Origin: an uncultured Alphaproteobacteria bacterium | GTDB lineage: Bacteria; Pseudomonadota; Alphaproteobacteria; HIMB59; GCA-002718135 | Length of the DNA stretch: 64,000 bases | Direction of reading: 5' to 3' | Assembly (NCBI GenBank): GCA_902586695.1 | Contig: CACIIL010000001.1 | Span: 22,196 to 86,195, forward strand | In this document: one piece after another, positions 1 to 64,000 of the stretch | How the letters are laid out: every line of letters starts with the position of its first letter | Numbering within the stretch: position 1 is the first letter of the stretch | Program-made: the position numbers and the translations under genes | The notes under the pieces: model-generated | Databases searched by the model: none | Told to the model about the DNA's origin: nothing | Seen by the model: the letters and a program-made list of their open reading frames with translations, nothing else

Positions 1-28
1 ATATGAACTAAGAAATAATAAAAATATT

Positions 29-241
29 TTGTTTATGCCCTACAAAAAGGGCTCTTCTGTCACAAATCATTTTCAAATGACGTCTGCTTTAAGTGAGCTT
101 AGGGAAGATGATTTTTATTTAATTGGTGAATTAGACGACATATCTTATTTATTAAACAGTTATAAAACTGAATTGGTCAAAGAGTTTTTTATCCCCTTTA
201 GTTCTTCTGGTTTAAAGTTGTATGCAGTTAGTTTTAAATAG
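29..241 (+). CDS. Hypothetical ORF, possibly the 3' end of a gene that starts upstream of the window
   Basis: The tracked ORF starts at TTG 29, but the frame stays open back to base 2, so it may be truncated by the window edge. No recognisable motif. Confidence 0.2.
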   Translation: MFMPYKKGSSVTNHFQMTSALSELREDDFYLIGELDDISYLLNSYKTELVKEFFIPFSSSGLKLYAVSFK

Positions 242-893
242 TTTTTTAATATTTTTTTTATTAGTTTGTTCCCCAGTTTTTGGTGAGAGCTTTTATAAAA
301 CATATACTATTAAATCAAGTGGGATAAAGATTGGGACGCTGGATTGGGAGGTCTCCATAAATAACAAACATTATAAAAATGACTTAAAGTTAAAAAGTGA
401 GGGTTTTTTATCGATTTTTTATAACTTTCAGGGCCAATATTCTTCTGTGGGCAATGTGGAAAATAAAAAACTAAAACCAAAAACATACACCCATATATGG
501 AGCACTAAAAAAGTAACAAAAAAAATGAGTTTAGTTTTTCAAAATAACAAACTCAAATCATTAGAACAAACTCCGTTAGAGGAGGAGGGTTTAAGAATTG
601 ACGTGTTTGATATTAACAAAACAAAAGACCCGGTTGCTTCTTTTTTACAAATTGTAATGGGGGATAACAGCTCATTAGTTGTTGATGGTAGAAGGCTTTA
701 CACAATGGTTTCTTTTTTTAATGAAGACACCAAACAAACAACGGTTGAGCTTTCAAACTATTTTAACTTATGGGCAGATCATAAAAGAACTAAGTTTGAA
801 AAAATTGCTTTTGAAAAAAAGGAAGGTAGTTTTTTGCCGTCAGTAATATTAATTTATTTTGATAAAAGGGTTTTTAGACTTGAGGGTGTTTAG
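222..893 (+). CDS. Secreted hypothetical protein, DUF3108-like
   Basis: N-terminal signal-like hydrophobic segment (LIFFLLVCSPVFG). Size and beta-rich pattern resemble alphaproteobacterial DUF3108 proteins. Family assignment is by recollection only. Confidence 0.45.
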   Translation: MQLVLNSFLIFFLLVCSPVFGESFYKTYTIKSSGIKIGTLDWEVSINNKHYKNDLKLKSEGFLSIFYNFQGQYSSVGNVENKKLKPKTYTHIWSTKKVTKKMSLVFQNNKLKSLEQTPLEEEGLRIDVFDINKTKDPVASFLQIVMGDNSSLVVDGRRLYTMVSFFNEDTKQTTVELSNYFNLWADHKRTKFEKIAFEKKEGSFLPSVILIYFDKRVFRLEGV

Positions 894-1435
894 TTTTTTT
901 TCTTTCTAAGATAAACATAAAATGCCCCGTCTCCACCGTGTTCAACAGACGCGGCCTCAAAACCAAGAATGTATCTTGAAAATTTTTTTGAACCTACCCA
1001 ATTTATTAGCGCTGACCTAATTACACCGTGGTAAAGTTTGGGCTTTTCATTTTCGTGGATTTCTTTTGTTTTAAGTAACCCCTTACCCGTTACAAACAAT
1101 AGACATCTCAGGCCTTTATTGTAGCAATTTATTATTGTGTTTGAGAAAAGCTCTTCTGAATCCAGCAATGATTTTCCATGAAAGTCTATTTTTTTGTCAA
1201 TATTGATAGATCTTTTTTTAATACTTTTTTTTATGTTTATGTTTTCTAATTTGTATTCGTGTTTTTTTATAGCGGTTGTTGGTTTTGGTGGGTTTGTCCG
1301 ACTTGTTCTATTTTGATTGGATTTGTTGTTTTTGTTATTTTTGGATTTTGGTTTTCTTTTTTCTACTTTGTTGGTTTTTTTAATTGGGCTGACTCCCTTC
1401 ATTTGTTTTAAAAAATAATCATCATCGTTGCTCAT
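890..1435 (-). CDS. Smr domain-containing protein
   Basis: C-terminal DFHG...LLFVTGKG...HGG Smr-like block after a very basic linker. 4-nt overlaps with both neighbours. Confidence 0.7.
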   Translation of the reverse strand: MSNDDDYFLKQMKGVSPIKKTNKVEKRKPKSKNNKNNKSNQNRTSRTNPPKPTTAIKKHEYKLENINIKKSIKKRSINIDKKIDFHGKSLLDSEELFSNTIINCYNKGLRCLLFVTGKGLLKTKEIHENEKPKLYHGVIRSALINWVGSKKFSRYILGFEAASVEHGGDGAFYVYLRKKKN

Positions 1436-1860
1436 TTTTTTAAAAAATTAATAATTAGATTTTTAACTCTATTAGGTGTCTGTCTATACCAAAGACTTTT
1501 CATCATTTCAAAACAAACCAAATGCTTATTTTTTTGTCTCATATGGTATAGTAGTTTGTTGAATTTTAGAACACTACTCAATCCCATTTGAAAGATCATT
1601 TCAATCAAAAGCTCTGAATCTTTTTTGGTAGATGTTGTTTGGCTTAAGTAAAGATTAAAATCTTTTAAAGCTTTATTAAAATCATTTTCAAAAATTTGCT
1701 CTAATTTTTTTTTGTTTATTTTTTTTTTAATTAAATCTTTTTCTTTTCGTAAAACCAGGTGTCCAAAACCTATTGTAATAAAGCCTAGCTGATCCTTGTA
1801 TGGTTTTAAAGAAAATCCTTCATTTTTTTTTATTCTTTTTTTTAAGAGTTGAAAATTCAA
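1432..1860 (-). CDS. T4-type lysozyme (glycoside hydrolase family 24)
   Basis: NEGFSLKPYKDQLGFITIGFGHL and MIFQMG...SLWYRQTPNRVKNLI align with T4 lysozyme ([29 protein letters not shown]...SRWYNQTPNRAKRVI). Equivalents of Glu11, Asp20 and Thr26 are present. Confidence 0.85.
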   Translation of the reverse strand: MNFQLLKKRIKKNEGFSLKPYKDQLGFITIGFGHLVLRKEKDLIKKKINKKKLEQIFENDFNKALKDFNLYLSQTTSTKKDSELLIEMIFQMGLSSVLKFNKLLYHMRQKNKHLVCFEMMKSLWYRQTPNRVKNLIINFLKK

Positions 1861-1865
1861 TTTTT

Positions 1866-2447
1866 TTATGTTGCAACCAAAGTCCAGGCCGGGGTATTTG
1901 AATCTATAGGTTTTTCAAAAACCCATGTGTCTTTATTTTTAACAACCTCTTCTTCATTGTCTTCTAAAATTTGCTCACTTATAAAGTTCACCGCTATTGT
2001 TATTTTTGAGTTTTCTACTTTTGCATCATCAATACCATCAACAACCAAAGAGTAGAATTGGGAGCTTGGGTTATTAGAGCCAGAATCTATTGCGCTTTCA
2101 AAGGCATTGTAAACATCTTTTGAAACAAGATTTTTTAATGTGTTTTTGTCGCCCTTGTTAAAAGAGGTAATGATAATCTCAAAAGCCTTTTTTGCACCTT
2201 CTAAAAATTCTTTATGGTCAAAAGAAGCAACTGTTTTATATACAACTTCAAGTTTTTGTTCATTGTCTTTAAGCTGAGGAAGGGTTTTTGAGGCTTGTTC
2301 GACCTCTTTTTTCGTAAATTCTTTTTGTGTTATGTTTTTTTGAAAACCGGTTCTTTTTCCAAGAACGCTTCTTAAGCGATAAATAATAAAAACCGCTATA
2401 ACCGCAAATATAATAATATCAAAAAACTGAAGATCTCCATAAACCAT
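1866..2447 (-). CDS. Tim44-like domain membrane protein
   Basis: N-terminal TM helix followed by YRLRSVLGKRTG, and C-terminal ...WVFEK...WTLVAT. This is the typical alphaproteobacterial Tim44-like protein. Confidence 0.75.
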   Translation of the reverse strand: MVYGDLQFFDIIIFAVIAVFIIYRLRSVLGKRTGFQKNITQKEFTKKEVEQASKTLPQLKDNEQKLEVVYKTVASFDHKEFLEGAKKAFEIIITSFNKGDKNTLKNLVSKDVYNAFESAIDSGSNNPSSQFYSLVVDGIDDAKVENSKITIAVNFISEQILEDNEEEVVKNKDTWVFEKPIDSNTPAWTLVAT

Positions 2448-2476
2448 AATAGATTATATAATTACTTTTTATTAAT

Positions 2477-3157
2477 TTAATAGTCATATTTTTTCCAAAC
2501 CGGTTCTTTTATTTCTCCAAGCATTTTTTTATGAAGATTAACATCTTCCTCTACCAGAATATACTTTGTGATTTTCTTTATGTTCTTTTCTTTGGTTTTG
2601 TTTTGTTCATTGTTTTTGTTGGTAATTTTGGACAAATTCATAGAAAATTGCTTTCCTCCCTTTAGCTCAAGGTAAACCTCAGCCAAAAGCCTTGAGTCTA
2701 ATAACGCTCCATGTAAGTCTCTTTCAGATAAATCAATTTTAAACCTTCTACATAAATAATCTAGGTTCGCAACGCGGGTATTAAGAACTTTTCTTGCTAA
2801 AGCGACAGTATCAATAATTGGGTTTGTAATTGTAGGTTTGTTTATTATAGATAGTTCGTTGTTTAAGAACCCTAGGTCGAAATCTGCATTATGAATAATA
2901 AGTGGGTCACCTTTAATAAATCCTAAAAACTCCTCGTAGTGTTCTCCAAATTGTTTTTTGTCTTTTAAGAAGTTGTTTGTTATACCTGTAATCTTTTGGG
3001 CGCCTTCAGAAATTTTTTTATCTACACTACAATAAAATTGTAAAAAATTTTTTGTAGCAACATGATTTATTAACTCAACACAACCAACCTCAATAATTCT
3101 GTCTCCATTTTTGTGGCTTAAGCCGGTTGTTTCAGTATCAATTACAACTTCTCTCAT
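2477..3157 (-). CDS. dnaQ: DNA polymerase III epsilon subunit (3'-5' exonuclease)
   Basis: Exo motifs VIDTETTGL, HNADFDLGFL and HGALLDSRLLAEVY. Confidence 0.9.
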   Translation of the reverse strand: MREVVIDTETTGLSHKNGDRIIEVGCVELINHVATKNFLQFYCSVDKKISEGAQKITGITNNFLKDKKQFGEHYEEFLGFIKGDPLIIHNADFDLGFLNNELSIINKPTITNPIIDTVALARKVLNTRVANLDYLCRRFKIDLSERDLHGALLDSRLLAEVYLELKGGKQFSMNLSKITNKNNEQNKTKEKNIKKITKYILVEEDVNLHKKMLGEIKEPVWKKYDY

Positions 3158-3750
3158 TTTAAAAAGGCCATTAAAGCCTTTTGAGCAGAATAAATAAAGT
3201 CTTTTTTTGTTTTGTTGTTGTAAATAATTATGTTGGACCTGGCCCTTCTTTGCTTGTCTGTTGTTTGGTTTTTAAATATTTTGCCTAAAATTTCTTTTGA
3301 AAATTTCTTTTTTTTTAAAATCCTTTGCTCTCTATTTGTTTTTTTTGATAAAATACAAAGAATTATATCGAATTGTTTATCAAGCCTGTTTTCTAGCAAC
3401 AATGGCACATCCAAAAAAATTGTTTTTTTCTTAATTTGTATATTTTTGCTTATAAAGCATTCTCTTTGTAAGCCCACCTCTTTGTGAATATATTTTTCAA
3501 AACTTTTTTTTAGTTTTTTGTCATTAAATATTCTGTTAGCCACAATCTTTTTGTTGATTTTATTTTTTTTAATAGCCTCGTTTAATCCATTTTTTTTGAT
3601 AAATTCTAAAAAGTTTTTGTTTGGTTTTTTATACATCATAGAAACAACTTTATCTGAATCATGAACTGGATATCCGTTTTTTTCAAGAAAGTTTGAAAGT
3701 GTTGATTTTCCTGAGCCTATTCCACCAGTAATGCCAATTATTTTTGTCAT
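3154..3750 (-). CDS. coaE: Dephospho-CoA kinase
   Basis: IGITGGIGSGKST P-loop at the N-terminus, correct size, dnaQ-coaE-aroE-maf synteny. Confidence 0.9.
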   Translation of the reverse strand: MTKIIGITGGIGSGKSTLSNFLEKNGYPVHDSDKVVSMMYKKPNKNFLEFIKKNGLNEAIKKNKINKKIVANRIFNDKKLKKSFEKYIHKEVGLQRECFISKNIQIKKKTIFLDVPLLLENRLDKQFDIILCILSKKTNREQRILKKKKFSKEILGKIFKNQTTDKQRRARSNIIIYNNKTKKDFIYSAQKALMAFLK

Positions 3751-4532
3751 TTAATTTTTAAATTTAGTTTTTTAATTAACACATCATCAACTATTGGACT
3801 AAAACCAAACCAAAATCGAAAGCTTAAAACGGCTTGCTCAATTAACATTGAAATACCATATATTTTTCTGTTTTTTTTAAAATTTTTTAAAAAATTAGTT
3901 TGTTTGGGTATATAAACTATGTCACTTACAACGGCCTGTTCTCCAACGTTTTTTGTTTGATGTTTATTGAGAGGGTTTGTTGGTGTGGTGTTAATTATTA
4001 GATCTGCTTTTTTCAAATATCTATCAATTGACGAATATTTTTTTGTAAAAGTCTTAAACCCATTAATGTTAATTGTTTTTTTTGAGCGGTTGAAAACATA
4101 AACGTTTTTATAACCTCTAGAAAGGAAGCCATAAAAAATAGCTTGTGCAGCTCCACCGCATCCCAAAATTAAGATTTTTTTTGTTTTGTTAATTTTTAAG
4201 CCTTTAATAGATTTTAAATAACCAGCCCAATCTGTATTTGTGCCTCTGTTTTTTTTATCAATTTTTACACAGTTAACGGCGCCTATTTTTTTGGCGTGTA
4301 TGTTTGTTGTGTTTAGGTGTTTAAGTATATCTTTTTTAAATGGTACAGTTACATTAAACCCGGCAATGTTTTTTTTATTTATTGATTTTAATAAAACTTG
4401 ATCAAAGTTTTTTTTATCAACTTCTAGAAAAGAATACTTTGCACTAATATTGTATTTTTTAAACCAATAATTAAAAATAGCCGGAGAAAGACTTTTAGAT
4501 GTTCTGCTTCCAATAACAAAATAATTTTTCAT
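3747..4532 (-). CDS. aroE: Shikimate dehydrogenase
   Basis: SLSP...N, NVTVPFK, GAVN and GCGGAA Rossmann motifs. Synteny supports the call. Confidence 0.85.
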   Translation of the reverse strand: MKNYFVIGSRTSKSLSPAIFNYWFKKYNISAKYSFLEVDKKNFDQVLLKSINKKNIAGFNVTVPFKKDILKHLNTTNIHAKKIGAVNCVKIDKKNRGTNTDWAGYLKSIKGLKINKTKKILILGCGGAAQAIFYGFLSRGYKNVYVFNRSKKTININGFKTFTKKYSSIDRYLKKADLIINTTPTNPLNKHQTKNVGEQAVVSDIVYIPKQTNFLKNFKKNRKIYGISMLIEQAVLSFRFWFGFSPIVDDVLIKKLNLKIK

Positions 4533-4533
4533 T

Positions 4534-5124
4534 TTAAGTCCTAGACAAATAAATCATAAAAGGGAAAAGGGGGAACCCCAAAACATTAAAAAAGTCTCCT
4601 TTAATTGAGCTTATAATTTGTGGACCAAGCTTTTCTGCCTGAAAACATCCAACGGAGAGTAAAATTTCTTTGCCAACGCGTTTTAAATAATCATCAATTT
4701 GTTTATCAGTTAGTTTTTTCATTGTTACTGTTGACACCTGCTGTTTTGACCAAATTTGTTTTTTCATATAACAAACCGATATCCCTGAAATAATTTTGTG
4801 TTTATTGCCAGAAAGTTTTTTAAGTTTTTTTTTGGCCTCATTCATGTTTTTTGCTTTGTTTATAATTTTGTTTTTAAATATAATAATTGTGTCAGAACCA
4901 ACCACCAATTCTTTTGGTTTTTTTTGACTAACACTTAAGGCTTTTTCTTTTGCTAAAATTTTTGCAAAACTTGTTTGTTTGGTCTTATTTATAATTAATT
5001 TTTTTTTAATATTTTCTTCGTTGCAAAGTGGTTTTGTTTTTACAAAATTTAGACCTGCGTTTTTTAATAATCTATATCTAGATAAGCTATTGCTAGCTAA
5101 TATAAATTTCCTGTTTATAAGCAT
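4534..5124 (-). CDS. maf: Maf-like nucleoside triphosphate pyrophosphatase
   Basis: ILASNSLSRYRLL, VVGSDT and QAEKLG motifs of the Maf family. Confidence 0.85.
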   Translation of the reverse strand: MLINRKFILASNSLSRYRLLKNAGLNFVKTKPLCNEENIKKKLIINKTKQTSFAKILAKEKALSVSQKKPKELVVGSDTIIIFKNKIINKAKNMNEAKKKLKKLSGNKHKIISGISVCYMKKQIWSKQQVSTVTMKKLTDKQIDDYLKRVGKEILLSVGCFQAEKLGPQIISSIKGDFFNVLGFPLFPFMIYLSRT

Positions 5125-5469
5125 GTTAACAACTGTTTAACTTATAAACATAATTAATTATTTTTAAATTTATTATTAAGGTCATTAATTGTTATTTGTT
5201 TTAGTTCACAATAAGTTATTTTAAAAAAAAATTATATTCAGGGTGTTATTAAGTGTTTATTAATATTTATTAACAACTTGTTGTGTTTTTAACATTTTTT
5301 TAATTTCCTGTTTTCTAAAGGTTTTTAGGGTTTTTTAAGGTTTTTATAGGTATTAATATTATTTTATACACTTTTTATAAAATGTGATTAATTAGCTAAA
5401 AAAAAGGAATTAATATAATCAACGTTACAACTACTAATACAATCTAATTAATATAAATTAATATATATT
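5125..5469. other. Candidate chromosomal replication origin (oriC) in the maf|rho divergent spacer
   Basis: The whole maf|rho spacer (5125-5533) is the largest non-coding gap in the window (409 bp), is very AT-rich, and lies between divergently transcribed origin-cluster genes. This feature covers the part upstream of the candidate rho promoter. It contains phased T-tract and TTATTAA repeats, a 10-bp inverted repeat and degenerate DnaA-box-like 9-mers. See findings. Confidence 0.45.
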
Positions 5470-5498
5470 TTGACATTAAGGATCATTTTTTGTAATAA
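5470..5498 (+). promoter_or_regulatory. Candidate sigma70-type promoter of rho
   Basis: TTGACA (5470-5475), 17-nt spacer, TAATAA (5493-5498), about 35 nt upstream of the rho ATG. Confidence 0.4.
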
Positions 5499-5533
5499 AA
5501 ATCTTCTTTTCCTTCCAACTACAATAATAAATT

Positions 5534-6796
5534 ATGAATTTACAAGATTTAAAAAACAAACAACCTGAAGAGCTATTAAAAGAAGCTACTAAACTTGAAA
5601 TAGAGAATCCTTCATCTTTAAGAAAACAAGATCTTATGTTTGCTATATTAAAAAAAATAGCAAATGATGGAGAAATTATAACAGGTTTAGGTGTTATAGA
5701 AATTATGCAAGACGGGTTTGGTTTTTTAAGATCTTCTGAATCTAATTATTTACCAGGACCAGACGATATTTATGTATCTCCTTCACAAATTAAAAAATTT
5801 AGTCTTAGAACGGGTGATATTGTTGAGGGAGAGATAAGAGCACCAAAACACGGGGAAAGATATTTTGCTATAACAAAAATTAATAAAATAAATGATCAAA
5901 AAACCGATGTTGTAAAACATAGAGTAAACTTTGAAGACCTAACACCCCTGTATCCAGAATCTCGTTTTAAATTGGAGCAAGAAAAGCCAATGCCTGATTT
6001 AACAGAGAGAATTATAGATATTATTGCACCATTAGGAAAAGGACAAAGACAACTAATAGTAGCACAGCCTTTTACAGGCAAAACTATTATTATGCAAAAA
6101 ATTGCTAATGCAATTACTGCTAATAGCCCCGAAACAAAATTAATTGTTTTGTTAATAGATGAAAGACCAGAAGAGGTTACTGATATGAAAAGATCAGTTA
6201 AGGGGGAGGTCATAAGCTCAACATTTGATGAACCGGCCCAAAGACATGTTCAGGTTGCTGAAATGGTTATAGAAAAAGCTAAAAGATTAGTAGAATATAA
6301 ACACGATGTTGTTATTTTATTAGACTCTATAACGAGGCTTGGAAGAGCCTATAATACTGTTGTTCCATCAAGTGGTAAGGTTTTAACTGGAGGTGTTGAT
6401 GCTAACGCTCTTCAAAGACCTAAAAGGTTTTTCGGAGCAGCAAGGAATGTTGAAAATGGGGGCTCTTTAACTATAATTTCAACAGCCCTTATAGATACTG
6501 GCAGTAGAATGGACGAGGTAATTTTTGAAGAATTTAAAGGTACCGGAAATAGTGAAATAGTTTTAGACAGAAAACTCAGTCAAAAAAGAACATACCCCGC
6601 TTTTGATATTGGAAAGTCAGGAACAAGAAAAGAAGAATTGCTGTTAGACAAAGACGAGCTTGGAAAAATATTTATTTTAAGAAAAATATTAGCACCAATG
6701 GGAACCACAGAATCAATGGAGTTTTTGTTAGATAAAATGAAAGATACAAAAACAAACAATGATTTTTTCCAAAGCATGGGAACAAAAAGCAGCTAA
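5534..6796 (+). CDS. rho: Transcription termination factor Rho
   Basis: Full-length match to the Rho architecture: N-terminal RNA-binding domain (GFGFLR), Walker A (PFTGKT), and RFFGAARN...GSLTII...[18 protein letters not shown]. Confidence 0.97.
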
Positions 6797-6876
6797 TAAA
6801 GCTATTTAATTTAATAAAAACAAATCTTTTATCTGAAATTATAGACTTGAAGGGCTAATAGGTTTATTGGCCAAAA

Positions 6877-8175
6877 ATGTCAAAATACAACGATACAATA
6901 TACGCTCTTTCGAGTCCACCAGGCAAATCAGCAATAGCTATAATAAGGGTCTCAGGGAAGGGTGTTTTAAAAATTATAAAAAAACTTTTTCCGGTTTCAA
7001 AAAAAATAACACCAAATAAAACAAATTTATTTTTACTAAAACATAAAAAAAAACCAATAGATCAGGTTGTTTTAATCTATTTTAAACAACCCAAATCATA
7101 CACTGGGGAGAACATGATAGAAATTAATTGTCATGGAGGCCCAGTAATAATTAATAAAATTTCATTAATATTAGAGGGTCTCGGGGTGAGACTGGCAGAG
7201 CCTGGGGAATTTACTAAAAGAGCATTGTTAAATAATAAAATAGATTTGGTTAAGACAGAAAGTATTGCTGATTTAATAAACTCTGAAACTGAAAAACAAA
7301 TGAGTCTGGCTATAAAAAACCTAACTGGTGGACTCTCATCTTTTACAAAAAAAATTAATGAAGAGCTTAGTAATATTTTGGCAAACACAGAAGCAATAAT
7401 AGACTTTTCTGACGAAGACCTGCCAAAAGACATACTTAAGTCTATAAAAGAACAAAACAAGAACATAATAAAACAAATAAAAAAAGAGCTTGTTAACTCT
7501 AAAATTTCTAGACCAATTAGGGAGGGCTTTCGTGTTTCGGTTATTGGCAAACCAAACACCGGAAAATCTTCCTTTGTTAATTATGTTTCAAAAAAAAATG
7601 TATCTATCGTTACAAGTATTCCTGGAACAACAACTGATGCAATTACTTCATCGTTAGAAATTGATGGATATAAATTTACTTTTATTGATACTGCTGGAAT
7701 TAGAAGACATAGAAACAAAATTGAAGAACTTGGTATTAAAAAAACTAACGAAATTATTACAAGCTCTGATTTAAATTTAGTTTTTTTAGAAAAAAATGAA
7801 ACAAACAAATACAAGAATATTAAAAACAAGCTATTTGTTAGGTCTAAGGCAGACAAAAAACAAAAGAAAACGAAAGAAAAAAATATTTATAATATATCTT
7901 CATTTTCAGGCGTTGGGGTTAAGTTATTATTAAAAAAAATCAAAGATATTTTGTTAAAAAACAATAAAAATGAACCCATCCTTTCACGTGAAAGGCATAT
8001 CTTTATAATGAAAGATGTATTAAAAACCCTTGATTCAATTGATTTTTCAGAAAATTTGGATATTTTAGCTTATAAATTTAGAGTTGCCCTTAATCAATCA
8101 CTAGAAATTAATCAAAAATTTGATATTGAAGATATATTAGGTATAATATTTAATGATTTTTGTATAGGAAAATGA
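6877..8175 (+). CDS. mnmE: tRNA modification GTPase MnmE
   Basis: DTIYALSS N-terminus, G-domain GKPNTGKSS / DTAGIR, and C-terminal FCIGK. Confidence 0.95.
7980..7995. promoter_or_regulatory. parS-like centromere site (perfect 16-bp palindrome CCTTTCACGTGAAAGG)
   Basis: The 12-bp core TTTCACGTGAAA is identical to the core of the canonical parS TGTTTCACGTGAAACA. It lies inside the 3' part of mnmE, upstream of parAB. Confidence 0.6.
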
Positions 8176-8189
8176 TTTCACGTGAAAAT
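8174..8189. promoter_or_regulatory. parS-like centromere site (GATTTCACGTGAAAAT)
   Basis: Same 12-bp core TTTCACGTGAAA at the mnmE stop / mnmG start junction, about 190 bp from the first site. Confidence 0.55.
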
Positions 8190-10055
8190 ATGAAAAAAAA
8201 ATATGCAGTTGTGGTAATTGGGGGCGGACATGCTGGTGTTGAGGCTGCTACAGCAGCAGCTAGAATGGGAGTAAGTGTAGCATTAGTAACCCATAAAATT
8301 GATAAAATAGGCGAGATGTCTTGTAACCCAGCAATTGGGGGCCTTGGAAAAGGTCACCTGGTAAGGGAGGTTGACTCACTTGATGGAGTAATGGGAAGGG
8401 CCATAGATAAGGGTGGAATTCAGTTCAGAATGCTTAATGAAAGCAGAGGCGCAGCTGTTAGGGGCCCCAGAGCTCAAGCTGATAGAAAGCTTTATAAGAA
8501 CGCTATTTTTGAAATTGTTAAAAACCAAAAAGGATTGGATTTAATTGAGGGATCGGTTGAGGATCTGGGCATTTTAAACAATCAAATTAATGCCGTAATT
8601 TTAGAGGACGGGAGAAAAATTAACTGTTTGTCAGTGGTTTTAACATCCGGTACTTTTTTAAGGGGGGTTATAAGAATGGGTACTAAAAGCATAGAGGCTG
8701 GTAGGGTCGGAGACAAACCTTCTATTTCTCTTGCAAAAAAAATTGAAAAACTAAAGTTTTCAATAGGTAGATTAAAAACAGGGACCCCACCACGATTACT
8801 TAAAAAATCTATAAATTTCAATAACTTAACAGAACAACTACCTGACAAAGTGCCCACACCCTTCTCTTTTATCAACAACTCTATCCACACCCAGCAAATT
8901 TCATGTTTCATTACCCACACTAATAGCAACACCCACAAAATTATTTCTGACAACATTGGTTTGTCACCAATGTATTCTGGTGTAATTAAATCTATGGGCG
9001 CCAGATATTGTCCATCAATTGAGGACAAAATTACAAAATTTCCCAATAAAAAAAACCACCAAATTTTTCTAGAACCAGAGGGCTTGGATAGCGACTTAAT
9101 TTATCCGAATGGAATATCCTCTTCTTTGCCTGAAAATATTCAAGAGAAATTTGTTAGGTCAATCAAAGGCTTGGAAAAAGCGATCATTACTCAACCAGCA
9201 TATGCAATAGAATACGACTATATTGATCCAAGAGAGTTAACCCACACACTTGAAACGAAAAAAATAAAAAATCTTTTTTTGGCTGGCCAAATAAATGGGA
9301 CAACAGGTTATGAAGAGGCCGCCGCACAGGGTATTATAGCTGGTATTAATGCTGGTTTAAAAAAAACTACAAAAAAAGAGTTTGTTGTTGATAGATCCCA
9401 AGGTTATATTGGTGTTTTAATCGATGATTTAGTTACTAAAGGAACAAAAGAACCATATAGAATGTTCACATCTAGATCAGAATACAGGCTTTTATTAAGA
9501 TCAGACAACGCCGACCAAAGAATTACACCACTAGGAATTGAAATTGGTTGTGTTTCTTTGCTCAGACAAAATATTTTTAATAAAAAAATTAATATGATAA
9601 ACAGGGCGTTTAAACTGGTTAAGAGCCTAAAAGCTTCTCCAAATCAATTACAAAAAAAAGACATAAAAATTAAGTTAGATGGAAAAAAAAGATCTGCTTT
9701 TGATCTTCTTTCATATAAAAACATTAATTTCAAAAAATTAGAAAAAATATGGCCAGAACTTACAGCTTTGAAAACAGATGCTAAAGAGCAGATTGAGATC
9801 GAATCTGTTTATTCCTCTTACCTTGATAGACAAAGGGCCGATATAGAGGATTTTAAAAAAGAAGAAGGAATGAGGATACCTAAAATCATAGACTTCAAAG
9901 ATGTTGGAAGTTTGTCGAATGAAATAGTAGAAAAGCTGACTAAAATTAAACCACCAACCCTTGGAGCAGCTTCTAGAATTTCTGGAGTTACGCCCGCTGC
10001 AATAATTGCAATTATGAGGTTTATCAAAAAACAAAAAAATAATAAAGCGGCATAA
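8190..10055 (+). CDS. mnmG: tRNA uridine 5-carboxymethylaminomethyl modification enzyme MnmG (GidA)
   Basis: [17 protein letters not shown] motif and end-to-end GidA-like sequence. The tracked ORF begins at 8160. ATG 8190 ([13 protein letters not shown]) is the more plausible start. Confidence 0.95.
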
Positions 10056-10056
10056 G

Positions 10057-10674
10057 TTGAACAAAGAAGAAATAATTAACTATTTTAATTTAACCAAAAA
10101 TCAAATTGAAAGCATTGAGATGTTTTTATCTAATATCGTTGAACACAACAAACACACCAACCTAATAGGCAGGTCAACAATTAAGAATCTTTGGAATAGG
10201 CATGTTCTTGATTGCCTGCAGTTATCAAAATATATTAACTCTAAAAAAACCAAAATACTCGATCTTGGGACTGGCCCAGGTCTTCCAGGTGTTTTGTTAT
10301 CAATTGTTGGTTACAAAAACATATTAATGATAGACTCTTCTAGAAAAAAAACCGAATTTGTAAAACTAAACATCAATCAATTGTTTTTATCTGCAAAAAT
10401 AATTAATAAAAGAATCGAAACTGTTGAGGCTAAAAACCATGACATTATTGTTTCAAGAGCGCTCGCCCCACTTAACAAATTATTAACTTATGCACTTATT
10501 CATTCCAATAAAAAAACAACATCGCTTTTTTTAAAAGGAAGAAGTGTTAGTAATGAATTACAGATAGCAAAAAAAAATTTTTTTTTTGATTATGAGGTTT
10601 TTGAAAGTATAAGTGTGGGGGATGGTTGTATTTTGAAAATAAGAAACATTAAAGTTAAAAAAAATAATGACTAA
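10057..10674 (+). CDS. rsmG: 16S rRNA (guanine527-N7)-methyltransferase RsmG (GidB)
   Basis: LDLGTGPGLPG SAM motif, RHVLDC, gidA-gidB-parA-parB synteny. TTG start. Confidence 0.9.
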   Translation: MNKEEIINYFNLTKNQIESIEMFLSNIVEHNKHTNLIGRSTIKNLWNRHVLDCLQLSKYINSKKTKILDLGTGPGLPGVLLSIVGYKNILMIDSSRKKTEFVKLNINQLFLSAKIINKRIETVEAKNHDIIVSRALAPLNKLLTYALIHSNKKTTSLFLKGRSVSNELQIAKKNFFFDYEVFESISVGDGCILKIRNIKVKKNND

Positions 10675-11437
10675 AATAATATCTATTGCAAATCAAAAAG
10701 GAGGTGTTGGAAAAACAACAACATCAATAAACTTAGCAACCTCTTTATCGGCAATTAATAACAAGGTTCTTCTTGTTGATGCTGATCCACAAGGCAACGC
10801 AAGTACTGGAGTCGGCATTCCTTATGAAAATAGAAGCCCAAGCCTATATGATCTAATTGTAAATCGTGAATTTGATGCAAAATCAATTATAAAAACCATT
10901 GTTCCTGATTTAGATATTATTACAGCAAACACAAATCTAGCAGCATCAGAAATTGAATTAGCTAATATTGAAAATAGAGAGTTTGTAATTCTTGAAATTT
11001 TATCTAAAATCAAAAACTATGATTACATTATAATTGATTGTCCGCCAGCACTTGGGCTATTAACAATAAATTCTTTAGTGGCATCAAATTCAGTAATTGT
11101 CCCTCTTCAATCAGAGTTTTTTGCCCTAGAGGGCGTTTCTTCTTTGGTTAGCTCTATTCAGTTAATAAAAGAAAACTTTAACAACAGTCTTAGGGTTGAG
11201 GGAATAGTATTAACAATGGTTGATAAAAGAAACTCATTAAGCGCTTTAGTTGAAAAAGATGTTAGGGATCATTTTGGTGAAATTGTCTACAAAACAACAA
11301 TTCCAAGAAATGTTAAAATATCCGAGGCTCCTAGCCACGGTAAGCCCGCAATATTATATGATGTTAATTGTTCTGGATCTATGGCATATATAGGGCTTGC
11401 CAAGGAGATTATAAACAGACAGGGCTTAATAAAATGA
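10667..11437 (+). CDS. parA: Chromosome partitioning ATPase ParA
   Basis: Deviant Walker A NQKGGVGKTTT, DCPP and ParA-type C-terminus. Confidence 0.95.
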   Translation: MTKIISIANQKGGVGKTTTSINLATSLSAINNKVLLVDADPQGNASTGVGIPYENRSPSLYDLIVNREFDAKSIIKTIVPDLDIITANTNLAASEIELANIENREFVILEILSKIKNYDYIIIDCPPALGLLTINSLVASNSVIVPLQSEFFALEGVSSLVSSIQLIKENFNNSLRVEGIVLTMVDKRNSLSALVEKDVRDHFGEIVYKTTIPRNVKISEAPSHGKPAILYDVNCSGSMAYIGLAKEIINRQGLIK

Positions 11438-12267
11438 ACAAAGAAAACAAAAAACTAGGCATGGGTCTCGGCGCATTATTAAGTCCAAACAAAGACAGCA
11501 GAAACAACATAAACAAGATAGAAATTTCAAAAATTTCACCAAACAAGAAACAACCAAGAAAAAAATTTGATGATAAAGAAATAAAAGAGCTTTCAGGCTC
11601 AATTAAAAACCAAGGTCTAATTCAGCCCTTGGTGGTTAGAAAAATATTAAATGATTCATATGAAATTGTTGCAGGGGAGAGAAGGTGGAGAGCCTGTCAG
11701 ATTGCAGGACTTCATGAAGTAGAATGTGTAATTATGGACATTTCTGAAGAAAAAGTTTTTGAGTTAGCATTAATAGAAAATATTCAAAGAGAAAACCTAA
11801 ATGTTGTTGAAGAGGCTAGTGCTTATAAAAACTTAATACAGATTTATAAATTAAAAAACGAAGAGCTTGCCAAAAAACTTGGTAAAAGCGCTAGCCACAT
11901 TTCAAATCTAATTAGAATTTTGGACTTAGATGAAGAAATTCACCAAATGATCATAGATGGTAAGATTAGCATGGGACATGCCCGCGCGCTAATTGGTGTA
12001 CCTAATGCGGTTGAAAAGGCCAAAGAAATTATAGAAAAAAAACTTAGTGTTAGGGATGTTGAAAAATCAACGGCTGGTTTCAAACAAAAAAGAAAAAAAC
12101 ACTCAGGAAAAGATCCCAACATAGCGGATTTAGAAAAAGAACTTTCTGATAAAATTGGTTTAAAGACTGAGATAGAATTTAATGAAAACGGCTCCAGCGG
12201 ATCATTAAAATTATATTATTCAGACTTAAATCAACTTGATGAAATAATGAAAAGACTCAAGAAGTAA
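11434..12267 (+). CDS. parB: Chromosome partitioning protein ParB
   Basis: GLGALL, QPRK.F, GLIQPLVVR and GERRWRA motifs. Start is set at ATG 11434 (ATGA overlap with the parA stop) rather than the longer tracked ORF at 11368. Confidence 0.95.
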   Translation: MNKENKKLGMGLGALLSPNKDSRNNINKIEISKISPNKKQPRKKFDDKEIKELSGSIKNQGLIQPLVVRKILNDSYEIVAGERRWRACQIAGLHEVECVIMDISEEKVFELALIENIQRENLNVVEEASAYKNLIQIYKLKNEELAKKLGKSASHISNLIRILDLDEEIHQMIIDGKISMGHARALIGVPNAVEKAKEIIEKKLSVRDVEKSTAGFKQKRKKHSGKDPNIADLEKELSDKIGLKTEIEFNENGSSGSLKLYYSDLNQLDEIMKRLKK

Positions 12268-13198
12268 TTATTTTTTTTATATTTAATAAAAACCTTAATC
12301 CAATTACACTAAACAAATCAGAGTTTTTTCTAGTTAATACCTCTGCTCTTAAGATACTCTTATAAAGCATATTTATTTTATATTTGTCTAAAGAGTTAAA
12401 AATTTTTATAAAAACATCTTTTTCATTGAATAAATATTTTGGAAACTTTTCAAGAGCCTCTGGGGTATTGGAAGAGGTGCTTATAATGTTTAGGTGATTT
12501 TTTATGTTATTTATAAGCATATATAAGTCACTTTGAGAGAAAATATTTTTGTTAAAAACTTTTATTAAAATATTATTTTTTTTAAAAATTTGAAAAAAAA
12601 TTTTACTAATATCAATTTTACTTTCGATTGTTATGGCGTTTTCAACATCAGCAATGTTTTTAATGTTTTTGCTATAAAGAGAGAGCATCTCAAGTTTTTT
12701 AACAAATAAAACATATTCATTATCTAAATTTTCTAAGATGTACCAAAAAACATCGCTTGAAAAACCTAAACCATTTGTTTCAATATAGTTTCTAAGAACG
12801 ACCTCTTTACTTTTTCTATTTAGGGGATAGCACTCAAGAACTAAGTTTTTTTCTGATCTTGAAAATTGTGCCTTTAATTTATTTATATTTTTATTGTTCA
12901 GTGAAGAAATTAATACAGTTTCAGGAAGCTCATCTGTGTTTTTTAATTCATTTTTTTTTTCAGAATAATCACCCAATACATATAAAATTTTTTTATCTGA
13001 AAAAAGATCCCCAATCAAACCTTCTTTTTTAAATCCAGATCTTTCTATAAAGTAATTTTTTTTAACAAAATAGTTAATTACGTATTCTGATACAAAGTTG
13101 ATAAAACCTTCATCTAAACCACAAATAAGTATTTTATTATAATTAATGTCTTCATTTTTTAATAAAAAAATCTCTGGTTTAATTTTCATTAAATACAA
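12257..13198 (-). CDS. holA: DNA polymerase III delta subunit (probable)
   Basis: Size and the conserved leuS-lptE-holA arrangement. Sequence is diverged, so the call rests mostly on synteny. Confidence 0.65.
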   Translation of the reverse strand: MYLMKIKPEIFLLKNEDINYNKILICGLDEGFINFVSEYVINYFVKKNYFIERSGFKKEGLIGDLFSDKKILYVLGDYSEKKNELKNTDELPETVLISSLNNKNINKLKAQFSRSEKNLVLECYPLNRKSKEVVLRNYIETNGLGFSSDVFWYILENLDNEYVLFVKKLEMLSLYSKNIKNIADVENAITIESKIDISKIFFQIFKKNNILIKVFNKNIFSQSDLYMLINNIKNHLNIISTSSNTPEALEKFPKYLFNEKDVFIKIFNSLDKYKINMLYKSILRAEVLTRKNSDLFSVIGLRFLLNIKKIITS

Positions 13199-13677
13199 CT
13201 TAGTTTTTTATTATTCGGAAAAGAATTAATGAATGTTTCTATGTTGGTTTTAATACTTGTTTTGTAAAGCCTTTCTAAAGACCTATCTGTTCCAAAATTA
13301 TAACCAGAGGACTTGGGTGTAAAAGAAAACTTTGTTAAAACTGTTTTGTTGAAAACATTACAACTTATATCTTTGTGATATATGTTATAAACGACGCTTA
13401 ACTCATAATCTATTTTTTCTGCAACCTGATTTTTTTTCACTGCAATATTTTCTTTTTTTTCAAAGAAAGTGGTTCGTATAATATACTCCCCTTTTTTGTT
13501 GTTGCCAAAATATGAAAAAAGTTCCTGACTAAAATTTTCGTATTTTTTACCACTTACAAATATAGATGAATTGTTTTTTAGAAAGTTAGTTTTGGGCTTA
13601 TCATCTAAGACAAGCTGTATGTTACTACAGGATGTTGTGATAACAATTAATAAAAATAAGAAGACAGTTTTAATCAT
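13189..13677 (-). CDS. lptE: LPS-assembly lipoprotein LptE (probable)
   Basis: Lipobox-like ITTSC, about 160 aa, located between leuS and holA as in most proteobacteria. Confidence 0.55.
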
Positions 13678-16190
13678 TTAGCAACCAAGTTTACTATTTT
13701 ATTTTTTACATAAATCGTTTTCACAATTTCTTTGTTTTCTGTATATTTTTTAATTTTAGGTTCAGCCATGGCTTTTTTAATAATATCTTCTTTTTTCTCT
13801 TCTACATCAACATTAATCAAAGATCTTGTTTTGCCATTTATTTGAATTGGCATTTTAAAACTTTTATTCTCAAAATCTTTTCTTGTTTTGGGCCAGTCAG
13901 CCATTGCGCAAAGCCCCTTACCACCAAGATTATACCAAATTTCCTCACTAATATGGGGAATAAACGGGTGGATAATAATGGATAGGTTTTTTATCACAGC
14001 GCTTAACTCTTCTTCATCTATGTATTTTTTTGATACAAGCATTGAAAGTAAATTTACATATTCATAAATTTTTGCAACAGATTTATTAAAATGAAAACTT
14101 TCTATGTTTGAAGAAATTTCATTAATAATTTTATCAAAATCATCCATATAAGATTTTTTACGCAGACCACTGCTTGATTTATATTCATTTGATTTTTCAC
14201 TAAGCTCCCATATTTTATTTATAAACTTATAAGAAGATGCCACCCCTGTTTCTGTCCACTCTAGGTCTCTTTCAGGCGGGCTATCTGATAACATAAACCA
14301 CCGCGCTGTGTCTGCCCCGTATACATTTATAATTTGAGTTGGATCAATTACATTTTTTTTTGATTTACTCATTTTTTCAGTACTTCCAGAAGACACAATG
14401 TTTCCACTTAAATCAAAAAGTTTATTATTTTTAATAACAACTTCATTCGGCTCAATCCATTCGTTATTTTTATTTTTATATGTTTTATGAGTAACCATTC
14501 CCTGAGTAAACAATCCTTTAAATGGTTCGTCTAGTTTTATATATTTTAGGTCTCTTAAAGCTTTTGTAAAAAATCGTGAATAAAGCAAATGTAAAATAGC
14601 GTGTTCAATTCCACCAATATATTGATCAACTGGAAGCCAGTATTTAATATCTTCAAAGTCTAGTGGATCGTCTAGCCTAGGATTACAAAATCTTAAAAAG
14701 TACCAAGAGGATTCAAAAAAAGTATCAAAAGTGTCTGTTTCTCTTACTGCCTTCATTCCAGTTTCTGGACAAATAGTTGTTTTCCAATCTTCTAAATCTT
14801 TTAGTGAATTAAAATGCCCGTTTTTACTTTCTTTTTTTGGCAACATTACAGGAAGATCTTTTTTTTGGACAGGTAAAACCTTCCCATCTTCTCTATATAA
14901 AATTGGTATAGGGCAACCCCAGTATCTTTGTCTAGAAACACCCCAATCTCTAAGTTTGTAATTTATTTTTCTACTTCCTAAATTCTTTTTCTCTAAATAT
15001 TCTAGTATTTCAACTTTTGCACTTTCTATATCCAGGCCATTTAAAAAACCTGAGTTAACCATTGTTCCTTCTCCAGTAAAGGCCTCATTGATAATTTCTT
15101 TAAGATCATTATTGGGTTTAACCACAGTTATTACCTCTAAATTAAATTTATTAGCAAAATCAAGATCCCTTTGGTCATGAGCTGGGCACCCAAATATTGC
15201 TCCGAGCCCATAATCCATTAAAATAAAATTAGCGATATAAACAGGTAGCTCTTTATTTGTTAAGGGGTGGCTAACTTTTATATTGGTATCAAAGCCTAAT
15301 TTTTCTTTATCAGGATTTGATTTTTTGCAGTCATCTATGAAGTTTTGTATTTTTTTATCTTTATTAGATACAACTTTACACAAAGGATGTTGGGGAGAAA
15401 TTGCTATAAAGGTAGCCCCATAAATTGTGTCTGGCCTAGTTGTAAAAACTTTAATTTTGTTTTCTTTAAATTTCTCTGTTTTAATTTCAAAACTTATTTC
15501 TGCACCAATCGATTTTCCAATCCAGTTTTTTTGCATTATCTTAACTTTTTCTGGCCACTCATTTAAATTATCTAAATCTTTCAATAGCTCTTCAGAATAA
15601 TTGCTTGTTTTTAAAAACCATTGTGACAAGAATTTTTTTTCCACTAAGGCACCCGATCTCCAACCACGCCCATCAATTACTTGTTCATTAGCTAACACAG
15701 TTTTGTCTACAGGGTCCCAATTAACTTCAGATTCTTTTTTATAAGCTAGCCCACTTTTAAACATTTCTATAAAAAACTCTTGTTCGTGTTTATAGTATTC
15801 TGGATGACAGGTAGCTAATTCTTTTTTCCAATCAAATGAAAAGCCCATGCTTTTTAGTTGTCCTTTCATTGTACCAATATTTTTGTATGTCCACTCTTCT
15901 GGACTTTTTTTCTCAACCATTGCTGCATTTTCAGCAGGCAAACCAAATGCATCCCAGCCCATGGGGTGCATTACATTGAATCCTTTCATTTTTTTATATC
16001 TTGCAACAACATCTCCCAAAGTATAGTTTCTAACATGACCCATATGAATCTTTCCAGAGGGGTATGGAAACATTTCTAAGACATAATATTTTTTTTTATC
16101 TTTGTTTTTTCTGGAACCAAATATATCTTTATTTATCCATTCTTTTTGCCATTTTTTTTCAGCAACTTTATGATTGTATCTTTCTGACAC
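13674..16190 (-). CDS. leuS: Leucine--tRNA ligase
   Basis: HMGH (HIGH-class) and KMSKS motifs. Full-length LeuRS-like sequence. Confidence 0.97.
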
Positions 16191-16196
16191 TCTAAT

Positions 16197-16805
16197 TTAA
16201 CCAGAGCTTAATCTAATTTTTTTAGCTTTATTTAGAATTGCATTTTCTAATTTATTATTAGTTATAGCGTCTGATGATTTGTTAACCCACTTCCCAGCAT
16301 TATATTCTTGGCAAAAAGACAAAACTTTTAAGTTGCCCGCCTTAAGTTCTTGACCATTAACAAAAACATTAAGCTTACACCTTTCATTTACATTTGGCTC
16401 AGAAGTATACCAATCTGTTATAATAGTTCCAGACATAGGGTCAACGGACGACAAAGGCATAAAGTTAATTGTTTCTATTGAGGCTTTCCATAAAAACTGG
16501 TTAACAGGCATGCCAAAAGAAGTAAAGCCAGCTGTATTTTTATCTTTATCTTTTTTGTCGCCAAAAATTAAAGGACTGTCTTTTCCAAAAAGACCACCAC
16601 CGCTAATCAATCTGTTTTCGGCATCAGCTAAAGCAAGCTCCCTATGGGTGTCTATATTGTAAGGAGTTCCAGATCTTCGAACTATCTCTCCCTCAGTTTG
16701 AGCTTTATCCCACAAAGCCTTTTTTTCTTCTTTAGTTAGGTTTGAGTTGCAACCAAAAGTTACAAAGAGAAATAAAAGTACAACTATTTTATAAAGTTTT
16801 AACAT
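16197..16805 (-). CDS. Lipoprotein, DUF3576-like
   Basis: Signal peptide plus lipobox (VTFGC). The position next to leuS matches the alphaproteobacterial DUF3576 lipoprotein. Family is by recollection. Confidence 0.5.
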   Translation of the reverse strand: MLKLYKIVVLLFLFVTFGCNSNLTKEEKKALWDKAQTEGEIVRRSGTPYNIDTHRELALADAENRLISGGGLFGKDSPLIFGDKKDKDKNTAGFTSFGMPVNQFLWKASIETINFMPLSSVDPMSGTIITDWYTSEPNVNERCKLNVFVNGQELKAGNLKVLSFCQEYNAGKWVNKSSDAITNNKLENAILNKAKKIRLSSG

Positions 16806-16850
16806 TTTGAATAGATATTATATTGAATATAAAAAGTAAAACATAAAAAA

Positions 16851-16872
16851 ACGGCACTTAAAAAAGTGCCGT
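16851..16872 (-). terminator. Rho-independent terminator downstream of the porin-like gene
   Basis: The minus strand reads ACGGCAC-TTTTTTAA-GTGCCGT followed by TTTTTTT. Confidence 0.8.
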
Positions 16873-16899
16873 TATAATAAGACTAATTATAGTCTAAAA

Positions 16900-17973
16900 T
16901 TAAAATGACATAGTAGCGCCAACGTACCAAGCAGATCCACCAGAAGTATCTGATACACCCTCATCTTGTACATCAACAGTAGTATAGCCTAATATAGCAG
17001 ATACACCTGAAGCAACAGCATAAGTTATGCTTGCTCCAACTGAATCATATGCATCGTCCGTAGTACCAGCTGTACCCATTGTGCTAGAGTCTTTTGCTTC
17101 ACCAGAAGTTGCTCCAATAGCCATTGTGATGTCACCACTTACGTATTTAACACCAGCTTTTAGAACACTACCATCAACCTGAACACTTGAAGTGTTAGCA
17201 GTATTAGTAGTTGCAGTACCTTGGTGATCAAAAGTATCACCATCACCGTAACCAACACCAACTGTTAAGTCTCCAGTTACCGCTGAAACACCAATGTTGA
17301 AACCATTTCTGTCAGCAGTAGGTGCAGTTCCAGAATATCTAGTTTCTGAAGATGCAATACCACCACCAATAGTAACTGTTGAGTCACCAGCAGTAGTTAC
17401 ATAAGTTGCACCAACACCCCATGAAGAGTCCATAGCTTGAGTACCAGCTGCGGCAGCTCCACTACTTCCACTGTAAGATGCAGAAACTTTAAGACCATCA
17501 GCCATAAAGTCAGCAGCAGAATGCCACTCAACACCTAATGCAGTAGCACCAGCACCAAAAGATGTACCAGTAGGCGCACCATTAGATGTAGTTACAGCAA
17601 TACCTTGCTCACCTGAAGCACCAGGAACTGAAACAGCATGAGTACCTGCAGCGTTACCAGCATTTAAAAGTTCTAAAGCAGAACCGTCAGAGAAAGTAAG
17701 TTTAATAGCGTTGTCATCATCAGGAGCACTTCCACCTTCATTTGTAAGCATAAAGCTTGAAGATACAGTAGTACCACCATCAGTAGTTTCACTTAGAGAA
17801 ACTGAAAAGTTTGATAAGCTTTTATTATTATTAGTATCTGAACCAGATTCTGGGCTTTCAAACTCTTGACCAATTTTTAAGCTACCACCCATTGTTGCTG
17901 TTACCGCTTCAGCGACTGAAGCAGCTCCAAGCGTAGAAACAAGAGCAGAAGCCATCAATAGTTCTTTTTTCAT
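16900..17973 (-). CDS. Outer-membrane porin-like beta-barrel protein (Gly/Ala/Ser/Thr-rich)
   Basis: Signal peptide ending AEA, alternating-pattern G/S/T/A-rich sequence, C-terminal ...GATMSF (terminal Phe). AAGGAG lies 5 nt before ATG 17973, while the tracked ORF starts at GTG 17979. Codon usage is visibly GC-richer than in neighbouring genes. Confidence 0.6.
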   Translation of the reverse strand: MKKELLMASALVSTLGAASVAEAVTATMGGSLKIGQEFESPESGSDTNNNKSLSNFSVSLSETTDGGTTVSSSFMLTNEGGSAPDDDNAIKLTFSDGSALELLNAGNAAGTHAVSVPGASGEQGIAVTTSNGAPTGTSFGAGATALGVEWHSAADFMADGLKVSASYSGSSGAAAAGTQAMDSSWGVGATYVTTAGDSTVTIGGGIASSETRYSGTAPTADRNGFNIGVSAVTGDLTVGVGYGDGDTFDHQGTATTNTANTSSVQVDGSVLKAGVKYVSGDITMAIGATSGEAKDSSTMGTAGTTDDAYDSVGASITYAVASGVSAILGYTTVDVQDEGVSDTSGGSAWYVGATMSF

Positions 17974-17989
17974 AATCACTCCTTTTGAG

Positions 17990-18029
17990 TTAATGAATAT
18001 TCATTAATTAATGAAGGTTTATCCTTCAT
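17990..18029. promoter_or_regulatory. Array of alternating TTAATGAA/TTCATTAA half-sites plus a hairpin upstream of the porin-like gene
   Basis: TTAATGAA (17990-97), TTCATTAA (18000-07), TTAATGAA (18008-15), then ATGAAGG-TTTAT-CCTTCAT (18011-29). These form overlapping 18-bp and 16-bp perfect palindromes. Confidence 0.4.
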
Positions 18030-18127
18030 ATCCAAGGACATTTATTTAAAATTTGAAAAAAGTACAAAAAAAGCTTAAAAAAACATATATTTTTTAACCA
18101 ACTGTTGTAAATATACAACAATAACAA

Positions 18128-18766
18128 ATGTTTAATATAAAAAAATACATATATATCAATAATTTATTAAAAAATAAATCAAAAAACACAAAAATTATTG
18201 CAATCTCTAAAAATCAATCTCTAGATGATATAAAAAACGCTATTTCACACGGGGTTTCAATTTTTGGTGAAAATAGAGTCCAAGAAGCTAAATTTAAATT
18301 CCAAAAACTATTGGAGGAAAACAATAATATTAAACTTCATTTAACTGGCCCACTACAAACAAACAAAGTTAAGGACGCTCTTAAAATTTTTGAGGTTTTC
18401 CATACCTTAGATAGAGAAAAGCTTTTAAAAGAATTTGCTAAGCATCCAGATATAATTAAAAACAAATCATTTTTTATTCAAGTTAATACAGGCAAGGAAG
18501 AGACAAAAAGTGGTGTTTTTCCAGAAAATGTCAAAAATTTTTATAAATTATGTGAATTTTATAAAGTCAGAAATGTTATTGGGTTAATGTGTATACCGCC
18601 AATTAATGATAGTCCTAAAAAACACTTCAAGATTCTTAAAGAAATTAGTAAAGAGATTAATCTGGACAAGTTAAGCATTGGAATGAGCTCAGATTATGAA
18701 AAAGCTCTTGATTTTAATCCAACCTATATAAGATTAGGCACAATACTTTTTGGAAAAAGAAATTGA
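18128..18766 (+). CDS. yggS: YggS-family pyridoxal-phosphate homeostasis protein
   Basis: FGENRVQEA, HLTGPLQTNK, and C-terminal SIGMSSDYE...IRLGT.LFG. Confidence 0.85.
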   Translation: MFNIKKYIYINNLLKNKSKNTKIIAISKNQSLDDIKNAISHGVSIFGENRVQEAKFKFQKLLEENNNIKLHLTGPLQTNKVKDALKIFEVFHTLDREKLLKEFAKHPDIIKNKSFFIQVNTGKEETKSGVFPENVKNFYKLCEFYKVRNVIGLMCIPPINDSPKKHFKILKEISKEINLDKLSIGMSSDYEKALDFNPTYIRLGTILFGKRN

Positions 18767-19365
18767 AAAAATTATTTATTTGGCCAGGTTTTGTTAATGA
18801 TACAATTGTTAAAGATCTTTTAACAGATTTCGAAGTTGATATGATTTCAAAATCTGACATCAACAATGTGTATTTGAAAAATAAAAATATACTTGTTTTT
18901 ATCGAAGAATATTTTCAAGAGGAAATAAAAAGTTATTTAAAACAAAATAGCTTTTTAGTTTTTTATTTAAAAAAAAATAATCAATTTGAAAAATATCAAA
19001 ATCATAACATTCATTTTGTTGGCGCACCTATTCACGCAAACAAATTATTGTATTTAGTAAAAAATTATTTCGAAAACAATACTGATAATTTTAATGATAT
19101 AAAAATTTTTGGAGAAACAATTACCAATATAAATAATGAAAAATTTTGCTTTCTTACTAATTTAGAAAGACTCATTATTTTAGAATTAATAAAAAACAAA
19201 TCAATATCAAGAGTATATTTTTTAGAAAACATATTGGGTTTAAAAAAAAATATAGAAACCAAAACCATCGAAAGCCACTTAACCAGAATTAGAAAAAAAC
19301 TTTTACAAATTGAAAGCCGAACACAAATCTTTTCTAAAGGTGACAATTTTTTTCTTTCAAGCTAG
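18763..19365 (+). CDS. OmpR-type winged-helix protein with a degenerate receiver-like N-terminus
   Basis: The C-terminal TNLERLIILELIKNK...TIESHLTRIRKKL resembles the Trans_reg_C recognition region. The N-terminal half lacks an obvious DD...D...K phospho-acceptor set. TTG start overlaps the yggS stop. Confidence 0.45.
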   Translation: MKKLFIWPGFVNDTIVKDLLTDFEVDMISKSDINNVYLKNKNILVFIEEYFQEEIKSYLKQNSFLVFYLKKNNQFEKYQNHNIHFVGAPIHANKLLYLVKNYFENNTDNFNDIKIFGETITNINNEKFCFLTNLERLIILELIKNKSISRVYFLENILGLKKNIETKTIESHLTRIRKKLLQIESRTQIFSKGDNFFLSS

Positions 19366-19961
19366 TTTTTGAGATATGGGTTCACGAGTGAATAAAAGTC
19401 TTTATTATAAAATTCACCCTTACTAAACTCATAGAAACCTATTTCAAAATCAGCGCCATCACCATCTATATATATTTTTCTTATTTTTATTGGGTTATTT
19501 TCGTATATGATTTTTATGCTATAAGTTTTTTCATCTAAAATTACTTTTTTAAATACATTTATGGTATTTTGAATTTCCATAAATTCAACATTTTTAAAAA
19601 AAATTTCTTCAGAAAAAATTTCAAAAAAAAACTTAACAAAAGTTTTTCCGGTTTTAAAATATTGTGCCTCTTCTAGATCGTGGTTCAAATACATTCCTTT
19701 ATTTTTTGATAAAACAATTGTAATTTTATTGGGAATAAAATAATCCACCTTAATTCTTTCTTCTCCAATATAAATTTTACCTTCTTCTAGGGTTATTCCG
19801 TCTGATTGTATAAAAGACATTGATGAATTTTTTAGTTCATAATTATATCTATTCAATTCATTTGTAATATTTTGTGCATAAATATTTGTAACGAATAAAA
19901 TACAAACTAAAAAAATTATATAAGATTTAATTTTTTCTAAGCACTTGTCTTTTACCAGCAT
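19362..19961 (-). CDS. LolA-like outer-membrane lipoprotein carrier (probable)
   Basis: Signal peptide, about 200 aa, immediately downstream of ftsK (conserved ftsK-lolA pairing). Sequence is diverged. Confidence 0.5.
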   Translation of the reverse strand: MLVKDKCLEKIKSYIIFLVCILFVTNIYAQNITNELNRYNYELKNSSMSFIQSDGITLEEGKIYIGEERIKVDYFIPNKITIVLSKNKGMYLNHDLEEAQYFKTGKTFVKFFFEIFSEEIFFKNVEFMEIQNTINVFKKVILDEKTYSIKIIYENNPIKIRKIYIDGDGADFEIGFYEFSKGEFYNKDFYSLVNPYLKN

Positions 19962-22161
19962 TATTTGCCTCCGATATTATCCCATCCTCCTGCATTTTCT
20001 CAACAATTCTGGCCGCTCTGTTATATCCAATTTGAAGGTATCTTTGAATATAGCTTGTTGAAACTCTTTGTTGATCCACCACTAAGTCAACAGCCTTTGA
20101 ATACAATGAGTCAACCTCTCCATCATCGAACTTAAAAGCCATTGAGCTTTCAGTTGAGTTTTCATCTATTTTAATTTCATTATTTTGATCAAATGTTGCT
20201 TGATCTTTTATAAAATTAACAACTCTCTCTATTTCATTTTCAGAAATAAAACCGCCATGTAATCTTTTTAAGTTAGCACCATTATCAAGGTACAACATAT
20301 CCCCACTTCCAAGGAGTTGTTCTGCCCCCATCTCGTTTAATATTGTTCTGCTATCAAATTTACTTGCCACTTTATAACTTATACGACTAGGAAAGTTTGC
20401 CTTAATAGTTCCTGTTATTACATCAACACTTGGTCTTTGTGTGGCGGTCACAAGATGTATTCCTGAGGCTCTAGCCATTTGTGCTAATCTCTGAACTAAA
20501 TTTTCTACTTCTTTTCCAGCAACCATCATTAGATCAGCCATTTCATCAATGACAACGACTATGAAAGGCATCTTTTCAAGAGGTATTTCTCTTTTTTCCA
20601 ATATTGGTTGTCTTGTTTCACTATCAATACCAGTTTGAACTTTTCTAAAAAGTTTTTTACCACTAGATAAAACCTTTCTAGATTTTTCATTATATGAGTT
20701 GATGTTTTTTACATTAAGAGAGCTCATTAACTTATATCTGTTTTCCATTTCTCTTACGACCCACTTAAGTGCAAAAACAGCTTTATTGGGGTTTGTTACA
20801 ACTGGTGTTAAAAGGTGGGGTATATCTTCATAAATACTTAATTCTAACATTTTTGGGTCAATCAAAATTAATTTACACTCGTCTGGTTTAAATCTATAAA
20901 GCAGGCTCATAATTATAGTATTTATTCCAACAGATTTTCCTGAACCAGTCGTCCCAGCAATTAGAAGATGTGGCATTTTTTCTAAATCAGCGTAGACTTC
21001 TTGCCCTGAGATATTTTTTCCAAGCGCTAATGTTAAGGATTTTTCACTTTCTTCAAACCTTGGGTTTTCAACCAAATCTCCAAACATAACATTTTCTCTT
21101 TTGTTATTAGGTATCTCAATGCCAAGACTAGTTTTACCAGGCTGAGAAGAAATTCTTGCAGAAACAGATGACATTGCTCTAGCAATATCATCTGACAAAC
21201 CTATTACCTTACTTGCCTTTATGCCAGCATTAGGAATAAATTCATATAAAGTAACTATTGGACCGGTTTTAAAACCTGTGATTTTTCCATCAACTCCATA
21301 CTCACTTAAAACCTTTTCTAGCTTTTCAGAATTAACTTTATTTAAATTTTCAACCTCTTTTTTATAAGAGTGTTTTGTTTTTGATTTAATCAAGTAATTG
21401 GGATTTGGAAGATTAAAAATAAATTCATTTTCATGTTTTTTTATTTGATCATTTTTTATATTTTCATTACCCGAACTATAAAAAGTTTTTTGGTTTTTAC
21501 TTAAGGTTGGCTCATTCTTAATTTTTATTTTTTTTAACTTAGATTTTGTTTTTTGTCCTACAAAATAATAAACAAACTGAATTGGCTTAAAGAGAAAAAT
21601 AAAAAAAACTTTGAAAAATTTAATGTAAATATTTTTTAAAAAATTAATTTTTAGTGAAAAGCCATTTATCAAAAAGTAAACAGAAATAATAATAAAAAAT
21701 AAACTAAGAGCTATTCTGTAAAAGGGCGTAGCCAAAACTGATGGAAAATAATAAATTAAAAGATCTAAAATTACGTCAGAAAGCAAACCTGTTTGAAATA
21801 TTTTTATGTTCAAAAGCAATATTGAAATATTGATAGAGGGCACAGAAAGGAGAATAAGCAAAAATTTAATTAAAAGAAATTTAATATTAAATCCTAAGAC
21901 CAGCACAAAACCTAAATAAAATAAAAAAAACGAAATAATAAATGACGACACGCCCAATATAAGCAAAAAGAAACTGGAGACCATGGCCCCAGGAAAACCA
22001 AAAAAATTTATTATATCAGCCTGACTATTAAACTTACCAATGCCAGGATCGACATCATTGTAACTTATTAAGCTTAATATAAGAAAAACAGAAAACAAAA
22101 TAAGGATAATTCCAAAGAATAACTTAATTAAAAATAATTTGAAACCACCATAGTTAAACAT
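19927..22161 (-). CDS. ftsK: DNA translocase FtsK
   Basis: N-terminal multi-TM region, motor domain with PHLLIAGTTGSGKS, and C-terminal gamma winged-helix (YIQRYLQIGYNRAARIVE). Confidence 0.95.
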   Translation of the reverse strand: MFNYGGFKLFLIKLFFGIILILFSVFLILSLISYNDVDPGIGKFNSQADIINFFGFPGAMVSSFFLLILGVSSFIISFFLFYLGFVLVLGFNIKFLLIKFLLILLSVPSINISILLLNIKIFQTGLLSDVILDLLIYYFPSVLATPFYRIALSLFFIIISVYFLINGFSLKINFLKNIYIKFFKVFFIFLFKPIQFVYYFVGQKTKSKLKKIKIKNEPTLSKNQKTFYSSGNENIKNDQIKKHENEFIFNLPNPNYLIKSKTKHSYKKEVENLNKVNSEKLEKVLSEYGVDGKITGFKTGPIVTLYEFIPNAGIKASKVIGLSDDIARAMSSVSARISSQPGKTSLGIEIPNNKRENVMFGDLVENPRFEESEKSLTLALGKNISGQEVYADLEKMPHLLIAGTTGSGKSVGINTIIMSLLYRFKPDECKLILIDPKMLELSIYEDIPHLLTPVVTNPNKAVFALKWVVREMENRYKLMSSLNVKNINSYNEKSRKVLSSGKKLFRKVQTGIDSETRQPILEKREIPLEKMPFIVVVIDEMADLMMVAGKEVENLVQRLAQMARASGIHLVTATQRPSVDVITGTIKANFPSRISYKVASKFDSRTILNEMGAEQLLGSGDMLYLDNGANLKRLHGGFISENEIERVVNFIKDQATFDQNNEIKIDENSTESSMAFKFDDGEVDSLYSKAVDLVVDQQRVSTSYIQRYLQIGYNRAARIVEKMQEDGIISEANNAGKRQVLRKN

Positions 22162-22214
22162 AAATAATAATATAATTTGTAATACATATAGAATAAGGTA
22201 ATTCGAAGGAAATT

Positions 22215-23387
22215 ATGAAACAAATACACACTGATGTGGTTATTATCGGATCTGGCCTTGTTGGCCTTGTTGCTGCACATGGTTTAGCATCTCTAGGTTT
22301 TGAAGTTGTAGTTGTGGACAAGAAAAATTTTAATAATTCTAAAAATCAGACCAAAGACATAAGAACAGTAGCTGTTTCTGAAGGATCGAAACAATTTTTA
22401 GAAAGTTTATCATTGTGGAAAAATCTATATAAATATTCTCAACCGATTAAAAATATAAAAGTTTTTAATAGAAACCCTTATAATAAAATTTTTTTTGAAA
22501 ATTCTAAACAAAATGCATTACTAGGATATGTAATTAAAAATTCAATATTTAGCAAAATTCTAAGGAGCAAATTAAGCAAAAATAAAAAAATTAAAACTCA
22601 TTATGGTTCAGAGGTAAAGCATATAGTTTCCTCGCATGATTTTTCACAGATTAGTTTGAAAGATAAAATAATTAAAGCAAAATTAATTATTGCTGCAGAT
22701 GGCAAGAATAGCACAGTTAGAAATATTGTTGGTACTAAAATCTATAAAAAAAATTACTCTGAGATGGCATTAGTTGTAAATTTATTTCATGAAAAATCTT
22801 TAAACGAAACTGCATATGAAATATTTTATAAAACAGGTCCATTTGCATTATTACCAATGCTATCTGATAATAATTTTTATCAAAGCTCAATAATTTGGTC
22901 TAACAAAGAAAGCTTTGTTAAGCATTTATTATCCAGTGATAAAAAATTTATTGCAAACATAATTGAGGAAAGGGTTGGGCGTCTTATTGGCAGTGTAAAA
23001 AGAATTAATTCTAGACAATCTTTTCCTTTATCAGCTCATATAAATGAAAAATTTTTTAATAAACGATTAATTTATATTGGAGATTCAGCACATTCAATCC
23101 ATCCTATTGCTGGTCAGGGTTGGAATTTAGGCATTAAGGATGTTAAAAATGTTATGAGTTTATGTGAAAGCAATAAGTTTGAACTTGGCGACGAAAATTT
23201 TTGCAAACATTATAATAATTTAAGTTATAAAAATTCATTCCAGCTCTTTCAAATTACAGATAAGCTTAATTCTCATTTTTTAAAAAGTAATTTTTCTAAC
23301 AGACTTTTAAGCAATATTGGTTTTAAAATTATTGAAAATAATATTTCCATGAAAGACAAAATAACAAAATTTGCTATGGGGATTTAA
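22215..23387 (+). CDS. UbiH/UbiF/VisC/COQ6-family FAD-dependent ubiquinone hydroxylase
   Basis: VVIIGSGLVG FAD fingerprint and GDSAHSIHPIAGQGWNLGIKD. Confidence 0.88.
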   Translation: MKQIHTDVVIIGSGLVGLVAAHGLASLGFEVVVVDKKNFNNSKNQTKDIRTVAVSEGSKQFLESLSLWKNLYKYSQPIKNIKVFNRNPYNKIFFENSKQNALLGYVIKNSIFSKILRSKLSKNKKIKTHYGSEVKHIVSSHDFSQISLKDKIIKAKLIIAADGKNSTVRNIVGTKIYKKNYSEMALVVNLFHEKSLNETAYEIFYKTGPFALLPMLSDNNFYQSSIIWSNKESFVKHLLSSDKKFIANIIEERVGRLIGSVKRINSRQSFPLSAHINEKFFNKRLIYIGDSAHSIHPIAGQGWNLGIKDVKNVMSLCESNKFELGDENFCKHYNNLSYKNSFQLFQITDKLNSHFLKSNFSNRLLSNIGFKIIENNISMKDKITKFAMGI

Positions 23388-23974
23388 TTTATTTTTAGAT
23401 TATCTTCATTATTTTTCATTTCAATTTCTAAAACTGAAAGAAGATTTTTGCAAAGATCATAATCACTGTCAAACTCTAAAAGCATTTGTTTTATGAGATG
23501 GTCTAGAGGCGCAATTATACAAATAATTTTTGCAAGACTTGAAGCATCTAAATTTTCAAATTCAGAAGAATTAAAATTAATATTTTTTATTTTAAGAAAT
23601 TTTTTGAAACTAAATAACAGTTTTTCATTTAAACTATTTTTTTCTTTAATGCTTTCATTTGATTTAAGAATTTCACCATCAATAATAATAAAATTATTTT
23701 CAGACTTAACTATTTTTTTTAACAAAAATCGATTTAGCCCTTCTAAATTAATTTGATACCTACCATCACCTGTTTCTGAAAAACTTGTAATTTTTCCAAG
23801 ACAGCCAATTTTAAAAAAATCATCATTTTCTTTTTTTTGTATCATTCCAATTAGGCGATTGTTCGAAAGAGCATAGTCAACCATTTCAATGTATCTTTTC
23901 TCAAAAATATTTAAAGGTAGGTTTGTGCCGGGAAATAATATAGCTCCATTTAAGGGGAAAATAGGAAACCTCAT
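23384..23974 (-). CDS. LON substrate-binding (Lon N-terminal) domain protein
   Basis: FPIFPLNGAILFPGTNLPLNIFEKRYIEM is the typical LON N-domain start. Confidence 0.8.
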   Translation of the reverse strand: MRFPIFPLNGAILFPGTNLPLNIFEKRYIEMVDYALSNNRLIGMIQKKENDDFFKIGCLGKITSFSETGDGRYQINLEGLNRFLLKKIVKSENNFIIIDGEILKSNESIKEKNSLNEKLLFSFKKFLKIKNINFNSSEFENLDASSLAKIICIIAPLDHLIKQMLLEFDSDYDLCKNLLSVLEIEMKNNEDNLKIN

Positions 23975-23976
23975 AT

Positions 23977-24840
23977 CTAAGAAAACATCATGCTAGAAAG
24001 TTTTTTTCTATATAAAACAACAGACTCATGTTTCATGCCCAAAACATCAAAAAAACTCAGGATTTTTGATTTAACTTTTTCTCTATTTTTTGGGAAATAT
24101 TTTAATAAAATTTCAAAAGCACTACCATGATTATTATTAGCAAAATGTGTATCAGCAATTTTAAAAACTATTTCTATATCATTTGGTGATTTAGAAAGCT
24201 GTTTTTCAAGCTCGTGTATTGAAGGTCCTTTATTTTTATTTTCTATTAGCTTTAATCGTTTATGAATGTTTTTAATAGTTTCATTTTTAGTTATTTCATC
24301 ATCTAATGAGTCCAATAATTCTTTTACTTTATTAATTTCACCTGCACCAATTAATGACTCAGCATAAAAACATATTGCCTTAACTTCATTTGAATTATTG
24401 GAAATAAATTCTTCTAGCTTGCTTATTGCTAAAGTATAATTTTTATTTGATAAAAGCAGCTCTATTTCTTCATAAAAATCATTAAAATTATTACCTAATT
24501 TTTCTCCAAGCGCTTTTTCTAAAAATTTAATTATATCAGTTTCAGGGATTACACCCTGAAAGGCATCAACTAATTGTTTATCTTTAAAAGCAAATACCGC
24601 AGGTATTGATTGAATTCTAAGCTGAGCAGCTATTTGTTGATTTTCATCAATGTTAATTTTTGCTAGTGTAATTTTGTCTGGTGTTCCAGAAATGATCTTT
24701 TCTAATATTGGGGTTAGCTGTTTACAAGGACCACACCAAGGTGCCCAAAAGTCTACAATTACAAGCTTATTGGCACTTTCTTCTAAAACTGAGTTTTCAA
24801 ATTCATTTTCACCAACATCAATTATATTACTATTATTCAT
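23977..24840 (-). CDS. Thioredoxin-domain co-chaperone (YbbN/CnoX-like)
   Basis: WAPWCGPCK thioredoxin motif followed by a helical TPR-like C-terminal half. Confidence 0.85.
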   Translation of the reverse strand: MNNSNIIDVGENEFENSVLEESANKLVIVDFWAPWCGPCKQLTPILEKIISGTPDKITLAKINIDENQQIAAQLRIQSIPAVFAFKDKQLVDAFQGVIPETDIIKFLEKALGEKLGNNFNDFYEEIELLLSNKNYTLAISKLEEFISNNSNEVKAICFYAESLIGAGEINKVKELLDSLDDEITKNETIKNIHKRLKLIENKNKGPSIHELEKQLSKSPNDIEIVFKIADTHFANNNHGSAFEILLKYFPKNREKVKSKILSFFDVLGMKHESVVLYRKKLSSMMFS

Positions 24841-25387
24841 ATGTTTTTAAAACTATACCCTCTGTAGAAGAAAAAATATGTATTTTTTTTTTATTTTCAA
24901 TCATAAATTTAATGAAATTATCAGTAGCAATAGTTATTGTTACAGTATTAATAAGCGGATGAAAGTTTAAGAATTCACTATCATGAAGTTTTTTTTCTAA
25001 ATAAAAACTAACCACATTATTTGTATCATTTAAAAGAGCAAAAGGTGATACAGATCCGGGCTTGATTCCTAAAATATTAAAAAGATATTGTTCTTTTGCA
25101 AATGAAATATTACCAAAGTTTAATGACTTAGAAATATTTTTTAAGTTAATTTCTTCGAACTCTTCACATGACAATAAAAAAAAATTATTTTTTTTATTTT
25201 TTAAGAATAAATTTTTACTATGAGAGCCTTTGATTTTTCCTCTTAATTTATTAGACTCTTCAACTGTGAAAAGTGGCTCATGTTCATGTATTTCAAATTC
25301 ATATTTTTTCTCCTTTAAAATATCAATAAACTTTTTTAAACTTAACATTGTTTGAATATTTTTTATTATACTTTCACAATATATCAT
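24833..25387 (-). CDS. YbaK/ProX-type aminoacyl-tRNA editing domain protein
   Basis: KNLFLKNKK...FLL, GSVSPF and FHPL patterns typical of prolyl-tRNA editing (ProX-like) proteins. Confidence 0.65.
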   Translation of the reverse strand: MIYCESIIKNIQTMLSLKKFIDILKEKKYEFEIHEHEPLFTVEESNKLRGKIKGSHSKNLFLKNKKNNFFLLSCEEFEEINLKNISKSLNFGNISFAKEQYLFNILGIKPGSVSPFALLNDTNNVVSFYLEKKLHDSEFLNFHPLINTVTITIATDNFIKFMIENKKKIHIFSSTEGIVLKTYE

Positions 25388-25406
25388 GGTACTACAAAAA
25401 TCTATT

Positions 25407-25481
25407 GCGGGCGTAGCTCAGGGGTAGAGCGCAACCTTGCCAAGGTTGAAGTCGAGGGTTCGAATCCCTTCGCCCGCTCCA
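25407..25481 (+). tRNA. tRNA-Gly (anticodon GCC), CCA encoded
   Basis: Cloverleaf read by eye: acceptor GCGGGCG/CGCCCGC, D arm GCTC/GAGC, anticodon arm CAACC-TTGCCAA-GGTTG, T arm GAGGG-TTCGAAT-CCCTT, then TCCA. Confidence 0.95.
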
Positions 25482-25554
25482 AATTCTAACTCCACCTTTA
25501 TTTTATAAAAAGTTCTTCAATATACCCTCAATATAGTCTTAAATATTTTTTATT

Positions 25555-26301
25555 ATGAAAAATTTAATTGCATTTTTTATTCTGTTATCAGCAATAAATG
25601 TAAATGCTAATGATCTTTCATCTATACAAGAAGATTTAGTTTTAGAAAAAAATTTAGTAGTAATTATTTGGAGTCATGGACAAACAAGACCACAAAAATC
25701 AGAAAAATGTTCTAGTCGATTTAACAAAATACCAAAAACTCTAAAATATTTAGAAAAAGAAATTAATGCACATTTTGTTTTTATGTGCTCTAAATCTACA
25801 GACAATAATAACTCTCCAGGATCATACATATACAAAAGAGTGAAACAATTGAAAAAACTCCTTACTGAAATAAATGAAATAGGCGTTAATCCTAATAATA
25901 TTTTTATCAGTGGGTGGTCTGCCGGAGGATGGACTGCATTACATATGTTTAAAGAAAATGAAAAATTATTTAACAGTGCAATTGTTTTCGCCCCTGCATT
26001 TGCTGGACCAAGACATGAAACAAAAAAATATCCGTGGTGGAGAGAGGAGGCAAGACCTGCGCATATAAAGGAAATTACAAAAGCAAAGCTTATAGATGCT
26101 TTAGTTTTTGCTTACGAGGATGATGATTTTAATCGCCCTGAGGAATTAAAATTTTTAACAGAACGTTATCCAAATAATGTAAATTTAATCGGATATAATT
26201 GTAAAAAAGGTCATGTAACACATGCTAAAGATTGTAAATCTAGAGAAACAGAAATTCTGATTTTAAATTATATTACTAATCAGATAAATTCCAAAAATTA
26301 G
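25555..26301 (+). CDS. Secreted alpha/beta-hydrolase (esterase-like)
   Basis: Signal peptide. Nucleophile elbow GWSAG (G-x-S-x-G) with later acidic and His candidates. Substrate unknown. Confidence 0.55.
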   Translation: MKNLIAFFILLSAINVNANDLSSIQEDLVLEKNLVVIIWSHGQTRPQKSEKCSSRFNKIPKTLKYLEKEINAHFVFMCSKSTDNNNSPGSYIYKRVKQLKKLLTEINEIGVNPNNIFISGWSAGGWTALHMFKENEKLFNSAIVFAPAFAGPRHETKKYPWWREEARPAHIKEITKAKLIDALVFAYEDDDFNRPEELKFLTERYPNNVNLIGYNCKKGHVTHAKDCKSRETEILILNYITNQINSKN

Positions 26302-26381
26302 TATCTATAATTAACAAAATCATTGTTGAAGTCTGTTAAAAAATTACTATTTTATTAAAGGGAAAGTAGCAAAAGCTCAAA

Positions 26382-27359
26382 ATGGTTAAATCATTATCAA
26401 ACTTAAAAACAATTTATATAAAAGACTATAAAAAATTTGATAAAATAGATAATACTTCTTTAAGCAGAGAGCTAAAAATAGAACTATCAAAAGAAAATAA
26501 AAAAATTCCCTCTAAATTTAAATACGATTTAAATGGAAGTAAATATTTTGAAAAAATTACTAAACTAAAAGAATATTACGCTACAAGAACTGAAAAAAAA
26601 ATTTTAAAGCAAATATCAAAGGAAATGAAAAACATTTTTGAAAATAATTTAACATTTGTTGAGTTCGGAAGTGGGGCGACTGATAAAATTAGTATTTTAA
26701 TTAATGATCAAGTAAAATTTTGTATGCCCTTAGATATTTCATATGATTTTTTGCTAAAATCATCAATTAAGTTGGCAAAATCTTTCCCCAATTTAATTAT
26801 TATGCCCGCTTATGGTGATTATATAAATAAATTCAAAGTACCAAAACAAATTTCAAAAAAAAGAATTGGTTTTTTTTTAGGATCATCCATTGGTAATTTT
26901 TATGAGAAAAAAGAAAAAATTTTTCTCCAAAATGCAAGAGCAACCTTAGGTAAAAATGGTTGTTTGTTTGTGGGGGTAGACTTAATTAAAAATAAAAAAA
27001 TTATCGAGAAAGCTTATAATGACTCCAAAGGCACTACTGCAAAATTTAATTTTAACTTATTGAGCAGAATTAATAAAGTTTTTAAAACAAAATTAGAAAA
27101 AAAAGATTTTAAATATTTTTCTCATTTTAATAAAAAAAACAATTCTGTTGAAAGTTTTTTAATTAGTAAAAAAGATCAAAAATTCATTATTGATAATAAA
27201 AAATTTTTTATTAAAAAAAATGAGAAAATACAAACTGAAATATCAAAAAAATTTACAATAAATAGTTTTAAAATATTGGCAAACTCAGCTGGGTGGAAAG
27301 TAAAAAAATATTGGATAGATAAAAATAAATATTATTCAATTTTTTTACTAGAAAACTAG
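26382..27359 (+). CDS. EgtD-like SAM-dependent amino-acid N-methyltransferase (Methyltransf_33 family)
   Basis: PSKFKYD..GS.YFEKIT.L.EYYATRTE..IL, FVEFGSGATDK, GSSIGNF and TEISKKFT match the signature blocks of EgtD (KWFYD, EYYPTRTE, ELGSG, TIGN, E.S.KF). Confidence 0.8.
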   Translation: MVKSLSNLKTIYIKDYKKFDKIDNTSLSRELKIELSKENKKIPSKFKYDLNGSKYFEKITKLKEYYATRTEKKILKQISKEMKNIFENNLTFVEFGSGATDKISILINDQVKFCMPLDISYDFLLKSSIKLAKSFPNLIIMPAYGDYINKFKVPKQISKKRIGFFLGSSIGNFYEKKEKIFLQNARATLGKNGCLFVGVDLIKNKKIIEKAYNDSKGTTAKFNFNLLSRINKVFKTKLEKKDFKYFSHFNKKNNSVESFLISKKDQKFIIDNKKFFIKKNEKIQTEISKKFTINSFKILANSAGWKVKKYWIDKNKYYSIFLLEN

Positions 27360-27377
27360 CTCCATTATTACCTATTT

Positions 27378-27398
27378 ACATTTCCAAGGTTGAGGTCG
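27378..27398 (+). pseudogene. Decayed tRNA-Gly fragment (anticodon arm to T-stem), possible relic att-type repeat
   Basis: ACATTTCCAAGGTTGAGGTCG matches tRNA-Gly positions 25434-25454 (ACCTTGCCAAGGTTGAAGTCG) at 18/21, with a 10/10 run and a 15/16 core. The anticodon position reads TCC. Confidence 0.55.
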
Positions 27399-27429
27399 TA
27401 TTCAAAAAAACTATTAATTTAACTTTAAA

Positions 27430-28359
27430 TTAACAACAAAAATTATCTTCAAACACCTTCATTATTTCGAAAGTATAATCTTGTTTTAGGTGTCTATTAT
27501 CTTCTAAAAAAGGATCTACAAAATATTCTTTAGTAATTTCATAAGACGGAAAATAGTACAAATCTTCTTTATTATTATATTTTGAAATTACATTATCTAA
27601 AGCAACCCTTAAAATAGATTTAGATATTGAGTTTGCTGTTATGCAAGATTGAGGCCTAAAAGTTGCCATCAAAGGAATTGGGGAAAGAGTATATATAATT
27701 GATGCATTAGGTTTATATTTTTTTATTACAGAGTAAATACTATCTAAATTATTAGTATTTTCTTCAACTGTTGAGACTCTAAAACCATGTTTATTTTCAT
27801 CAAATTGACTGGCGGGAATTGCTTTCCAAAAAACCTGGTTATTTAATTTATTATACCATACTTCTGCAAGGCCAACAGTTATGATAAAAATATCAATTTT
27901 GTTTAATAAATTTAAAGTTTGCTCTCTTATTTCAAAGTCATTTCTTTCTTCTTTTTGAGATGTATAATACCATGTATTTTTTTCAATATCTTTATTTTCA
28001 AAAGCCCAAAGTAATTGTTCTAAAACAGTAAAGGTGTTTGCCATACCCTCTCCATAACGAATGATATGAGTATCGGTTGACATTTTTTTATTGAAAATAG
28101 AATAATTTTTATTTGCAAGATAAGAAGATACTTCTGCAGCAAAACAACTACCAAATGCAAGAATATTTTGTTTTTTTGTAATAAATGGTTTTTTTGGTTT
28201 AAATCCTTCTAATATATATTTATCAAAAAAATTCTTATCTTTAAAATGTTTTTTAGAAGGAATAAAATTACAATTTTTTCCTCTAAACCAATGCCCTCCA
28301 AATTTTTGAGAGTCACTTTTTGTTTTATATATTAATGGGTCTAACCTATACCTTTTCAT
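27430..28359 (-). CDS. GSCFA-domain protein
   Basis: Contains the eponymous motif (AFGSCFAAEV). Size is consistent with the GSCFA family. Function unknown. Confidence 0.75.
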   Translation of the reverse strand: MKRYRLDPLIYKTKSDSQKFGGHWFRGKNCNFIPSKKHFKDKNFFDKYILEGFKPKKPFITKKQNILAFGSCFAAEVSSYLANKNYSIFNKKMSTDTHIIRYGEGMANTFTVLEQLLWAFENKDIEKNTWYYTSQKEERNDFEIREQTLNLLNKIDIFIITVGLAEVWYNKLNNQVFWKAIPASQFDENKHGFRVSTVEENTNNLDSIYSVIKKYKPNASIIYTLSPIPLMATFRPQSCITANSISKSILRVALDNVISKYNNKEDLYYFPSYEITKEYFVDPFLEDNRHLKQDYTFEIMKVFEDNFCC

Positions 28360-28461
28360 TTTTATATCTATTTAATATACACAATTAAAATTAATATAAA
28401 TAAAAAAATAGTTATTATTGAGTTTTGGTTTGTTTAGTTTTTAAAAAATGAATTTATTATT

Positions 28462-29115
28462 TTAGTTTTTTATAAGGTCGCCAAGCAGACTATAATCATT
28501 AGTATATATTTTTTTTACTTTTGTTATTTGATATGCATTTAACTCTAAAACAAATTCCTTGCCCCCTGTTTGGATTTTAGGAAATTTTCTATCTTGACCA
28601 AAAAAATTATTTATTTTTTGTTCAAATGTTTTAATATTTGAAGTAATGCCAATTATATTAAAATAACTCAAGTCATTACCCAGCCAATAATTTTGAGGAA
28701 GAAAATGCTTGTTTTCAAAAAGGTTGTTTTCAAGCTTTTCAATAACCATATCAACTGTATGATTATAAAATTCCTTATCTTTATGAAATAAAACTCTATT
28801 TTTGTATGCTGATAAAAATCTTTTTAAAGGATCTCTGACAATACATGCTCTATAGTCTACTTGTAATTTTGTAAATCTATTCTTGCTTTTAAACCAATTT
28901 GTTAAATTTGTTTTTCCTTCAAAACTATCTTGTAATTTTTTAGTTTGTTTAAATCTAGGTATATTATCCTCTATAAAAAAAAATTTATCTAATAAATCTA
29001 AATGACTAGCAAAAAAAAGTTTAGCAGAGGAATTTGCATTTTTTTTTACAGGATAAAATACTAATTTTTTATTTGTTTTTTTATTAAAAAAGACCGGGTA
29101 TACTGGGTTTTTCAT
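28462..29115 (-). CDS. Sulfotransferase family 2-like protein
   Basis: Candidate PAPS-binding blocks: YPVKKNANSS (5'-PSB-like) and IVRDPLKRFLSAYKNRV (3'-PB-like, RDP..R..SAY). Confidence 0.6.
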   Translation of the reverse strand: MKNPVYPVFFNKKTNKKLVFYPVKKNANSSAKLFFASHLDLLDKFFFIEDNIPRFKQTKKLQDSFEGKTNLTNWFKSKNRFTKLQVDYRACIVRDPLKRFLSAYKNRVLFHKDKEFYNHTVDMVIEKLENNLFENKHFLPQNYWLGNDLSYFNIIGITSNIKTFEQKINNFFGQDRKFPKIQTGGKEFVLELNAYQITKVKKIYTNDYSLLGDLIKN

Positions 29116-29185
29116 TTTTTTTATTCTATACTAATTGACTGCTTTAATCTATCTAACTTGAATTTTTATAAATAATTTCAAAGTG

Positions 29186-30241
29186 TTATTTATGTAAATT
29201 TAAATTCTTTGCTGACCAGTAAAACCTATCATTTCTTACAAGGGGATGAAAGCTATTTCTACCAACAGCAGTATTGAAATTATTAAAATTAAAAGAAGTT
29301 AGTATTTTAATAAAATTAATTCTTTTATTAATTTGGTTTGAAAATTCTTTATCTAAGAAAATTGTTTTAAAATCATTATTCGTTAGAAAATAGTTTTCAT
29401 AAATACACTGTGTTTGCCATGAAAAACCTTCTATAAATAAGTTGTTGTTATTTAAATAATACTTTGGTTCACTTATTTTTTCATTAAGCTTTATAAGATA
29501 AATATTGTTATCATATTGAAAAATATTTCTTTCTTTACTAAAATGAACTAAGATTTTTTTTTCGATTTGTTTATTAACTATATTTAAAAGAACAACAAAT
29601 TCAGTTATAAGCCCTTTACAAATATTTTCAAAATTATACTCTAATTCTGCCTCTCCCTTTACAATTCTTTTTCTTATTTTTTCTATTTCATTAAAATTTG
29701 TAAAATTTTTTTCTTCTATTTCAGCACCAAGTAATTTTAAGCAGTTGATTGTATGTATTATAGAGTGTCCCGTCAGCAATAATGCTTTATGACTTCTTTT
29801 TTTCTCAATAATTAGATTTATTAATGTTGTTATTCTATTGTGAATTTGTTCAAATGAATTTAATATGTTTTGGTATGGATTTAAATTTTTAGATTCAAAA
29901 CTTATTTTACCTGTTAATATTTTTAATTCTGAAACTGGATTGTATGTCATGTATGGCAGCATTTTTATTGATGACAAAGGATATATATGGGGTAAATGAT
30001 GGAAGTATATCTCTTTGTTGGGTAAATCTTTTATTGCTTCTTTAAATAAATATAAAAATTGAGAAGACAAAACAAAATTGTCTTTGAAAACAAATATTAA
30101 ATCTATGTCTGAAACACCTGGACTTTTTATATGACCATTGTGAATAATGTTTTCAGGCACAAGGTTGCTCGGTAGTTTTTTTGAAAATTCTAAAACATAA
30201 TCAATAGTTCTATTATAATCTTCTATATTTAAAGCTTTCAT
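29186..30241 (-). CDS. Divergent nucleotidyltransferase-fold protein with helical C-terminal region
   Basis: NGHIKSPGVSDIDLIFVF resembles the Pol-beta NTase G[SG]-x(9-13)-D-x-D motif, but with GH in place of GS. 1-nt TAATG overlap with the upstream NTase gene. Confidence 0.4.
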   Translation of the reverse strand: MKALNIEDYNRTIDYVLEFSKKLPSNLVPENIIHNGHIKSPGVSDIDLIFVFKDNFVLSSQFLYLFKEAIKDLPNKEIYFHHLPHIYPLSSIKMLPYMTYNPVSELKILTGKISFESKNLNPYQNILNSFEQIHNRITTLINLIIEKKRSHKALLLTGHSIIHTINCLKLLGAEIEEKNFTNFNEIEKIRKRIVKGEAELEYNFENICKGLITEFVVLLNIVNKQIEKKILVHFSKERNIFQYDNNIYLIKLNEKISEPKYYLNNNNLFIEGFSWQTQCIYENYFLTNNDFKTIFLDKEFSNQINKRINFIKILTSFNFNNFNTAVGRNSFHPLVRNDRFYWSAKNLNLHK

Positions 30242-31305
30242 TAAATTAAGTATTTTTCTGAAATTTCATTTAAAATTTCATTTTTTTGAATATTTACACT
30301 CATATTTATTGAGTCAACCATGATATTTTTTATAAATTCCTCACTCACACCAATATTTGACATTTGAAGCTCTGCCCAATCACTTCTAATTAATGATGCA
30401 CTATTAAATAAATCAATTTCTTTTTTAGATTTATATTTATGTATCTTATTTTCAAAAATATTTTTTTTATCAAGATAGGTTCCAAATATAATTTCAAACT
30501 CTAAAATAATTAACATAAAGTAACTGCTTATTAATTGCTTCAAAAAAAATAAATTATTTATTTTGTCTTGGCTTTGTAAATCAATCATAATTCTTAATAT
30601 GTTGAAAAAACTTTCAATCTTTAAATCTAAATCTTCCCTTATGCCTTTTATTGTTATTTCATGATTTTTAGAAGACGAGCCTTTTTCAAGTGCGGAAATA
30701 GGCATAAAGCTTTCAGGGTAACAATCCAAGTCAGACTCAAGGTTAATGAAAACTTTATGATGAGAAACAGGGTCGAAAAATGCTATTTTTTTATTTAATG
30801 CCTCTATTTGAAAATATGCTTCTCTTAGTTCTTTTTCACTATTAATTAATTTATTTTTAATAAATATACTTACATCAACATCACTAAACCTTGTACTTTG
30901 CCCATCAGATTGACTTCCATGTAATATTATTGAAAAATAATCAAAATGGTTTTCTTCACACATTGACAATATCTCACTCCCAATATTTGTTATGGAGTTA
31001 CTTTCTAGGCCTTTTAATGATTTATCTAATTTAGTTTTTTTAAATAAACTTGAGAAATCAAAGTTTAGGTATTCAATTACGTTTGAATTATCACTTCCTA
31101 AAAAAGAGTAAAAAGAATTAACAGGATCTATGTTTATTTTTAAATTATTGTTTAGAAGCAATGACAAAGATTTTTTTCTCATCCTTTGGGCTATGCTGTA
31201 TTTTCTACAATTGTTTATAAACCTCGGATCAAATAAAAGCTTAATATTTTCATCTATTTTAATAGATTTTGAATTTAATGTTGAATATATTTCGCTAAAA
31301 TTCAT
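30241..31305 (-). CDS. Nucleotidyltransferase (Pol-beta superfamily) domain protein
   Basis: Canonical ILHGSQSDGQSTRFSDVDVSIFI (GS...DxD) at residues about 128-148, flanked by an approximately 125-aa N-terminal region and a helical C-terminal region with no recognised motifs. Confidence 0.6.
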   Translation of the reverse strand: MNFSEIYSTLNSKSIKIDENIKLLFDPRFINNCRKYSIAQRMRKKSLSLLLNNNLKINIDPVNSFYSFLGSDNSNVIEYLNFDFSSLFKKTKLDKSLKGLESNSITNIGSEILSMCEENHFDYFSIILHGSQSDGQSTRFSDVDVSIFIKNKLINSEKELREAYFQIEALNKKIAFFDPVSHHKVFINLESDLDCYPESFMPISALEKGSSSKNHEITIKGIREDLDLKIESFFNILRIMIDLQSQDKINNLFFLKQLISSYFMLIILEFEIIFGTYLDKKNIFENKIHKYKSKKEIDLFNSASLIRSDWAELQMSNIGVSEEFIKNIMVDSINMSVNIQKNEILNEISEKYLI

Positions 31306-31306
31306 C

Positions 31307-32116
31307 TTATTTTAGGATTTCTTTTATTTCATGAACAACAGTTTCTATTGAAATAAGCCGCATACACTCTTTGCAGTGCTGACAAATATTTTTGCTTCCA
31401 CAAGGTGAGTTAGGCAAATCAACATAAATATTTTTATGGAAATCATAACCTGTAATTTCAGGACTTATATGCCCACCAAAAATAACAACTGCCTTGCACG
31501 AAGTGGCCGCTGCTGCATGATGCATTCCTCCTTCAGTTCCAATAAAGAGATCACATTTTTCGAGAATTGCAGCACTATTTCTAAAATTAATACCATGAAT
31601 GTTAATACATCCTTCAATCGGCTTAAGGTCACCGTATGTTATATGTAAAAATTCATATTTATCTATAAGTTTTGAAACAACCTCTTTCCATTTTTCTATT
31701 CCCCAGTCTCTATTTTGATAACCTCTTCTTATTTTTACATAGGGCTCTATAAAAATTAGTTTTTTGTTGCCAATTTTATTTCTTATTTTTTGTATTACAG
31801 ATTTAGAAAAATCCTTTTCACTTTTTGAAAAAAAAATCTCACCCTTTTTTGCTTTATAATTTTTATTCCATGTATAAAAATCTTTATGTCTACTTTTGTC
31901 GTAAATTCTATATGGTCTATTACCTTCATAATTTTTAATCCAAACAATTTTTTTATATTTTGAAATTTCATTTATATCAATAATGTAAGGATTATTATTA
32001 AAGACCTCATTCCAATAAGATAGCGTCCCATCACCAACTACAAACTTTGCATCACGAATATTTTTTCTAATTTCTTTAATTTCACCTGTTGCCATTAAGG
32101 CGTCGCCTAAACCCAT
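31307..32116 (-). CDS. Glycosyltransferase family 9 (heptosyltransferase-like), short form
   Basis: GLGDALMATG at the very N-terminus and GTEGGMHHAAAATSCKAVVIFGG near the C-terminus (GT9 donor-binding block). 269 aa is shorter than typical GT9 enzymes. Confidence 0.7.
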   Translation of the reverse strand: MGLGDALMATGEIKEIRKNIRDAKFVVGDGTLSYWNEVFNNNPYIIDINEISKYKKIVWIKNYEGNRPYRIYDKSRHKDFYTWNKNYKAKKGEIFFSKSEKDFSKSVIQKIRNKIGNKKLIFIEPYVKIRRGYQNRDWGIEKWKEVVSKLIDKYEFLHITYGDLKPIEGCINIHGINFRNSAAILEKCDLFIGTEGGMHHAAAATSCKAVVIFGGHISPEITGYDFHKNIYVDLPNSPCGSKNICQHCKECMRLISIETVVHEIKEILK

Positions 32117-32117
32117 C

Positions 32118-32705
32118 TTAGAATCTTTCTAAGCTAACATTGAAACTAATTACTATTCTTTTATTGTTTGAATTATTAGGATTTACTGAATGCTCTAAAT
32201 AACTAGGAAACAAAACTAATAAACCCTCTTCAGGTTGAACTGAATTTACTGAAGCATTTAATATATTTGGAGATTTAGCAACTGGATGTCTATAAACTGG
32301 TGCAGGTCGAGGATCATAAAAAACAATATCACCACAATTTTTTTCTGCAGTAACGTAATACGCAGCACTTAAGTCACTATTCCCATGATGATGTCTTTGG
32401 TTAAATGCACCTTTTTCATTTATGATTGCCCACATGCTAGTAATTTTAACTTCTTGTTTTTCTAAATCCCAATTCATATCTTTTAAAGCTTGGTTAATAT
32501 TTAACTTTATTGCTTGAGTAAAATTTTTTGGAGCATCTTCGTTCAGATTAAAGTCATGGGAATGCCAACCATTAAAATTACTTTTTTTAATACCTTCTGA
32601 ATCTTTTTTTTGCAAATCCAAAATATAAGATAAAATTTCTTTATTAATTATCTGATGATTAGATATTTTTGATGCCCATACAGGAGTAGAAAAAAATAAA
32701 TGCAT
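32118..32705 (-). CDS. TIGR02466-type putative 2OG-Fe(II) oxygenase
   Basis: SMWAII...G.FN.RHHHGNSDLSAAYYV and LLVLFPSYLEHSV.PN....RIVISFN match the family signature as I recall it. Confidence 0.7.
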   Translation of the reverse strand: MHLFFSTPVWASKISNHQIINKEILSYILDLQKKDSEGIKKSNFNGWHSHDFNLNEDAPKNFTQAIKLNINQALKDMNWDLEKQEVKITSMWAIINEKGAFNQRHHHGNSDLSAAYYVTAEKNCGDIVFYDPRPAPVYRHPVAKSPNILNASVNSVQPEEGLLVLFPSYLEHSVNPNNSNNKRIVISFNVSLERF

Positions 32706-32908
32706 ATTTTTTCTTTAATATATTTTTTATAAAAATAATATAAAAATTTATAAATGAATTATAACTTGTTTTTTTTTAGGTATTTTTTTGTTAACTCTAA
32801 ATTTTTTTTTACCCTTTTATCATAATTTTCAAAATTTTTTCTTCCACTTGCTATATCTGGGAATAATTTTAATAATTTTTTAATATAATTAATCTTCATA
32901 AATTTAAT

Positions 32909-34429
32909 CTAATGTTTAAAAACTCTCTGTTGTGAAAAATATAAAGAAATTTTACTTTTATTTGCATAATTAATTATTTTTTTATCATTTATTGATCCAT
33001 ATGGTTGAACAATTGCGAGGCAATTTTTTTTATGAAGTATTTTTAAATTATCTGTAAATGGAAAAAATGCATCAGATGCACAGACAAAGTTTTTTTTATT
33101 AAAATTTTTTTTATATTTCCTAATTGCTAAACTTGTTGAGTCCAATCTACTCATTTGACCTGCACCAATACCTAATGTTTGTTTATTGCCAACAAGAACA
33201 ACTGCATTAGATTTGACATGCTTAGCTACTTTGTAAGCAAAAACTAAATCATCAATAGTTTTTTTTGAAGACTTTACCTTACTTACTAACTTAAGTTTAG
33301 ATTGTGAAATTAAAATATTATTTGTGTCTTGATATAAAATCCCTGAGTTAACAGATCTAAAAGAAAGATTATTTTCTTTTTTTATATTCTTTGAATTGAC
33401 TACAATTAAACTATTTTTTGATTTAAGAACTTCTAAAGCTTTTTTTGTATATCTTGGAGCCACTACAGCCTCAGAAAAGTAACTGATAATTTTTAAGGCA
33501 AGTTTTTCACTTATAATTCTATTAAATAAAATTATTCCACCAAAGGCACTTACTGGATCAGAATTATAAGCTTTAATAAATGACTTTTCTACATTGTTTG
33601 TTGAAGCTACCCCACAAGGATTATTATGCTTTATGATAACACATGTTGGGTCTTTAAATTCTTTTAAACAATTTAAACCATCGCTTATGTCTAAAATATT
33701 ATTATAACCAATTTTTTTCCCACTTATTTGTGAATTAATTATATTTTGTTTGGAATTAGAAATAAAAAATGCCTTCTGGTTTGGGTTTTCACCATACTTA
33801 ATTTTAATTTTGTTATTTGTTTTTTCTTTTTTTGAATTTTTATTAAACCATCTATAGATTGTACGATCGTAAGCACTTGTTTCCTTAAAATTATTTTTAG
33901 CCATTTTGACTCTAAATTTTAATGAAGTTGAGCCATTATTCATGTTTAGTTCATCTATTAATTCTTTGTAATATTTTATTGAACATAATGTAGTTACAAA
34001 ATCAAAATTTTTACTTGCTGATCTAATCATTGCAGGTCCACCAATATCTATCGTTTCAATTTTATCTAATTTGTTTTTATTAATATAAATATTATTAAAT
34101 GGATAAAAATTGACTATCACATAGTCTATTTTTGGAAATTTTAAATTTTGAAACTTTTTTATATGATCTTTTTTTTTTCTATTAAATAAAATAGAAGCAT
34201 GAATTTTGTGATTTAAAGTTTTTACTCTGCCATTAAGCATTTCTTTAGTTTTTGTTAACTCAGAAACTTGTTGGCATTTAAATCCAAGATCTTTTATTTT
34301 TTTTGCTGTGGATCCAGTTGAAATAATTCCAATATTATATTTTTTAAAAACTAAACAAATTTTATTTAAATTAGATTTATTATAAACTGAAATAAGTGCG
34401 TGACTTCTTATATTTTTTCTAGTGACCAT
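32909..34429 (-). CDS. purH: Bifunctional AICAR transformylase / IMP cyclohydrolase
   Basis: ALISVYNK, GRVKTLHxKIH-like, YGENPNQ, KHNNPCG and DAFFPF motifs. Confidence 0.95.
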   Translation of the reverse strand: MVTRKNIRSHALISVYNKSNLNKICLVFKKYNIGIISTGSTAKKIKDLGFKCQQVSELTKTKEMLNGRVKTLNHKIHASILFNRKKKDHIKKFQNLKFPKIDYVIVNFYPFNNIYINKNKLDKIETIDIGGPAMIRSASKNFDFVTTLCSIKYYKELIDELNMNNGSTSLKFRVKMAKNNFKETSAYDRTIYRWFNKNSKKEKTNNKIKIKYGENPNQKAFFISNSKQNIINSQISGKKIGYNNILDISDGLNCLKEFKDPTCVIIKHNNPCGVASTNNVEKSFIKAYNSDPVSAFGGIILFNRIISEKLALKIISYFSEAVVAPRYTKKALEVLKSKNSLIVVNSKNIKKENNLSFRSVNSGILYQDTNNILISQSKLKLVSKVKSSKKTIDDLVFAYKVAKHVKSNAVVLVGNKQTLGIGAGQMSRLDSTSLAIRKYKKNFNKKNFVCASDAFFPFTDNLKILHKKNCLAIVQPYGSINDKKIINYANKSKISLYFSQQRVFKH

Positions 34430-35958
34430 TTTATTTTATTTCTAATTGAGGAAGTAACACCATTTATTACAATCTGACTTGTTTCTCTAGCAATATCATT
34501 TTCTACATAAATGCTTTTTTCAAGAGAAATATCACTACTTGATTTAAATATCCATATATTGTGCTTGTTTGTTTTCATTATTATACTTTTTTTATTTTCA
34601 GTTATTGTTGGTGAAATATTTGGCATAATGTGAAATCTTATATGATACACAGTTTTTTCAAATTTTGAGTTTGAAGATATAATAGTGTCATGGCCTTTAA
34701 TAACATCAAGTTTTTTATTAATAAAAAGTTCTCTTTTGCAAATTTTTCTATAATTTTTTAAATATCCGTTATGTGTACCTATCAATATAGCCTCATCTTC
34801 ATTTTCTTTAGTATCATATTTAACTTTTTTCAGAAAAATCCCCCCTTTTTTCCATTCTTTGACCTCACTTATATTAGTATTGTTAACAATCAAAGTTGAA
34901 TGTGCGGCACTATATTTTAAGTAAGATGGATTACTGCCGCTACTTTCGGCACCACCACAATTTGTAATTAATTTTTCTCCACCTGCACTAATTTCAATTG
35001 ACAATGATCCAGCACTTAATTCTCTACTAAATCCATATTTAGTAGGTTGAACAACATCAAAAAAAATAGTTTTATTAGCATCTTTGTAAACAGCAATACC
35101 ATTAACAAAACTATTTAATACTCTGCTTTTTAAAAATTGTTCTTTATCAACAATGTCCTGAATTACATTATTATGGTTATTATTACAGCCATTAAAAAGT
35201 GGTAAAGAAAAATCATCATGTCTATATCTTGATAAAAGAGAAGTCATTGCAAGAATTTGATTATTAATTTTTTCAGGACTTTTAATATTATAAAATAACA
35301 TAATGTTTTTAATCTCATTTAAACTATTTACAAACTTAGCATGTTCTAAAACATTATAGCTTTTGTGCATAAAAATTTCATCAACTTGAGAATTAATTAT
35401 TTCTTGAATTTTATTCATGAAATAATTATTAAATTCATTATGAAGGCATTTAATTAAAACTAATGCTACAATCTCTATAGAAGAAATTTCTTCATTTTTT
35501 TTTCTTTTAAAATCAAATAAAAATCTTTTTTCATGAAAATTTATTAAAAAATTTATTTTTTTAATTTCTTTCTCTGTAGAAATAGAAAAAATAAAATCAT
35601 AATTGTAAATTAAATTTAAATATCTTGCTGCCACAAAATCATCTGACCAAGGAAATTCATTATAAAATTTAAATTTATCAAACCACAAAAAAATATTTTT
35701 TTTTGATAGTGTGATACCTTTTTCACCACCAATTTTTTGATAGTAAAACAAAAAATTAAAAGTATGGATATCTGTAACAGAACTATTTTTAATAAAATTA
35801 TCTTTGAAAATATAATATTTTATTAGTTTATAATTAATAAACTCTTGTTGTTTAAAATTTAAATCTTTGAAATTTTTAAATTTATTTTTTTTAAAATTTA
35901 GTTTTAAAAATATTAAAAAAAATTGTTTTGAAATATAAGATATAAATTTTTTAATCAT
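34408..35958 (-). CDS. Heparinase II/III-like family protein
   Basis: Size and position between purH and rsmB match a conserved alphaproteobacterial gene annotated as heparinase II/III-like. The HAH..SFEL-type block is degenerate (SAGSLSIEIS). Confidence 0.55.
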   Translation of the reverse strand: MIKKFISYISKQFFLIFLKLNFKKNKFKNFKDLNFKQQEFINYKLIKYYIFKDNFIKNSSVTDIHTFNFLFYYQKIGGEKGITLSKKNIFLWFDKFKFYNEFPWSDDFVAARYLNLIYNYDFIFSISTEKEIKKINFLINFHEKRFLFDFKRKKNEEISSIEIVALVLIKCLHNEFNNYFMNKIQEIINSQVDEIFMHKSYNVLEHAKFVNSLNEIKNIMLFYNIKSPEKINNQILAMTSLLSRYRHDDFSLPLFNGCNNNHNNVIQDIVDKEQFLKSRVLNSFVNGIAVYKDANKTIFFDVVQPTKYGFSRELSAGSLSIEISAGGEKLITNCGGAESSGSNPSYLKYSAAHSTLIVNNTNISEVKEWKKGGIFLKKVKYDTKENEDEAILIGTHNGYLKNYRKICKRELFINKKLDVIKGHDTIISSNSKFEKTVYHIRFHIMPNISPTITENKKSIIMKTNKHNIWIFKSSSDISLEKSIYVENDIARETSQIVINGVTSSIRNKIKWSLEKI

Positions 35959-37220
35959 TTTTTAACAAACTTTACTGCATAGAAACCATCAATCATATAA
36001 CCTCTAAATTCTGAAGGTGTACAATACAAGTCACCATCTTTGTCAATAAATTTACTAAATTCTTTATTATTGTATAGTTCAAATTTTTTATGAAAAAAAT
36101 TCTTATGGTTACTCAAAAAATTATTTTTTATACTTATAGTTTCATAATAATTAAAAGAGCACACCATATACAATAGAAGGCCTTTAGATTTTAATAATTT
36201 TGCAGCTTTAAAAATTAATGAGTTTTGTAATTTAACTAGATTTTTAAAATTTGGTGATTTTTTTTTGAATAGTATTTCTGGGTTTCTTCTTATTGTTCCA
36301 ATTCCTGAACATGGGGCATCAAGGATTACAACATCATATTTTTCTTCTTCTGAAATATCATGAACATCCAGGTTAGAAATATTAGCTTTCCAATTGAGTC
36401 TTTTTAAGTTTTCTTTCAAAATTTTTAATCTTTTTTGGTTAATATCATTTAGACTAATATCGGCACCTATACTAAATAATTGAAACGCTTTACCTCCAGG
36501 TGCGGAACATAAGTCTATTATTTTTTTACTTTGAAATTCTGGGCTCAAATATATTGGCAGCATGGAGGCAAAATCTTGAACCCACCAATTTCCTAAGGAA
36601 TAATTACTAATTTCATCTATTTTATTTTTTTTTGAAATAAAAGCTGATAGTTCAGTTGTTTTTATATGATCTTCTTTAAATTTACTCAAAAAATTATTGT
36701 TTTTAAAAACTAGATGTATTGATGGTTCTTTACTAATAGTTTCAAAAAAATTTTTTTTCTTAAAATTTTTTTTACTTTCAACAATTTCAAGAAACCATGT
36801 TGGAATATATTTATAATCTAACCTTTTAAGATCTATTAATTTTCTATCCTTAATTATATTTTTCAATAATGAGTTAATTAAAGCAGGATTTAAGTTTTTT
36901 ATTTTTGCAATTTCTACAGTGTCATTTGTAACTGCATAATCTTTGAATCCCAAATATAAAATTTGAGTTATTGCAGATATCAAAAGAATTTTGATTTTTA
37001 ATCTTGTTTTTTTGTTTAAATATTTTTCTAAAATATAATTAATAAAAAAAAAATTTCTCATACTATTAAGAGAGATGTTGTAAATCATCGAAGAATCTTT
37101 TTTATCTAGAACAAAAGATTTAGTATTATAATTTAGGCTTTCTTGATATTGTAAATTTTTATTATGAATATCATATAGAATATCAAAAATAATCTTTCTT
37201 ATTTTTACACTCTTTCTCAT
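35955..37220 (-). CDS. rsmB: 16S rRNA (cytosine967-C5)-methyltransferase RsmB/Sun
   Basis: WVQDFASM, DLCSAPGGK, ILDAPCSGIGTIRRNPE and YMVCS motifs. Confidence 0.85.
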   Translation of the reverse strand: MRKSVKIRKIIFDILYDIHNKNLQYQESLNYNTKSFVLDKKDSSMIYNISLNSMRNFFFINYILEKYLNKKTRLKIKILLISAITQILYLGFKDYAVTNDTVEIAKIKNLNPALINSLLKNIIKDRKLIDLKRLDYKYIPTWFLEIVESKKNFKKKNFFETISKEPSIHLVFKNNNFLSKFKEDHIKTTELSAFISKKNKIDEISNYSLGNWWVQDFASMLPIYLSPEFQSKKIIDLCSAPGGKAFQLFSIGADISLNDINQKRLKILKENLKRLNWKANISNLDVHDISEEEKYDVVILDAPCSGIGTIRRNPEILFKKKSPNFKNLVKLQNSLIFKAAKLLKSKGLLLYMVCSFNYYETISIKNNFLSNHKNFFHKKFELYNNKEFSKFIDKDGDLYCTPSEFRGYMIDGFYAVKFVKK

Positions 37221-37239
37221 TTTCAGATATATAAGTTAA

Positions 37240-38391
37240 ATGGCATTTTTTAGTTTTTCATTGTCTGACAATACTTTTTCTTTTCTTTCTATGCAATTTG
37301 AAAAAAATCAAATTTATTTTTCAAAGAATATTACTTTATGGAAAGAATTAAATAATAAAAAGAAAAAAATTCAATTAAATTTTCTAAAACATGAAATTAG
37401 AACAAAAAATAATTTAATTGGTAAAAAATTATTAATATGTTTGCCGCCTAAATTTGGATTAGGTGATGCCATTGAGTATTCGCTCGCTATTAAATCTTTA
37501 CTTAAAAGTCAAAAATTTTTAAAAATTGGTATTGCTTTTTGTAGTGACTTTTCTTTTATCTTTAGTAAGTTTTTTTCTTTTTCAAATGTTTACCCATTAG
37601 CTATATCTTCAAAAGAAATTAATAAGTATGACACAGTATTTCACATAACATTAGAAATACAAAGTTTTAAATTTCAAAAATATCAAAGATCAAACATTGC
37701 TCTAGAAGTTTGTAAACATTTTGGTGTACCTCTAAATAATTATAAAATTTATAGTAACGATGATAAAAAAAAACTAATTAAAAAACTATCAATATTTCCA
37801 ATATCAACGTCACCAATAAGATCGTTGCCCTATTTTATTATTGATTCTATTAAGAAAAAGTATGATCATAAATACAAAATTGAAATATTTATTGATAATT
37901 CTGATTATGGAAATTACTTGGAAAAAATAAATGTTGCTAAAAATGTTTCTATTAAAAATCCTAAAGATATTAATCTTTTAATCAAAGAAATTTCTCAAAT
38001 AGATTTTGGAATCTTTATTGATTCAGGACCTTTACATATTGCAAAACTTTTAGATAAACCAGGTATATTTGTAGAGACAAGTGTTTCTAATAATATTCTT
38101 TTAAGTAATACCTCTAAAATAAAAGCTGTAAAAAATACCTATAAATCTGAATATTGTAATGGGCCATGCGGACTTGTTGATATTTTTTCTTTTAATGAGA
38201 CTGTTGGTTGTTATGAAACAAACAAATTAACTTTTCAAAGTTTAGAAAGTTTAAAAAACTTAAAACAGTTACAAAGAAGAAACAAAAGAGAAGATAATTC
38301 ACATTTTATATCGAATCCAGTTGGATGCATAAAAAAAATTGATATAGAAAAGATATTAGAATCTATTAATTTAAAATTAAAGGAGTATTGA
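37240..38391 (+). CDS. GT9-like glycosyltransferase (probable)
   Basis: KKLLICLPPKFGLGDAIEYSLAIKSL (GT9 N-terminal block) and FIDSGPLHIAKLLDKPGIFV (GT9 C-terminal D-S/T-G-x-x-H-L-A block). Confidence 0.5.
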   Translation: MAFFSFSLSDNTFSFLSMQFEKNQIYFSKNITLWKELNNKKKKIQLNFLKHEIRTKNNLIGKKLLICLPPKFGLGDAIEYSLAIKSLLKSQKFLKIGIAFCSDFSFIFSKFFSFSNVYPLAISSKEINKYDTVFHITLEIQSFKFQKYQRSNIALEVCKHFGVPLNNYKIYSNDDKKKLIKKLSIFPISTSPIRSLPYFIIDSIKKKYDHKYKIEIFIDNSDYGNYLEKINVAKNVSIKNPKDINLLIKEISQIDFGIFIDSGPLHIAKLLDKPGIFVETSVSNNILLSNTSKIKAVKNTYKSEYCNGPCGLVDIFSFNETVGCYETNKLTFQSLESLKNLKQLQRRNKREDNSHFISNPVGCIKKIDIEKILESINLKLKEY

Positions 38392-38942
38392 TGAGGGGAT
38401 CTTTAGAAACTATTGTAGGTGCAATGTTTGCTGGAAAGACGAGCGAGTTATTAAAAAGAATTCTTTGGGCGAATCATCAAAATAAAAAAATAGTCGTTAT
38501 TAAACCAAGTATTGATGACCGTTATTCAGAGTCAAAAATAATTACTCATAACGACTTAAGTCATGAGTGTTATTCTATGAAAAGCTGGGATGATATTAAA
38601 AAAGAATATGAATTCAAAAAAGAAATAATAGATATGGTTTTTTTAGATGAAATTCAATTTTTAGATACAGCTGACACTCTTAAAAATGTTGAATTAATTT
38701 TAAATGAAGGTATTGACGTTATTTGTGCTGGTCTTGATCAAGATTCAAGGGGCAAGCCTTGGGAGACATCATCAATGATTCTTGGTCTTTCAGATAAAAT
38801 TTTAAAAATATACGGATTTTGTAATGTATGCGGTATGGAAGCAACCAAAACATATAGAAAGACTGAAGGCGGTGGAAGAACGCAAGTAGGTGCAGCTAAT
38901 ATTTATGAGCCTAGGTGCCTTAAGCACTGGAGCCCTAGATAA
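38388..38942 (+). CDS. tdk: Thymidine kinase
   Basis: GAMFAGKTSELL P-loop, FLDEIQF, and the C-terminal zinc-ribbon cysteines (C.VCG...C..H). Confidence 0.9.
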   Translation: MMRGSLETIVGAMFAGKTSELLKRILWANHQNKKIVVIKPSIDDRYSESKIITHNDLSHECYSMKSWDDIKKEYEFKKEIIDMVFLDEIQFLDTADTLKNVELILNEGIDVICAGLDQDSRGKPWETSSMILGLSDKILKIYGFCNVCGMEATKTYRKTEGGGRTQVGAANIYEPRCLKHWSPR

Positions 38943-40901
38943 TTATTTATTTAATCTATTATCAATTAATTCTTTAACAACACTAGGGTCTGCAAGTGTT
39001 GTAGTATCACCTAATTGATCATGCTCGTTTGCGGCAATTTTTCTAAGAATTCTACGCATTATTTTTCCAGACCTTGTTTTAGGTAATCCTGCTGTAAAAT
39101 GAATTAAGTCTGGTGTTGCAATTGGTCCTATTTTTTTTCTAACTACTTGTTTTAAATCATTTTTGAGGCTATCAGAATATTCCTCACCAACTTTTAATGA
39201 AACATAGCAATATAAGCCATTGCCTTTTATATCATGTGGATAACCAACAACAGCAGCTTCAGAAACTTTTGGATGACTCACAAAAGCACTTTCTATTTCA
39301 GCGGTTCCCAAGTTGTGCCCAGATACAATAATTACATCATCAACTCTACCTGTTATCCAATAATAACCATCTGCATCTCTTTTACAGCCATCTCCAGTAA
39401 AATATTTTCCATCAAATTGAGAAAAATATGTATCAATAAATCTTTTATGATCTCCATATACTGTTCTCATTTGTCCTGGCCAAGATCTGTTCATACATAA
39501 CATCCCTTCACACTCACCATTAAGAACCTTGCCTTCTTTATTTACTATAACTGGTTCAATGCCATAGAAAGGTTTTGAGGCCGATCCAGGTTTAAGTTTA
39601 ATAGCACCTGTTTGTGGTGAAATTAAAATTCCTCCTGTTTCGGTTTGCCACCAAGTATCAACTATAGGACATACAGAATTACCAACTACCTCATAATACC
39701 ATTTCCAAGCCTCAGGATTAATTGGCTCACCAACTGTTCCTAATAATTTAAGTGAAGACCTTTTTGTTTTTTTAACATAATCATCACCTTCTCTCATAAG
39801 GGCTCTAATTGCTGTTGGAGCAGTGTAAAAAATATTTACTTTGTGTTTGTCGACTATATTCCAAAACCTTGAAAAGTCAGGATAGTTAGGGACACCTTCA
39901 AACATTAAAGTTGTAGCTCCATTACTTAAAGGCCCATAAATAATATAGCTATGCCCAGTAACCCAACCAATATCAGCTGTGCACCAATAAATATCATTCT
40001 GTTTGTAGTTAAAAATATATTCATGTGTCATAGAGGCGTATACTAAATAACCACCAGAAGTATGAAGTACGCCTTTCGGCTTACCTGTTGAGCCCGAAGT
40101 ATAAAGTATGAATAAAGGATCTTCTGCTGACATTATTTCTGGTTCACAATAATTTTCAACATCTTTTACTAAATCATCAAAAAAAACATCACGACCCTCG
40201 ATAATATTAATTTTTTCACCTGTTCTTTTTACAACAAGACATTTTTTTACATCAGGACAGTTTTCTAGTGCTGTGTCAGTAATTTCTTTAAGAGGAATTT
40301 TTTTTCCACCTCTTACTCCTTCATCAGCTGTTATTACAAACTCTGATTTACAATCTAGAATTCTACCAGATATAGAGTCTGCAGAAAATCCTCCAAAAAT
40401 TATAGAATGCACAGCACCAATTCTTGCACAAGCTAGCATCATATATGCAAGCTCAGGTATCATTGTTAAATAAATTGTTACCCTATCACCTTTTTTTACC
40501 CCTAATTTTTTTAGAACATTTGCTGACTTAGAAACATTTGTTAATAACTCCTGGTAACTAATTTTCTTTACATCATTGGAGTCATCACCTTCCCAAATTA
40601 TTGCAGTTCTATCAGGGTTATTTTTTGCATGACGGTCTATGCAGTTATATGAAACATTTAGAGACCCATCATAATACCAATTTATATCAACCTCTTTATT
40701 GGAATAAGTTACATTTTTAATTTTAGTGTAATTTTTTACCCAATCTATTCTTTTCCCCTCTTCTTTCCAGAAATTATCATTATCTTCTATTGAATTTTTA
40801 TATTTAGCTTCATAAGTTTGAGAATCAACCTTTGCTTCTTTAATCCAGACATCTTTTATTTCCATTTTAAGTAAACTAATTCTAAAATTGTAAAAATTCA
40901 A
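38943..40901 (-). CDS. acs: Acetyl-CoA synthetase
   Basis: [19 protein letters not shown], and [21 protein letters not shown]...[12 protein letters not shown]. The true start may be the internal Met at about 40865 (MEIKDVW...). Confidence 0.97.
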
Positions 40902-40945
40902 TATTTAATTTCAAATGAAAGAATAAAAAATAGTTTATTTTTAAT

Positions 40946-41359
40946 TTATTTTTCTGAAATTTTTATAATTGTATCCCATTCAGTTTTTTTTAGCGGCATT
41001 ACTGATAATCTTGATTGTTTGATTAAAGCTATATTTACTAGTTTTGGTGTAGACTTAATTTTTTCAAGAGACACAGGTCTCTTAAGTTTTTTTATAGCTT
41101 TTACATCTGTCACAACAAACCGACCTGTTTTATCAGTAGGATCAGGGTAGTGCTCTCTAACAACTTCAACAATTCCAATAATTTGTTTTTCTGAAACAGA
41201 GTGATAAAAAAAACAGAGGTCCTTTTTTTTCATCTTCATTAAATTGTTTCTAGCTTGATAATTTCTTACTCCATCCCACATTGTAACCTTGTCTTTAACT
41301 TGATTGTTCCATGACCATGATGATGGCTCAGATTTTAGAAGCCAATAACTAATTTTCAT
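40946..41359 (-). CDS. EVE (PUA-like) domain protein
   Basis: YWLLKSEP..W.......WDGVRNYQARNNL...D..FFYHS is the EVE domain signature. Confidence 0.85.
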   Translation of the reverse strand: MKISYWLLKSEPSSWSWNNQVKDKVTMWDGVRNYQARNNLMKMKKKDLCFFYHSVSEKQIIGIVEVVREHYPDPTDKTGRFVVTDVKAIKKLKRPVSLEKIKSTPKLVNIALIKQSRLSVMPLKKTEWDTIIKISEK

Positions 41360-41396
41360 AAATTAACATTAAATTTTTATTACATGTATGTCAAAA

Positions 41397-42404
41397 TTAA
41401 CTTTGAGAAATAGTCAATCTTGGATTTGGTTTAAAATCAAGATCATTACTTTTGGAATACTTTAAAATGGTTGCCCAGGCTATCATTGCAGCATTATCAC
41501 TCATCATAAATTCAGGTGGGTAAAGTATTTTAATACCATTTTCTTTTTCTAAGTTTTCAAAACATTTTTTTAAATATTTATTATTTGCAACTCCCCCAAC
41601 TACTGAAGCTGATAAATTGTTATATCTGGTCCTGTCTATACTTTTTATTGCTTTATTTAATTTTGTTATAAGGATATTTGCAACACACTTTTGAAAAGAT
41701 GCAGAAATATTTTTTATGAAACTATCGTCCATTTTATTTTTTTTTGAAATTAAATTTATTGATGTTTTGAGTCCTGAAAACGAAAAATTCAGATTGTTTT
41801 CTTTAGTTAACGGTTGAGGAAGTTCAAAAGAGTTCTCATCACCACTCATTGCTTGTTTTTCTATTTCATAACCTCCAGGATAAGATAGCCCCAATATTTT
41901 TGCAACTTTATCAAATGCCTCTCCAACAGCATCATCAATTGTTTCACCTATTAAATTTATTGTTTTTAGGTCTTCTAATAAATATATTTGTGTGTGGCCC
42001 CCTGTTATAAGAAGACACAAATGGGGAAATGAAATTTCATTATTGAAGAAGGTTGATAAAACGTGTGCTTCAAGATGATTAATTGGAACAAAAGGTTTTT
42101 GAAGCCCAATGGCTAAAGATTTTGTAAAAGTAGAGCCTATAAGTAGCCCCCCAATAAGACCTGGTCCACAAGTCGCAGAAAACAAATCAATATCACGTAA
42201 ACTTAATCCAGAATCTTCAAATGCTTTTTTTGTTATATTTTGTAGTATTTCTAAATGGGCTCTTGAGGCTAATTCAGGAACAACACCACCATGTTTTTTG
42301 TGAATTTCTTGAGAATATACTATGTGAGAGAATATTTTCTTATCATTTTGCATAATGCAAATTGAAGTTTCGTCACATGAGCTTTCTACAGAAAATACAA
42401 GCAT
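41397..42404 (-). CDS. tsaD: tRNA N6-adenosine threonylcarbamoyltransferase TsaD
   Basis: ESSCDETS, HGGVVPELASRAH, GPGLIGGLLIG, INHLEAH and GGVA.N motifs. Confidence 0.95.
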   Translation of the reverse strand: MLVFSVESSCDETSICIMQNDKKIFSHIVYSQEIHKKHGGVVPELASRAHLEILQNITKKAFEDSGLSLRDIDLFSATCGPGLIGGLLIGSTFTKSLAIGLQKPFVPINHLEAHVLSTFFNNEISFPHLCLLITGGHTQIYLLEDLKTINLIGETIDDAVGEAFDKVAKILGLSYPGGYEIEKQAMSGDENSFELPQPLTKENNLNFSFSGLKTSINLISKKNKMDDSFIKNISASFQKCVANILITKLNKAIKSIDRTRYNNLSASVVGGVANNKYLKKCFENLEKENGIKILYPPEFMMSDNAAMIAWATILKYSKSNDLDFKPNPRLTISQS

Positions 42405-42465
42405 ATATTTTTGGTATATTAATTTCCTCTGTTAAACAACTAACTAATAATGATAAAAAGTCTTA

Positions 42466-43349
42466 ATGAAAAAAGCACTCGAATATTTATATATATTTTC
42501 AAAGTTTAGCACATCCTTAATACTACTTATATCTATTTTAGTACTTGTGTATTTTTTCTACATTAGTTTCAAAAATCAAGAAAAATCAACAAATGATCAG
42601 ACTGAAATTTTTTACGAAAAACTAAATCAAAATTCAGAAGAGATATATAAAGTCTTAAAAAAAGTAGAAATAACAGATTCGGCTTTGGTTGAAATTAAAA
42701 AATTATTACAAAAAACGCCTGAAGAAAACAATTTACAACAAATAAATGAGTTAAATATAAAAATAATTGAATTGAACTCAAAGCTTGAAAGTATATCAAT
42801 TGATTTAAAAGAAATTAAAACTTTAAATACTGCTCAACAAAAAAATGAATTTTTAGCAAGTAATAATAAAAACTCAATATTAGAAAAAAATAAGTCACAA
42901 ATAGCAAAATTAACTATTTTAAAATTTGAAAATAATTTAGATTTTACTGAAGAGCTAAGTGTTTTGCAAAATTTAAATGATGCTAAAAAAATCACATATT
43001 TGAAAAAATTAATTTAATTAATTTGAAGAATTATAGAGGAAACCTTTTTTTGAAAAAAACTTTTTCTAAAGAGTCTGATATTTTTCTTAAAAACAAAATT
43101 GATAATAATAATGTAATAACCAATTCGTTAATGGAACTTGTTTTAGTTGAGCCATCAAAAAAAAATAATATTAAAAATAATGAAATAAATATTTTAAAAG
43201 AAATTATTTATCTACTTGAACAGAAAAACTATAATAGTTCATATGAAAAAATTTCTATTATTAATGATTATGAAAATTACTTTAGTAATACAATAAATCA
43301 GCTCAAAATAGCTATGGAGTTTATAAAGTTGATTGAAAGGGTTAGTTAA
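42466..43349 (+). pseudogene. Membrane-anchored coiled-coil protein at the HemX/alpha-Mic60 position, split into two frames (42466-43017 and 43023-43349)
   Basis: N-terminal TM helix plus a long heptad-like region. The downstream frame is open from 42987, so a -1 shift in the A7 run (42985-42991) or the A6 run (43003-43008) joins both ORFs into one product of about 290 aa. The second ORF has only a TTG start and no SD. Confidence 0.4.
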
Positions 43350-44646
43350 ATTGTTAAGATTTTTTTGGATTATTGTTCAATTAATTTTGATACTTTCCTT
43401 TGTTTTTTTTCTTGTATCAAATTCATTTAGAGTATCATTTGATATTGGAGATTTATCTTATATTTTTAGTTCAAATCTTTTAGTAATATTTTTACTATTT
43501 TTTATTTTCTTGATTGTTTTAGTTAATTTTATTTATTTTAAAACTAAATATAGTTTTCAAAAATATTCTTATGCTAAAAAATTTAACAAAGCTCAAAAGG
43601 GGTATGATTTTTTTGTAGAAGCAATGATCTCACTTCTTAACAAAGATAATAAAAGCGCATCTATAGCTGCAAAAAAAATGCAGGGTTTATTAGCTGATGA
43701 AACTAGCCTTAATTTACTTTTACAGTCTGAAATACTTAAAATTGAAAAAAAATCAGATAAATTAAATGAAGTTTATGATTTAATGATCAAAAACAACAAA
43801 ACTAAAACTTTGGGATATAGGGGATTAATGGAACAAAGTTTAAAACAACAAGATTACCATCATGCATTCATTTATGGCGAAAAATTATTTTTTATAAATC
43901 CAAAAATCGAAAAATTATATCATACTCTTGTTAACATTATAGCAAAAACAAAAAACTGGAATCAGTTAACTGTAATTTCTGATAGGGCTTATTCTAATAA
44001 AATTATAAATAAACAAGAGGCTAATGAAAACAAATCTATAGCTTTGTATGAAATAGCAAAAATAAAAATGAAAAGCGAAATTAAAGAGGCAATAAAAATC
44101 ATAGAAAAAGCTCTATCTTTTAAAAATAATTTCCCTCCATATATAGCAATTTATATTGAAATGTTATTTTCAATAAATAATCGTAAAAAAATTCAAAAAG
44201 TTTTAAAAAAATATTGGAGTGAAACTCCAAATTCTGCATTACGATACTCAATTACTAACGTTTTAAAAACAAATAAAATAAGTGAATTAAGCTTTATAAA
44301 TAATCTTGTCTCAAAAAATAAAGATAATGATGAGTCAAAAAAATTTTTAGTAGATTTTGCAATTTTATTTAATGAATGGGATATTGCTAGAGAAAATATA
44401 AAAGGTTTGTTAGGGCCTAATCCCACAAGAGAAGTATGTTTGTTTATGTCAGAAATAGAATTAGGTGAATCAAATGATATTCAAAAAAGTGAAGGATGGA
44501 AGCTTAGGGCTAATAATGCTGATATAGACAATTACTGGGTCTGTAAAATAACTAACAATCCTCAAAAAGATTGGACAACACTTTCTGATTCAGGTCATTT
44601 TAATTCCCTTGAATGGCGTCAACCTAAAATGTTAAGTATATTATAA
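43333..44646 (+). CDS. HemY-like (HemY_N domain) TPR membrane protein
   Basis: Two N-terminal TM helices followed by a TPR-like helical region. Its position after the HemX-like gene and divergent from tsaD matches the alphaproteobacterial arrangement. TTG start. Confidence 0.7.
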   Translation: MKGLVKLLRFFWIIVQLILILSFVFFLVSNSFRVSFDIGDLSYIFSSNLLVIFLLFFIFLIVLVNFIYFKTKYSFQKYSYAKKFNKAQKGYDFFVEAMISLLNKDNKSASIAAKKMQGLLADETSLNLLLQSEILKIEKKSDKLNEVYDLMIKNNKTKTLGYRGLMEQSLKQQDYHHAFIYGEKLFFINPKIEKLYHTLVNIIAKTKNWNQLTVISDRAYSNKIINKQEANENKSIALYEIAKIKMKSEIKEAIKIIEKALSFKNNFPPYIAIYIEMLFSINNRKKIQKVLKKYWSETPNSALRYSITNVLKTNKISELSFINNLVSKNKDNDESKKFLVDFAILFNEWDIARENIKGLLGPNPTREVCLFMSEIELGESNDIQKSEGWKLRANNADIDNYWVCKITNNPQKDWTTLSDSGHFNSLEWRQPKMLSIL

Positions 44647-44649
44647 AAT

Positions 44650-45351
44650 ATGAAAAAACTATCTTGCTTTATTGGTTATGATTCTAAAGAAGATATCGCT
44701 TATAGAGTGTGTAAATATTCTTTATTAAAAAGATCTACAATTGAAGTTAATATTTTTTCCTTAAAGTTAGATGAGCTTATTGCTAAAAAATATTATAATA
44801 GAACTATAGATCCTCTTGCTTCAACTCAATTTACTTATTCAAGGTTTTTAGTTCCTGCTTTAATGAATTTTCAAGGATGGGCAATTTTTTGTGACTGTGA
44901 TTTTATTTTTTTGGATGATATATCAAAACTTCTTCAAAATTTAGATGAAACAAAAGCAGTTTATTGTGTACAACATGATTATACTCCAAAAGAAAAACAT
45001 AAAATGGATGGACAAAAACAAACTATATATCCTAGAAAAAATTGGTCTAGCTTTATTTTGTTCAACTGTTCTCATCCCAAAAACAAAAAATTAAATATTG
45101 ATCTCGTAAATAGTGAATCTGGGTCTTTTTTACATCAATTTAAGTGGTTAGAAGATAATGAAATTGGATCTTTAGATGAAAGATGGAATTGGTTAGAGGG
45201 TTGGACATCAAACCATAATCAAAGTAATCCATTCGCAGTACACTATACAAGAGGTGGTCCTTGGTTTGATGAGTGGCAAGACGTTGAATTTGCGAAAGAG
45301 TGGCTTAATGAAAGAGATGAATATCTTTCAAAAAAATTTGAAATAAGGTAG
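44650..45351 (+). CDS. GT8-like (GT-A fold) glycosyltransferase
   Basis: STQFTYSRFLVP, the DxD-type FCDCDFIFLDD, and C-terminal AVHYTRGGPW (compare GT8 HF.G..KPW). Confidence 0.55.
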   Translation: MKKLSCFIGYDSKEDIAYRVCKYSLLKRSTIEVNIFSLKLDELIAKKYYNRTIDPLASTQFTYSRFLVPALMNFQGWAIFCDCDFIFLDDISKLLQNLDETKAVYCVQHDYTPKEKHKMDGQKQTIYPRKNWSSFILFNCSHPKNKKLNIDLVNSESGSFLHQFKWLEDNEIGSLDERWNWLEGWTSNHNQSNPFAVHYTRGGPWFDEWQDVEFAKEWLNERDEYLSKKFEIR

Positions 45352-45352
45352 C

Positions 45353-47131
45353 TTATATTTTTTTTATAAATTCTTTATTTGACAAATCTTTTTTATTTAT
45401 AATTTGCAAACTATTATACCAAGGTGTTTTTCCATCTTCATAATCCCAGTAATGATAAGCAGCATGGTTTGCAGGCTTTATTAATAATGTTTTTACACCT
45501 AATGCACCAGCTAGATGTGCAGTACTATTACTTACGGTTATAAAAATATCTAATTTTGAAAGCAAGTTTGCCAAACCATTAAAATCATTGAATAGATCGA
45601 GGTTTTTTAGGGTAATGATTTTTTTATTATTGCGTTTGTTAAACAAATTAATTTCATTATTAATATCACCATATTGAAGATTAAAAAAAATAGAGTTTTC
45701 TTTTTTAAAAATAAGATCAAAATTATCTAGCTCAAGGGATTTTTCCTTAGCATATCTATTTTTGAAACTTTTCCAAGATAATCCAATTTTTAAACCTTTG
45801 TGACTTTCAATTATTGAATCCAATTCTTTATTTCGATAGTTTTTTATTTTTTTTAAATAGGGTGTATTGCTAAAAGATTCCCTGCTTTTTCTAAAGTATC
45901 TTCCTAAACTTCCGGCATAAATAACATAATCAAATTTTTCAATACTATTTTTGTTTTTGGAGTGATAGCCTAGTTCAACAAATTTATTACAATCAACTTT
46001 TCTAAAAGAGTTTTGAAAAAGATCTATAAGTCTCGGATCGCTCTCAATTATTACATTATTATATTTGTTAAATAAATCTGAATACATTGTTCCATAAAGT
46101 AATTCATCCCCAACTCCCTGCTCTCTTAAAACAAGTATTTTTGAATTAATATTAATACTATTATTTTTAGGTAATTTATTTTTAACAAAATCTAAAGTTG
46201 TATTTTTACTTATAAAATCAGACAAACCTAGTCTTCCATCAAAGTGCATCCAAGCCTTTTTAAAATCATATTTTCTTAACAATATTAATGCAAAAGTTTT
46301 ATTAATATCACTATTTTCATTTTCTAAACTTAAGGCTTTTCTGCAATAGTTTTCTGCATTTTTTATTTTACCAATACTTAAATAAGTTTTTGCAATATTA
46401 TTTATTACAATGCTATTTTTTGGTCTTATGCTTTCTGCATGCTTGTAAAATTTTAATGCTTTGTTATATTCTCCTTCTTCTAAATAAAAACCCGCGATAT
46501 TATTAAGTGTTTCAAATATTTTTGGATTAATTTTAAGAGCTTTTAAAAAATATACTTCTGCATCCTTTGAATTTCTAATCTCATGATTTAATCTTCCAAG
46601 AGAATTTAAAACCTCAATATTATTTGTATCAATTTTTATTGCTTTTAAAAAAATATTATTAGCTTCTTTATATTTTTTAATAGATAAATAACTTAAACCA
46701 AGAGTATTCAATACCTTTATATTTTTATTTTCTTTATTAAGAATTTTTTTACATACATTTATTGAGGCTTCATAATTTTTTAATCTAAATAAAGCATATG
46801 CTTTATCCTGATAAATTTGAGTTAGCGTAGAATTTTCTTTTTCAAGATCATTTATAATATTTAATGCTTCTCCAAAAAGTTCTTTTGAAAAATATAAAAT
46901 GTACAAATTAGTTTTAGATTTTAAATCTGAATTATTTTTTATAAGAGATTTATAATTTACTTCAGCCTCATCAAGTAAACCAAGTTCCTGCTGCATAACA
47001 GCAAGATTGAAACGCATATTTATATTTTTATTATTTTGTAAATAAATTTTTTTAAATTTTTTGTATGCTGACAGTTTGTTACCTTCAGCATATTGTTTTA
47101 TTACTTTATTAAGTTCATCAGATAAATTCAT
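45353..47131 (-). CDS. TPR-repeat protein fused to a GT9-like glycosyltransferase domain (paralog 2)
   Basis: N-terminal approximately 300 aa of TPR-like repeats. C-terminal REQGVGDE...IGLSWKS...DLFNDF...TVSNSTAHLAGALGVKTLLI (GT9-type block). Confidence 0.7.
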   Translation of the reverse strand: MNLSDELNKVIKQYAEGNKLSAYKKFKKIYLQNNKNINMRFNLAVMQQELGLLDEAEVNYKSLIKNNSDLKSKTNLYILYFSKELFGEALNIINDLEKENSTLTQIYQDKAYALFRLKNYEASINVCKKILNKENKNIKVLNTLGLSYLSIKKYKEANNIFLKAIKIDTNNIEVLNSLGRLNHEIRNSKDAEVYFLKALKINPKIFETLNNIAGFYLEEGEYNKALKFYKHAESIRPKNSIVINNIAKTYLSIGKIKNAENYCRKALSLENENSDINKTFALILLRKYDFKKAWMHFDGRLGLSDFISKNTTLDFVKNKLPKNNSININSKILVLREQGVGDELLYGTMYSDLFNKYNNVIIESDPRLIDLFQNSFRKVDCNKFVELGYHSKNKNSIEKFDYVIYAGSLGRYFRKSRESFSNTPYLKKIKNYRNKELDSIIESHKGLKIGLSWKSFKNRYAKEKSLELDNFDLIFKKENSIFFNLQYGDINNEINLFNKRNNKKIITLKNLDLFNDFNGLANLLSKLDIFITVSNSTAHLAGALGVKTLLIKPANHAAYHYWDYEDGKTPWYNSLQIINKKDLSNKEFIKKI

Positions 47132-48918
47132 TAAATTTTATCAATCATCTTATTAACTAAATCTATTGTTTTACCAATAGAACTTTCTAATTTAATAATA
47201 GAAACACTTTCATACCAAGGAGTTTTACCATTTTCATAATCCCAATAATAATATGTGGAAGATTTCTTGGGACAAATTAAAATAGTTGGTACCCCTAAAG
47301 CACCAGCAAAATGAGCCGTTGAGTTGCTAACTGTTACAAAAATATCTATATTTTTTAATATACTAATCACTGAGTCAAAATCATTAAATAAATCAATTTC
47401 GTTAAAATTATAAATTTTATATCCATAGCTATTTAAATCATTAATTTCTTTATTTACATCCCCATATTGTAGATTAATTATTGTTCTATCATTGTTGAAT
47501 ATTTTCTCAAAATTTTTCAAATCTAGAGACTTTAAGCCCCCATATATGTTTACGACACTTTTCCAAGATAGGCCAATTTTTTTTGTTTTATTAAATTTAT
47601 TTAATTTTTCACAAATATTATTATCTATATTTATATTAGATTTAAGAAATGGTTTTTTAGTAAAATCAGATTTATTTTTTCTAAAATATTTGGTTAAGCT
47701 ACCGGCATAAATTACCTTATCAAACCTTTTTATATTTTTTTTTGTTGAAGAAAAATAACCATATTTAAAGAAAATATTTTTTTTATAGGTTCTTTTAAAG
47801 ATTTTTATTAATCTCTCATCACACTCAATTGATAAGTTGTTACATTGATTTATTAAATTATAATACATACTACTAAATAATATTTCATCACCCACACCTT
47901 GCTCTTTAACTATAAGAATTTTATTATCTGGATTTATTTCATCTTCTTTTATTAACTTGTCTAAAATATTTTTATGATATACGTTTTTTTCAGGAAATTT
48001 ATTTGTTAATAACCTTGCATCAAAAAGTTTAAAACCTTCATCAAATTTATATTTGCTTAATAGAAGATAAGAGTAGCCAAGTATAAAATCAAAATTTTGA
48101 TGTTTTTTATTTTTAGTCGAGTTGTAATAATTTTGTACCCATTTAAAATCTTTTAGCCTACATTTGCACATTGCAATATTTTCATCAATTATAATATTTT
48201 TTGGATTTAGATTTTTAGCTTTTAATAAAAACTTTATTGCCAATTTATTTTTATCTTTAAGTGATAAAATATTTGCAATGTTTATGATTGGCAGATCAAT
48301 TTTTGGATTAATTCTATATGCTTTTTTAAAATATAAATATGCAACATTAAGATTTTCTAAATCAATATAACACTTACCTATATTGTTGTAACTATCTGTA
48401 TAGTTTTTATCAAGAGATATTGCTTTTTCAAATATCTTTATTGACTCAAATATTTTTTTACTTGACATTTTTAAGAGCCCAAGAATATTTAAACCAAAAA
48501 CTTCATTTGGGTTAAGACTGAGCGCTTTACTAATAAATATCTCAGATTCCTTTAAGTCTTTTCTCAAATATCTTAAGTAGGCTTTGTCTCTTAAAACCCC
48601 ATATTTAATATTTTTTAGCTTCAATAGCTTATCAATGTAATGCTCTGCTTTTTCAAATTTTTTTACCTTTAATAAGTTCACGTAAATCATTTCAATTGCT
48701 AAATTGTTTTTAGGTTCCAATAAAAGTATTTTAGACAAAATTGATATTGCTTTATCAATTTGATTAACACTAATAAGCATTTTGGTATAAACAAATAATA
48801 AATCTAAATTTTTTTCATTAGAACTTAATAAGAATTCGATTTCTTTTAAAGCCTTCTCCTTGTCTCCAGCATTAAATTTTTCAACTATGGAGATTGTCTT
48901 ATCATTTATTTTTTGCAT
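47131..48918 (-). CDS. TPR-repeat protein fused to a GT9-like glycosyltransferase domain (paralog 1)
   Basis: Same architecture. KEQGVGDE, IGLSWKS, NLQYGDVNKEIN, DLFNDF, TVSNSTAHFAGALGV and YYWDYENGKTPWY are collinear with the downstream paralog. 1-nt TAATG overlap. Confidence 0.7.
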   Translation of the reverse strand: MQKINDKTISIVEKFNAGDKEKALKEIEFLLSSNEKNLDLLFVYTKMLISVNQIDKAISILSKILLLEPKNNLAIEMIYVNLLKVKKFEKAEHYIDKLLKLKNIKYGVLRDKAYLRYLRKDLKESEIFISKALSLNPNEVFGLNILGLLKMSSKKIFESIKIFEKAISLDKNYTDSYNNIGKCYIDLENLNVAYLYFKKAYRINPKIDLPIINIANILSLKDKNKLAIKFLLKAKNLNPKNIIIDENIAMCKCRLKDFKWVQNYYNSTKNKKHQNFDFILGYSYLLLSKYKFDEGFKLFDARLLTNKFPEKNVYHKNILDKLIKEDEINPDNKILIVKEQGVGDEILFSSMYYNLINQCNNLSIECDERLIKIFKRTYKKNIFFKYGYFSSTKKNIKRFDKVIYAGSLTKYFRKNKSDFTKKPFLKSNINIDNNICEKLNKFNKTKKIGLSWKSVVNIYGGLKSLDLKNFEKIFNNDRTIINLQYGDVNKEINDLNSYGYKIYNFNEIDLFNDFDSVISILKNIDIFVTVSNSTAHFAGALGVPTILICPKKSSTYYYWDYENGKTPWYESVSIIKLESSIGKTIDLVNKMIDKI

Positions 48919-48924
48919 AAAAAA

Positions 48925-48947
48925 ACCCAGTCTATCAAAGACTGGGT
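48925..48947 (-). terminator. Rho-independent terminator downstream of the BI-1/YccA gene
   Basis: The minus strand reads ACCCAGTC-TTTGATA-GACTGGGT followed by TTTTTT. It ends 7 nt before the start codon of the next gene. Confidence 0.7.
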
Positions 48948-48967
48948 AATTTTTAAAATTAATTTAA

Positions 48968-49720
48968 TTATCTTCTTTGCCCAAAAAGCTGAAGAAGTAA
49001 TATAAATAGGTTTATAAAGTCTAGATAAAGCTTTAGAGCCCCCATAAGTGCCTTTTTTGAACCAATTGCTTCGCTGTCGCCCCCATAATACATATTTTTA
49101 ATATTTTGAGTGTCATATGCAGTTAGTCCTACAAAAACGAGTACTCCAATTACGGATATAGCAAACTGCATTGCACTACTACCAATAAACATATTAACAA
49201 TACTTGCTATAATTATTCCTATTAAACCCATAAAAAGAAATCCACCAAGTTTAGTGAGATCTCTTTTTGTTGTGTATCCATATAGACTCATTGCGCCAAA
49301 TGTTCCCGCTGTTATAAAAAATACTCTTGCAATAGAAGTTTGTGTAAACTCAATAAAAACTGATGCCAAAGAAAGCCCCATAATGCTTGCAAATAACCAA
49401 AATGTTATTTGTGCTGTTGAAACTGACATTTTTGATATTCTCGCGCTAAGGTAAAAAACAAAACCAAGTGGAGCAAGCATAATCACCCACTTTAGTGGAG
49501 ATCCAAATAACAAAGCACCAATTTGTGTTACTCCAATAATTTGACCCATTTCGTTTGTAACTATTGAAGCTTTACCAAAAAAATAAGCTATAAAACCTGT
49601 AAGCATTAAACCTATTGTCATATAATTATAGACTTTAAGCATGTAAGCTCTTAAGCCTTCATCAATAGCTGCTTGATCTACTGTTTTAGTAAATGATCGT
49701 TGATTAAAGTCTAAAGCCAT
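48968..49720 (-). CDS. Bax inhibitor-1/YccA family membrane protein
   Basis: Seven predicted TM segments and the family-typical ...FLRKVY-like (YMLKVYNYM) N-terminus and C-terminal LYLDFINLFL.LL.. Confidence 0.9.
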   Translation of the reverse strand: MALDFNQRSFTKTVDQAAIDEGLRAYMLKVYNYMTIGLMLTGFIAYFFGKASIVTNEMGQIIGVTQIGALLFGSPLKWVIMLAPLGFVFYLSARISKMSVSTAQITFWLFASIMGLSLASVFIEFTQTSIARVFFITAGTFGAMSLYGYTTKRDLTKLGGFLFMGLIGIIIASIVNMFIGSSAMQFAISVIGVLVFVGLTAYDTQNIKNMYYGGDSEAIGSKKALMGALKLYLDFINLFILLLQLFGQRR

Positions 49721-49791
49721 AAATTCTCCTTTTAATTATATCTAATATCGCTATAAATCAGACAAATTCAAGGCATTTCTATTAAATATTT

Positions 49792-50841
49792 ATGAAGTAC
49801 AGAAAATTAGGAACAACAGGCTTAGATGTAAGTGTAATTTGTTTAGGTACAATGACTTTTGGTGAGCAGAATACTCAACAGGATGGCTTTGATCAAATGG
49901 ATTATGCTTTTGAAAGAGGGGTTAATTTTTTTGATACTGCTGAACTTTATGCAGTGATGCCTAGAAAAGAAACATATGGTAAAACAGAAGAAATAATAGG
50001 TAATTGGTTTAAAGAAAAAAAAAATAGAGACAAAATTATTTTAGCTTCAAAAATTGCATCTAAATCAGATGGCTTGGAATGGATTAGAGGTGGTGCAGAA
50101 AAATTAGGTTTTGATAAAGCAAATATGAATGCAGCTATAGATGCTAGCCTTAAAAGATTAAAAACAGAATATATAGACTTATACCAACTTCATTGGCCCG
50201 AAAGAAAAATTCCAAGATTTGGTCAATTAGATTATAAATATGATCCGGCTGATAATTGGACATCTATTGAAGAAGTGCTCTACAATTTAAATGAATTAGT
50301 GAAAGCAGGTAAAATTCTTCACGTAGGTCTTTCTAATGAAACACCTTGGGGTATGATGAAATTTTTACAAGTATCAAAAGAAAAAAACTTACCAAGAATG
50401 ATGTCCATTCAAAATGTTTACAGTTTAGTTAATAGAGTTTTTGATATTGCCCATTCAGAAGTTTCAATTGCTGAAAATTTAGGCTTGCTTGCCTATTCAC
50501 CACTTGCTGGTGGGAGATTAAGTGGAAAATATATCGGAGGTGCAAATCCTAAAAATGCTCGTTATACTCTTTGGCCGCGAAGGTTTTCAAGACATCATAC
50601 TGAAAGAGGAGAAATTGCAATTGAGAAATATGTAAATCTCTCAAAGAAATATGGGATAGCGCCCTCCACTTTTGCTAATGCTTTTGTTAATAATCGGCCA
50701 TTTGTTACTAGCAATATAATAGGAGCTACTTCAATGGATCAACTAAAAGAAAATATTGATAGTATTGATATTGTTTTAAGTGATGAAACTTTTTTAGAGA
50801 TTGAGGACATTCATTTAGCCAATCCTAATCCTTGTGTATAA
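49792..50841 (+). CDS. NADP-dependent aldo/keto reductase (Tas-like)
   Basis: MKYRKLG.TGL.VS..CLGTMTFG, FFDTAE.Y, DLYQLHWP, GLSNETPWG and SPLAGG motifs. Confidence 0.9.
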   Translation: MKYRKLGTTGLDVSVICLGTMTFGEQNTQQDGFDQMDYAFERGVNFFDTAELYAVMPRKETYGKTEEIIGNWFKEKKNRDKIILASKIASKSDGLEWIRGGAEKLGFDKANMNAAIDASLKRLKTEYIDLYQLHWPERKIPRFGQLDYKYDPADNWTSIEEVLYNLNELVKAGKILHVGLSNETPWGMMKFLQVSKEKNLPRMMSIQNVYSLVNRVFDIAHSEVSIAENLGLLAYSPLAGGRLSGKYIGGANPKNARYTLWPRRFSRHHTERGEIAIEKYVNLSKKYGIAPSTFANAFVNNRPFVTSNIIGATSMDQLKENIDSIDIVLSDETFLEIEDIHLANPNPCV

Positions 50842-50846
50842 TATTA

Positions 50847-51719
50847 TTATATCTTTAATTTAAGCAAAAGTTTTTTAGTTTCTTTAATATAAGATTTATC
50901 CCATAGCGCAACATTGCATAAAGCATAATATAATTGATAAGCAGGTTCGTAAGTAAGATAATTTTTATCCAACTTAATATAATCATTATATTTTTCTAAA
51001 AAATTAGAATCTATAAAGGAAGGATTAAACCATCTTAGATAAGCAACCTCCATTTCATTGTGTCCAAAAAAAGAACCAGGATCAATAAACCCAATAAATT
51101 TATTTTTTTTAAAGAGAATATTTCCTTCCCACAAATCTCCATGAAGTAAAGAAGCTTTAGGGTTATTTGGAATAAAATTATTAATATTTTTAAATAAAAA
51201 ATTAATTTTTTTATTAACAAAACTACCCATATAATTTTCCAAGTTTGCAGCCTCAAAAATAGGGTTTAATCTTTTGTTTATAAAAAAGGTGGCCCAATTA
51301 TTTTCAAAATCATTAATTTGTTCTAATGCTCCAATTTGAGTATTAAAATTAAATCCATAGAGGTTATTTGATATAGAATGTATTTTAATAATTGACTGCA
51401 AAAAATCTGAGTTAGTGATATTTGGTTTACAGTTATCATTTTCAAAGCATTGAATTATTAAATAATTATTATTGAATTTTATTAATTTGGGAAAAAAATC
51501 AAATTTTTTATTTAAATACTTAAGATTTTTTGCTTCAGATGTTATTGCGTTGAAAAAACTCTTTTTATTTAAATAAAATTTAACAATATATTTTTTGCTA
51601 TCTGATATTTGAATTTTTAAACAAGCAATATCAAATGAAACTTGTAATAAATTATATTTTATTATCTTTCCTTTATTTAATAAACTTTCTATTTCTCTAA
51701 TATGTTTTTTTGTAATCAT
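50847..51719 (-). CDS. Fructosamine kinase family protein
   Basis: LLHGDLWEGN, IDPGSFFGHNEME and Y.LYYALCNVALW patterns of the fructosamine-3-kinase family. Confidence 0.85.
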   Translation of the reverse strand: MITKKHIREIESLLNKGKIIKYNLLQVSFDIACLKIQISDSKKYIVKFYLNKKSFFNAITSEAKNLKYLNKKFDFFPKLIKFNNNYLIIQCFENDNCKPNITNSDFLQSIIKIHSISNNLYGFNFNTQIGALEQINDFENNWATFFINKRLNPIFEAANLENYMGSFVNKKINFLFKNINNFIPNNPKASLLHGDLWEGNILFKKNKFIGFIDPGSFFGHNEMEVAYLRWFNPSFIDSNFLEKYNDYIKLDKNYLTYEPAYQLYYALCNVALWDKSYIKETKKLLLKLKI

Positions 51720-51754
51720 AAATGCTTAGGAAATAAATTTATATAGTTTAATAA

Positions 51755-52750
51755 TTATTCAATTATAGTTTTTATACTTCCAACTTTAATTTTTGCATGA
51801 TTATAAAGATTAAAATTATTCCATAAATTAAAGTTTTTCAATTCTTCTTGGTTTAATATATTAAATTTTTTACACAAATTATAAACTGCTGAGGGCAGGG
51901 CTCTTTCATTACCATCTACAACTTTTAAAATTCCAAAAATACCTTTTTTTAAATGTAAAAATAAAAAAACACCCTCAGCGCCACCTTTGCAAAAAATTTT
52001 TTTGTTTGATATTTTTATTAAGTTACTATCTAAATTATTATTTCCTCCTATAAACATTGGATTTTCAATAATTGAATTAATCATCATTTTTACATCTTTT
52101 GCATATTCGTATTTGCCTTTGTAACTTTTATAAAGATTCCGCAAAGCCTTACCCAGATTTTTTATTTTAAAACCATATTGAGGTGCACTACATCCATCAA
52201 TCCCATAGTCTTTGTTCATTATTTTATTTTCAGTAAATGTAGAAAATACAGATCTTATTTTCTTTTGGTGTGGATGATCAAAGTCTACATAATTTTTTAT
52301 AGAATATTTATTTATTATACAACTTGATAACATTGCCAAATGCTTACCAGCACAATTATTATGTAATTGGAAAGGTTTGTTACCCGATAGAAAAAGTTTT
52401 TCAGTAGATGTTTTGTCTAATGGATTATGTACCCCACATTTTAAGTTTGATATTTCTAAATTTGTTTTACTGAGCCAATTTTTTAATTCATTAATATGAA
52501 AAACTTCTCCAGAATGAGACGAGCATGATAATGCAATTTGTTTTGAATTTAATTTGAAGAAAGTTTTTGCATTTGTTGACACAAACGGAATTGCTTGAAA
52601 TATTTTAATTGAAGATCTTGGAAAAATAAAGTCCTCTTGATTATTGGTTGAAAAAATATTCTCATCATTTATTGAGCCAATGTAACATTTTATATCATGT
52701 ACACTTTCTAGTATATTTCCTCTTTGAAAAGAAACTGAAATTTTACTCAT
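51755..52750 (-). CDS. Asparaginase II family protein
   Basis: RGN..ESVH, PRSSIK.FQA, CSSHSGE..H and NNCAGKH motifs (Asparaginase_II-type). Confidence 0.8.
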   Translation of the reverse strand: MSKISVSFQRGNILESVHDIKCYIGSINDENIFSTNNQEDFIFPRSSIKIFQAIPFVSTNAKTFFKLNSKQIALSCSSHSGEVFHINELKNWLSKTNLEISNLKCGVHNPLDKTSTEKLFLSGNKPFQLHNNCAGKHLAMLSSCIINKYSIKNYVDFDHPHQKKIRSVFSTFTENKIMNKDYGIDGCSAPQYGFKIKNLGKALRNLYKSYKGKYEYAKDVKMMINSIIENPMFIGGNNNLDSNLIKISNKKIFCKGGAEGVFLFLHLKKGIFGILKVVDGNERALPSAVYNLCKKFNILNQEELKNFNLWNNFNLYNHAKIKVGSIKTIIE

Positions 52751-52791
52751 AAGGATTTATATGGTATAATGATAAAACTATACATAAATTT

Positions 52792-53265
52792 ATGAAAAAA
52801 ATAATATTAACACTTACTACTACTTTTTTAATTATTATTTCAAAACAAGCTTTTTCTCTTGAAAAGGGCAAGTGGAATTTTGTTAAAGATAATGACTGGT
52901 GTTATATTGGATCTTTGCCAATAAATTCAGATTTACCAGAAACTAAACAAAGAGGTGATAATTATATATTAGTCTATAAAATTATAGGTAGCGACGAAAA
53001 TATTATTCAAGTAGAAGCTGGCTACAAATATAATTTAGAAAAAAATATTAATGTTAAAATTGATAACACCACTTTTAATTTTTATTCAACGGAAGATTCA
53101 TCTGAAACAGCTTGGACAAATGATGATTCAAAAGTTATTTATGCAATGAAAAAAGGATTAGACTTAACACTTACAGGAGAATCATCAAGAGGAACAGTTA
53201 CAAATGATACTTATACGTTAAAGGGATTTACTGCTGCAATAAATAAACTAAATAATAATTGTTAA
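52792..53265 (+). CDS. Secreted hypothetical protein (possibly IalB-like)
   Basis: Signal peptide. W..C early and [11 protein letters not shown] near the C-terminus are reminiscent of invasion-associated locus B family proteins. Weak evidence. Confidence 0.35.
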
Positions 53266-53266
53266 A

Positions 53267-54460
53267 ATGACAAAAAAAATTGTTTTAGCTTATTCAGGCG
53301 GATTGGATACAAGTGTTATTTTAAAATGGTTACAATTAAAATTTAAATGTCCAGTAGTCACCTTTACTGCAGATTTAGGTCAAGGAGAGGAATTAAAACC
53401 TGTTAAAAAAAAAGCAGAATCACTTGGTGTTAAAGAGGTATTTGTTGAAGATTTAAGAGAAGAGTTTGTTGGGGATTATGTGTTTCCAATGTTTAGAGCA
53501 AATACAGTTTACGAAGGTGCATACTTTTTAGGAACTGCTATTGCAAGACCATTGATAGCAAAAAAACAAATAGAAATTGCTAGTCAAGTAGGTGCAGATG
53601 CTGTAGCTCATGGAGCAACAGGCAAAGGAAATGATCAAGTTAGATTTGAGCTAGGTTATTATTCTAACAATCCTAACATTAAAGTTATTTCCCCTTGGAG
53701 AGAGTGGGAGTTAAAATCAAGAAGCGATCTAATTGATTTTGCCGAAAAATATCAAATACCTATCCCTAAAGATAAAAGAGGTGAAGCCCCTTTTAGCACA
53801 GACGCTAATCTTCTTCATACTTCTTCAGAGGGAAAAATTTTAGAAGATCCATGGGTTGAGGCACCCGAGTACGTTTATTCAAGAACAAAATCTTTAGAGA
53901 ATGCAAACCCAGACTCAGAAGAAATTATCATTTCTTTTAAAAATGGTGATGCAGTAGCAATAAATAATAATTCACTTAAGCCCCACGATATTTTGACTAA
54001 GCTAAACACATATGGATTTAATCATGGAATTGGAAGAGAAGATATTGTTGAAAATAGATTTGTTGGAATGAAATCAAGAGGCATTTATGAAACTCCTGGA
54101 GGCACAATATTATTAAAAGCTCATAGAGCATTAGAGAGCATCACCTTAGATAGAGGAGAGGCACATTTGAAAGATGAAATTATGCCTAAATATGCGGAAA
54201 TTATTTACAACGGTTTTTGGTTCTCTTCAGAAAGGTTAGCTTTACAAAATTTGATAGATTCTACACAAAAAAATGTAAATGGCGATGTTAAGCTTAAACT
54301 ATATAAAGGCAATGTTATGGTTCTAGGCAGAAGATCACCAAATAGTAGGTATAATAAATCTTTAGTTTCCTTTGATCAAGAAGGAGATTATGACCAGAAA
54401 GATGCTGAAGGTTTTATAAAAATAAACTCTTTAAGGCTAAAAGATTTTAATAAAAAATAA
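53267..54460 (+). CDS. argG: Argininosuccinate synthase
   Basis: [24 protein letters not shown], and [24 protein letters not shown]. Confidence 0.97.
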
Positions 54461-54471
54461 AATTCTTTCTA

Positions 54472-55194
54472 ATGGTTTTTGTTTTTTTGCATATTTTAAA
54501 TAATAACCAAACAGATCAATCAATCTATAAAACTTTTATTAATTCAATTTATACATTTTATCCTGAAGCTGAAGTTGTTCAAGTGAGTGATAAACATACT
54601 CCTGAAATTAATAAAGTTTCAAATGTTTTTAGATATGATGGTGACACAACAAAAATAATGGAGTTTAGAATTAATGCAAACAAAGAACTAGGTCTTAAAA
54701 AACCAGCAATATATTTAGATTCAGATATGATAATTACAAACAGATTTGATATAAATAAAATGTTAAATTTTAATAAAACAATTTTGCTTAGAAGAAGTTT
54801 TGATCTCAATACAAAATTTAATACAAAAATTAAAAATCAAGAATTTGATGAATACTATAATTATACAATTGATAAAGTGTTTCCAATATTGGCTTGTTTG
54901 TTAAAGACTAATTCTTATGCTTTTTGGGAAGAAATGAGTAAATGTCTATATAGTCTGGAAGATAAATTTTTATATTGGTATGGAGATCAAGAAATTTTAA
55001 AAAAACTCTACTTAGAAAATAAAGAGAGATTTTATTTAATTGAAGAGAAACATTTTGCATGCCCACCCCAATTTCTTGATAAGAAAAAATTTCCTTATTT
55101 GATACATTTTAAAGGTTTGCAAAACAAAGAAAATTTTAAAAGCCAAATTAATTTAATTAACAACTACTTAGATGTAGTAAAAAAATCTTTATAA
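54472..55194 (+). CDS. GT-A fold nucleotide-sugar transferase-like protein (GT8-like, tentative)
   Basis: DxD-type YLDSDMII, WYGDQEILKKL (compare GT8 DQD..N) and YLIHFKG. Low similarity. Confidence 0.4.
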   Translation: MVFVFLHILNNNQTDQSIYKTFINSIYTFYPEAEVVQVSDKHTPEINKVSNVFRYDGDTTKIMEFRINANKELGLKKPAIYLDSDMIITNRFDINKMLNFNKTILLRRSFDLNTKFNTKIKNQEFDEYYNYTIDKVFPILACLLKTNSYAFWEEMSKCLYSLEDKFLYWYGDQEILKKLYLENKERFYLIEEKHFACPPQFLDKKKFPYLIHFKGLQNKENFKSQINLINNYLDVVKKSL

Positions 55195-55206
55195 AAAAGT
55201 TAAATT

Positions 55207-56091
55207 TTATTTTAAAGTATTTTTAAATGCCATTGTTGTATTTCTAAGCAAGCAGGCAATTGTCATTGGGCCAACACCACCAGGAACAGGAGTAATTGCT
55301 GAAGCTATTAATTTAGCCTCATCAAAGTTTACATCTCCCACAAGTTTGTTTTTTATTTCTCCTTCAATCTCAACTTCTATACGATTAATTCCAACATCAA
55401 TAACTATTGCATCTTTTTGTATCCAATTACCTTTTACCATCTTTGGCACCCCAACTGCAGCAACTATAATATCGGCCTTTTGACATATATTTTGGATATC
55501 TTTAGTTTTTGAGTGGGCTATCGTCACTGTACAAGATTCTTTTAACAATAATTGAGCCATGGGTTTTCCTATAATATTTGATCGACCTATTACAACCGCA
55601 TTTTTCCCAGATAATTCAACGCCAAGTCCTTTAAGCATTATTAAACATCCGTAGGGAGTACAAGGTATAAGTAAATTTTCATTATTATTACTTGCAATTG
55701 ATAATTTACCAACATTTAATGGATGAAAACCATCAGCGTCTTTGTTTGGATGAATAGAATCTAAAATAATTTGTTCATTTATGTGTTTAGGTAATGGTAG
55801 CTGGACCAGTATACCATTTACATTATCTTGATTATTAAGTGATTGAATTATTTTTAATAATTCTTCCTGAGTAGTTTTTTCAGGCAAATGATGATCAATA
55901 ACATCTATCCCGACCTCTTTAGCACTTTTGGTTTTTGCTTTTACATATATGCTGCTTGCTGCTACATTACCCACTTGAACAACAGCCAATCCAGGAACTT
56001 TGCCTATTTCGGATTTTAAGTCCTCAATTTCTTTTTTTATACTATCTCTTAAATTTTGTGCAATTTCTTTACCATTAATTAATGTTGTCAT
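55207..56091 (-). CDS. folD: Bifunctional methylenetetrahydrofolate dehydrogenase/cyclohydrolase
   Basis: PGLAVVQVG...AS..YV..K, VQLPLP, DGFHP.N.G, GRSNIIGKP and TPVPGGVGPMT. Confidence 0.95.
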   Translation of the reverse strand: MTTLINGKEIAQNLRDSIKKEIEDLKSEIGKVPGLAVVQVGNVAASSIYVKAKTKSAKEVGIDVIDHHLPEKTTQEELLKIIQSLNNQDNVNGILVQLPLPKHINEQIILDSIHPNKDADGFHPLNVGKLSIASNNNENLLIPCTPYGCLIMLKGLGVELSGKNAVVIGRSNIIGKPMAQLLLKESCTVTIAHSKTKDIQNICQKADIIVAAVGVPKMVKGNWIQKDAIVIDVGINRIEVEIEGEIKNKLVGDVNFDEAKLIASAITPVPGGVGPMTIACLLRNTTMAFKNTLK

Positions 56092-56092
56092 T

Positions 56093-56374
56093 TTACCTCG
56101 GCCAATATTCTATTAATAAACTTTTTATAAACCATAAGCCTAAATAGACTACTATAGGGGATATATCTATTGTTCCAAAATTAGGAATGTATCTTCTTAC
56201 TAAATTTAGGCTAGGTTCACAAAGTCGATACATAGCTTCCATAAGAGTATAAACAAAACGATTTGAAGCGTTAATAATATTGAAATTTAATAACCATGTT
56301 GCAATAATGTATATTAACAAAATAAATTGATAGAGGTTAATTATTTGTATTATTAATCCAAGAAGAGAATTCAT
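56093..56374 (-). CDS. YggT family membrane protein
   Basis: About 93 aa with two TM helices and the ...P......IDISPIV... pattern of YggT. Confidence 0.75.
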   Translation of the reverse strand: MNSLLGLIIQIINLYQFILLIYIIATWLLNFNIINASNRFVYTLMEAMYRLCEPSLNLVRRYIPNFGTIDISPIVVYLGLWFIKSLLIEYWPR

Positions 56375-56433
56375 AAAATAGCTATTATTGTATACAAAAA
56401 TATTCTCAACAATAACTTTTTAAAAAATAAAAA

Positions 56434-56453
56434 AAGGCGGCAATAGCCGCCTT
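56434..56453 (-). terminator. Rho-independent terminator downstream of the binding-protein gene
   Basis: The minus strand reads AAGGCGGC-TATT-GCCGCCTT followed by TTTTTATTTTTT. Confidence 0.8.
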
Positions 56454-56477
56454 CCTTTTAAATAAATATAATTTATT

Positions 56478-57323
56478 TTACATTGAAATATCTCTGCCAA
56501 ACCATTTCTTTGTGATTTCGGCAGTAGTGCCATCCGCTGACATTTCAGCAATGACCTTATTCCACATTTCTAATATATCAGTATCTTCTTTTCTGATTGC
56601 ACCTCCAACACCATCTCCAAATACTCCGCCAGAGAAAGTTGGGCCCGTAAATGCAACATCAACACCTCCATCAGATTCCATAAAGTCAATTATAGAACCA
56701 ACATCAGCAAGTATAGCGTCGCATCGACCAGCAGCTAAATCTAAGTTGTGGTCATCAACTGCTTGATACAATTTAACTTTAACAGCACCAGACATATGTT
56801 TTTCTAAAAAATTTTGATGAATGGTTGAAGACTGAACACAAACCGTAGAGCCATTCATTGCTGCAATTAGCTGACCAATGGCTGCTTGTTCTTTACCACC
56901 AGCATTATTTAGATTAACTTTATTTACTCCACCAGTAAATCTGGCAACAGATAAACCTTCTAATCCACTACCTTTTAACACAGCAAAACGAGCACCATCT
57001 GTCATATACCCATTAGTAAAGTTTACCTTTTCTTTTCTCTCTTCAGTAATTGACATACCTGCAATAATGATGTCATATTTTCCTTGAAGTAAAGCTGGAA
57101 TAATTCCATCCCAATCCTGAGTTACCCACTCACAATCAACTTCCATTCTAGCACATGCTTCATTACCAAAGTCAATTTCTGCACCTTCAAGATCTCCTGC
57201 TGAATTTAGATTATTCCAAGGAGGATAAGCCCCCTCAGTACCAATTCTTATAGATTTTGCATTACCTATTGTTGTTAAACTAAGTAAGCTTAATGAAAAC
57301 AATATTAATAAAAATTTTTTCAC
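56478..57323 (-). CDS. ABC transporter periplasmic substrate-binding protein, family 3 (polar amino acid / opine type)
   Basis: Signal peptide, IRIGTEGAYPPWN, DIIIAGMSIT.ER. GTG start preceded by AAGGAGGAAG. GC-richer codon usage suggests high expression. Confidence 0.85.
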   Translation of the reverse strand: MKKFLLILFSLSLLSLTTIGNAKSIRIGTEGAYPPWNNLNSAGDLEGAEIDFGNEACARMEVDCEWVTQDWDGIIPALLQGKYDIIIAGMSITEERKEKVNFTNGYMTDGARFAVLKGSGLEGLSVARFTGGVNKVNLNNAGGKEQAAIGQLIAAMNGSTVCVQSSTIHQNFLEKHMSGAVKVKLYQAVDDHNLDLAAGRCDAILADVGSIIDFMESDGGVDVAFTGPTFSGGVFGDGVGGAIRKEDTDILEMWNKVIAEMSADGTTAEITKKWFGRDISM

Positions 57324-57424
57324 ACTTCCTCCTTATTTATTACTTTAGGAAAGTAATTTTAAATATATTTATAAAGAATTCTTATATCCTAAATGAAAAA
57401 ATTCAATTTAAATACTCCTTTACT

Positions 57425-57802
57425 CTAGTTTTTTTTTAAATTTCTTATAAAAACAAGCATTGAAATCACAAGTAATACAAATGGAAAGAGCCATAAAAGT
57501 AGATTTTTTGAACTAAAATATGGTTTGAACAAAATATACTCACCATATCTTTCGGTTAAAAAATCCTTAATTTCCTTTTCATTCAAACCTTCTTTAAATT
57601 TTTCTTTAACTATCTTTTTAATATCTTTGGCAAAATCAGAGTCAGAGTCGTATACACTTTGATTTTGACATGTCATGCATCTTAGTTCCAGAGTTAGTTT
57701 TTTAACATTATCATTAATATTTTCTTTTGAAAAAGAAGTGTAAGAAAAAGTTATAAAAAATGTAAACAAAAAAAATTTAAAAAAGTTTTGTAATTTCATC
57801 AT
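57425..57802 (-). CDS. ccmH: Cytochrome c-type biogenesis protein CcmH
   Basis: LRCMTCQNQS (LRC..CQ heme-handling motif) followed by a C-terminal TM helix. Confidence 0.8.
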   Translation of the reverse strand: MMKLQNFFKFFLFTFFITFSYTSFSKENINDNVKKLTLELRCMTCQNQSVYDSDSDFAKDIKKIVKEKFKEGLNEKEIKDFLTERYGEYILFKPYFSSKNLLLWLFPFVLLVISMLVFIRNLKKN

Positions 57803-58301
57803 CTATAATTTTTCTTGTTAAAGCACCCGCATGTTTAAATATTATTTTACCTTTATTATTAACAATGTATGTTTCGGGTAAACCAAATACCCCAAATTCA
57901 AAAGCTATTTTTCCTTTTTGATCAACCCCAACAAAAGAGTATGGGTTACCTTCTTCCTTAAGATAGTTTTTTGAATCAGTCGGATTGTCTTTGTATGAAA
58001 CTCCAAAAATAAACAATTCTGGCATTTCTTTTTTTATTTCAAAAAAAAGATTATGTTCTGCTTTACAGGGCGCACACCAAGAGGCAAAAAAATTTATTAG
58101 TGTGTATTTACCCTTTAAATCTTCAGAAACTAAAAATTCATTATCGTTATACAAATTTACTGAAGAAAATATTGGTAAATTTTTATTTAATAATGCACTG
58201 GGTGGATTATTAGGATCTTTTTCAAATAAAATAAAAAGAAGAAAAAATAAACATACAGTTATTAATAAAATCAAAGGTAATAATATAGTTAATTTTTTCA
58301 T
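57777..58301 (-). CDS. ccmG: Thiol:disulfide interchange protein CcmG/DsbE
   Basis: NFFASWCAPCKAEH thioredoxin-fold motif and G.PETY; N-terminal membrane anchor. Confidence 0.9.
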   Translation of the reverse strand: MKKLTILLPLILLITVCLFFLLFILFEKDPNNPPSALLNKNLPIFSSVNLYNDNEFLVSEDLKGKYTLINFFASWCAPCKAEHNLFFEIKKEMPELFIFGVSYKDNPTDSKNYLKEEGNPYSFVGVDQKGKIAFEFGVFGLPETYIVNNKGKIIFKHAGALTRKIIDDEITKLF

Positions 58302-60163
58302 TTTTTTAAAATCGCGATTATACTTGAAAATATCATTATAAATACTCCAATCCAGATAAAACTAATTAAAGGGTTTATATATATCTTTATAAACCAGACA
58401 TCATTATTATTATTTCCAAGAGTTATATAAATGTCTTTTAACCAATCGTGATATATACCTGCTTCAGTAGTGATCATTTTTGATACGGGATAATAATTTC
58501 TTCCAGGCTTAATATAATTTATTAACTGACCTTTTTTTTCTAATAAAAAATTTGCTCTTAATGATTGGTAATTTTTTTCTTCAACAATATCTATACTTTC
58601 AAATTTCAATACTACATTATCTATATTTATTTTATCGCCAACTGTAACGTTAAAATTGTATTCTTTTTGATAAATACTTGAAAAAGTAATTCCAATTATC
58701 ATAACCCCAACACCAATGTGAGCAATAAAACTGTTTATTATTTTTATATAATATAATGAAAGTGAAAATTTGAATCTTAAAAAAATTGATATAATGGAAG
58801 CGGTGATTATCCAACTTCCAAGAATTAAACCAATAAAACCCCAAGTATTAAAATTTGTAAAATAAGATTGAATACAAACTACAGCACTTAAGATTATAAA
58901 AAATATTACATAAATTTTAAATTTTTGTATTTTGTTTGTTTGCCATGATAATACTGGAGCTACACTCATTAATAAAAAGCCAGGAAGAAGAATAGGTAAA
59001 ACAGTTGAATTAAAGTAAGGTCCTCCAACAGATACTCTAGTATTTGTTATCACTTCTATAATAATTGGATAAATTGTTCCAAGAAGTATTGTCAACACAG
59101 CTATAATCATAAGAATATTGTTTATTATTAATGCAGACGTTTTGTTAATAAAAAGCAAATTTAAATCATTTTTTTTTGTTGGGGATTTAATTAAAAATAC
59201 TAAAAAACCAAAACCAGTTGTTAAAAAGAAAATTAAAAGAATAAATAAACCCCTTGAGGCATCCGATGCAAAAGAGTGAACACTTGTTAAGATTCCTGAT
59301 CTAACTAAAAATGTGCCAAGTATGCTTAAAGAAAAGCAAAGTATAGCAAGAAAAACAATCCATTTTTCTATAGCTTGTTCACCCCTTATCATTATTAGTG
59401 AATGAACTAGTGCTAATCCAGTTATCCATGGCATTAATGAAATATTTTCTACCGGATCCCAAAACCACCACCCTCCCCATCCAAGTTCATAATACGCCCA
59501 GTATGAACCAAGTGCTATTCCTGCTGTTAGAAAACCCCAACTTATCATCGACCATTTTCTTGTTTCAATTATCCAATCTTGATCATTATTTTTTTTTAAT
59601 AAACTTGCAATTGCTAAGCTAAATACCAATGAAAAACCAACATAACCCAAATATAACATTGGAGGATGAATAGCTAATGCAGGGTCTTGTAAAATTGGAT
59701 TTAAGCCAAGACCTTCTTTAATCAATATTGAGTTTATTAAGAATGGGTTTGATGTAAAAATAACAAACATTGCAAAGATTACAAAGAGAGCACTTTGTAT
59801 TTTTAATACTAAAATTTTAAAATCATTTAAAGATTTACTGATTAAAGAATATAAAAGTCCATAAATAGAAATCATACATAGCCACAACAAAATAGAACCT
59901 TCATGATTACCCCATACTCCAGTAATTTTGTAAATAAGTGGTTTGTCAGAATGAGAGTTTTGAAAGACATTAAAATTTGAAAAATCAGAATTAACATATG
60001 CAAAGACCAAAGATAAAAATGAAATGCAAACAAATAAAGTTGAGCATCTGCAAAGAAACAAAAAGTTTTTAATCTTAATATTTGTAATTGAATTTGGTAT
60101 TAGAACTATTATGGAAATAATAGAAGAAAGACACAATGAATAAAAGCCTATTATTGAACTCAT
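58298..60163 (-). CDS. ccmF: Cytochrome c heme lyase subunit CcmF
   Basis: WGGWWFWDPVEN (WWD domain), multi-TM, 621 aa. Confidence 0.95.
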   Translation of the reverse strand: MSSIIGFYSLCLSSIISIIVLIPNSITNIKIKNFLFLCRCSTLFVCISFLSLVFAYVNSDFSNFNVFQNSHSDKPLIYKITGVWGNHEGSILLWLCMISIYGLLYSLISKSLNDFKILVLKIQSALFVIFAMFVIFTSNPFLINSILIKEGLGLNPILQDPALAIHPPMLYLGYVGFSLVFSLAIASLLKKNNDQDWIIETRKWSMISWGFLTAGIALGSYWAYYELGWGGWWFWDPVENISLMPWITGLALVHSLIMIRGEQAIEKWIVFLAILCFSLSILGTFLVRSGILTSVHSFASDASRGLFILLIFFLTTGFGFLVFLIKSPTKKNDLNLLFINKTSALIINNILMIIAVLTILLGTIYPIIIEVITNTRVSVGGPYFNSTVLPILLPGFLLMSVAPVLSWQTNKIQKFKIYVIFFIILSAVVCIQSYFTNFNTWGFIGLILGSWIITASIISIFLRFKFSLSLYYIKIINSFIAHIGVGVMIIGITFSSIYQKEYNFNVTVGDKINIDNVVLKFESIDIVEEKNYQSLRANFLLEKKGQLINYIKPGRNYYPVSKMITTEAGIYHDWLKDIYITLGNNNNDVWFIKIYINPLISFIWIGVFIMIFSSIIAILKK

Positions 60164-60600
60164 TTATATTCTTTTTTCCACTGATTATTCTTTTTTAATT
60201 CTTTTTTTATTGATGCAGGCATATAATTTTCGTCATGCTTTGCATAAACTCTTGACGCAATAATATAATTTTTATTATTCAAAATACCTTCAACTACAGC
60301 ACCTTGCCCTTCTCTAAACAAATCTGGCAATATTCCTTCATAAAATACTAAAAGCTCATTTTTATTATCAGTTATTTTAAACTCATATTCGTTAAGTGTT
60401 TTTTTTGTTAAAGAGGATTTTTTTATATAACCCCCAATTCTGATTTTATTTTCTAAAGAAATATTATTTTCTAACAATTCAGTCGGAGTATAAAAAAAAA
60501 CAATATTTTTTTTTGTGTTGAACAATATTAATAATAATGCAGCGCCAAGTATTAATAATGTCATTAAAATTAATATTAATCTCTGAAATCTTAAACTCAT
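60160..60600 (-). CDS. ccmE: Heme chaperone CcmE
   Basis: N-terminal anchor, OB-fold region, and AKHDENYMP containing the heme-binding His. Confidence 0.9.
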   Translation of the reverse strand: MSLRFQRLILILMTLLILGAALLLILFNTKKNIVFFYTPTELLENNISLENKIRIGGYIKKSSLTKKTLNEYEFKITDNKNELLVFYEGILPDLFREGQGAVVEGILNNKNYIIASRVYAKHDENYMPASIKKELKKNNQWKKEYK

Positions 60601-60605
60601 AATCT

Positions 60606-60704
60606 CTATTTTAGTTTTTTTAATTTTAGATAAGAGAAAATTAATAGTAAAAAAACTAAAAAGAATGTTGCAAAATAACTAGTAAACACAAACCAAAAAT
60701 ACAT
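60606..60704 (-). CDS. ccmD: Heme exporter protein CcmD (small ORF, not in the supplied ORF track)
   Basis: My hand translation gives MYFWFVFTSYFATFFLVFLLLIFSYLKLKKLK*: one TM helix plus a basic tail. It sits exactly between ccmC and ccmE and stops 5 nt before the ccmE start. Confidence 0.55.
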   Translation of the reverse strand: MYFWFVFTSYFATFFLVFLLLIFSYLKLKKLK

Positions 60705-60771
60705 AATTTATAAGACTCTTATACATGATTTAATTATATTTAAAGCGATGACTAAAGGTCTCAAATATCTA

Positions 60772-61467
60772 CTATAGATGGCTTTTTCTAATTAATATTT
60801 CCGCCTTTATTCGTAAAATTGCAATTATTACTGCAATTAAACTAAAGGCTAATATCATAATTAGAAGCGGTTTAAGCATTGAAATGTCTATGGAGGGTGA
60901 GGATAACTTACTAATACTTGCTGGTTGATGTAATGTGTTCCACCAATCAACAGAAAATTTTATAATTGGAAGATTGATTGATCCTATTAAAATAAATATT
61001 GCTACAGTTTTTTCCCTTACCTCTCTATTTTCAAATGTTTGATATAAAAAAATAATTATTAGATAAACAACAAATAAAATAGCAACTGATGTTAATCTTG
61101 CATCCCATACCCACCAAGTACCCCACATAGGCTTTCCCCACATTGATCCAGATATAAGGCATGATAGCGTAAATACCGCACCAATAGGAGCAATAGCTTT
61201 ATTAATTATAAAACTAAATGGCATTTTAAAAGCTAAACCAATAATACTATAAATTGTCATAATAGCATAAATAAGAATTGCTAAGTATGCAGAAGGAACA
61301 TGAACATACATGATTTTTACTGTAAGGCCTTGTTGATAATCTAGAGGGGATTTATAAACATAAAATAAACCAATTATAAAAACTAATAAAGTAAAAATAA
61401 CAAGCGGTTTAAATACAAGGTCGCTAAATTTTATAAATTTAGATGGGTTAATTAAAAATTTTAACAT
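60772..61467 (-). CDS. ccmC: Heme exporter protein CcmC
   Basis: WGKPMWGTWWVWDARLTS (WWD motif), six TM segments. Confidence 0.9.
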   Translation of the reverse strand: MLKFLINPSKFIKFSDLVFKPLVIFTLLVFIIGLFYVYKSPLDYQQGLTVKIMYVHVPSAYLAILIYAIMTIYSIIGLAFKMPFSFIINKAIAPIGAVFTLSCLISGSMWGKPMWGTWWVWDARLTSVAILFVVYLIIIFLYQTFENREVREKTVAIFILIGSINLPIIKFSVDWWNTLHQPASISKLSSPSIDISMLKPLLIMILAFSLIAVIIAILRIKAEILIRKSHL

Positions 61468-62138
61468 TATTTATTTTTAATAGCTAATTTTATACATGAA
61501 GCACTTGACCAAGGCGAAATACCTACAAAAATTAATGCTATACCAAAAAGTAGATTTAATAGAGAAGTGAAATCATTATTTGAATTTATTATTCCGACAG
61601 AAAATATTATAACTGGTATGCTAAATAAAAGTATAATTAAACTGCCAATAGAAAAATTTGTTTTATTTAATAAGTTCATTGAAGCGGAGATAGAGCCCAA
61701 ACATGACAAAATCAATGATCCAATAGCAAAAGTTATAATTAAAACAATTATTTCATTAATGTTTATATTAAAAAATAGACCGGCTATTGGTATTGAAATT
61801 AAAAAAGGAATTTGAACAAATATAAAATGTGAAATAATTTTCAAAAATGCTATTAATTCATAACTTAATCCACCCATATGCATAATTATAAGACTACCAT
61901 TTTTAAAATCATCTTCATAAATTCTTCTAATGCTAAGAGTAGAGCTAAGCAATAGTAATGCCCATATTATTCCAACACCAATTGTTTGCATAAGCGCCTT
62001 TTCAGCTCCTAATGCAAAAACAAATACGAATATTGATAAGAAAAAAAATAAAATATTTGAAAAAAGATCTGTAATTTTGCTATAAAATAATTTTAATTCC
62101 CTAAAAAAAAATAATTTAATTTTTTTGAATATTTGCAT
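61467..62138 (-). CDS. ccmB: Heme exporter permease CcmB
   Basis: 223-aa polytopic membrane protein between ccmA and ccmC. 1-nt overlap with ccmC. Confidence 0.85.
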   Translation of the reverse strand: MQIFKKIKLFFFRELKLFYSKITDLFSNILFFFLSIFVFVFALGAEKALMQTIGVGIIWALLLLSSTLSIRRIYEDDFKNGSLIIMHMGGLSYELIAFLKIISHFIFVQIPFLISIPIAGLFFNININEIIVLIITFAIGSLILSCLGSISASMNLLNKTNFSIGSLIILLFSIPVIIFSVGIINSNNDFTSLLNLLFGIALIFVGISPWSSASCIKLAIKNK

Positions 62139-62747
62139 TTATTTAAAATTAATTATTTCGAGGTTAGTAATAATTGGTTCAAAATGAGATGCAAAAAGAA
62201 TTATTCCATTTTTTTTTATATGGTCAACAAAAGTTTGATTTAAAATTTCAATAGACCCTTCGTCCAGATGATTGTATGGTTCATCTAAAATCCATATTTT
62301 TTTTTGTTCAATAATTAATCTAAGTAATTCTAATTTTTTTACTTCTCCAGATGACAAATACATAACTTGGGTATGTATATATTTTTCTAATTTAAAAGCT
62401 TGAAGTAATAATAAAACTTCATTGTCAGTTATTGTAGAATCTGAAAATCCCTTCCAAAAATTAATATTATTAATTAATGTTAAACTTTTAGTAGAGCTAG
62501 GCTCATCCATTATTAAAGTTATTTCTTTGTAAAAATTAAATATATTTTTCTTTATATTTTTACCTTCCCAAAATACCTCACCATTTTCAGGTAATAAAAT
62601 ATTTAAAATGGTTTTAAGAAAAGTAGTTTTGCCTGATCCATTTTTTCCTTTAATTTGTTTTATTTGTCCTCTACCAATTGATAAACTTATATCATTAAAG
62701 ATATTAACTTTATTTCTTGAAAACGATAAATTATTTGCGAGAAGCAT
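62139..62747 (-). CDS. ccmA: Heme exporter ATP-binding protein CcmA
   Basis: Walker A GKNGSGKTT, signature LSSGEVKK and Walker B ILDEP. Confidence 0.9.
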   Translation of the reverse strand: MLLANNLSFSRNKVNIFNDISLSIGRGQIKQIKGKNGSGKTTFLKTILNILLPENGEVFWEGKNIKKNIFNFYKEITLIMDEPSSTKSLTLINNINFWKGFSDSTITDNEVLLLLQAFKLEKYIHTQVMYLSSGEVKKLELLRLIIEQKKIWILDEPYNHLDEGSIEILNQTFVDHIKKNGIILFASHFEPIITNLEIINFK

Positions 62748-62790
62748 TTTTACTGATTACGAGTATTTTGTATTTTTCTCAATAAAAAAA

Positions 62791-62806
62791 ACGGGGATAA
62801 CCCCGT
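62791..62806 (-). terminator. Rho-independent terminator between the Lys/Ala-rich gene and ccmA
   Basis: ACGGGG-ATAA-CCCCGT flanked by an A-run on one side and a T-run on the other. On the minus strand the stem is followed by TTTTTTTTATT. Confidence 0.75.
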
Positions 62807-62876
62807 TTTTGAAGTTTTTAGAAAAATTAAGAAAAAGAAAAAAAAAGTATTTTTTCTTGTTCTAAAAGAAAATATT

Positions 62877-63101
62877 CTATCTTCTTCTTTTAGCAGCCTT
62901 TTTCTTTTTCTTAGCAGCCTTTTTCTTTTTCTTAGGTGCTGCTCTTTTTTTCTTCTTAGGAGCAGCTCTTTTCTTTTTCTTAGGTGCCGCTCTTTTTTTC
63001 TTTTTAGGAGCAGCTCTTTTCTTTTTCTTAGGTGCTGCTTTTTTTCTCTTAGGAGCAGCTTTTCTTCTTTTAGCTGCTGCTTTCTTTTTCTTCTTTGCCA
63101 T
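62877..63101 (-). CDS. Lys/Ala/Pro-repeat, histone H1-like basic protein (74 aa)
   Basis: The ORF is composed only of M, A, K, R and P, with AAPKKKKR x4 plus variants. AAGGAG lies 6 nt upstream of the ATG and a dedicated terminator lies downstream. It resembles AlgP/Hc1-type bacterial H1-like proteins. Confidence 0.65.
   Translation of the reverse strand: MAKKKKKAAAKRRKAAPKRKKAAPKKKKRAAPKKKKRAAPKKKKRAAPKKKKRAAPKKKKKAAKKKKKAAKRRR
62931..63060. repeat. Tandem 24-bp coding repeat organised as a 48-bp higher-order unit (about 2.7 copies)
   Basis: 62931-62978 and 62979-63026 are 46/48 identical. Adjacent 24-bp units are 20/24 identical, differ only at synonymous sites, and encode the same KKKRAAPK. 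Confidence 0.85.
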
Positions 63102-63447
63102 TTAATGCTCCTTGTATTGGGTTAAAGTGGAGGAACCCCCCTCCATCATCACTTAAAATAAGTGACAAACATAAAAGGCTTTCTTTTTTTCCCAAAACTT
63201 ACGCTTAAAGTCAACAATTTACGAAAACTTTGAAATGTTATATTTTTATTTTTTAAATTAATAAAAAATTTAATTTAAGCTCAGTCTATTTTTGGCAGAA
63301 ATCTAATTAAAATTTAACAAAATAACTATACAAATTTTTTTTGAGTATTATTAGTTAAAAACTTAATTCTAAATTTTAATACTAAATAGGATTACAAAAA
63401 TAAGGTTAGTTAACAAAAAGTAATTATAAGTAAAATAAAAAATAGCT

Positions 63448-64000
63448 ATGAAATCTCTAAACTCTTTCAATACATGTAAAATTATACAAATTGATGAAAA
63501 AAAATATCAATATTATGATTTAAATATATTGGCAAAGATTTTTGATTTTGAATTATCAAAAGTCCCTAATTCAATTAAAATACTTTTAGAAAACCTTATT
63601 AGGAATGAAGACGGTGAGTCAGTAACCAAAGATATGATTTCAAATTTATGTCTAAAGATTAATCAAACTTTAGATAATTATGAAATTGCATTTACACCAA
63701 CCCGGGTTCTAATGCAGGACTTTACTGGGGTTCCAGCAGTAGCGGATTTGGCAGCAATGAGGAATGCTTTGAAAAAAAAAGGAATTGATCCAAATAAAAT
63801 CAACCCTCTTTCAAGAGTTGATTTGATCATAGATCATTCTGTTATGGTTGATCATTTTGGAGATGAGGAAGCATATAAAAAAAATGTAAAGAAAGAATTT
63901 GATCGGAATAAAGAAAGATATGAGTTTTTAAAATGGGGACAGCAAACATTCGATAATTTTTATTTAGCACCACCTGGGGGTGGTATTTGCCATCAAGTAA
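63448..64000 (+). CDS. acnA: Aconitate hydratase A, 5' portion (continues beyond the window; not in the ORF track)
   Basis: My translation from ATG 63448 gives MKSLNSFNT...LENLIRNEDG...FTPTRVLMQDFTGVPAVADLAAMR...IDHSVMVD...ERYEFLKWGQQ.F.NF...PPGGGICHQV. These are hallmark AcnA N-terminal blocks. Confidence 0.95.
   Translation, partial: MKSLNSFNTCKIIQIDEKKYQYYDLNILAKIFDFELSKVPNSIKILLENLIRNEDGESVTKDMISNLCLKINQTLDNYEIAFTPTRVLMQDFTGVPAVADLAAMRNALKKKGIDPNKINPLSRVDLIIDHSVMVDHFGDEEAYKKNVKKEFDRNKERYEFLKWGQQTFDNFYLAPPGGGICHQV

Follow-up and report, generated by a model that had tools for sequence, protein, structure and literature searches.

A SAR11 gene between acnA and ccmA codes for a lysine-rich, putatively protamine-like polycation and is preceded by a conserved structured leader

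A gene coding for a small protein of lysine, arginine, alanine and proline (K/A/R/P) is located between acnA and ccmABC, divergent from acnA, in the window (the whole stretch of DNA analyzed here, 64,000 nucleotides in length), which is SAR11 (Pelagibacterales) DNA with a G+C content of 27%. That this open reading frame (ORF) is a real, selected, protein-coding gene is very nearly certain. As judged from its sequence, it is a monocistronic, translated gene of the Pelagibacterales with its own strong ribosome-binding site and terminator. The whole of our proposal, namely that this real gene encodes a tail-only, protamine-like polycation which would act on the AT-rich chromosome, and whose synthesis would be gated after transcription by its leader, draws on analogy with known systems, and we give it an even chance of being correct.

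The translated product (MAKKKKKAAAKRRKAAPKRKKAAPKKKKRAAPKKKKRAAPKKKKRAAPKKKKRAAPKKKKKAAKKKKKAAKRRR; 8.46 kDa) comprises 37 lysine, 10 arginine, 20 alanine and six proline residues in addition to the single initiator methionine, with 64% basic residues (K+R) and a net charge of +47. The protein begins with MAKKKKKAA, ends with AAKRRR and contains five AAPKKKK[R/K] units. The coordinates and translation are exactly those given in an earlier reading (the sequence-only reading), which had pointed to a 74-amino acid ORF composed only of Met, Ala, Lys, Arg and Pro. The repeat unit of the array is 24 nt, or 48 nt at the DNA level, with GCT GCT CCT codons alternating with GCA GCA CCT codons. Since only Lys, Arg, Ala and Pro follow the methionine, the polycation lacks a hydrophobic core and must be flexible. 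The neighboring ccm genes were identified by their Pfam families (ABC_tran, CcmB, CcmC, CcmE and CcmF), and the features of the locus are collected in Table 1.

Table 1. Positions in the window of the K/A/R/P gene, its expression signals and its neighbors
Feature	Coordinates	Strand	Description
ccmA	62139..62747	minus	Flanking; followed downstream by ccmB, ccmC, a ccmD-like ORF, ccmE and ccmF
Intrinsic terminator	62779..62810	minus	Stem ACGGGG/CCCCGU, loop UUAU, U8 run
3'-UTR pyrimidine 14-mer	62828..62841	minus	UUUUCUUUUUCUUA; in the 3' UTRs of 41/46 relatives
74-amino acid CDS	62877..63101	minus	ATG start, TAG stop at 62877-62879; purifying selection in frame
Tandem array within CDS	62899..63095	minus	Tandem Repeats Finder: period 48, 4.2 copies, 85% matches
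Conserved 5' leader	63102..63215	minus	~114-125 nt, GTTGAC to ATG, almost invariant
Shine-Dalgarno (SD) AAGGAG	63108..63113	minus	6 nt before ATG, inside TACAAGGAG; block invariant in all relatives
P3 hairpin	63128..63145	minus	UGGAGG-GGGGUU-CCUCCA; SD-like GGAGG paired with anti-SD-like CCUCC
P2 hairpin	63146..63168	minus	UUUGUCACU...AGUGAUGA; 8-bp stem, loop variable in length and sequence
P0, possible 5'-terminal hairpin	63196..63212	minus	GACUU/AAGUU, 7-nt loop with 3 variable bases, pairs invariant
acnA (aconitase) start	63448..64000	plus	Flanking, divergent; runs past the window end

The length of the ORF was dropped as coding evidence and shows nothing beyond chance, since in all 48 relatives stop codons are missing from four of the six frames across the A/G-rich tract. 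The comparative data do show coding, as the frame and composition are kept, the changes are third-position and synonymous, and the AAG codons are placed non-randomly. The window, six SAR11 genomes and approximately 50 metagenome loci carry the same gene between acnA and ccmA, and wherever a SAR11-like locus was recovered, even with a CcmA identity of 48-51%, the gene's place is identical. All 48 distinct coding sequences (CDS) are in frame and code for K, A, R and P only. Conservation and repeat number across strains had been proposed as a check in the sequence-only reading; the gene is kept, with conserved N- and C-termini, while its product ranges from 45 to 88 amino acids in length through differences in repeat copy number, always by multiples of three nucleotides. 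Substitutions at codon positions 1, 2 and 3 of the 48 unique CDS number 55, 51 and 280, respectively, and the codon differences comprise 252 synonymous changes, 26 K<->R exchanges and 41 others. The same reading had raised the prospects of a disrupted frame in relatives and of conservation confined to another frame or strand; there is no disruption in the 48, and the variation falls on the third positions of the ORF's own frame. Furthermore, an identical 74-amino acid protein is encoded by seven distinct CDS with up to nine differences, all synonymous, while a comparison of the CDS of loci L002 and L032 shows 13 differences, every one at a third position. The 74-amino acid protein is unchanged between strains whose CcmA proteins are just 89-91% identical. 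These comparisons indicate that selection keeps the amino acid sequence, the frame even where the repeat number differs, and a pattern of codons by which poly(A) runs are interrupted.

The last of these is evident in the lysine codons. AAG makes up 17 of the 37 (46%), compared to 11% in 57 neighboring genes (p = 1e-7), and the longest run of A in the CDS is 7; in 5000 simulations with genome codon usage it averaged 15.5 and was never below 10. When only the gene's own AAA and AAG codons were shuffled, the mean longest run was 12.1 and 0/1000 shuffles gave one as short as that observed; in 87% of the family members this avoidance is significant at P<0.05. The AAG codons are thus positioned to hold A-runs at 7 or below. 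Two other small ORFs, one upstream in the leader, the AUG of which is absent in subtype B, and an overlapping 41-amino acid ORF with a TTG start, show no conservation of a coding kind, as what few substitutions there are prove non-synonymous. The antisense strand across the CDS tract in the window is without any ORF of at least 30 amino acids.

Signals for independent expression surround the CDS. The claim of the sequence-only reading that the gene has its own SD holds, and within the surrounding block the window-row positions C102-G108 are invariant, while at least 90% of the rows retain T100/A101; a 6-mer SD is found in just three of the 57 window genes. The terminator that it had placed with a core at 62791-62806 was likewise recovered, as a conserved hairpin (AAAAACGGGGTTATCCCCGTTTTT) and T-run at 62787-62810, 66 nt past the stop codon and approximately 40 nt ahead of ccmA. 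Its stem is kept in all subtypes, while the loop is variable, and it is followed by a conserved promoter-like block that belongs to ccmA. Together with the conserved leader and the protein-level selection, the rare SD and the conserved terminator bear out the description of the ORF as a genuine, independently expressed gene. The 3'-UTR 14-mer forms the 3' arm of a hairpin (approximately 62828-62860) and is a perfect antisense of four UAAGAAAAAGAAAA sites in the gene's own CDS, such that the window contains one minus-strand copy and four plus-strand copies, the latter inside the CDS. Conservation of the 5' leader and 3' UTR had been overlooked in the sequence-only reading. At the conserved leader block the promoter search called no consensus sigma-70 site; a -35-like TTGACT (63209-63214) and a -10-like TAAATT (63216-63221) are observed on the minus strand.

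The leader has a G+C content of 35%, compared to 16% in the remaining intergenic region. A covariance model, R1, matches positions 63090-63215, taking in the leader and the first four codons, with 156.5 bits in the window, and finds one copy per SAR11 locus, always ahead of the K/A/R/P ORF and none elsewhere. Its structure was evaluated across 32 distinct sequences, in which most pairs are invariant, and real covariation support is therefore confined to P2. In this hairpin 97.6% of cells are paired, compensatory changes occur in three of the eight pairs (for example CAC/GUG to CGC/GCG in L122) and the observed covariation was reached by 0/500 shuffles. P3, which is unique within the window, is 99.5% paired and almost invariant in sequence, with one-sided G-U changes only, and its stem is lengthened by one G-C pair in L139. 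P1 (UUGGG/CCCAA) is only 78.8% paired, and an AGCC:GGUU pseudoknot and an AGCC:GGC(A/U) pairing with the start codon are invariant, so that all three are candidate pairings only. Long-range pairing between the 5' and 3' UTRs is predicted in a fold of the window's full transcript but is not relied on here, as subtype B has a different 5' purine tract and an unchanged 3' element. The sequence AUACAAGGA resembles the CsrA SELEX consensus and is noted as a candidate site only.

Searching the window against Rfam 15 at gathering thresholds returned no leader family, a tRNA elsewhere being the sole match, and a permissive search gave nothing meaningful over 63102-63215; sub-threshold matches to L20_leader, Ref84 and others proved to be generic hairpin-plus-U matches on the terminator or 3' UTR. 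None of the Pelagibacter RNA motifs described by Meyer et al. (2009; PMC2704228) is located at an acnA/ccmA intergenic region. The leader thus differs from known cis-regulatory leaders in having neither an Rfam family nor a counterpart among these motifs, and in showing covariation in only one helix. A bolder reading would make it a new cis-regulatory RNA class, serving as the autoregulatory site of the polycation or as a Mg2+/polyamine sensor and gating a major, "polyamine-like" nucleic-acid counter-ion of SAR11, with the antisense element of the 3' UTR silencing or stabilizing the mRNA; we regard this combination as doubtful.

In the function that we propose, the product would act as a stand-alone histone H1 tail or lysine protamine, binding polyanions electrostatically. 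Its main target would most likely be the very AT-rich chromosome, reached through AAPKKKK units which resemble the minor-groove-binding S/TPKK motif, and binding may neutralize charge and compact or organize the nucleoid of a very small cell. As excess polycation would be harmful, synthesis is probably gated post-transcriptionally by the leader, the candidate gating elements being the P2 hairpin, the invariant GGAGG/CCUCC helix P3, the conserved junctions and the invariant translation-initiation region. The 3'-UTR element antisense to the CDS may share in this control, which could be autoregulatory, with the protein acting on its own leader in the style of ribosomal proteins, or responsive to a cellular signal. 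A pure polycation will, however, bind DNA no more readily than it binds RNA, ribosomes and polyphosphate. SAR11 already has HU (hupA in Table 1 of PMC2704228), and an additional nucleoid protein is therefore not obviously needed.

The sequence-only reading had suggested a histone H1-like nucleoid protein. The resemblance in composition to the tails of H1, AlgP and Hc2 stands, but there is no H1, Hc1 or AlgP domain and no Pfam or NCBIfam match; indeed, with no residue other than K, R, A and P, neither the H1 globular domain nor an Hc1 or AlgP N-terminal domain is possible. The tail at the C-terminus of the eukaryotic linker histone H1 (of the H1/H5 family, Pfam PF00538) is likewise K/A/P-rich, disordered and highly basic, a resemblance of composition only, and short (S/T/A)PKK-like units favoring AT-rich DNA are common to both. 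The "tail-only" H1 of kinetoplastids is of similar size and also has no globular domain. In contrast to H1, the K/A/R/P protein has no winged-helix globular domain and no hydrophobic residue, its charge density is higher (64% K+R), its 8-residue AAPKKKK[KR] unit is strictly periodic, and it is encoded by a bacterial gene with a dedicated structured leader. Common ancestry with H1 is not assessable for such low-complexity sequence.

Similarly, the AlgP and PhaF proteins of Pseudomonas carry Lys/Pro/Ala tandem repeats that form a disordered polycationic region, and the KPAA-repeat tail of AlgP, with the composition of an H1 tail, binds DNA and polyphosphate granules (PMC9239181). Both are far bigger, with 154 amino acids in the tail of AlgP by itself, and their repeats join a folded N-terminal domain (the AlgP N-domain or the phasin domain), whereas here the repeats are the whole protein and the unit is one of eight residues with four to five consecutive basic residues, rather than KPAA, without a family match. 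The chlamydial Hc1 and Hc2 proteins (hctA/hctB) are also bacterial, lysine-rich and H1-like, and condense DNA. Hc1 synthesis is controlled post-transcriptionally, by the IhtA sRNA, because Hc1 is toxic, which parallels the elaborate leader of the K/A/R/P gene. Like that of the K/A/R/P protein (45-88 amino acids), the length of Hc2 differs between strains through repeat number (PMC2848022). The Hc proteins, however, are not restricted to these residue types, have a conserved N-terminal portion, and belong to a developmental cycle, while SAR11 is free-living without known developmental condensation. The Hc1 and Hc2 models (PF07432 and PF07382, respectively) gave no Pfam match at E<=10, a weak negative for Hc2, as the composition-bias correction of HMMER suppresses low-complexity matches. 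With protamines and protamine-like sperm proteins the product shares a small size, approximately 0.6 charges per residue and the lack of a fold, and the bulk electrostatic condensation of DNA by which protamines function is what we would propose here by analogy; protamines are nevertheless Arg-based and eukaryotic, while this protein is Lys-based (37 K and 10 R) and bacterial.

Homology searches with the 74-amino acid protein returned no Pfam family at E<=10, no NCBIfam match and no match among PDB sequences, including the chains of solved ribosomes, and searches of PHROGs and PADLOC were equally without matches. Among 5.8 billion protein clusters, 8000 word candidates were obtained, none of which scored, and the exact sequence is absent from a collection of 15 billion proteins. 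These negatives say little about analogy, because composition-bias correction suppresses low-complexity matches. A phage origin was rejected, as the ORF and leader are absent from IMG/VR, where two matches to the leader core, in contigs with a G+C content of 58%, are chance matches. No paper on a K/A/R/P protein was found in the literature on histone-like, lysine-rich, protamine, polycationic or nucleoid proteins of SAR11 or Pelagibacter; the only "histone-like" match was a row in a metaproteome table. Furthermore, approximately half of the recovered loci have a metagenome assembly break that falls inside the leader or the repeats. The K/A/R/P gene would thus be missed systematically by standard methods, through low-complexity filtering, assembly breaks and the destruction of the protein by trypsin. 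Glu-C or Asp-N proteomics, which the sequence-only reading had recommended in place of trypsin, is unsuitable, since neither enzyme would cut a protein without D or E. Despite this invisibility, the gene is among the best-conserved small units of the locus, in its protein as well as in its 5' and 3' UTRs.

The polycation may instead be directed at RNA or the ribosome, binding rRNA or mRNA as a ribosome-associated or stabilizing factor or modulating translation as PhaF does, with the leader as its own binding site; this is a serious rival, also named in the sequence-only reading, that we hold to be possible but not probable. In PhaF, the disordered KPAA-repeat region acts on mRNAs, which it binds upstream of the SD, and is an activator of translation (PMC12818456). 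The layout of the gene, with its strong SD lying in conserved sequence and a long, conserved, structured 5' UTR which is unique to one gene for a small basic protein, is typical of autoregulated ribosomal-protein genes, and the leader includes the SD:anti-SD-like GGAGG/CCUCC helix. Most of the SAR11 genes in the window lack an SD, and initiation in SAR11 may as such rely on accessory factors. However, the protein shows no similarity to ribosomal-protein families or solved ribosome chains (with the same caveat concerning bias filtering), a protein with a fixed site in the ribosome would not usually vary in repeat number, as this one does from 45 to 88 amino acids, and no ribosomal-protein leader of Rfam was matched, the lone L20_leader match being sub-threshold and on the terminator.

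Polycations bind polyphosphate strongly, and the protein could, in the manner of the AlgP tail, organize or tether polyphosphate or another non-nucleic-acid polyanion in starvation. The K/P/A-repeat tail of AlgP localizes to polyphosphate granules and is required for their spacing (PMC9239181). The K/A/R/P protein lacks the additional N-terminal domain of AlgP, however, and the locus, with acnA and ccm genes as neighbors, has no link to polyphosphate metabolism, making this role improbable. We consider it highly improbable that the ORF is a leader peptide or attenuator, in which a functionless Lys-rich peptide would sense lysyl-tRNA or stalling and control read-through into ccm. Lys-rich stretches can stall or slide ribosomes, and the ORF and ccmA share a strand, with the ORF directly upstream and a terminator separating the two, but purifying selection on the amino acids extends over 45-88 codons, a constraint that a sensor peptide would not require, and codon choice minimizes poly(A) sliding rather than exploiting it. 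Moreover, no conserved structure was observed that could form in place of the terminator stem, a ribosome at the stop codon, 66 nt upstream, is too far away to influence the terminator, and the promoter-like block of ccmA lies past it. That the region is a non-coding RNA or DNA-level element, the ORF being incidental to an A/G-rich repeat, is scarcely credible: the four open frames, UTRs more conserved than most coding sequence and the absence of the exact protein from 15 billion proteins speak for it, but the third-position and synonymous bias is specific to the ORF's frame, G is placed at the third positions of Lys codons, the antisense strand of the window tract holds no ORF of at least 30 amino acids, and the ATG and SD at fixed spacing, the conserved termini and the multiple-of-three indels point to translation.

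SAR11 is the most abundant heterotrophic bacterium of the sea, with a minimal genome and very few regulators, and every conserved SAR11 gene of unknown function is notable for that reason. Should the protamine-like polycation that we propose prove to be an abundant counter-ion of the chromosome or ribosome, it would bear on the packing of a 1.3-Mb genome of 27-30% GC into a cell with a volume of a few hundredths of 1 µm³. It would likewise bear on the nitrogen economy of an oligotroph, because a Lys/Arg polymer is expensive in nitrogen, and on post-transcriptional control in an organism which is thought to be reliant on RNA-based regulation, for which the leader represents a testable candidate for a new regulatory RNA.

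The translation of the minus-strand ORF at 62877..63101 offered by the sequence-only reading is exact. The product comprises 74 residues, namely 37 K, 10 R, 20 A and 6 P in addition to the initiator M, with a computed mass of 8.46 kDa and net charge of +47. The ORF is flanked by acnA and the ccm genes in a window of 27.4% GC, whose gene content and nearest relatives place it in the Pelagibacterales (SAR11); among named relatives, 'Pelagibacterales bacterium SAG-MED31' is the closest in CcmA. A hydrophobic 32-aa ORF on the minus strand between ccmC and ccmE (60606-60704) is ordinary, with the size and position expected for ccmD.

Features of the small-gene locus and contigs (L-numbers) recovered with it or with other polybasic micro-ORFs
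Feature	Position or contigs	Strand	Remarks
SD, AAGGAG	63108-63113	minus	6 nt from ATG
Terminator	62787-62810	minus	10-bp GC-cored hairpin, then T-run
Tandem array in coding DNA	62899-63095	minus	24/48-nt
acnA	starts 63448, runs off window	plus	
ccmA, ccmB, ccmC, ccmD-like ORF, ccmE, ccmF		minus	
Leader helix P2	63146-63168		8 bp, 97.6% paired; compensatory changes in 3 pairs; loop variable
Leader helix P3	63128-63145		UGGAGG-loop-CCUCCA, 99.5% paired; G-U changes one-sided only
Candidate helix P0	63196-63212		pairs invariant
Candidate helix P1			UUGGG/CCCAA, 78.8% paired; different register in subtype B
AGCC candidate pairings			with GGUU of P3 loop, or GGC(A/U) at start codon; both invariant
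UAAGAAAAAGAAAA sites in CDS	62900-62913, 62921-62934, 62969-62982, 63017-63030		
20-aa ORF	L026, L027, L034, L035, L045, L051, L069, L073, L075, L076, L081		example: L034, offset 6719, reverse strand
20-aa ORF, continued	L083, L086, L091, L096, L103, L106, L107, L115, L118, L130, L135		
MAKKKKKAAKK small ORFs	L070, L099, L132		47% GC, 50 aa; 50% GC, 76 aa; 26% GC, 33 aa
MAKKKKKAAKK small ORFs, further loci	L097, L119, L071		
Contig ends in leader	L011-L020, L024, L033, L037, L041, L052, L056, L061, L104, L114		
Contig ends in CDS	L029, L038, L042, L044, L060, L064, L066, L095		

The length of the ORF was rejected as coding evidence, as four of six frames of the A/G-rich tract are stop-free in every relative. 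The comparative sequence evidence for a real gene is decisive. The ORF occurs at the same place in 6/6 SAR11 single-cell or metagenome-assembled genomes obtained via CcmA (62-70% identity), and a metagenome scan with the degenerate N-terminus ATGGCNAARAARAARAARAARGCNGC recovered approximately 50 more AT-rich marine loci with ORFs of K, A, R and P only. These are located between acnA and ccmA-ccmB wherever the flanks are present, even in lineages with a CcmA only 48-51% identical to that of the window. The 48 distinct coding sequences, 45 to 88 aa in length, are all in frame and their residues are restricted to K, A, R and P, except for two Ser and two Thr in total. In same-length pairs, substitutions at codon positions 1/2/3 number 55/51/280, and the codon differences comprise 252 synonymous, 26 K<->R and 41 other changes. 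The protein is unchanged in strains where CcmA identity has dropped to 89-91%. Seven different DNA sequences, with at most nine site differences, all synonymous, specify exactly the 74-aa protein of the window, and the proteins of L002 and L032 are identical despite 13 nucleotide differences, every one at a third codon position. Little or no variation is seen in the ATG and the block TACAAGGAG (32/32 distinct leaders). Neither frame disruption nor conservation confined to another frame or strand was found, in keeping with the genuine gene previously proposed.

The codon choice of the ORF is likewise distinctive. Lysine is encoded by AAA in 89% of cases in the 57 other window genes, while AAG makes up 46% of the lysine codons in the ORF (17/37; binomial p = 1e-7) and 48% in the family as a whole. 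A-runs in the ORF reach 7 at most, while in the same protein written with genome codon usage the longest run averages 15.5 and never falls below 10 (5000 simulations). When the AAA/AAG counts of each family coding sequence are kept and their order shuffled, the mean longest A-run rises from 6.7 to 11.3, with P<0.05 for 87% of the members, and 0/1000 shuffles of the window coding sequence are as short as the observed run. The G's are thus positioned such that they interrupt poly(A). A-tracts favor ribosome sliding or polymerase slippage, and their interruption is expected of an expressed coding sequence under selection against such events. The gene's own SD is present as described; a 6-mer SD is found in only 3/57 window genes and a 4-mer core no more than 20 nt from the start in only 9/57 (57 long ORFs), making the AAGGAG exceptional for this genome. 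Initiation without an SD seems to be the norm here.

Approximately 125 nt preceding the ATG are almost invariant among genomes whose neighboring proteins are 30-50% different, with a GC content of 35% versus 16% in the diverged intergenic remainder. The conserved block starts with TAAATT-GTTGACTTT (63221-63207), in which hexamers resembling -10 and -35 elements are present; a consensus promoter was not called at this block. The putative helices P0 to P3 come from RNAalifold together with explicit counts of pairs over the 32 distinct leaders. The observed covariation was reached by 0/500 shuffles, and in slid controls pairing falls from 92% to 27-48%. A covariance model of the leader, R1, gives 156.5 bits for the window and 94-156 bits for other full-length leaders. 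Each SAR11 locus contains a single copy, in every case immediately preceding the ORF. No other copy was found in the window (64 kb; next best score 20 bits), and none in unrelated loci. The invariant initiation region AUACAAGGA fits the CsrA SELEX consensus RUACARGGA, and the candidate CsrA-like site is contained in 63103-63116 (AUACAAGGAGCAUU). In the subtype B leaders (e.g. L025 and L030) and in L023, a hairpin of 6-7 bp (AAAAUAC-AAGGA-GUAUUUU) carries this region in its loop. The leader matches no family in Rfam 15 and is absent from the Pelagibacter RNA motifs of Meyer et al. 2009 (PMC2704228). So elaborate a leader, specific to this ORF, argues for post-transcriptional control of synthesis; it would be reasonable to infer that the protein regulates its own production or that the counter-ion state is sensed.

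Downstream of the stop codon, the 3′ arm of a hairpin is formed by the 14-mer UUUUCUUUUUCUUA (62828-62841, minus strand), which is kept in 41/46 relatives. Four UAAGAAAAAGAAAA sites in the window's own coding sequence are perfectly complementary to it, and at least one matching site occurs in most relatives. This complementarity could reflect intramolecular mRNA pairing, or could be a side effect of the preference for AAG-AAA-AAG-AAA among the codons. The terminator reported earlier is also present, its stem ACGGGG/CCCCGU common to all subtypes and its loop varying. ccmA follows some 40 nt further, behind its own conserved TTATTG...N17...TAATC(A/T) block (62748-62786), the -10-like hexamer of which lies only ~8 nt before the ccmA ATG, an arrangement that suggests a separate ccmA promoter and little or no 5′ UTR. 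The small gene accordingly forms a unit of its own, in strong support of its proposed independent expression. In the diverged acnA-proximal part of the intergenic region, the closest relatives share two conserved blocks, TTTTAATTAGA(A/T)TTCTGC(G/C)AAAAA (~63290-63312) and TAATAATACT..AAAAAAA.TTTGTATA (~63325-63353), which may be promoter or operator elements of acnA. The TAGAA/TTCT(G) inverted motif in the first is reminiscent of iron-responsive operators.

The product contains no hydrophobic, aromatic, acidic or polar residue and is thus unable to form a folded core, being a flexible polycation with five basic residues per eight. It has no match in Pfam, NCBIfam, PHROGs, PADLOC or PDB and no scoring match among 5.8 billion protein clusters, negatives for which the bias filter partly accounts. 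It lacks the globular domain of H1 and the N-terminal domains of Hc1, AlgP and PhaF, and by this architecture is not a member of these families. The proposed histone H1-like nature thus does not extend to family membership, although by analogy the protein may act as their tails do. Its nearest analogues in size and charge density are the protamines and the kinetoplastid tail-only H1.

Electrostatic binding of the product to nucleic acid is, in the chemical sense, considered certain. Among known K/P/A tails, that of AlgP binds DNA and polyphosphate (PMC9239181), that of Hc2 binds DNA (PMC2848022) and that of PhaF binds mRNA near the SD (PMC12818456). DNA, here the AT-rich chromosome of a cell poor in ribosomes, is the most probable main target, at close to an even chance. 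Binding to RNA or ribosomes is a strong rival, if on balance unlikely. Polyphosphate binding, as by AlgP, is a weak rival and improbable. A leader-peptide or attenuator role is highly improbable and a non-coding role slightly more so, both being nearly excluded by the selection pattern, codon design and terminator geometry.

Other polybasic micro-ORFs were observed. A 20-aa ORF, MAKKKKKAAKK[VA]AKKKKGHG, occurs on high-GC (62-74%) contigs, many of them freshwater, with a strong SD (AAGGAGCC), a conserved GC-rich upstream segment and no match in NCBIfam. Judged by its context it is unrelated to the SAR11 gene; it may be a further polybasic micro-ORF that annotation has missed. Small ORFs almost entirely of K, A and T/G/R, beginning MAKKKKKAAKK (e.g. 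MAKKKKKAAKKKAKKKAGKKKATKKK...AHG), are found on unrelated mid-GC contigs. Stand-alone polybasic micro-ORFs may be commoner than annotation implies.

About half of the metagenome contigs with the small gene end inside the leader or repeats, and 10/10 contigs that carry the exact protein break off 18-61 nt upstream of the ATG. Assembly graphs are likely broken by the near-identical leader common to co-occurring strains and by the tandem repeat in the coding sequence, and the gene would therefore often be truncated or missing in metagenome-assembled genomes. Bacterial H1-like K/A/P proteins are already known. A stand-alone, tail-only K/A/P protein conserved across SAR11, the ~125-nt structured leader and the 3′-UTR element antisense to the coding sequence all appear undescribed in the searchable literature and in Rfam, Pfam and NCBIfam. 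The interest of the small gene lies in the importance of the organism, the strong evidence of selection and its being missed by standard pipelines.
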